Of a DNA stretch of 29,839 nt, positions 1 to 29,839 are shown piece by piece. The DNA lies in the IMG/VR virus record IMGVR_UViG_3300032328_001191, positions 1 through 29,839 of that record; one strand, 5' to 3'. The DNA comes from a virus. Taxonomy: Duplodnaviria > Caudoviricetes. The position numbers were made by a program, and so were the translations under genes. The notes under the pieces are model-generated. The model saw nothing but the letters and a program-made list of their open reading frames with translations. It was not told where the DNA came from and ran no database searches. Every line of letters starts with the position of its first letter. Positions within the stretch are counted from its first letter, which is position 1.

Positions 1-823
1 CTTCGTCTTCATCATCTGATTCCATCATTTCATCTTCATCATCTGATTCCATCATTTCATCTTCATCATCTGATTCCATCATTTCGTCTTCATCATCTGA
101 TTCCATCATTTCGTCTTCATCATCTGATTCCATCATTTCGTCTTCATCATCTGATTCCATCATTTCGTCTTCATCATCTAAATGGATTTCGTAAACAACT
201 TCATCATCATCTGATTCCATCATTTCATCATCTGATTCAATATCTTCGATATCTACTTCTGATGTATCTCCGTCTTTAGAGAAAATAGCGTCAATTACAT
301 CTTGTACTGACTCGTCTGTTTCTGTTTGGTTCATAATTTCGTCTGTTTCGTTCATATTTATTTCGTCTTCTTCAGACTCACCAAGCTTTACTAAGTATTC
401 TGTATCAGCGTCGTTGTCTGTTAAGTGAATATCTTCACCATCTTTTTTAACGATGATTCCGTCTTCTTCACCCATAGCCTTAAACACTTTAAGAATTTCT
501 TCGTCAGATGCGTCAGTCAAATCTATAGGACTTTCGTCCTCAGAGTCCATGTCCATATTCATGTCAACATCCATATCCATGTCTTCTGTGTCGTCATCAA
601 CATCCATATCAACATCCATATCCACATCATCTGTGTCAACGTCTGTATCTATGTCTGTATCTAAATCAATCTCATCTTGTTCAGAAAGAGATTCTTTTAC
701 TAACTGATTGATTTCTTCTTTCATTGTAGAATGAAGTATTCCTTTTGCATTTTCGGCAATTGCCTCTTCAACATTTTTCATTTGAATAAGCGCCTCTTGT
801 ACTAATGATTTATTTTCTTGCAT
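1..823 (-). CDS. Highly acidic prohead scaffold/core-like protein (partial, runs off left edge)
   Basis: Not in the ORF track because it is truncated. ATG at 823 reads MQENKSLVQEALIQMKNVEEAIAENAKGILHSTMKEEISQLVKESL..., then Asp/Glu-rich tracts with no stop to the window edge. It lies downstream of portal and prohead protease, where T4-like phages put the scaffold. Function inferred from position and composition. Confidence 0.7.
   Translation of the reverse strand, partial: MQENKSLVQEALIQMKNVEEAIAENAKGILHSTMKEEINQLVKESLSEQDEIDLDTDIDTDVDTDDVDMDVDMDVDDDTEDMDMDVDMNMDMDSEDESPIDLTDASDEEILKVFKAMGEEDGIIVKKDGEDIHLTDNDADTEYLVKLGESEEDEINMNETDEIMNQTETDESVQDVIDAIFSKDGDTSEVDIEDIESDDEMMESDDDEVVYEIHLDDEDEMMESDDEDEMMESDDEDEMMESDDEDEMMESDDEDEMMESDDEDEMMESDDEDE
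6..179 (-). repeat. 27-nt coding tandem repeat (about 6.4 copies) encoding DDEDEMMES
   Basis: Unit tcttcatcatctgattccatcatttc(a/g) at 6, 33, 60, 87, 114 and 141, plus a partial copy at 168; a degenerate copy lies near 201-235. Confidence 0.95.
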
Positions 824-880
824 GAAAAATTATTTAATTTAACTAATAAATAGTCTCAAAATTAAAAAAAGTAGTTTTTA

Positions 881-1219
881 TTAAACTACTACGTAAGTTT
901 TTTGTTGTAAGTTAATGGCCACAACAGACTTATTTGTTTGAGACTCAATCCAAGTTTGTAAGGTATTATAACTTGTGTCAAAAACCATATAAGTATTTTG
1001 TAATTGTGTTGTAGTAGATTTCAACACGACTTGAAAACAATTTGTTGATGTTTCATCATTAACAATGACTTCCATATTACCTAAATACCATATTTGACTA
1101 ATCTCTACACCTGTTCCTTCACAATAAGCCAAACAATTTGACCACGATGAAGCATTAATAATTTTTAAAGTTGAATTAACGGGTCCTGTTCCTGCGGAAA
1201 ATGTTACTTGAAAGTTCAT
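881..1219 (-). CDS. Hypothetical protein (112 aa)
   Basis: Clean ORF co-oriented with the head module; TATTTAT motif at 1233-1239 upstream. Confidence 0.75.
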   Translation of the reverse strand: MNFQVTFSAGTGPVNSTLKIINASSWSNCLAYCEGTGVEISQIWYLGNMEVIVNDETSTNCFQVVLKSTTTQLQNTYMVFDTSYNTLQTWIESQTNKSVVAINLQQKTYVVV

Positions 1220-1250
1220 ATAATTTTATTTGATAAATATCTACCAAATA

Positions 1251-1277
1251 AAAAAAGTGGTCTTTCGACCACTTTTT
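1251..1277. terminator. Intrinsic terminator (bidirectional-looking)
   Basis: aaaaaaGTGGTC-tttc-GACCACttttt hairpin with A/T tracts on both sides, just after the 1284..1496 gene. Confidence 0.8.
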
Positions 1278-1283
1278 ATTAAA

Positions 1284-1496
1284 TTACTTTTCAATTACTT
1301 CATCGATTTTACTTTCAGATACCGAAGTTATTCTCCAATCGTGTGTGAATCCTTCATACTTTGTTGTAACTTTTGCCTCAACATCTGTTACTGAAAAACC
1401 TTTAACAAGTTTTTCTTCTCTGATTTTTTTAATCTTTCCTGAATTTTCATCAGGTAAATCGTACTGAATTTTTGCTACAAAATACTTTTCGTCCAT
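1284..1496 (-). CDS. DUF4494-like small protein
   Basis: Pattern YFVAKIQY..ENSGKIKKIREEKLVKGFSVTDVEAKV..W.ITSVSESKI resembles the Bacteroidota DUF4494 repeat unit (recognised from memory). Confidence 0.6.
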   Translation of the reverse strand: MDEKYFVAKIQYDLPDENSGKIKKIREEKLVKGFSVTDVEAKVTTKYEGFTHDWRITSVSESKIDEVIEK

Positions 1497-1502
1497 GTTT
1501 AA

Positions 1503-2219
1503 TTATTTTCCTAAAAAATCGTTTAATTTTCTCATTAAGTCAACTGATTTCTCAGCAAACTGATTTGAATCTTTACGATTTCTTTCTTCGTCTAAATTTT
1601 CTTCGTAGTTGTTTCTATCCTCAGGATTTGTAAATAAATAAGCTCCCGGTGTAGATGGTGATGATACTAAGTCAAAACAAATTAATTCGAAATCGTCTTG
1701 AACTTCATTTCTTTCCCCAACTTTTTTGAGTGAGCCAACACCTCTTGAAGAAACTCCCATAGTAACACCTTGCCTCATTAAGTTAGCAGCAATATCTCCT
1801 TTCGTTGAAACAATTCCTCTTTCATGAAATCCTGGAGATGTCAATAATTTAAGTTTCCCCATCAAGATATTTTTGTCCCACCAAATGTCAGTTATAATAT
1901 GAGAAACTCTATCTAAGTCAATAAGAGAAGATTCAGGGTGATTCAATTCTGAAGTAGATAAACCTTTTGCAATTGTTTTCTTATAGTTTTCTGCTTCTCT
2001 TTTCAGTATTTTTTCAGGATAAAATCTACCATTTCTATTTGGTGTGTCGTATTTTTGAAGAACCGCATAAAACTCGAACGGGTTTTTATGGTCCAAATTT
2101 GCGGCCTCCTTTAAAACATTTGCGTTATGTTCGTCTTTTGGAGAAACATAACCAGCATCCATTTCAACTAAGATGCCATGTCCAAGCTCACTTGCTTCTA
2201 ATATTCTAAGATTTTTCAT
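1503..2219 (-). CDS. Prohead core protein protease (T4 gp21-like)
   Basis: Motifs NRNGRFYP, ELNHP, VSHII, GVSSRGVGS and FDLVSSPSTPGA. ATG at 2219 preferred over TTG at 2222. Confidence 0.93.
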   Translation of the reverse strand: MKNLRILEASELGHGILVEMDAGYVSPKDEHNANVLKEAANLDHKNPFEFYAVLQKYDTPNRNGRFYPEKILKREAENYKKTIAKGLSTSELNHPESSLIDLDRVSHIITDIWWDKNILMGKLKLLTSPGFHERGIVSTKGDIAANLMRQGVTMGVSSRGVGSLKKVGERNEVQDDFELICFDLVSSPSTPGAYLFTNPEDRNNYEENLDEERNRKDSNQFAEKSVDLMRKLNDFLGK

Positions 2220-2255
2220 CAAGGTTTTTAAAATAAATATCCAATAATAGATACT

Positions 2256-2696
2256 TTATTGATTTGTTTCTTTTTTTGAGGTTGAAAAGTTAAAATATTT
2301 GTTTTCGATAATGTTATTTTTAAAAATGTTTTTAATAATTTTTTTTATAGATTCTTTTATTTCATAAGATTTAAAATCTAATTCTATGTTTGTGTATAGA
2401 TTAACTTCTAAATTAAAAAATGATTTTTTTCCGTGTGATATTCCACTTGTACGTAGGTCTAAATCTACAATACTTTTTTCTTGAAAAATATCTGTTGTTA
2501 TTGAATTATAAACGGAGTGTTTTATCTCTCTACTTAAATTACAAACAACTCTGTTCCAATTGTCGTGCTCAAATTTTGGCGTTACCCATGATTGTATGTT
2601 TATGTAGACAGATTTTAAGTTTTTTGAATCTACAGTCCCGTAGCTTGATTTGATAGGATTATAAAGATTCAACTTTACACTTTTGCCTTTTTTCAT
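2256..2696 (-). CDS. Hypothetical protein (146 aa)
   Basis: ORF with ATG start in the head module; no recognised motif. Confidence 0.75.
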   Translation of the reverse strand: MKKGKSVKLNLYNPIKSSYGTVDSKNLKSVYINIQSWVTPKFEHDNWNRVVCNLSREIKHSVYNSITTDIFQEKSIVDLDLRTSGISHGKKSFFNLEVNLYTNIELDFKSYEIKESIKKIIKNIFKNNIIENKYFNFSTSKKETNQ

Positions 2697-2788
2697 TAAT
2701 TTTCATATTATTCGGTTTATTTATTATAAAAATAAGAGATATAAATCCGATAGTCAAAATTTTTGGAAAAAAGTAGATATTTTATAAT

Positions 2789-2974
2789 ATGTTAATAGTT
2801 GAAATTAAAAATGGAGAGAACATTGAAAAATCTCTCAAGACATTGAAATCTAAAGTCATTAAGACTAAGCAAAATCAAATTCTATTTGATAGAAAGGAGT
2901 ATAAAAAAAAATCGGTTCGAAAAAGAACCGAGATTTTGAAAGCGAAATATATTCAAAGAAAAAAATTAAATTGA
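2789..2974 (+). CDS. rpsU: Phage-encoded 30S ribosomal protein bS21
   Basis: MLIVEIKNGENIEKSLKTLKSKV...RKEYKKKSVRKRTEILKAKYIQ matches the Bacteroidia bS21 pattern (GENI..AL, K.SV..R, KA.YIQ with Tyr54). Confidence 0.9.
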   Translation: MLIVEIKNGENIEKSLKTLKSKVIKTKQNQILFDRKEYKKKSVRKRTEILKAKYIQRKKLN

Positions 2975-3661
2975 GTTTTCTAAGTTTTTCAACTTTAGGA
3001 AATTAAGTTGGTCAAACTTCTCGTTTTTAATTCTTTCTATTGTTTCAGATATTTTTGTTTTTACTTCAAATTCTTGTTCATTTTCCAAAATAGTATTTAA
3101 TTTAGAAATAGTGCTTTCCCTAAGTGTTTCAAATTTAGTTTCTAATGTTTTTGTATCCTCTGAAATGATTTGAAAAAATTCTTTTTTTTCATCCTCACTT
3201 AAATTTTCGATATAAGTTCTCAACGTTTGATTGGCAATATTAACCATCGATTTGATTGGAATGTTAATGGTCTCTCTAACGGTTTTTTTCTCAGAAGTTA
3301 AAACTCTAACAATATTTTTCTTTGCAGAAACTCTCTCAGATAAAGTAACTTTATTTAAATAAACTAAAGTATCTATATCCGCATATTCATTAACTGATTC
3401 AGAAATTGTTTTAGGAAGTTTAATTCCACCCAATAATTTTTGAATAAGATTAACACCTTCATCTAAATAATCTTTGGCGTCTGTTTCGGATAATCCCTGA
3501 GGAGTACTTAACTGGTCATATAAAGAATAAACTTTAGACATAGTTTTATTACTCAAAACATTATGTTTGAATTCTCTTAATGATTGTTTGAATTCCCCTT
3601 CATTTTTGTAGGATTCAATTAAGCTGTTCTCGATTATGGATTTTACTTGCCCGAATGTCAT
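2966..3661 (-). CDS. Hypothetical helical protein next to portal (231 aa)
   Basis: Long ORF, co-oriented with the portal; TATTTAT motif at 3678-3684. Confidence 0.8.
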   Translation of the reverse strand: MTFGQVKSIIENSLIESYKNEGEFKQSLREFKHNVLSNKTMSKVYSLYDQLSTPQGLSETDAKDYLDEGVNLIQKLLGGIKLPKTISESVNEYADIDTLVYLNKVTLSERVSAKKNIVRVLTSEKKTVRETINIPIKSMVNIANQTLRTYIENLSEDEKKEFFQIISEDTKTLETKFETLRESTISKLNTILENEQEFEVKTKISETIERIKNEKFDQLNFLKLKNLENSI

Positions 3662-3684
3662 TGTTGGTAGTTTTAGTATAAATA

Positions 3685-5517
3685 CTACAAATTTAATAAG
3701 TTATCTAATTCTTTTGAAATTTCTCCCAAAGAATCTTGTCCTTGTCCTAAATCCAAAAATAGTTTTCCCTCAATGAAATTATTTTCAACTAAAATATTAA
3801 GATTATCCATTCTCGATTCTGGTGTTACCTCACCCCCCTCTGCCGGTGGCGGTACTGTTTCTTCTCCTGCCGGAGGTGGTGGTGCCGCTCCTAAATCACC
3901 CCCACCTAAATCACCTCCTGGTGCTGGTGGTGGAGTAGTGGTCGATACCGCAGATGCGGTTCCTCCTGTGGTAGAACCATATAACTTATCTATGTTATCG
4001 AATATTCCTGTTTTTGTAATAACTGTCGGAGTCGCTTTAAGTTCTTCACCCACAGCTCTTTCAATTCTTTGTTGTTGTAAATCCAATCTAATTTCTTCAT
4101 CAGACCAACCAAAAATATGTTTTTTAGCCCAAGTAGATGAAGTTGCTTGAATACCATTTCCTGGGTCTGCAACCAAATCTTTATAAAGAAGAACTTTTTC
4201 TTTCCACACATCAATCTTTAATAAATCGGCTTGAGTCGATGGATTTGTTAAACCTAATGTAAAATTTGAAAGTTCGTCCTCAAAACCCAATAAGAATAAG
4301 TGGACAATTGCAATCTTATTCAGTTCTTGAATCATGCTCTTCTGAATTCTATTAATCGTACGAGCAAATCTAATATCTTGTAATGATAAATTTTTACCAT
4401 CACCAACCACTTCCTCAAATCCTAAAAAGGCTTTAGGTACACGAAGAGCCGTCAATAATTTCTTTTGAATATATTCAATATCTGCAATCTCAGACAAGTT
4501 AGTTGCACCTGGTAAAGTTGTAATTGGGTCGGGAGCTGCTGGGTCTCTGACAGGAATGAAATAGTCTTGGTCAACTGCCATTTGGTTGAATCTCATATCC
4601 ACGTTACCTGTCTTACTATCAACAATTTGTTCTCTTTTGAATTTGTTGGCAACACGTTGTACATATGCCTCGACATCATCGTCATTCATATTTCCAACGA
4701 ATACTTTAAACATTCTTCTTTCAGGAGCTCTTGACGTACGATAAATTAACATTGCATCCTCTGATAATAAAAGTTGTTTCCAAATTCTTCTTGCCTTTTC
4801 TAACATCGAAGTACCATAAGGAAGTTTTCTATCATCACCTAATAATCTAAAGTGTGCAATTTCCCACGATTGAAAAGTCATGTTCTTATTCTTCCAAGTA
4901 AATTCTAAGGCTTTTGGTTTTTCAGGTTTTTCGACATTGACAGTAATTTTGGCACCTGCACCGGCTTCATGTCTTTCAATTTCAATTGTCGGTAATTGTT
5001 GACATCCAACAATACCTTTTTCAGGGTCGAGTTTTAGATATACAAAGTTATCACCGTACTTACAAGTGTTTCTTGTCCACATTGGTAAGTTAGTATTGAT
5101 ATCCAATGAGTTGTTGAACAAATCCGCCAATACAGATTTGATACGTTTTGATTCTGAATAAATTTGTAAAATAAAACCATCTTCATTTGTTGTTGTAGAT
5201 TCTTCTGAATATATGTCTAAAGCCGCAGAAATCTCAGGAGTATACTCCATCGATTCATAATCATACTGAGCTGAAAGTCTTGTTGGCTCATAATACATTG
5301 CTTGAGAATACATGTTATTCTCAACCTTCGCCCATTGACCCGATAAATAAAATGTTTGTTGTGCTTGTAGTTTTTCTTTCTCGTATTCGTCTCGACTTGT
5401 TGTACGTAACAACTCCTTCTTATCAAATTTGAAAGTAGGATAATCTTGATTTAACAAAGAATTTGGACCAAACGTTTTGGATAAACGTTGCCAAACGGTC
5501 AGATTTTGTTCGCTCAT
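3685..5517 (-). CDS. Portal vertex protein (T4 gp20-like)
   Basis: Motifs PEISAALDIYSEE, WKQLLLSEDAMLIYRTSRAPERRMFKVFVGNM, DYFIPVR, ITTLPGATNLSEIADIEY and ALRVP; Pro/Gly-rich C-terminal tail. Confidence 0.95.
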   Translation of the reverse strand: MSEQNLTVWQRLSKTFGPNSLLNQDYPTFKFDKKELLRTTSRDEYEKEKLQAQQTFYLSGQWAKVENNMYSQAMYYEPTRLSAQYDYESMEYTPEISAALDIYSEESTTTNEDGFILQIYSESKRIKSVLADLFNNSLDINTNLPMWTRNTCKYGDNFVYLKLDPEKGIVGCQQLPTIEIERHEAGAGAKITVNVEKPEKPKALEFTWKNKNMTFQSWEIAHFRLLGDDRKLPYGTSMLEKARRIWKQLLLSEDAMLIYRTSRAPERRMFKVFVGNMNDDDVEAYVQRVANKFKREQIVDSKTGNVDMRFNQMAVDQDYFIPVRDPAAPDPITTLPGATNLSEIADIEYIQKKLLTALRVPKAFLGFEEVVGDGKNLSLQDIRFARTINRIQKSMIQELNKIAIVHLFLLGFEDELSNFTLGLTNPSTQADLLKIDVWKEKVLLYKDLVADPGNGIQATSSTWAKKHIFGWSDEEIRLDLQQQRIERAVGEELKATPTVITKTGIFDNIDKLYGSTTGGTASAVSTTTPPPAPGGDLGGGDLGAAPPPPAGEETVPPPAEGGEVTPESRMDNLNILVENNFIEGKLFLDLGQGQDSLGEISKELDNLLNL

Positions 5518-5555
5518 GGTATAATTTTAACTCGTTTCTTTAATAATATAAATAG

Positions 5556-7316
5556 TTATTTACTACCAAATAACCACCCATACGTCTCGTAGTCTTTTTT
5601 AGAAGGACCTGAATTATACTGTCGACTATCCCTACCCATTTGAGGCACCATAGGATTAAAGAACTCAGAAGAATTTTTATTTTCTCTTACAGTTGTTGCC
5701 CATGAGTTCAACATTGCTTTGGTGTGATTAACAACTTTAGTTAACGATTGGAAAGATTTTTCCGCAACGTAGATTGCCATTGAAATACCCATAATACAGT
5801 CGTCATGATGTCCTTTCTGATGGTCAGGTCTACCATTAACATAAATAAAAGTATTCATTTCATTATACAGTCTGTGAGAATAAATTTTGAAATCGTGTCT
5901 TACGGCTTCTTCTAATGAAGCAATAATCTGTACTCTTTTATTATTAAAATTAATACCAGGTATCTTTTCGTTCATCTTTGGGTCATATTTCCATTTGTTA
6001 CTTGTGTCAACATTATCAACATACATACCACCCTGATAACCCATTTCTTGCATTTTTCTTGCAGTCGCAACACCCATACCTCCCGTTAAATCCACAACAC
6101 AATATGCATTATACATACTTCCCCACTTGTAGGCAATCTCTGCAGTAATGTCTGGTGGGACTTTTCCGACGTATTCAAGGACTTGTTCCATTGTATCGAA
6201 GTCAATTATCTGAATACAACTAAAGTCTTCAGAATCACCTCTAGATACGTCTACACCCATAACATACTTGTGACCGTTTTCTGGTTCTTTGAAAATCCAT
6301 AAAGAACCTCCCATCATTTTCGCAATTGGTTCTTTTAATTGATTTTTTGATATGTTCTGCATTAATTCAGAATCAAAAACGTTATCACCCGAACCCAAGA
6401 AGTTACATTCCAACTCCTGAGCCACTTTACGTCTATCGAACTTTAACTTTTTAACCATCCCCTCAAACCAAGCTGAGCATGGTTTATATCCCTGCTCAAT
6501 ATATGAAGTTACTATTGAGTGGTCTCGTTCATATGGATTATCAACGGATAAGTCCACAACAACATCTTCGGCATAATCTTCTCTATTTAACAAAAAATGA
6601 ACTAAGTCATTTGTTTTAACCATATACAAATCTTTTGTATACCTCGGGTCACGATGCCAGTACATTTCAGAAATTTTGAAGTCATTCATATTTCTTAATG
6701 CTTGGTCATAAATTTCATAATAAATTGCATCGTATCCGTTTGGTGTTGATACAACAATAACCTTACCACCCGTAGATAGGGAGGCCATACAGGCAGACCA
6801 AAAATCTCCATCAGCCTCAATGAACGCGGCTTCATCAAAAATAAGAATAGTTGGAGTATAACCTCTTAACGCATCCTTTGATGTAGCAACTGCTTTAACT
6901 TCACAGTCATTAGTTAGTTTAAAATGTCTTTGTGCGTTTTTATCTTGTGAAAATCCGACACCAACCCAAGCTGGCCATTGTTCTGTAAAATTCCTAATTT
7001 TGTTAGCCATCTCAACTGATGTATCTAACTTATTGGCAATGATTAGAATTTTTTCGGGTTTTTGTTTTTTTGCAAATACCAATTTTTTTGATGCCCAAGC
7101 AGCAGTAACCGTTGATACACCCGCCTGACGATATTTCAACGCAATGTTTTCATTGTGGTTATCGTAATCTTCAATAAGACTAACTTGGTCAGGAAATAAA
7201 TCTAATGGGACGTATTTTGATACGGTATTATCGTATGTCTGTAAATAAGTACGAAGTGCATAAGGTGTGTTCCTCATACACTTCGTTACTTCTATAATTA
7301 ATTGTTCTTTAGTCAC
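5556..7316 (-). CDS. terL: Terminase large subunit (T4 gp17-like)
   Basis: Walker A-like KYRQAGVST, Walker B ILIFDEAAF, coupling motif STPNG, QELECNF, and nuclease motifs GVDVSRG and HDDCIM; GTG start. Confidence 0.95.
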   Translation of the reverse strand: MTKEQLIIEVTKCMRNTPYALRTYLQTYDNTVSKYVPLDLFPDQVSLIEDYDNHNENIALKYRQAGVSTVTAAWASKKLVFAKKQKPEKILIIANKLDTSVEMANKIRNFTEQWPAWVGVGFSQDKNAQRHFKLTNDCEVKAVATSKDALRGYTPTILIFDEAAFIEADGDFWSACMASLSTGGKVIVVSTPNGYDAIYYEIYDQALRNMNDFKISEMYWHRDPRYTKDLYMVKTNDLVHFLLNREDYAEDVVVDLSVDNPYERDHSIVTSYIEQGYKPCSAWFEGMVKKLKFDRRKVAQELECNFLGSGDNVFDSELMQNISKNQLKEPIAKMMGGSLWIFKEPENGHKYVMGVDVSRGDSEDFSCIQIIDFDTMEQVLEYVGKVPPDITAEIAYKWGSMYNAYCVVDLTGGMGVATARKMQEMGYQGGMYVDNVDTSNKWKYDPKMNEKIPGINFNNKRVQIIASLEEAVRHDFKIYSHRLYNEMNTFIYVNGRPDHQKGHHDDCIMGISMAIYVAEKSFQSLTKVVNHTKAMLNSWATTVRENKNSSEFFNPMVPQMGRDSRQYNSGPSKKDYETYGWLFGSK

Positions 7317-7322
7317 AAATTA

Positions 7323-8630
7323 TTATTTGGGTCTTGATATCCCCAAACTACCTAAGAAATCATCCAATCCTTCATCATCGTCATCTTCATCAGAATCGAT
7401 ATTTTCTTCTTCCTTATAATCTTCAAATTCGTCCTTCATAGTTCTAGCTTCTTTCATGATTTCTTCAAATCTTGTAGTTGCTTTTCTTACTTTAGACGCA
7501 TCTTCAGAGATGGCGTTTCCTATGATTTCCAAGAATTCTTGGGCTGGTATTTGGTATAACAATATATGGAACCAGTTTATTAGACCTTTATTTGATTCTT
7601 CAAACATTGAGTCTGGTAGTGCATTTCTAAGCTTTTCAACAATTTCAGGTCCTATTCTTAATTGCATCGGTTCGTTTGATAATATATCCACAGCGCCTCT
7701 CACTTTATCTCTAATACTTTTATTTTGTGAGTGTCCGTATCTTCCTTTAGCTTCTTCTAATCCTTTTATAATTTCATGACATAGGATAGGAAATATCATT
7801 CCAACCGCAACAATTTTTGTATCAGGTTGTTCTTCTCCTCCCTCTTCCCCCCCTTCTTCACCTTCGTCGTCAGCATCTTCCAACGATACTTTACCTGCAA
7901 CACCTTGACCTGTTTGACTCATCATCTCAATCATTTGTTCCATAGTAAAATACATGAAATCATTGATTGCCATGATACCTAAATAATCTCTATAAAGAGA
8001 TGGGTCTATTGCATCTAATTTAGCTTTAACTTCAGGTTTTTGGAAAAGGTAGTGTCCCTTTTTTGCGGCTCCTTGAATTAATGCATTTATAATATTTCTC
8101 TTATGTTTTTCTAATTCTAATTCTTCTTCATCAGTTAAATCTTCAATATCGAATGAAGGAATTTCTAATTTATCTTTTTTCTCTTCCTCCTCTTCATCGT
8201 CTTCAGGTTCTTCTGGTTGATATCTGAAATCTGATGTATCAGGTTGTTCCCCCAATTTAGGTTCAATTTGGTATACTCCTTCAGGTACTTGTTGTTCTTC
8301 CAAAGAGACCTCAACAGCTAATTGTTCAAGTTCTTCTCTGTTAGATGCTTCAATTCTCATAACGTTTTGAAGTCTAGACATCATCTCATTATAAATCATT
8401 CCTTGTACTTGTTGAGAACTGATATTACGATTACCAACAACTTCTTTAAGTTTATCAGCAACTTTACCGAATCTTTGGCTAACCAATCTTTGTACATCAG
8501 CGGCTCCTTTCCTCATTGCAGGATTTTGAGCATATAAACTATCAGGACTTGCCAATTTTCTTTCCAAATTTGGGTCCATTCTTTCGGGTCTATTACCGTA
8601 ATCTATCTGTTCTTTTAATTTTTTAGCCAT
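7323..8630 (-). CDS. Conserved-looking acidic phage protein (about 435 aa)
   Basis: True start is probably ATG 8630 (MAKKLKEQIDYG), 4 nt after the upstream stop; the longer track start overlaps the neighbouring gene. Confidence 0.8.
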   Translation of the reverse strand: MAKKLKEQIDYGNRPERMDPNLERKLASPDSLYAQNPAMRKGAADVQRLVSQRFGKVADKLKEVVGNRNISSQQVQGMIYNEMMSRLQNVMRIEASNREELEQLAVEVSLEEQQVPEGVYQIEPKLGEQPDTSDFRYQPEEPEDDEEEEEKKDKLEIPSFDIEDLTDEEELELEKHKRNIINALIQGAAKKGHYLFQKPEVKAKLDAIDPSLYRDYLGIMAINDFMYFTMEQMIEMMSQTGQGVAGKVSLEDADDEGEEGGEEGGEEQPDTKIVAVGMIFPILCHEIIKGLEEAKGRYGHSQNKSIRDKVRGAVDILSNEPMQLRIGPEIVEKLRNALPDSMFEESNKGLINWFHILLYQIPAQEFLEIIGNAISEDASKVRKATTRFEEIMKEARTMKDEFEDYKEEENIDSDEDDDDEGLDDFLGSLGISRPK

Positions 8631-8634
8631 TTTC

Positions 8635-9525
8635 TTATTTTTGTAAAAGTTGCATAATAACATCAATAACCTCATCTTTTGCCTTTTCAGGTGAAACTTT
8701 CTTAGCCTTCGGAGATTCTTTTTCACCAGGGTTAGGATTTTTAAAAGGACTTGGTGGTCTTTGAGGTTTTGTACCTGGTTTTCCTGGTTTTGTTGTTGGC
8801 GATGTCTTTGGTTTTGATGGTGCCGTTGATGGTGATTGTTCACCTACTTCAGACTTCACTTTAGCCGGTTTTGATTTCCCCCAACCTTGTAAGTGTTTTG
8901 TTGCGAAGTTTTCACTTTCGCTAAGGTGTTTTACCAAATCACGTTTAGTAATTCTTGGTTGTAAATTTTTTTCTACAATATTCATAATTTGAGCTTCAAG
9001 AAACAAAGATACAGGATTTTTTCCTTCTGCCAATTGTTTTTTTACAGCTTTAACACATCTCTCCCATTTTCTTGATTTCTTAGGTCCTACTTGAGAATGA
9101 CAAATTGAATATGGATTAGGTTCCCCTTTTTTAAATTTTTCTTCATTTTCCATCATACCCATTCCATCAGTTTCATCACCAAATCCATCATCAGATGATG
9201 GTCCTACTTGATGTGGGTCTTGAGTCTCAGTTTCTTTATTTGGGTCGGTAGTTACTTCAACATCTTCTTCTAATTCAGATTCGTTTGGTGTAGCAACAAC
9301 ATCACCTGTTGGAGTTTTTTTAACATTATACCCTTTTGGTGATGGAGGTAAATTCCCACCTTCTTGTCCAACTTTATAACTTTTTTTTGCGGGCATTTCT
9401 TGAACTTGTTCAGATAAAAATAACTTACTATGTAAAGTGTTGATTTGTGATTCTGTTAATTTGGAAACAGTTTTTGCTGTCATTCCTTTATCGATAAGTT
9501 GAAGGGCTTTTTTACTAATTTTCAT
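8635..9525 (-). CDS. Hypothetical protein with acidic and Pro/Lys-rich disordered tracts (296 aa)
   Basis: ORF tightly coupled to its neighbours; contains an NPYSIC...ERCV motif. Confidence 0.8.
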   Translation of the reverse strand: MKISKKALQLIDKGMTAKTVSKLTESQINTLHSKLFLSEQVQEMPAKKSYKVGQEGGNLPPSPKGYNVKKTPTGDVVATPNESELEEDVEVTTDPNKETETQDPHQVGPSSDDGFGDETDGMGMMENEEKFKKGEPNPYSICHSQVGPKKSRKWERCVKAVKKQLAEGKNPVSLFLEAQIMNIVEKNLQPRITKRDLVKHLSESENFATKHLQGWGKSKPAKVKSEVGEQSPSTAPSKPKTSPTTKPGKPGTKPQRPPSPFKNPNPGEKESPKAKKVSPEKAKDEVIDVIMQLLQK

Positions 9526-9910
9526 ATACTACTTTCTTTTCAAATTCTAATATCAAATCTCTTTCATAGAGTTTGTTTTTTATTTCTTCTTCAGTTTCTC
9601 CAAACTTAAAGACCAATCTTGTCTTTATGTTTTCATCTTCGGCTTCCCACGCTAACGCAACCACATCATCTAATCCATCTATCATACAAAAAAAATCGGA
9701 GTTCTGAATCAATTCCAATTTTATATCAGTATTTCTCAGAACCCCAACCTTCTTAATATATTTCAAGTCAGGTGGAATTGGATAACCGTTACACGGTTTA
9801 CTTTCCCAAGATTCCCCCCAAACATCTTTTTCATCAGAGAAAATAAACTCGTAAAGATTGTCCCCTTTATAATTGGGTCCTAAACCGTTTACGTAGATTA
9901 AATGACTCAT
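9515..9910 (-). CDS. Hypothetical protein (131 aa)
   Basis: ATGA overlap with the upstream gene; globular composition. Confidence 0.8.
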   Translation of the reverse strand: MSHLIYVNGLGPNYKGDNLYEFIFSDEKDVWGESWESKPCNGYPIPPDLKYIKKVGVLRNTDIKLELIQNSDFFCMIDGLDDVVALAWEAEDENIKTRLVFKFGETEEEIKNKLYERDLILEFEKKVVYEN

Positions 9911-11184
9911 AGTACTAATCCCTCTGGTGAAATTTTCTTTTGTTGACCTTTATTTTCAAACACCAAGTTTTTCTTGTTTGTTTTTCCGATAAAAGTATAG
10001 TTATAATTTTCTTCCAAGAATTTCTTAGCAGCTAATTCTTGTTCAATTGTTTCAGTCATTTTGATAACTGAATTCATTGCTTTATTAACTTTAGATTTAA
10101 TTCTTAATTTTTTATCCGCTCTTCTTTCAGCAGATTCTCTAATCTCTTGTTTTGTTATTTCAAAATACTTTGAAATTACTTTATCAACTTTAGATTCTTT
10201 GAAGATACTATCCATGATTGCTCCGTTACCTGGTTCCATCCCTGTCATATCTTCTCCCCCTTCAACTGGAACATCCATATTAGCTTGAATATCTTCGACT
10301 TCAGTATCATCAGTAAAATCTTGACCATCCATATCATCTCCACCTAAGTTTTCAGTATCTTCTTCAAATTTAGATAAGATATCTTCTTTATCTTCTTCAG
10401 ACAAATTAGTTAATTCCAAAGAAGATAAAACCATATTAATAACATATTTGATATTTTCAGAAGTCATTCCTTCTTCATTATCTAATACTCTAATTTTTTG
10501 AGTTAACTTACCTGTTAATTTTTGAATTGTTTTGAAAGTAACTTGGTCTTCTTGACCAGCACCCATTTCTGCATTCATATCAACGTCCATATCTTCACCG
10601 CCCATTTCAGCGTTCACATCAACGTTCATATCTTCACCACCTTGTTCCATTCCCATATCAGCACCCATATCAGCACCCATATCAGCACCCATATCAGCAC
10701 CCATATCAGCACCCATATCAGGTGATGGAGGTAATTCTGGTGATGGAACCGCTGGTGGTTCTGCCGGTGGAGCCGCTGGAGCCATATCAGGAGCTGGTGC
10801 CGCCTTTGGTAATTTTAAGGTGAATTTTTTTTGTTCACCAAACAATGAAGTTTCTTCTTCATGTTCGTTAATTCTATTAACTTCTTTAGTTAATAGATTC
10901 AATCTTTTTAAAGCTTGAGAATATGAAGAATAGTATTTTCTATTTTTCATTGGCTCAATATAATCAGTTACAGATTCTGTAATATTTTTCTTAATGATGT
11001 AACCCATCTTTTCTTTAACGATTTGGTATTGATTACCATCTACAAGATTAATAGAATATTCTGAACGAGATGTTTCGTTAAGATTATTTGGAATTACTTC
11101 GTTAAAACGAGCGATTTCCATAATTCTTTTTATCTTATCTTGACCTTGAAGTTTTTCACTTCCTATTGGTTTTAAGTCTGCCAT
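9907..11184 (-). CDS. Acidic low-complexity protein, possibly head-associated (425 aa)
   Basis: Long ORF with a Pro/Ala tract, DMGA repeats and an acidic centre; in an operon with the terminase. Confidence 0.8.
   Translation of the reverse strand: MADLKPIGSEKLQGQDKIKRIMEIARFNEVIPNNLNETSRSEYSINLVDGNQYQIVKEKMGYIIKKNITESVTDYIEPMKNRKYYSSYSQALKRLNLLTKEVNRINEHEEETSLFGEQKKFTLKLPKAAPAPDMAPAAPPAEPPAVPSPELPPSPDMGADMGADMGADMGADMGADMGMEQGGEDMNVDVNAEMGGEDMDVDMNAEMGAGQEDQVTFKTIQKLTGKLTQKIRVLDNEEGMTSENIKYVINMVLSSLELTNLSEEDKEDILSKFEEDTENLGGDDMDGQDFTDDTEVEDIQANMDVPVEGGEDMTGMEPGNGAIMDSIFKESKVDKVISKYFEITKQEIRESAERRADKKLRIKSKVNKAMNSVIKMTETIEQELAAKKFLEENYNYTFIGKTNKKNLVFENKGQQKKISPEGLVL
10652..10721 (-). repeat. 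12-nt coding tandem repeat (about 5.8 copies) encoding DMGA
   Basis: cccatatcagca x5 followed by cccatatcag. Confidence 0.95.
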
Positions 11185-11204
11185 ATTATTAGTATTGATT
11201 TGTT

Positions 11205-12050
11205 TTAATTATTTAACCCGTATTGTCCCCCTAAAGAGATTGCGTTTAATTGAACTACCTGTATTGTTTCTCCATTATTTTTATCTGAAACATATAATGC
11301 GTAAGGGACTGTTGTACCTGACGATAATGTTCCTCCACTAAATGAACCCAACATTCCTGCAGTGTATTCATAAAATTCATTCACTGAAATACCACTATAG
11401 AATGGAGTAGGAGTTGGTGTTGGTGTTTTTGTCGGAGTTGGATTTGGTGTTCCTGTTTGAGTTGGAGTTTGAGTTTTTGTAACAGTTGGTGTTGGTGTTA
11501 CTCCCGCTGTTCCCGTTTGTGTTGTAGTTACGCTTGGTGTTGGTGTTTTAGTTGGGGTTACGTTTGGTGTTCTCGTTTGTGTTGTAGTTACGCTTGGTGT
11601 TGGAGTTTTAGTTGGAGATACGCTTGGTGTGTTAGTTGGTGTTTTAGTTAAAGTATTTGTTGGTGTTTGAGTTTGTGTTGCAGTATTTGTTGGTGTTTGA
11701 GTTGGAGTTTTTGTTTGAGTTGTTGTTACACTTGGTGTTGGAGTTTTAGTTGTTGTTACACTTGGTGTTGGAGTTTTAGTTGGAGTTGTGGTAACTGTTG
11801 GTGTTGGAGTTACAACCGCTAAACAAGTAACACAGTCTCCATAATTTGAAGACATATAACTCACTAAATCAATCCCGTCCCCAATTTCAGCAGTATCTAA
11901 AATCTCATAACAACCTTCAACGGTTGCGCCTGTAAATCTTAAAAAGTAGTTTCCACCAACAATTGGTGAACTAACACTAGTATTAAAATCAACATTTATC
12001 GCTGGTCCTCCACCAGTACAAGGTTGTATAAGATAAGTTACTAAGGCCAT
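11205..12050 (-). CDS. Thr/Pro-rich (mucin-like linker) putative virion protein
   Basis: Cys-containing N-terminal domain (GCYEI...YGDCVTC) followed by about 140 aa of [14 protein letters not shown] repeats. Confidence 0.75.
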
Positions 12051-12086
12051 TTAATTTTTTCTTTATAAATATACGTTTCCACTCAA

Positions 12087-12839
12087 TTATTTATGATTTT
12101 CTTCAATTTTAGTCTCTATCGACAATTCTTTATCTTTGATTTTTGTTTTTTCGTCAAAAAGTTTACCAATATGTCCAGACCTTCTCAAATATTTAAAAAC
12201 CAAATTCTCGTAAGAAAATTCTCCATCTTTATCTAAACCTGACTGTCTGTAGTCTTTCAGTTTATCTTTCAATTTTTTTAATGTTTCAACATTCCCTTCA
12301 GATTTTGCATCTTCTATTGCGTCATCAATCTTATCTGTCCAACTTTTAATTTTGGTTTTTAAAACGGACATATCTAAATTTTTATGGGTTTTTGTTGGCC
12401 TATGAATCCATTCATCATTCATTACAGAATAAACACCATCACTATGTGCCTCATCCGAAGCTCCTTGAGCATAAACCTCAACATCATATCCAAAAATTTT
12501 AATATTATGTTTGTCGTTGAATAGTTTCTTTTTTAAATCGAAAAGTTCTTTGTATAATTCTTCTTGCTTTCCATATCTTTCAAAATCAACAATTACGTGT
12601 AAATCAAAATCAGAATATTCCGACCAATTAAAGTTTGCTAATGACCCCATTAGATAAATTTCCTCAACAAATATATCTTCACCTAAATCATCGATAAATT
12701 CTTCAGCGATACGCATAAGAGCTTTTCTAACCTTTGGAATCAAAGTTGCATTTTTTGGGTCTTCAGGAGTTTCCCAAACTTTTGGATTAAGGGTTTCTTT
12801 GACTGAAAAACTATCAAGTATTTTTTGTGAATTACTCAT
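12087..12839 (-). CDS. Pol-beta superfamily nucleotidyltransferase
   Basis: LMGSLANFNWSEYSDFDLHVI (GS...DxD), a third acidic residue in DVEVY, and a helical C-terminal domain. Confidence 0.85.
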   Translation of the reverse strand: MSNSQKILDSFSVKETLNPKVWETPEDPKNATLIPKVRKALMRIAEEFIDDLGEDIFVEEIYLMGSLANFNWSEYSDFDLHVIVDFERYGKQEELYKELFDLKKKLFNDKHNIKIFGYDVEVYAQGASDEAHSDGVYSVMNDEWIHRPTKTHKNLDMSVLKTKIKSWTDKIDDAIEDAKSEGNVETLKKLKDKLKDYRQSGLDKDGEFSYENLVFKYLRRSGHIGKLFDEKTKIKDKELSIETKIEENHK

Positions 12840-12861
12840 CCTTAATAAATACTACAATAAC

Positions 12862-13104
12862 CTATAGTTTTTTGTATTGATACTTTTTTGCAATATCTGT
12901 TGTGAAATATTTACCTTGTGATTCGGCCAATCTGAATCTTGTGTAGATTTGATGAGGTACTTCTGAATATTCGTATTTAGTTTTATTAATAAATTCAACA
13001 ACTAATTTTTTAGTGTCCGTATTATATTCTGTCTTTGTGATGTTAGAAGATTTAACTTCATTAATAATCGTCGTTCCCGATATTATCTCTTTCGTTATCG
13101 CCAT
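12862..13104 (-). CDS. KTSC domain protein
   Basis: VKSSNI..TEYN....LVVEF....YEYSEVP..IY..F..AESQGKYF matches the KTSC consensus. Confidence 0.88.
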   Translation of the reverse strand: MAITKEIISGTTIINEVKSSNITKTEYNTDTKKLVVEFINKTKYEYSEVPHQIYTRFRLAESQGKYFTTDIAKKYQYKKL

Positions 13105-13396
13105 TTTCTTTAAGTGGGGTTATTTCATCAATTTTATTTAACAACGGCTTAATGTAATCAGTCAACTCACCCTGATGTATTTCGAAACCATAATCCTTAA
13201 TTTGTTTAAATAAAGCATTTTTCTTAATAATAAACCTCTCACGTAATCCCATCATCTTATTCGTAGGACGCACAACCCTTTCCAATTCTTCTTGACTAAA
13301 TCCCTCCTCTTGTAAATGAGTTCTGAGCTCAAGATAATTGTCCAAAAGTTCTCTGAGTAATGACGAGTGACTTAAAAATTTTTCAAACGGTTTCAT
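13061..13396 (-). CDS. Hypothetical protein (111 aa)
   Basis: ORF preceded by TATTTAT (13404-13410); overlaps the KTSC start by 44 nt. Confidence 0.65.
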   Translation of the reverse strand: MKPFEKFLSHSSLLRELLDNYLELRTHLQEEGFSQEELERVVRPTNKMMGLRERFIIKKNALFKQIKDYGFEIHQGELTDYIKPLLNKIDEITPLKENGDNERDNIGNDDY

Positions 13397-13415
13397 ACTT
13401 ATAATAAATAGAGTT

Positions 13416-13961
13416 ATGGACGAAAAAGAAAAATTTCATTTCCGAGGTAATGTTAATATTAATAACTTACTTGAAATTTATAATCAAAACGAATTAGACT
13501 GGGATTCATTTGAATTTAGACAACAAACATTTATGTGTTTTGCAGATACCAAAACATTACCTATTATTTTTGATGAAACTTTTGAGTTTAAAGAAAAAAA
13601 AGTAAGTGAAAATTTTCCAATTTTTGAATCTGAAATTTCATCAATCCAAGAACAATTAAAATTAATTCTAAATCAAGATGGTGAGATTATATCTTTCATG
13701 TTTGTAAACTTACCTTCAAAGAAACAAGTAATGCCTCATGTTGATTGGTTACCATTCGCATCCAAATTTGATAGATTCCACATCCCTGTTATTACAAATG
13801 ATGATTGTATTTTTACTGTTGGAGATGAATCGAAAAATCTTAAAGTGGGCGAATTGTGGGAAATCAATAATGATAAATTTATTCACTCAGTTTATAATGG
13901 TGGTGAAACAGATAGAGTACACATCATAATGGATTGGAAAAGAAAAACCCCCACCGATTAA
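13416..13961 (+). CDS. Aspartyl/asparaginyl beta-hydroxylase-like 2OG-Fe(II) oxygenase
   Basis: PHVD (HxD), RFHIPVITN, GELWEINN and HSVYNGGETDRVHIIMD. Confidence 0.85.
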   Translation: MDEKEKFHFRGNVNINNLLEIYNQNELDWDSFEFRQQTFMCFADTKTLPIIFDETFEFKEKKVSENFPIFESEISSIQEQLKLILNQDGEIISFMFVNLPSKKQVMPHVDWLPFASKFDRFHIPVITNDDCIFTVGDESKNLKVGELWEINNDKFIHSVYNGGETDRVHIIMDWKRKTPTD

Positions 13962-13977
13962 GTGAGGGTTATTTTTT
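13944..13977. terminator. Bidirectional terminator between convergent genes
   Basis: aaaaACCCCCAC-cgattaa-GTGAGGGTtattttt imperfect hairpin. Confidence 0.6.
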
Positions 13978-14362
13978 AAAGGAGACTTATTCTCTTCTTT
14001 TCTTGTTTTTTGAAGTTTGGAACAAATACGGTTAAAAGACCGTCTTCTATTGTTGCCTCTACTGAGTTAGGGTTATAACCTTCACCAATATTAAATTTCT
14101 TTGATATTGATTTGGTTCTTGATTCTCCCTCCATTTTATATGTTCTTTCTCCTTCAATGTGTAAAGTACCATTTTCCATTTCTACTTTTAAGTTTGATTT
14201 ATTAAATCCTGGTGCTTCAAAGAAAAGGTAAGCTCCGTCATTGGTGTAATCAATGTCGTATTTCTCGTCAGTATCTTTTACTGATGTTTTTTTATAATAC
14301 TGATAAGTTGGTGTGTCCCCAAAGAACTTTTCAAATAATTCATTTGCATTTCTGTAAATCAT
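13976..14362 (-). CDS. Small heat shock protein (Hsp20/alpha-crystallin)
   Basis: EAPGFNKSNLKVEMENGTLHIEGER and VEATIEDGLLTVFVP. Confidence 0.92.
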   Translation of the reverse strand: MIYRNANELFEKFFGDTPTYQYYKKTSVKDTDEKYDIDYTNDGAYLFFEAPGFNKSNLKVEMENGTLHIEGERTYKMEGESRTKSISKKFNIGEGYNPNSVEATIEDGLLTVFVPNFKKQEKKRISLL

Positions 14363-14430
14363 AATTGTTTTGTTTTTTTTAAATTTATTTTATTATCTTC
14401 ACATAATCAACTTATATGCCACCCCAAGTA

Positions 14431-14507
14431 GACTGAAATTTTTTCAGTCCTTAAAATACAAAAAAGACAATATGTCAGTCAAAATAATAATTTCTGTCAA
14501 TTTGACA
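14431..14507. promoter_or_regulatory. Cluster of three related inverted repeats between divergent hsp20 and clpC
   Basis: GACTGAAA-ttt-TTTCAGTC (14431-14449), AGACA-ata-TGTCA (14465-14477) and TGTCA-att-TGACA (14495-14507). Confidence 0.5.
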
Positions 14508-14512
14508 ATATA

Positions 14513-14544
14513 TTTGGTGGTGTCTAATTTTTGATACATCTTTG
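14513..14544 (+). promoter_or_regulatory. Bacteroidota-type housekeeping promoter for clpC
   Basis: TTTG(14513)-N20-CATCTTTG(14537); one mismatch to the TAnnTTTG consensus. Confidence 0.6.
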
Positions 14545-14560
14545 TAAAAATTATTTAACT

Positions 14561-16573
14561 ATGAATGACTTAATGGACGACGACGACAAAATGATGAGTA
14601 AGAAACAAAAACAATCCGACAGTTCTACACCAGTTTTAGACAACTTCAGTAGAGACCTAAACAAACTTGCTGAAGATGGTAAATTAGACCCTGTTATTGG
14701 CAGAGACCGAGAAATCATAAGAATTGCTCAGATTCTATCTCGTAGAAAAAAGAATAACCCTATCATAATTGGTGAACCTGGTTGTGGTAAGACAGCAATC
14801 GTAGAAGGTTTGGCAATGAAAATCGTAAGTGGTGAATGTCCAAAAAATCTTCTAGATAAAAGAATTGTAAACCTTGATTTGACTTCAGTAGTTGCTGGTA
14901 CAAAATACCGTGGACAATTTGAAGAAAGAATGAAGGTGATTATTGAAGAACTTCAGGCAAATCCTAATATCATCGTATTCATTGATGAAATTCATACCCT
15001 TGTTGGTTCAGGTAACTCTTCGGGTTCTATGGATGGTTCCAACATTTTCAAACCGGCATTATCTCGTGGTGAACTTCAATGTATTGGAGCAACCACTTTG
15101 GATGAGTTCCGTAAAAGCATTGAGAAAGACGGAGCATTAGAGCGTAGATTCCAAAAGGTAATTGTTGACCCGTCTTCAGTACAAGAGACAATCGAAATTC
15201 TAAAGAATGTTCGTGATAAGTATGAATCTTATCACAAAGTAACATACTCAGATGAGGTTATCGAGACTTGTGTTAAGTTGGCGGACAGATATATCACCGA
15301 CCGTGAGTTCCCTGATAAAGCATTTGATATTATGGATGAAGTTGGAGCTCGTATGCAAACAGAAGTTAAAATCCCTGAATCTATTGAGGTATTGAAGAAG
15401 GCTGCTGCTGACATCAAACAACAAAAGTTGGATGTGGTAAAAAAACAAAACTACGAGCAAGCTGCCGAGTTACGTGACAAGGAAAAGAAAGTCTTAACCA
15501 AACTTGAGAATGAAAAATCCAAGTTTGAAGAACAACAATCGAAAGACAAGAAATTAATTTCTGTTGAAAACGTTTATGATGTTGTCTCTAACATGACTAA
15601 AATCCCTGTAAACAAAATGAGCCTTGATGATGCGAAGGCATTAATCAACTTGGACAAGGAATTAGTTGGTAAGGTTATCGGTCAAGATGCCGCTGTTATC
15701 AAGATTGCAAAATCAATCAAGAGAAACCGTTTAGGTATCAAGGACCCAAATCGTCCAATCGGTTCATTTGTGTTCTTAGGTTCAACAGGTGTTGGTAAGA
15801 CACACTTGGCCAAACAATTAGCAAAAGAAATGTTTGGCTCCGAAGATTCACTTATCCGTGTGGATATGTCTGAATACCAAGAGAAACATAGTGTTTCCAA
15901 ATTGGTGGGAGCTCCTCCAGGTTATGTTGGATACGAAGAAGGTGGACAATTAACCGAGAAGGTTAAGAACAAACCGTATTCCGTAATCTTATTTGATGAG
16001 GTGGAAAAAGCTCACAAAGATGTATTCACCATCTTACTTCAAATCTTAGATGATGGTTACGCAACCGATAGTTTAGGTAGAAAGATTAACTTCAAAAATA
16101 CCTTAATCATCTTAACCTCAAACTTGGGTGTTAAGAAATTACAAGACTTCGGTACAGGTATTGGTTTCTCAAACAACACCTACGCTAACGAAGAAGCTAA
16201 GAAACAAGTATTAATGAAGGAAATGAAGAACTTCTTCTCTCCTGAGTTCTTGAACCGTATTGATGATACTATCGTGTTTAATTCATTAACACCTGAGGAC
16301 ATCAAGAAAATCACCGATATCGAATTAAAGAAATTGGTAAACCGTTTAAGTGATATCAAATATAAAATCGTTTACGACGATACTTTGGTTGAATACTTGG
16401 CTAAGGTTGGATATGATGAAATGTATGGAGCAAGACCTCTTAAGAGAGCAATCCAAGACAAAGTTGAAGATTTATTATCTGAAGAAGTTCTTACAGGTAA
16501 GATGGTTGAAGGTAAAACTTACAACATCAAAGTCGACAACGACGAGATTAAAATCCTTAAAAAAGGAAAGTAG
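14561..16573 (+). CDS. clpC: ClpC-like Hsp100 AAA+ ATPase lacking the N-terminal repeat domain
   Basis: Two Walker A motifs ([16 protein letters not shown]), Walker B motifs IVFIDE and [13 protein letters not shown]-type linker [15 protein letters not shown] ClpP-docking loop and YGARPL. ATG at 14561 lies just downstream of the promoter. Confidence 0.92.
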
Positions 16574-16578
16574 AACAA

Positions 16579-16606
16579 AACCCTCACAGAAATGTGGGGG
16601 TTCTTT
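16579..16606 (+). terminator. Intrinsic terminator after clpC
   Basis: AACCCTCACA-gaaa-TGTGGGGGTT followed by cttt. Confidence 0.7.
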
Positions 16607-16619
16607 GTATTTATACATA

Positions 16620-17378
16620 ATGAGAGATTTAATTAAAAAAATTTTATCCGAAGAAATAGTATACGGCGGTTCTGTCGTTTGTGATAACTGTGGTTGGACT
16701 TGGCAACTCTCAGGTGCTGGTGATGACAAATATACTTGTCATAAATGTGGTTATGACAACACCCCAAAAAAATCAAATTTTGTACGATTATTAGACCACT
16801 TCAAAAATAATTTTCCTGAATCAGAAAAGGATAAAGTTAATGTTATTCAAAAATTTATTGAAGATTATATCAATTCAAATAATATAGTTGTAAAATTCTT
16901 ACATTCCTGTAAGACTGGTTATGCGGGAGTTAGGACAAAGGACCAAGTAATTATTTGTTCTCCAATGAATATGGGAACCATAGGAGATTTCCTGTATACA
17001 ATATTTCATGAAATAAGACACGAACATCAAATCCGTGACATAAAAATGGGTAATCCATTGGCTGAATATGATTTGGATGACTTTGAAAAGTTATACCAAA
17101 AGTATTGGGAGATGGAATTAGATGCTGATAAATTTGCAAAATATATGATTGCCGAACTAATAATTAAGTTAGACATACCAATAGATTTTGCAAAAAGGGA
17201 ATTTGGGTTATCACCTTATGTTAAGGAATATCCTTCTATGTCGAAAATGGTTGAAATGGTTTTACGCACACTTGTTAACGAAATAAAAGATATAAAAAAA
17301 TTGGGTGGTGAATTTACTGATATTCAGGACCACCCGATGGTCAAAAAACATTTGAAAGATTTGGAGGGATTCATTTAA
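16620..17378 (+). CDS. Zn-ribbon plus HExxH (zincin-like) metallopeptidase-like protein
   Basis: Start MRDLIKKILSEE follows TATTTAT (16608-16614); CDNC...CHKC ribbon; IFHEIRHEHQ with a downstream ELDAD. Confidence 0.75.
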   Translation: MRDLIKKILSEEIVYGGSVVCDNCGWTWQLSGAGDDKYTCHKCGYDNTPKKSNFVRLLDHFKNNFPESEKDKVNVIQKFIEDYINSNNIVVKFLHSCKTGYAGVRTKDQVIICSPMNMGTIGDFLYTIFHEIRHEHQIRDIKMGNPLAEYDLDDFEKLYQKYWEMELDADKFAKYMIAELIIKLDIPIDFAKREFGLSPYVKEYPSMSKMVEMVLRTLVNEIKDIKKLGGEFTDIQDHPMVKKHLKDLEGFI

Positions 17379-18217
17379 AATACTCTTCTACTTCTCCAAT
17401 CGTGTTGTACAGATTCTTTATAATGTAATTTATATCCAAGACTTTCAATCATTTGTCTACCCATTTCAATTCCGTTAAAAACGTCATCGATAACAACGTA
17501 TTCATTCGCAGTATGATAGTTATAATATCCAATCGAAAAATTAATACATTGGAAATCAAATTTCCCTCTTAAAGCATATACGTCAGTATAAGGGTGAACC
17601 ATATATTGCATATCTTCATTTACCATTCCTTCAGTTAAAACTTTATCAACCTTTTCAAAGAATTCAGAGTCTCTGTCAAATAAAACTTGTCCGAAACATT
17701 TTTCAGTAATCATCCAGTTTTCTGGCGCATCGAATTGAATTCCGTATCCAACGTTTGTAAAAAATTCTTCTTTAGCTTTCATTGAACCGTGACATCCCGT
17801 TTCTTCAGAAACAAAGAAAGCCGCTTTTAAATAAGGTAATTCTTTTAATAATGTTAAACAAGCAAAAACACCAGCTTTATCGTCACCACCAATACCTGTT
17901 GGTCGACCTAAATCATTATATGCTTTATAAGATAATTTTATTTCTCCCTGTGTGTTTGGTAACATTTCTTCACGAATGTTAATCGTATCGATGTTGTGTA
18001 CCGTGTCGGTGTGTGCGATTACACACGGAAAATAAAAGTCAGGAGCAATTGAAGAAGATTCTTGTTTAATCGCATAAACATTTTTATGCTCATCAACAAA
18101 GTGTTCAATATTGTTTTCGGTTAACCAACTAACAAGGTATTGAACCATTAAGTCCTCTTGATATGTTTTAGTTGGTACACTTAAAACTTGTTTAAGTAAT
18201 TCTAAATTTTGTGTCAT
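17375..18217 (-). CDS. M20/M28 family zinc peptidase
   Basis: IAHTDTV, GGDDKAG, SEETG, QFD and YHT metal-ligand motifs. Confidence 0.87.
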   Translation of the reverse strand: MTQNLELLKQVLSVPTKTYQEDLMVQYLVSWLTENNIEHFVDEHKNVYAIKQESSSIAPDFYFPCVIAHTDTVHNIDTINIREEMLPNTQGEIKLSYKAYNDLGRPTGIGGDDKAGVFACLTLLKELPYLKAAFFVSEETGCHGSMKAKEEFFTNVGYGIQFDAPENWMITEKCFGQVLFDRDSEFFEKVDKVLTEGMVNEDMQYMVHPYTDVYALRGKFDFQCINFSIGYYNYHTANEYVVIDDVFNGIEMGRQMIESLGYKLHYKESVQHDWRSRRVF

Positions 18218-18221
18218 ACCA

Positions 18222-18253
18222 CAAATATAAGAAAAAATTAGATTTCTTCCAAA
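18222..18253 (-). promoter_or_regulatory. Bacteroidota-type promoter abutting the peptidase start
   Basis: Minus-strand TTTG-N20-TATATTTG ending 4 nt before the ATG. Confidence 0.65.
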
Positions 18254-19278
18254 TTAAATAATGTTGGCTGATATAGTAGATGATAAAAATTTTCTTCACT
18301 TAATTTTAGACTTCTTTGTTGGAATGCTTTAGAAAGTTTAACGATGACCTTATTTGGATTTTTTTCAAAATTTTCAATATAAAATCTAACATCGTTCTTT
18401 TTTGGTAAATTATACCATCTACCAACCTCGAACTTTTGACTAACTCTATTTACCATATCAAGATAATCTTGAATGTTGAACTCCCCATCATATCCCTCCT
18501 CGATTTTTTCAATAATATCGTCTAATTTACGTTCGACGTAATTATTGAATGACTCACTGTCAAATTTTTCAGAATCTTGATATTCATAACTATTCTCATT
18601 CCATCCACCTATTGAATCTTTGTTTGTTGAAAAAATTTTAGGTAGTAATTTATAAATTGGAAGTTGTAATGAATTTTCCCTGATGTACCACATTATAAGA
18701 TTTCCAACAGTTGTTGTAAATTCGTCATTAGCCACATAAGTAAATCCAAAACTTTTAAAATAGTCATTCAATTCTTTATTAATACTTTCTTGAGCTACAG
18801 ATGTCATTTCCCTGTTTTTTTCGGTGAGATAGTCGTCAATAATATCTTGAGTTTCACTTTTAAATGAGATTAACAATTTTTGGGCAAATTCTGCCCTGAA
18901 TTCTTCATTTTCTAAATCAAATTTTTTGGGAAAAATGTATCTTGATATTTGTTTTAGTTTTTCAACATTATCTTCATTCAAGTCATAAAAAATAATATAC
19001 CCATTTTTAAAATCATCAGTAACGGTATACGAATCCATAAATTCATAATCTGAATAATATGAATTAATCATGTTTAAAAACCAAACATCGTCTTCACCTA
19101 AACCAACTACCTTCCAAAATTTATCATCATTAAAGCCTAATTTAATGACACTCATCCCACGGTTAGACCTGTCTTCTCTAACATGATAAATGTCAGGGTC
19201 AGAATCCTCTAATTCTGACTTGTCGATTTTACCTTTAACAAAATCCCTCAAAGCCATAAATGTGTCAAATGATGCCAT
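18238..19278 (-). CDS. Hypothetical acidic protein (346 aa)
   Basis: Long ORF preceded by TATTTAT (19286-19292). Confidence 0.8.
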   Translation of the reverse strand: MASFDTFMALRDFVKGKIDKSELEDSDPDIYHVREDRSNRGMSVIKLGFNDDKFWKVVGLGEDDVWFLNMINSYYSDYEFMDSYTVTDDFKNGYIIFYDLNEDNVEKLKQISRYIFPKKFDLENEEFRAEFAQKLLISFKSETQDIIDDYLTEKNREMTSVAQESINKELNDYFKSFGFTYVANDEFTTTVGNLIMWYIRENSLQLPIYKLLPKIFSTNKDSIGGWNENSYEYQDSEKFDSESFNNYVERKLDDIIEKIEEGYDGEFNIQDYLDMVNRVSQKFEVGRWYNLPKKNDVRFYIENFEKNPNKVIVKLSKAFQQRSLKLSEENFYHLLYQPTLFNLEEI

Positions 19279-19301
19279 ATTGTTTATAAATACAGTTTTA
19301 T

Positions 19302-19332
19302 TTTGGTTTTACAATATTTATCGTTATCTTTG
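19302..19332 (+). promoter_or_regulatory. Bacteroidota-type promoter of tmRNA with a nested TATTTAT motif
   Basis: TTTG(19302)-N19-TATCTTTG(19325); TATTTAT at 19315-19321. Confidence 0.7.
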
Positions 19333-19351
19333 TTTCAGTTCTTTAAAATAT

Positions 19352-19750
19352 GGGGGTGTTCAGGTATTGATTGCAATAATTAGGGTACGCAGGCACGTAG
19401 TCAGAATTCATCTATGACTTAAATCCACGGTGAAAAATTTCAAATGGCAATACTTTTGCTAAAATGGCTACTTTAGGTTTAACTAGAGAAGCTGTTGTTG
19501 TTGGTGCTTAATTAGTACAGAACAGCGTTCGGGTCGGTTAGGACATATAACCTAGGAACAGAAGTCCAATATACGGGTCACAGGTCAGAGCTCGTTTAAA
19601 ATAACTCTGAGACCAGGTAATTTGTAAGTTTGGTTCCCACACATATCAAACTTAATATTTCGGAACATTGAGAACCGATGTTGTACTAAACGTGTAGTCT
19701 GTTTATGTTGATATTGTAAGACAAGGGTTCGATTCCCTTCACCTCCACCA
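19352..19750 (+). ncRNA. ssrA: tmRNA (transfer-messenger RNA)
   Basis: Acceptor GGGGGTG/CACCTCC-ACCA with G3:U70; T arm AAGGG-TTCGATT-CCCTT; TAAACGTGTAG near the 3' end; internal tag frame 19446-19511 GNTFAKMATLGLTREAVVVGA*; length 399 nt. Confidence 0.93.
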
Positions 19751-19759
19751 TTTTTTTAT

Positions 19760-20143
19760 ATGGGTACAGATTGTAATATATGTAGTAACAAATGTTTTGG
19801 AATACCAGGACATCACGGTAGTTGTTGTACGATTGAAGATAGAAATTATATCATCGGTCCACACCCTGATGCTGACGAATTTATGGAAATTTTGTCTAAA
19901 AAATTAGGTAGGGAAATTGAAAGAGAAGAAATATTTGTTGAGTTTGAGGAAGGTAAAAATCTTTTTCCTGATAAATCTACTTGGCAAAATCCTGATTCAT
20001 ATCCAGCATTTAGAGTTGATTTTTTTAACCCAAGAAAACCCTGTATATTCTATAACACAAAGATAAAGGCTTGTGGAATATACGATATTAGACCACAAAC
20101 TTGTAGAAATTACGAGTGCGAATACCTTACTCAAAATACATAA
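19760..20143 (+). CDS. YkgJ-family CxxCxxCC cysteine-cluster protein
   Basis: CNIC...SCC, CIFY and CGIYDIRPQTCRNYEC. Confidence 0.85.
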   Translation: MGTDCNICSNKCFGIPGHHGSCCTIEDRNYIIGPHPDADEFMEILSKKLGREIEREEIFVEFEEGKNLFPDKSTWQNPDSYPAFRVDFFNPRKPCIFYNTKIKACGIYDIRPQTCRNYECEYLTQNT

Positions 20144-20183
20144 ACTATATTTTTTGTAACAAATTTTTACTATCATTGTTACA

Positions 20184-20534
20184 ATGAACAAATTATTTAT
20201 CGGGTTATTTATTTTCTTAATATACACAATATCCCAAATTTTTACTTTTTATCAATTACAAGGACACTTGTGGAATAAATGGATTAAAGAAAATCCATTT
20301 ATGATGACATTAATTGGTATTCCAATCAGTTATTACGTTATTTTAGCTAGCAGACATATGGTTGACTTATGGGACGGTCAAACTTGGCCAAATAGAATCA
20401 TAGGGTTTTGTCTTGGGGTCATTGTTTTTAGTATTATGTCTTGGTTCCTTTTAAAAGAACCTTTAACAACAAAAACAATTGTCTGTCTTTCTTTATGTTT
20501 CATAATTCTTCTAATCCAATTGTTTTGGAAATAA
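20184..20534 (+). CDS. Small 4-TM membrane protein (EamA/SMR-like size)
   Basis: Four hydrophobic segments, ending ...WFLLKEPLTTKTIVCLSL. Confidence 0.7.
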   Translation: MNKLFIGLFIFLIYTISQIFTFYQLQGHLWNKWIKENPFMMTLIGIPISYYVILASRHMVDLWDGQTWPNRIIGFCLGVIVFSIMSWFLLKEPLTTKTIVCLSLCFIILLIQLFWK

Positions 20535-20549
20535 GGGGTATTTATCTAT

Positions 20550-22037
20550 ATGAAATTCATAGGTATCTTATTAAAGGAGGGTCGTAAAGAAGATTTAAAG
20601 AAAAAATATTCTACAAAATTCAATGAAGAAGATTTAGAATTTATTTTGAATATTTCTGATTTAAAAGATTTCAATCACAAGTACACCGATTTTGTATTAA
20701 AACATACAGATGGTGATGGAGAATTGGATACTGATGAATTAGAAAACCTTGTAGGTCTTATAAAAGATTTTGATAAATATTCAAGTCAGTTTCCCAAAAA
20801 AGATATAAATCAATACGTATCATTAAATGAACTTGAGAAAGTAATTCTTTACATTAGGTCGAAAAACAAAGAAAAGGAATTAGAGGGTCAAGCAAGAAAG
20901 ATTTACGAAAAAGGTGACTTTGTAGTTATTCAACCAAAAACTGAAGAAGCTTCTTGTAAATACGGTTCAAATACAAAGTGGTGTGTTACATCAAAAGGGT
21001 CGGGTCATTTTGGTAGATATACCTCAGGTCGTCAATCATTATATTTTATAATCAACAAAGCCAAATCCACAAATAAGAATTATTCAAAAGTTGCAATTCA
21101 TTTTGATGATGGTGGAGAACCAAGATATTGGGATGCTCAAGATTCACCGATGGGTCAAAGAGAGATTGAAATATTTGAATATGCCTTCGATGATTTGATT
21201 CAGGCAATTAAAGATGATTATAAAAAATATGCGGGGTCGATGACGGATAAGATTTTAACCGAAGTTTTTAATCAAATAGGTGAAACTTCCGAAAGTAATA
21301 TAAATTATTTAAGGTCAAGTTATACGTTATCAACACTTATCAGAGGGTTTCAAAATAACCCTGATTTGGGATTTGGTCATTCGGAGGCTCGCTTATCAAT
21401 TTCATTAATTTCAGATAAAGAAAATAAATTAATTGATGACTATCAAGTTTTTATCACATACAAATCTAAAGACGATAAGACGTTTACCGCCAGCGTAGGA
21501 TTTGCCGGCACTGATGAAGTATCAGGTGAAGATTTTATAGACCTTGGACTTGAGGAGTGGGGTATAGATGTAACATATAATATTGGTACAAATCCTGCAC
21601 ACACCGCTCAAGGTGTTAGAAGACACATTGCAAGTAGAGTATTAGACCATATTGTGAATAACCCAAAACTTGTACAAAAAGTTTCAGGAACGTCAAGAGT
21701 ATTTACACCAACTTATGGATACACTTTCCGTCAGAATAAAGGATGGGTCAAAAAACTCACAAATTTTTTGGATTCTGGTAAAATAGGAACAAAATTGGAC
21801 TTTTTAATTGACGTTGGATATTTGGAAAAAGTTATACAAGACGGGAAAACAAAATATAAAAAATCAAAAGAGAATTATTTGTATAATCCAAGAGATTTGA
21901 GAGGTCAATTTGCATCCTTTTTTGCTGCCGCTAAAAATGCAGGAATTTTAGGTTATAGAAAAGTTGGTAAAGATTTTTTGTTAATCAAAGGACCTAATTT
22001 TGATGCTTTCAAATCCGGTGAACTTAAAGCACTTTAA
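20550..22037 (+). CDS. Large-phage hypothetical protein with ASCKYG..TKWC motif (495 aa)
   Basis: KDINQY...EEASCKYGSNTKWCVT...LYFII...YWDAQD motif set, which I recall from large-phage proteins; TATTTAT at 20539-20545. Confidence 0.8.
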   Translation: MKFIGILLKEGRKEDLKKKYSTKFNEEDLEFILNISDLKDFNHKYTDFVLKHTDGDGELDTDELENLVGLIKDFDKYSSQFPKKDINQYVSLNELEKVILYIRSKNKEKELEGQARKIYEKGDFVVIQPKTEEASCKYGSNTKWCVTSKGSGHFGRYTSGRQSLYFIINKAKSTNKNYSKVAIHFDDGGEPRYWDAQDSPMGQREIEIFEYAFDDLIQAIKDDYKKYAGSMTDKILTEVFNQIGETSESNINYLRSSYTLSTLIRGFQNNPDLGFGHSEARLSISLISDKENKLIDDYQVFITYKSKDDKTFTASVGFAGTDEVSGEDFIDLGLEEWGIDVTYNIGTNPAHTAQGVRRHIASRVLDHIVNNPKLVQKVSGTSRVFTPTYGYTFRQNKGWVKKLTNFLDSGKIGTKLDFLIDVGYLEKVIQDGKTKYKKSKENYLYNPRDLRGQFASFFAAAKNAGILGYRKVGKDFLLIKGPNFDAFKSGELKAL

Positions 22038-22059
22038 TTTTTTAAAGTAATATACTTAA

Positions 22060-22668
22060 ATGAGAATAGAAACTTACACAATATCAGAAAAGCACAAAGC
22101 GTTTGTATGGTTACCCCCTAAATGTGCAACTAATTTTATTTCATGGGTTTTGGCTTATTTTGAATTTTCTTCTGTCGCAATGAACACAGAAACTAATCAA
22201 ATTCATAAAATAATGCCAAACCAATCAACTCACTTTGGTCATAGTGCAATTTTCCCTCCAAATCATGAAGATTTGTCATTAATCTGTGCAATAAGAAATC
22301 CTTATCATAGAGTATTATCTATGTATCAAAGTACTGCAATAAACCCAAGTGTTGAAAATTTTGAAAAATTCATTGATGAACGAATTGTTACGAACAAATC
22401 ACTTTGGTTTAAATTCTCATCGTCTTTAAACCATAGAAGTCCCGATTATTTAATTAGAACCGAAAACCTATATGAAGACATATTAAAAATACCATTCATT
22501 AGAGATTCTGACTTAAACAGTTCTGGTGTTCTAAAAAACTTTTGTGATAAAAAAATAAACCAAAGTTATCACCAACTTAATCCTGAAGAATATCTAACAC
22601 CACGTATAAAAGAAATTATACATAGCCTCTCTTCAGACCATTTTGATTTATTTGGATATGAAAGATAA
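22060..22668 (+). CDS. Sulfotransferase family 2-like protein
   Basis: PPKCATNFI (5'-PSB-like), IRNPYHRVLSMY (3'-PB-like), IRTENLYED and DLFGY. Confidence 0.78.
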   Translation: MRIETYTISEKHKAFVWLPPKCATNFISWVLAYFEFSSVAMNTETNQIHKIMPNQSTHFGHSAIFPPNHEDLSLICAIRNPYHRVLSMYQSTAINPSVENFEKFIDERIVTNKSLWFKFSSSLNHRSPDYLIRTENLYEDILKIPFIRDSDLNSSGVLKNFCDKKINQSYHQLNPEEYLTPRIKEIIHSLSSDHFDLFGYER

Positions 22669-22682
22669 ATAATTTATCTTTG
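22651..22682 (+). promoter_or_regulatory. Bacteroidota-type promoter
   Basis: TTTG(22651)-N20-TATCTTTG(22675), ending 6 nt before ATG 22689. Confidence 0.7.
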
Positions 22683-22688
22683 TATCCT

Positions 22689-23204
22689 ATGAAAATCATA
22701 TTTTTAGACATAGATGGTGTATTAGCAACAAATAAAGAATTTGCAACAAACAGAACTAAGTTCAGAGAAAAATATCTGTGGGCTAAGGAGTTGCGTGTTC
22801 CTTATGGATGGAACGAGGGATGTGTTAATGTCTTCAATGAAATATTGGATATAACAAATGCTGAAATTGTCATCAGTTCAGATTGGAGATTTCATTGGGA
22901 TTTAGATGAATTAGATAAAATCTTCAAAGCTAATAATGTTAAAAAATCACCAATATTTGGTACCATAAAGAACAAAAGAAAAATGAGTTCTGATTTAGAA
23001 GATGATAGAGTTTATCAAATCAACGAATGGGTTAAGTTTAACAACCCTGAAAAGTGGGTGGCTCTTGATGATATGAATTTGAGTAGTTTAGGACCAAATT
23101 TTTTTAGAACAAAGGATTCTGAAGGATTAAAACAAACAGGTTTGAAAGATAAAATCATAAAAGTATTAAACGATGGTCAAGATAACAACAAGGGAGATAG
23201 TTAA
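22689..23204 (+). CDS. HAD phosphatase of the Swiss-Army-knife RNA-repair type (HAD_SAK-like)
   Basis: KIIFLDIDGVL, IVISSDWR, WVALDD and EGL motifs. Confidence 0.82.
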   Translation: MKIIFLDIDGVLATNKEFATNRTKFREKYLWAKELRVPYGWNEGCVNVFNEILDITNAEIVISSDWRFHWDLDELDKIFKANNVKKSPIFGTIKNKRKMSSDLEDDRVYQINEWVKFNNPEKWVALDDMNLSSLGPNFFRTKDSEGLKQTGLKDKIIKVLNDGQDNNKGDS

Positions 23205-23364
23205 AAATAGATACTTAGGAGTTGCTCCTGAGGGATTTGTTTTACTCCATGAAAAGACGATTCAAGACTTAGAAAATTTTGATATTTGGAAAGAGTGGAA
23301 AAATAATATTATTAAATTAGATTTAAATAACAGAATTGAGATTGAGGAAAGTAAAAAGTCTTAA
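23173..23364 (+). CDS. Hypothetical protein (63 aa)
   Basis: Short ORF filling the gap in a plus-strand operon. Confidence 0.55.
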   Translation: MVKITTREIVKNRYLGVAPEGFVLLHEKTIQDLENFDIWKEWKNNIIKLDLNNRIEIEESKKS

Positions 23365-23374
23365 GTTTCAAAAC

Positions 23375-23453
23375 TGGTCAAACTGGCGGTAATCGTCTGC
23401 AGCGATGAAAGGAAGTGCACTCCGAGGTATAACATCCCGTCAGTCCCTGACCA
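23375..23453 (+). ncRNA. Unidentified structured RNA candidate upstream of pspC
   Basis: GC-rich island with nested stems TGGTCA/TGACCA and ACTGGCGG/CCGTCAGT enclosing two small hairpins; strand assumed from the operon. Confidence 0.5.
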
Positions 23454-23466
23454 CATTAAAATTATT

Positions 23467-23649
23467 ATGAAAAGATTATACAGAAAAAACGGTAACATGA
23501 TTGGTGGTGTTTGTGGTGGTATGGCAGATTTTACAGACATTGATAAGACAATCATTAGATTGTTATTCACTGTGTTAATTTTTACCCCATTCCCAATTAT
23601 CACAATTTACATAATTGCATGGATTATAACCCCATCAGAAAAAATATGA
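23467..23649 (+). CDS. pspC: PspC domain membrane protein
   Basis: MKRLYR...IGGVCGGMA.FTDID..IIRLLF...YIIAWIITP matches the PspC consensus. Confidence 0.88.
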   Translation: MKRLYRKNGNMIGGVCGGMADFTDIDKTIIRLLFTVLIFTPFPIITIYIIAWIITPSEKI

Positions 23650-24035
23650 GTAAAGTAACAAAAAACCCCACATTATTTGTGGATATAGATGGTACAATCA
23701 TAAAGTACCGTAAATTCGATGAATTAGCTACAGCCGTATTAACACCCATCCAAGATGTAATTGATTATGTAAATAACCATTATAATTCAGGTTCGGTGAT
23801 AATTATTACTACAGCACGTCCTTCGAGTTATGAATTAATGACAAAACAGGAACTTGAAAAATTGGGGGTAAAATACCATCAAATAGTTATGGATTGTGGA
23901 AGGGGTACAAGAGTTATTTTAAACGATATGGACCCTGAAAATCCAATCGAAAGGGCTGTTGGAATAAACTTTATTAGAGATGGTGGATTTGAATCAATAG
24001 GTGGAGTCCCCGACATTAAATCATATGAGTTATAA
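23646..24035 (+). CDS. Minimal HAD-superfamily phosphatase-like protein
   Basis: LFVDIDGTI, IIITTARP and LGVKYHQIVM; ATG 23646 overlaps the pspC stop (ATGA). Confidence 0.8.
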   Translation: MSKVTKNPTLFVDIDGTIIKYRKFDELATAVLTPIQDVIDYVNNHYNSGSVIIITTARPSSYELMTKQELEKLGVKYHQIVMDCGRGTRVILNDMDPENPIERAVGINFIRDGGFESIGGVPDIKSYEL

Positions 24036-24387
24036 AGTATCAGCAAAAAGGCACTTAGCCAAAACAGTTAGTTATAGAGTTGTCAGTACAGGAATTGGAT
24101 TTGCAATTATGTGGTGGGCAACAGGAGATATAAGATTTGGTGCTGCGTTTGGAATTGCAGAATTAGTTTACAAACCAATCCAATATTATATTCACGAAAG
24201 AGTATGGTATAGATTTATCAAGTTTGGATTGGTCGAAGATAAAAAACCCAAGGTCAAGAAAGTTCAACTAAACGAAGTTGAAACGAAAATTGTTAATGAA
24301 GTTCAATCCGAACCAATTGTCAAAGAACCTACTCAAGTTCCACCAACAACAGGAAAAAAAGTATTAAATTATAGTTCAAATAGATAA
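24025..24387 (+). CDS. DUF2061-like membrane protein
   Basis: RHLAKTVSYRVVST...YYIHERVW pattern. Confidence 0.8.
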   Translation: MSYKVSAKRHLAKTVSYRVVSTGIGFAIMWWATGDIRFGAAFGIAELVYKPIQYYIHERVWYRFIKFGLVEDKKPKVKKVQLNEVETKIVNEVQSEPIVKEPTQVPPTTGKKVLNYSSNR

Positions 24388-24409
24388 ACCGAGGTAACTC
24401 GGTTTTTTT
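24386..24409 (+). terminator. Intrinsic terminator
   Basis: AAACCGAG-gtaa-CTCGGTTT followed by a T tract. Confidence 0.85.
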
Positions 24410-24437
24410 ATTTTAGATGATAGTATTTATGTATAAT

Positions 24438-25733
24438 ATGAATAAAGATATTAAAGACATACTTCATTCGTTTGATTCAATTATTGGTGAAAACAAAATG
24501 TTTATAGATGAGGTTTCAACATCAAGTTCTTCTTTATTTGGTGGTTCTTCAGTAAGAATCCCTGTAGATGGAGCACATAAGGGTCAATCAGGGTGGCAAA
24601 GTAATAATGCTTGGGACATACCAACACCAATTGGCTCACCCGTATATTCGGTTGCGGATGGTGTTGTTATGACTTTTACTGATTACGGACCAAAAGCAAT
24701 TCGTAAAGATAATAAAACTTTATTTGGTGCAGGATTTACTGTTAACAGTGCAAACGGTTTACCTGACGTTTATTATACTCATTTAAAGGATTGTACTGTT
24801 GGGAAAGGTGATACTGTTAAATGTGGTCAATTATTAGGATATGTTATGGATTTTCCTGGTAGTGACTACGACCACTTACACATCGGTGTTGAGTCTGGTC
24901 ATAACATCAAAGAATTTTTAAATCCTGACGGCACTCTGAAGTGTGGTGGAACAATTTCGGGTCAAGCATCACAACCCGTGCAATCAACAGCAACATCCGA
25001 TTCAACATCAGGTACAACAAGTACAACAACTGGTAGTACAGAAGAGGATGTGTTTGGTGTAAGTAAAATAGATGATAACGACATTATGTTTAAAAAAGCA
25101 AGAGAAATGGCAACTAAATTTGGACTTAATGAAGAAAAAGTCTACGGTAGTTTTGGAGACAGATTGTCCGATAGATTTGGTAGTTTAATCATACCATCAA
25201 GAAGTAACCCTAAAATTAAATCACCAGTAGATGGTGTTATTTATTCAACACATACAGATTCGAATTGTAAGAACCAAGTAGTAATTGAACACGAGATAAA
25301 CAATACAATAAATTACTTACAATTTTGTAATATTACAGAACCTAACACAAAAGACGGTCAAAAAATATCGAGAGGAACAACCTTAGGTAAAACATCTGAT
25401 GATGTTAAAGTATCACTATACGATTCAGGGTGGGGAAGAAGAAATTTAATTGCAATGATGGATATAGAAATTAAAAAACCTGTTCAATCAAAAGTTAACT
25501 CAAAAGAAAAAGATAATGATGACGACAAAGATAAAAATAAAGACATAAAAGAACCTACAAGATATTACGACCCTTTGTTACCATTTTTATTCAAAAAGAT
25601 AAATGACGTGATTCCATCAATAAGTAAAAATAAAAAAGGTGAAGAACCCAAAATTTCAAACTTTTTCAACAAATACAGTCTAAGTAACAAAAAGGTTAAT
25701 GAAGATATTGAAAGAATTAAAAGATTATTATAA
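24438..25733 (+). CDS. M23 family peptidase with a second degenerate M23 domain
   Basis: H...AWDIPTPIGSPVYSVADGVV, YYTHL and HLHIG; the second copy (IKSPVDGVI...GQKISRGTTLG) lacks the HxH ligands. ATG 24438 follows TATTTAT at 24424-24430. Confidence 0.82.
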   Translation: MNKDIKDILHSFDSIIGENKMFIDEVSTSSSSLFGGSSVRIPVDGAHKGQSGWQSNNAWDIPTPIGSPVYSVADGVVMTFTDYGPKAIRKDNKTLFGAGFTVNSANGLPDVYYTHLKDCTVGKGDTVKCGQLLGYVMDFPGSDYDHLHIGVESGHNIKEFLNPDGTLKCGGTISGQASQPVQSTATSDSTSGTTSTTTGSTEEDVFGVSKIDDNDIMFKKAREMATKFGLNEEKVYGSFGDRLSDRFGSLIIPSRSNPKIKSPVDGVIYSTHTDSNCKNQVVIEHEINNTINYLQFCNITEPNTKDGQKISRGTTLGKTSDDVKVSLYDSGWGRRNLIAMMDIEIKKPVQSKVNSKEKDNDDDKDKNKDIKEPTRYYDPLLPFLFKKINDVIPSISKNKKGEEPKISNFFNKYSLSNKKVNEDIERIKRLL

Positions 25734-25734
25734 A

Positions 25735-25765
25735 AAAAACCCATCATTTAGATGGGTTTTTCTTT
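25735..25765. terminator. Bidirectional terminator between convergent genes
   Basis: aaaaACCCATC-attta-GATGGGTtttt. Confidence 0.85.
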
Positions 25766-26389
25766 TTAGATATTAACGAATAAATCGTCTTGCGATTTTC
25801 TTACTTTTTTATAGTTTTGGTAATCATCTGTCTCGTCTCTATACCCTAAGGCACAAACAACAACAGAAGTTGTATCAGTTAAGCCTAAAATCTCATCATA
25901 TTGAGTTCTATCAAATCCTTCCATAGGGCAAGTATCAACGTCAATTACTGCTGCAGTATTCAACAAGAATCCTAAAGCAATATAAATTTGTTTATCAATC
26001 CAGGATGATTTTTGATTTTCATCTAAGGAGTTAATAGTGCCTTTCATCATTGCTTCGTATTGTACTAACATTTCTTTTGGAACACCTCTTGTGTTGATAA
26101 TGTTATCAATAAAAGAATCAACTTCAGATTCGTTAATATCTTTTTTTCTTGTAAATACGGCAAGTACTGATGAATCCGTAATTTGAGATTGACCCCAAGA
26201 AGCCGCTTTTAATTTTTTTCTAATTTCAGGATTCTTTACAAATACAACCTGGAATGGTTGTAATCCGTAAGATGTTGGTGCAAACTGAATAGCTTGTTTT
26301 AAGATATCCATTTTACTATCCGAAAGATTTACACCTGAATTGAATTTTTTGGTTGCGTATCTCCAACCTAATTTTTCTATAATATTCAT
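25766..26389 (-). CDS. NAD(P)H-dependent nitroreductase (NfsB-like)
   Basis: WRYATKKF, APTSYGLQPF, DTCPMEGFD, ALGYR and KVRK. Confidence 0.92.
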   Translation of the reverse strand: MNIIEKLGWRYATKKFNSGVNLSDSKMDILKQAIQFAPTSYGLQPFQVVFVKNPEIRKKLKAASWGQSQITDSSVLAVFTRKKDINESEVDSFIDNIINTRGVPKEMLVQYEAMMKGTINSLDENQKSSWIDKQIYIALGFLLNTAAVIDVDTCPMEGFDRTQYDEILGLTDTTSVVVCALGYRDETDDYQNYKKVRKSQDDLFVNI

Positions 26390-26412
26390 ATTTTATTTTT
26401 TTTAAGTTTAAT

Positions 26413-26444
26413 AAAAAACCCTCAACATATCAAATATTGAGGGT
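26413..26444 (-). terminator. Intrinsic terminator after the lipoprotein gene
   Basis: Minus-strand ACCCTCAATAT-ttgat-ATGTTGAGGGT followed by TTTTT. Confidence 0.75.
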
Positions 26445-26507
26445 CAATTTTTTTTACAGGTAAATATTCCTGACGTCAGCTACATACTAATTTGTAGCTA
26501 AAATCAA

Positions 26508-26714
26508 TTATTTGATATGTTCTACTGATGTTTGGTGAACTTTACCTTCCGTAGGAAGTTCTTCTACTGCACCGCCAATCTTTACAGTTGTGTCAGTTAC
26601 TACAGCTGTAGAATCTACAATTACTGTAGTTGAGTCAGATTTTACTTCAGTTGATGTTCCAGTTCCGCAAGATGCTAATGCTACGATTGCAAATAATGCT
26701 AAGATTTTTTTCAT
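26508..26714 (-). CDS. Small lipoprotein
   Basis: Signal peptide MKKILALFAIVALAS-C lipobox, followed by a DSTT/DSTA low-complexity region. Confidence 0.8.
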   Translation of the reverse strand: MKKILALFAIVALASCGTGTSTEVKSDSTTVIVDSTAVVTDTTVKIGGAVEELPTEGKVHQTSVEHIK

Positions 26715-26834
26715 GTTTGTTTTTTTTTTAATTTAATGTTTTGATTAATTTAACAGACTATAAATATACAATACTATAACGATGATGTCAATTTTTATAT
26801 TTTTTTTCTGTAAAGTTTTCTGTTTCGAAGAGTA

Positions 26835-26909
26835 TGGTGTGACTAGAGAGAATCGAACTCTCACATGAAGCGCCACAAGCTTCCGCCCTACCATTAGGCT
26901 ATAGTCACC
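26835..26909 (-). tRNA. tRNA-His(GTG)
   Basis: Acceptor GTGACTA/TAGTCAC; anticodon arm GAAGC-TTGTGGC-GCTTC; TTCGATT loop; encoded G-1, A73 and CCA. Confidence 0.93.
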
Positions 26910-26915
26910 ATATTG

Positions 26916-26986
26916 TTATCCCCCAAGGATTCGAACCTTGAATAATTGGACCAAAACCAATTGTGTTACCGTTACACCAGAGGATA
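26916..26986 (-). tRNA. tRNA-Gln(TTG)
   Basis: TATCCTC/GGGGATA, ATTGG-TTTTGGT-CCAAT and CAAGG-TTCGAAT-CCTTG; no encoded CCA. Confidence 0.93.
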
Positions 26987-26991
26987 ATATG

Positions 26992-27065
26992 TGGACCAGA
27001 TAGGAATCGAACCTATTACCTTCACATTATGAGTGTGCCGCTCTAACCGAGTGAGCTACAAGTCC
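26992..27065 (-). tRNA. tRNA with CAT anticodon, probably Ile2 (lysidine type); elongator Met not excluded
   Basis: GGACTTG/CTGGTCC; loop CTCATAA; paired G1-C72 and no 3 G-C pairs in the anticodon stem, so not an initiator. Confidence 0.85.
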
Positions 27066-27068
27066 AAA

Positions 27069-27196
27069 AAAAGGAAAGGGGAAGATGGGTGCGTGGACAT
27101 CCCCTTTTATGATAGGCATTACTTCGACTCTAATTAGTCTCCTTGCTTACATTCCAACTTTTTAATGAAGGTGTAAGGCTTCCCTATCAACCTTTT
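27069..27196 (-). ncRNA. Unidentified multi-stem RNA between tRNA-Trp and tRNA-CAT
   Basis: Stems AAAAGG/CCTTTT, TGATAGG/CCTATCA, CTTACA/TGTAAG, GACT/AGTC and AAAGGGG/CCCCTTT fill the whole spacer. Confidence 0.55.
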
Positions 27197-27197
27197 G

Positions 27198-27270
27198 CAC
27201 GCATGTCAGGACTCGAACCTGAAACTCCTAGTTTTGGAGACTAGTACTCTACCAATTGAGCTACACACGC
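27198..27270 (-). tRNA. tRNA-Trp(CCA)
   Basis: GCGTGTG/CATGCGT, CTAGT-CTCCAAA-ACTAG and TCAGG-TTCGAGT-CCTGA. Confidence 0.93.
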
Positions 27271-27271
27271 A

Positions 27272-27391
27272 TTACTTTTTTATAATCCCAGCCTTAACAA
27301 GAAACTTATTAGCAGATTTCTTATTCTTACAGGCTTTCTTTGTGACCTTTCTAATTGCTTTAACCATTTGGTCTATTTCTTTTTTTCTCAT
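27272..27391 (-). CDS. Small basic peptide (39 aa) between tRNA-Cys and tRNA-Trp
   Basis: MRKKEIDQMVKAIRKVTKKACKNKKSANKFLVKAGIIKK* fills the spacer exactly; below the ORF-track cutoff. Confidence 0.55.
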   Translation of the reverse strand: MRKKEIDQMVKAIRKVTKKACKNKKSANKFLVKAGIIKK

Positions 27392-27392
27392 G

Positions 27393-27464
27393 AGGTCAGT
27401 ACAGGAATCGAACCTGTGTAGATAGTTTTGCAGACTATCACCTAAACCACTCGGCCAACTGACC
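27393..27464 (-). tRNA. tRNA-Cys(GCA)
   Basis: GGTCAGT/ACTGACC with U73, ATAGT-CTGCAAA-ACTAT and ACAGG-TTCGATT-CCTGT. Confidence 0.93.
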
Positions 27465-27470
27465 TTTTTT

Positions 27471-27704
27471 CTAACGAACCATGTCGAAGTTGATGTTATT
27501 GTTTGACATCAGTTCACGAAGTTCTTCCCTTATTTCTTGATAAGCGTCGTACTTATCTTGTGGTAAATCATCAGATGCATATTTGGTTTTAGCTCTCAAA
27601 GATTGGTCTAATTCCCATAACACTGACCAAAATTTCATACCACTATTTGCTAAATCAAAATCTTGTTGGTCATCAGGTAAATTAAATTCAAGTATTGCTT
27701 TCAT
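27471..27704 (-). CDS. Hypothetical phage protein (77 aa)
   Basis: MKAILEFNLPDDQQDF... ORF with an A-rich leader, filling the gap in the tRNA cluster. Confidence 0.75.
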   Translation of the reverse strand: MKAILEFNLPDDQQDFDLANSGMKFWSVLWELDQSLRAKTKYASDDLPQDKYDAYQEIREELRELMSNNNINFDMVR

Positions 27705-27751
27705 ATTATTATCTTTTTATTTTACGAAGATACAACCAATATTTTAAAGAA

Positions 27752-27791
27752 CAAAAAAAAAACCCCAAACTTCATTTCTGTCGTTCAGGGT
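27752..27791 (-). terminator. Intrinsic terminator (candidate attenuator)
   Basis: Minus-strand ACCCTGAAC-gacagaaatgaa-GTTTGGGGT followed by about 9 T. Confidence 0.8.
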
Positions 27792-27819
27792 CTGTATATG
27801 AATATACATCAGGATTATT

Positions 27820-27912
27820 TTAGAATCTTCCGTCTGAACTACAAAGCATATTTTCGTACCAACAAATTTCTTGCTGATGACTAAAAACTATATGTTGGAT
27901 TGTTGTGTTCAT
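27820..27912 (-). CDS. Candidate leader peptide (30 aa)
   Basis: MNTTIQHIVFSHQQEICWYENMLCSSDGRF*, 6 nt downstream of a TATTTAT motif (27919-27925) and 28 nt upstream of the terminator stem. Confidence 0.6.
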   Translation of the reverse strand: MNTTIQHIVFSHQQEICWYENMLCSSDGRF

Positions 27913-27952
27913 GTTATTATAAATATATGTTACTTCTTTAAAATATCAATTG

Positions 27953-28033
27953 TACCCCAAGTCGGACTCGAACCGACACGACTTACGTCACGACATCCTA
28001 AGTGTCGCGTGGCTGCCATTACACCATCGGGGT
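27953..28033 (-). tRNA. tRNA-Leu(TAG)
   Basis: ACCCCGA/TTGGGGT, CGACA-CTTAGGA-TGTCG, long variable arm GAC-GTAA-GTC and GTCGG-TTCGAGT-CCGAC. Confidence 0.93.
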
Positions 28034-28035
28034 AT

Positions 28036-28127
28036 GAAGATTGAAGACACTCTTTAGAGAAATCACGTCTCTTTTTCCCCAAGCGAGGAATTAGTTTCAC
28101 CCACAAGAGCGAATTATATCAATCTTT
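28036..28127 (-). ncRNA. tRNA-like RNA without a canonical anticodon loop, with extended outer stem
   Basis: Outer stem AAGATTGA/TCAATCTT; 7-bp CGCTCTT/AAGAGTG; hairpins TTCCTC-GCTT-GGGGAA and AGAGA-CGTGATT-TCTCT. Confidence 0.55.
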
Positions 28128-28129
28128 CG

Positions 28130-28201
28130 TAGTCCCGTCAAGAATCGAACTTGAATTTGGAGATTAGAAGTCACCCGTTCTATCCGTTGAACTACAGGAC
28201 C
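28130..28201 (-). tRNA. tRNA-Arg(TCT)
   Basis: GGTCCTG/CGGGACT, loop CTTCTAA (one T-T mismatch in the stem) and TCAAG-TTCGATT-CTTGA. Confidence 0.92.
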
Positions 28202-28210
28202 AATACATTA

Positions 28211-28242
28211 CAAAGATAAGATAAAAAAATCTAATCAGCAAA
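28211..28242 (-). promoter_or_regulatory. Bacteroidota-type promoter of the tRNA cluster
   Basis: Minus-strand TTTG-N20-TATCTTTG ending 9 nt before tRNA-Arg. Confidence 0.7.
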
Positions 28243-28974
28243 TCTTTCTTCAAATAAAGTATCTGTAGAATTTTCTTCTGTATTATAGGTGTGATTAAGA
28301 GTTATTGTCATATCATTAAAATTGAATACAAATTCACCATCCGAACCCTCATTTATTTCCCACCCACCAAAATTATTTTCAAGTTGTCTATAACACCAAT
28401 CTTCAATGTCTGTAGGAACTCCGTCACCTGTTTCTTCAAAATTACTTTCGATAAACCCTGAGTCTCCAGAACCATTGTATTTTACGGTTAATACTCCATT
28501 ATTAGGTATTGTAAGGTCCTCTAAAACTCCATCTTTCTCCCACTCTTCAAATATATCTTTACCTTCGGAATCATCCCACTCCATAGAATTTCCCTCACCT
28601 CTCGCATAAAATGACCACCAATAATTGAATGCTATTTTTTGTTCTTTGGTATCGATATCAAAATCAAATCTTGACCAATTCATGTTATCCTCTTCGTTAT
28701 CATCAGGATTAAAAAAACCTTCCTCATCAACATAGTTTGCAATCTTTTCTAAAATGGGTATTAATCCACTTGGGATTTCTGCACTATAGTTATTGGCAAA
28801 ATGAGTTGTGAATTTCCAATCAATATCTTGGAAATCAAAATTCCATGGAGAGTCGACATCGATTTCGATACTACCATCTCTCATTCCTAACGAATTAAGA
28901 TAATTTGATACTTTTCTTAAATATTTTTTGTCTTCAGGTGTTAATACCTGTGTTGTATTAATTTGTTTTCTCAT
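28231..28974 (-). CDS. DUF6878-like acidic protein
   Basis: C-terminal motifs VKYNGSGDSGFIE and GGWEINEGSDGEFVF (family recognised from memory). Confidence 0.7.
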   Translation of the reverse strand: MRKQINTTQVLTPEDKKYLRKVSNYLNSLGMRDGSIEIDVDSPWNFDFQDIDWKFTTHFANNYSAEIPSGLIPILEKIANYVDEEGFFNPDDNEEDNMNWSRFDFDIDTKEQKIAFNYWWSFYARGEGNSMEWDDSEGKDIFEEWEKDGVLEDLTIPNNGVLTVKYNGSGDSGFIESNFEETGDGVPTDIEDWCYRQLENNFGGWEINEGSDGEFVFNFNDMTITLNHTYNTEENSTDTLFEERFAD

Positions 28975-28985
28975 ACTGATAAATA

Positions 28986-29333
28986 TTAGTCTTCTATTTT
29001 AAGTGTTCTGGTCATCCATTGAGGTCTTTGATTTGTTGTAATATTGTTAATCCATTCTTTTGCGGATGGAATATAGTTATTACAATCTTCTTTAACGTGT
29101 TGTTCCCCAACATATCTGGTATAAACTATTTTACCATCGCTATTAGTAAATTCAGTACCAAAACGTTTTTCCATTTCAAAAATACCTTCACTGTGGTGTC
29201 TAAACATCCTGTGTAAAGAATCTCCAAACCATCCTTTAGTTTCATCTAACCATTCATGTAGATGGGTATAATCTTCAGGTTTTCCACCAAATTTTTTGGC
29301 AGATGATTTTGCATGTATGTTAGGATGTGCCAT
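28986..29333 (-). CDS. DUF6915-like His-rich protein
   Basis: MAHPNIHAKSSAKKFGGKPEDY..LHEWLD...HRMFRHHSEGIF...EQHVKED (family recognised from memory). Confidence 0.75.
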   Translation of the reverse strand: MAHPNIHAKSSAKKFGGKPEDYTHLHEWLDETKGWFGDSLHRMFRHHSEGIFEMEKRFGTEFTNSDGKIVYTRYVGEQHVKEDCNNYIPSAKEWINNITTNQRPQWMTRTLKIED

Positions 29334-29838
29334 CTTTCCAAGAGTTTTTATTGTAATTAAAATATACGAAATCTTCTTCTAAATAAGAATAGACATAATC
29401 AGCCAAATCTTGGTCATAATATTTTCTGTAGTCATACCCTGAGAAGTGACCATTTTTTAAAATATTATTATTAATAATATCAAAAAGTTCATCAGAATTA
29501 TCTGTAAAAATTGGTATCTTTAAAATATCGGAATATAAATTTTCAAGTCTGATTATTAAATTTGGGACTTTAGTAATTTTGTTTTTCAAAAAAATTTGAT
29601 AGTTCAAAGTTTGAACTGGATATTTTATTTCTTCATATAACTTTTCTCGAATCCATTCATTAAAATTATTTGGAATTAAATTAAAATGTATACAAAAAAG
29701 ATAATATATTGAAATCAATCTAGTGTATGGATTCCTTGTATTAAAAATAAAAAAATAATCCTTTTTATCATCGGGAATGATTAAACCATGATTACCTGAA
29801 ACATCGAAATCAAAATACTTTTGAATTGGAATACAAAA
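29320..29838 (-). CDS. Sulfotransferase family 2-like protein (5' end beyond right edge)
   Basis: The frame stays open from the window edge: ...FIFNTRNPYTRLISIY...IIRLENLYSD...YRKYYD...DFVYFNY. Confidence 0.75.
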   Translation of the reverse strand, partial: FCIPIQKYFDFDVSGNHGLIIPDDKKDYFFIFNTRNPYTRLISIYYLFCIHFNLIPNNFNEWIREKLYEEIKYPVQTLNYQIFLKNKITKVPNLIIRLENLYSDILKIPIFTDNSDELFDIINNNILKNGHFSGYDYRKYYDQDLADYVYSYLEEDFVYFNYNKNSWKDGTS

Positions 29839-29839
29839 C

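Follow-up and report, generated by a model that had tools for sequence, protein, structure and literature searches.

A probable codon-matched, ribosome-mediated attenuator ahead of a tRNA gene cluster in a large T4-like phage

The stretch of DNA analysed here (the window) is the 29,839-nucleotide viral record IMGVR_UViG_3300032328_001191 (Duplodnaviria; Caudoviricetes), a fragment of a large T4-like phage. Its portal, large terminase and prohead protease genes all lie on the minus strand, opposite a bS21 gene, and this gene set fits the bS21-encoding phages of Bacteroidota, which according to the available text of PMC9723584 have Bacteroidetes hosts and carry 5-25 tRNAs per genome. Seven tRNA genes are present, all on the minus strand: those for Arg and Leu lie ahead of the element studied here, and those for Cys, Trp, CAT, Gln and His, the five that the first-pass annotation of this DNA had listed, lie behind it. 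The features of the locus are as follows.

2789-2974, plus strand: bS21 gene (PF01165); portal, terminase and prohead protease genes are on the other strand
27952..28201, minus strand: tRNA-Arg(TCT) and tRNA-Leu(TAG), upstream of the leader and not behind it
27919..27949, minus strand: upstream region of the leader with putative promoter function, having a host-type -7-like box (5/6) at 27927-27920 overlapped by TATTTAT at 27925-27919
27820..27912, minus strand: leader ORF of 30 codons plus TAA, with its ATG at 27912 and a sensing zone from codon 2 to about codon 20
27834..27844, minus strand: antiterminator 5' strand (end of codon 23 to codon 27), from folding and covariation
27793..27808, minus strand: small AU hairpin, incidental
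27753..27791, minus strand: predicted intrinsic terminator with a 9-bp stem, a 12-nt loop and 9 further U
27736..27752, minus strand: boxA-like motif GTTCTTTAAAATATTGG directly behind the U tract (motif match; putative NusB/uS10 binding site)
27725..27755, minus strand: host-type promoter-like site TTTG-N19-TATCTTCG behind the terminator, one mismatch from the consensus kept by most relatives
27471..27704, minus strand: 77-aa ORF within the tRNA cluster, which follows tRNA-Lys in relatives
26835..27464, minus strand: putatively gated tRNA cluster of Cys(GCA), Trp(CCA), CAT (likely Ile2), Gln(TTG) and His(GTG)

No Pfam family matched the 77-aa ORF above cut-off. Between tRNA-Arg and tRNA-Leu, a bracket of about 95 nt (28034-28128, minus strand) is predicted to close into a multi-branch fold (z = −2.0, 5/200 shuffles); it has no Rfam match, in relatives another closed stem of comparable size occupies this place, and we regard it as a candidate small stable RNA. 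The 129-nt spacer from tRNA-Trp to the CAT tRNA (27068-27196, minus strand) is predicted to form two long hairpins (z = −0.99), and part of it is covered by RNA contigs from two runs. Elsewhere in the window, the region 19329-19750 (plus strand) has a tmRNA gene preceded by the same boxA-like motif as the one behind the U tract, and another copy occurs at 24328 (minus strand). Two HAD-family phosphatases of the RNA-repair type (HAD_SAK_2, weak HAD_PNKP; 22680-24035, plus strand) are encoded about 3 kb from the tRNA block and may belong to a tRNA repair function.

The TATTTAT motif, the 30-codon ORF and the peptide that the first-pass annotation had described were all recovered on the minus strand. 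The leader contains 3 Gln, 2 His, 2 Cys, 1 Trp and 3 Ile (one ATA) and no Lys, using 17 of the 20 amino acids, and its second Cys (codon 24) falls in the antiterminator, outside the sensing zone. The terminator arms (27791-27783 and 27770-27762) are followed by 9 T (27761-27753), and no shuffle out of 200 was as stable (z = −3.19); a standard terminator scan omitted this terminator because of its loop limit of 8 nt. The antiterminator that had been proposed is present but longer than described, with 27844-27834 pairing with the terminator 5' arm plus four loop bases in a duplex with one mismatch (z = −2.30, 8/200 shuffles as stable). The 6-bp TGTATAT/ATATACA hairpin is likewise there, but most relatives have replaced it. 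The whole 191-nt region folds no better than shuffles (z = −0.93), the duplex of terminator arm and leader has p = 0.13 against shuffles, and the chance of Cys, Trp, Gln and His all occurring in 29 codons is 0.012 under the usage of the window's proteome and 0.045 under the leader's base composition. No Pfam family matched the leader peptide and no Rfam family the leader/terminator element. On its own, then, the window offers modest evidence only. A broken tRNA, suggested by the resemblance of the antiterminator to a D arm, was dropped because neither ARAGORN nor Rfam detects one.

Fifteen of the 27 TATTTAT copies in the window lie no more than 30 nt ahead of an ATG-started ORF of at least 25 aa, the portal and prohead protease genes included, and TAWTTAT occurs within 45 nt ahead of the ATG in 67 of the 97 leaders described below. 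Judged by its position alone, TATTTAT is likely a phage promoter motif. At least 20 RNA runs matched the window, with a word share of 0.11 or less in each. One RNA contig (depth 3.1) covers 27797-27897 with 5 differences; among the matches listed, which are contigs from 4 RNA runs, none spans the terminator, so they are uninformative on termination and read-through.

An element-blind search with the upstream DUF6878 protein returned 8 loci, and the leader ORF, antiterminator and terminator are kept in all 8 (about 4 distinct sequences). A wider class was collected by three pattern scans of viral contigs together with a detector for terminators no more than 450 nt before a tRNA. These gave 100 distinct elements, most of them retrieved with patterns that contain the stems and related to one another by descent; many other pattern matches arose by chance or were ordinary terminators lacking a U tract, a leader or a tRNA. 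Three of the 100 were left out: L252 is cut off, L316:112 has no usable ORF, and in L006, where a Leu-Arg-Leu cluster stands behind a terminator without a leader of its own, the ORF is the tail of a long one. In the remaining 97 elements an ORF of 22-40 codons ends 22-55 nt before the stem (29 nt in the window). Conservation of the short ORF and of the stop-to-stem spacing, which the first-pass annotation had proposed as checks, is therefore found in relatives. The window's family comprises 38 distinct members with an open frame; its pN/pS of 0.48 on 18 disjoint pairs (p = 0.004) suggests moderate amino-acid constraint on the sensing zone, and its leaders retain a Cys-Trp-Tyr-Glu core.

Up to three leaders occur per genome, as in L249 and L304, unlike one another in sequence and each ahead of a different tRNA block. 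Leaders rich in Pro, Thr, Asn, Gly and Asp precede a block of Pro, Asn, Asp, Gly and Thr tRNAs, Leu/Arg-rich leaders precede Leu, Arg and Leu, and the window's family precedes a block running from Glu to Ser. In relatives, tRNA-Arg(TCT) and tRNA-Leu(TAG), which lie upstream of the leader in the window, sit in another leader's cluster or behind their own Leu/Arg-rich leader. In one locus (L285:8041), the 27 tRNAs of one cluster stand for 18 non-Met amino acids, every one of which is found in a single 40-codon leader; that cluster has no Asp or Glu tRNAs, and an Asp tRNA lies behind a second leader.

A constitutive terminator that merely separates transcription units, with a chance ORF upstream, would account for the unremarkable statistics of the window alone and for the fact that the terminator is the equilibrium fold (see below). 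A short ATG-started ORF lies ahead of 83 of 88 terminators that precede tRNAs and ahead of 2 of 26 other terminators in the same loci, however, and both of those exceptions are themselves leader elements. Together with the conservation just described and the frame-specific codon match and covariation reported below, this contrast leaves such an account with almost no credence.

Beyond the viral contigs, a blastn search of 50,697 cultured-phage records gave two short chance matches and no element, and no leader-terminator arrangement was found before the tRNAs of Flavobacterium phage immuto_2-6A (4 annotated tRNAs) or in four stretches of a 484-kb uncultured phage. A GTDB scan with one narrow pattern gave 24 matches, among which the tRNA leaders are L380 and L382 only, both on contigs that are possibly phage. 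L382, a member of the window's family, comes from a 4.7-kb contig. The contig of L380 is 375 kb long, and 11 of 23 proteins tested have PHROG matches; no T4-type portal turned up in its genome, in a search whose control likewise found none. At L380 (G004:C16, 268400-271600, in a Bacteroidota bin), a His/Ser/Tyr/Leu-rich leader stands before His, Ser, Ser, Tyr and three Leu tRNAs and an endonuclease, and an ORF further down is presumably leucyl-tRNA-synthetase-like. Five other GTDB matches (L376, L392, L379, L384 and L385), from Chloroflexota/Anaerolineae, have leaders with runs of Arg or Cys codons and the same antiterminator/terminator stems before enzyme genes, which we take to be ArgG and PAPS reductase; these are apparently attenuators of the classical type for the arginine and cysteine pathways.

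We scored the match between leader codons and downstream tRNAs in the 53 unique elements of the 97 whose clusters have at least 3 tRNAs and are not cut by a locus end, using 19 amino acids (Met excluded) and with ORF choice and cluster limits set independently. An amino acid is present in the leader in 418 of 424 cases when its tRNA lies downstream and in 331 of 583 when it does not. With one leader per family the log odds were 4.2, compared with permutation maxima (5000 draws) of 2.05 for 17 families at 70% identity and 2.44 for 9 families at 50%; single linkage at 40%, where the families merge into two and the permutation test becomes powerless, gave P = 0.38. Within loci, the matched pair of leader and cluster beat the swapped pair in 15 of 15 comparisons. 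The expectation that leader codons track the downstream tRNA set thus holds both between and within families.

The match is confined to one part of the leader and to one reading frame. In the sensing zone, amino acids with a downstream tRNA are present in 401/424 cases and those without in 159/583 (0.95 vs 0.27), and the distal zone shows no enrichment (137/424 vs 213/583); the five other frames give 0.48-0.64 vs 0.44-0.60. The cognate share is 0.69-0.88 at codons −20 to −4 before the antiterminator and 0.24-0.57 from −3 on, and this edge is where a stalled ribosome begins covering the antiterminator. The match also extends to isoacceptors, at 160/177 vs 160/353 over ten split codon boxes: leaders of clusters with Arg(TCT) as the only Arg tRNA have 24 AGR to 2 CGN codons and those with only Arg(ACG) have 2 to 15, the tables for Leu, Ser and Gly being less clean than that for Arg. 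Most leaders have one codon per tRNA and no tandem runs, the Leu/Arg leaders being the exception, and the tandem cognate codons of the window are Gln-Gln only; since each codon is mostly single, a stall would need a deep shortage. In family E leaders, codons 9-19 (L001:6060-6145) run Val, Phe, Lys, Cys, Trp, Tyr, which is the order of the tRNA genes downstream.

Direct sensing of tRNAs by the leader RNA through codon-anticodon pairing without a ribosome, in the manner of a T-box, or action of the peptide in trans might also be considered, given that the leader has cognate codons and that its family shows a Cys-Trp-Tyr-Glu core with moderate amino-acid constraint. Rfam nevertheless found neither a T-box stem I or antiterminator nor a leader match, at gathering score or at E ≤ 5, and the codon match spans up to 19 amino acids in a single ATG-started frame and ends at the distance of a ribosome footprint. 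Leader peptides moreover differ wholly between families, and three-base frame shifts in the leader tail retain the RNA helix and not the peptide. We therefore consider both of these possibilities very improbable.

Within the window's family, 20 complete clusters allow codons and tRNAs to be compared one by one, in rows that share descent and are thus not independent events. A Val codon is present in 11/11 leaders with tRNA-Val in the cluster and 3/9 without, a Phe codon in 13/13 with tRNA-Phe and 2/7 without, and a Lys codon in 12/12 with tRNA-Lys and 3/8 without. ATA occurs in the sensing zone of 10/10 family members with a CAT tRNA of the window's type and of 1/6 with neither this CAT type nor a TAT tRNA, so the CAT tRNA of the window likely is Ile2. 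The cluster of relatives consists of Glu, Val, Phe, Lys, Cys, Trp, Tyr, CAT, Gln, Arg, His, Ile and Ser tRNAs, with some missing in each. The window is without the Glu, Val, Phe, Lys, Tyr, Ile-GAU and Ser tRNAs, and the cluster of relative L001 has seven more tRNA types than that of the window, besides Arg(ACG) and a second CAT; the window has therefore lost part of its cluster. Among these tRNAs only Lys has lost its codon too, which bears out the first-pass annotation in singling out the absence of Lys from the leader: it is a codon loss alongside the lost tRNA-Lys. The leader still has Val, Phe, Glu, Tyr, Ser and ATY-Ile codons without matching tRNAs behind it, and the five remaining tRNAs read 8 of 19 sensing-zone codons. 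Hence the proposed match to Cys, Trp, CAT, Gln and His stands insofar as all five codon types are present, but it is partial because the leader codons exceed the remaining tRNAs. With tRNAs lost faster than codons, the leader would also answer delays at Val, Phe, Glu, Tyr, Ser and Ile codons that the cluster cannot relieve.

The sigma-A box of Flavobacterium is TAnnTTTG at −12 to −5 (available text of PMC9723704). A perfect box lies behind the terminator in 62 of the 97 elements, 54 of them with a −33 match of at least 3/4, and ahead of the leader in 40; in the window, the promoter-like site at 27755-27725 is present as first described, with 5/6 at its −7 box. The caveat that this site could bypass the terminator is thus a property of the class and not of the window alone. 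Because internal promoters are common in the class, read-through probably adds, in most cases, to a basal supply from the promoter-like site.

A boxA-like motif occurs no more than 110 nt behind the terminator in 70 of the 97 elements, compared with 0.024 expected. Sites of this kind are expected in the leader and spacer of rRNA operons. Four genomes were searched, two of which had a 16S gene: in the Polaribacter genome the motif stands 119 nt ahead of the 16S gene and again in the spacer that follows, and the Flavobacterium genome has it in the rRNA spacer. In E. coli, boxA binds NusB-uS10 and suppresses Rho termination (available text of PMC10931766). The motif is upstream of the perfect −7 box in 23 elements and downstream in 23, and in 24 a perfect box is absent. 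The window's copy precedes the 5/6 box, so only read-through RNA would carry it, which speaks for read-through transcripts being produced, and being protected across the untranslated tRNA block.

These observations bear on the possibility that the attenuator, though real, gates little or is decaying in the window, with most tRNA coming from the promoter behind the terminator and the leader serving as a general sensor of slow translation. The frequency of the internal site in the class, the small fraction of sensing-zone codons still read and the absence of seven tRNA types present in L001 all speak for it. Yet 35 of the 97 elements have no perfect −7 box behind the terminator, and 11 have neither a perfect box nor boxA, their first tRNA following 12-25 nt behind the stem. 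Those boxA-like motifs that lie upstream of the box, as in the window, would be carried by read-through transcripts only, and what is weakened in the window is the internal box, with the ORF and both helices intact. A general sensor, furthermore, would not be expected to follow tRNA content codon by codon. We therefore consider a minor gate of this kind unlikely, although less so than the other alternatives.

Constrained folds of the nascent RNA were used to examine the proposed switch. In the window, the antiterminator had a probability of 0.99-1.00 with the ribosomal A site at codon 21 or earlier, of 0.26 with codon 22 and of 0 from codon 23 on, and a stall-dependent switch was found in 89 of the 97 elements; the predicted switch thus depends on the ribosome footprint, whose masking in folds the first-pass annotation had proposed as a check. 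Once the full 3' arm of the terminator is free, equilibrium favours the terminator (0.97-0.98) even if a ribosome is stalled. The last bases of this arm would still be inside the polymerase at the U tract. Hiding the last 1-2 nt gives 0.83-0.99 for the antiterminator with a stalled ribosome and 0.98-0.99 for the terminator with the ribosome at the stop codon (0.99 and 0.98, respectively, with the last 2 nt hidden). Since the terminator is the equilibrium winner regardless of the ribosome, the switch is predicted to be kinetic.

At the antiterminator/arm position left free by the search pattern, 82 elements have A-U in 43 cases, G-C in 35 and G-U in 4, and A-C in none (18.4 expected). In the family DNA alignment (25 of the 38 members), 96.7% of antiterminator cells are paired and 3 of 6 pairs show two-sided change, above all 500 shuffles. 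Of the two helices for which covariation had been proposed as a check, the antiterminator covaries, but the terminator stem, though paired in 225/225 cells, does not covary beyond shuffles. Three unrelated stems outside the search pattern (L285, L286 and L302) each have their own complement in the 3' end of the leader. The duplex of arm and leader beat shuffles at p ≤ 0.05 in 53 of the 82 elements that a pattern had selected, but in only 7 of the 15 that none had. As a candidate for a pause hairpin, which would synchronise polymerase and ribosome, the family retains a hairpin over the Gln-Gln/Cys-Trp codons; its covariation is not above shuffles, and it shows excess stability in 2 of 31 members.

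Taken together, these sequence comparisons show the element to be real and conserved, and it is likely a codon-matched, ribosome-mediated attenuator of phage tRNA genes, partly eroded in the window. The trp/his-type reading of the first-pass annotation is supported by the ORF, the codon match, the antiterminator covariation in relatives and the footprint folds. A ribosome that stalls on a codon read by a downstream tRNA would leave the antiterminator free, and polymerase would then read into the tRNA block, whereas a ribosome at codon 23 or later, or at the stop codon, would cover the antiterminator and the terminator would be predicted to form. Read-through transcripts would load Nus factors at the boxA-like site, and the attenuator would raise tRNA levels above a base provided by the promoter behind the terminator. 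Because the genes under its control encode the very tRNAs whose lack it senses, the circuit would act as negative feedback on their supply, and it would be of most use where host tRNAs have been cleaved or degraded or are outnumbered.

A stall would report the lack of a charged, intact tRNA for a codon, and the signal may be a cleaved, a scarce or an uncharged tRNA. Because more tRNA is no cure for amino-acid starvation, the useful trigger would be tRNA loss or shortage, caused for example by host anticodon nucleases or tRNA decay. A single codon per tRNA should set a high threshold, as would suit near-complete tRNA loss. We see a broader proposal as evenly balanced between true and false: large Bacteroidota phages might share out the genetic code among two or three tRNA operons, each gated by a leader, with translating ribosomes serving as codon-resolved monitors of the tRNA pool. 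A block would be read past its terminator, and passed to the host machinery for rRNA antitermination, whenever a host nuclease or shut-off takes away a tRNA which that block can replace, and leaders would co-evolve codon by codon with their blocks. If this is true, the leader sequence would be a record of the tRNAs that a phage is prepared to replace, and tRNA genes would be autoregulated directly by their own decoding activity.

Leader-peptide attenuators are well known from amino-acid operons, such as trpL, hisL, pheL and leuL and the multivalent thrL and ilvGMEDA leaders. They also occur in Flavobacterium (available text of PMC9723704). Like them, the phage element has a short conserved ORF with regulatory codons placed where a stall would count, an antiterminator overlapping its 3' end that excludes an intrinsic terminator with a U tract, and predicted stall-dependent read-through. 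Unlike them, it is phage-borne, gates tRNAs rather than genes for amino-acid biosynthesis or synthetases, so that the product would feed back directly on the sensor, and has a boxA-like site behind the terminator. Several paralogous leaders split the code, and tandem runs of one to three amino acids, as in amino-acid attenuators, are replaced by single codons, one for each tRNA, covering up to 19 amino acids. The pheM-pheST attenuator of E. coli and T-box riboswitches, the latter needing no ribosome, control aminoacyl-tRNA synthetase genes and sense the charging of one tRNA; the phage element is similar to both in that a translation component would be governed by the state of its cognate tRNA. 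The Anabaena trn operon is reportedly under the repressor TrcR. In strain PCC 7120 this inducible operon is a supernumerary tRNA array turned on when translation is impaired, and the available text of PMC8421152 does not mention attenuation, a leader or antitermination. The Anabaena response is global, in contrast to the codon-matched phage leaders.

Phage tRNAs are said, in further studies, to counter tRNA-cleaving defences, and replacement of depleted host tRNAs is the likely purpose of the present ones as well. The role of phage tRNAs is a long-standing question, to which codon compensation and the replacement of cleaved host tRNAs are the main answers in the available text of PMC10264068, which makes no mention of attenuation, leaders or promoters. 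Leaders and attenuation are likewise not mentioned in the main text of PMC9723584, as far as it is available, and no paper on leader-peptide attenuation of tRNA genes was found in the open-access literature, the range covered here. A codon-matched attenuator would indicate the condition that the phage evolved to detect, namely slow decoding of the codons that its tRNAs read, and the question of why phages carry tRNAs would become testable on an element of about 200 nt without growing the phage. The leaders might also serve as compact natural tRNA-depletion sensors in screens for tRNA-cleaving defence systems. Compared with known systems, the mechanism is already familiar, and what is new is the tRNA target, the design of one codon per tRNA and the closed loop. 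Attenuation would thereby reach beyond amino-acid and synthetase operons to tRNA genes that feed back on their own supply.
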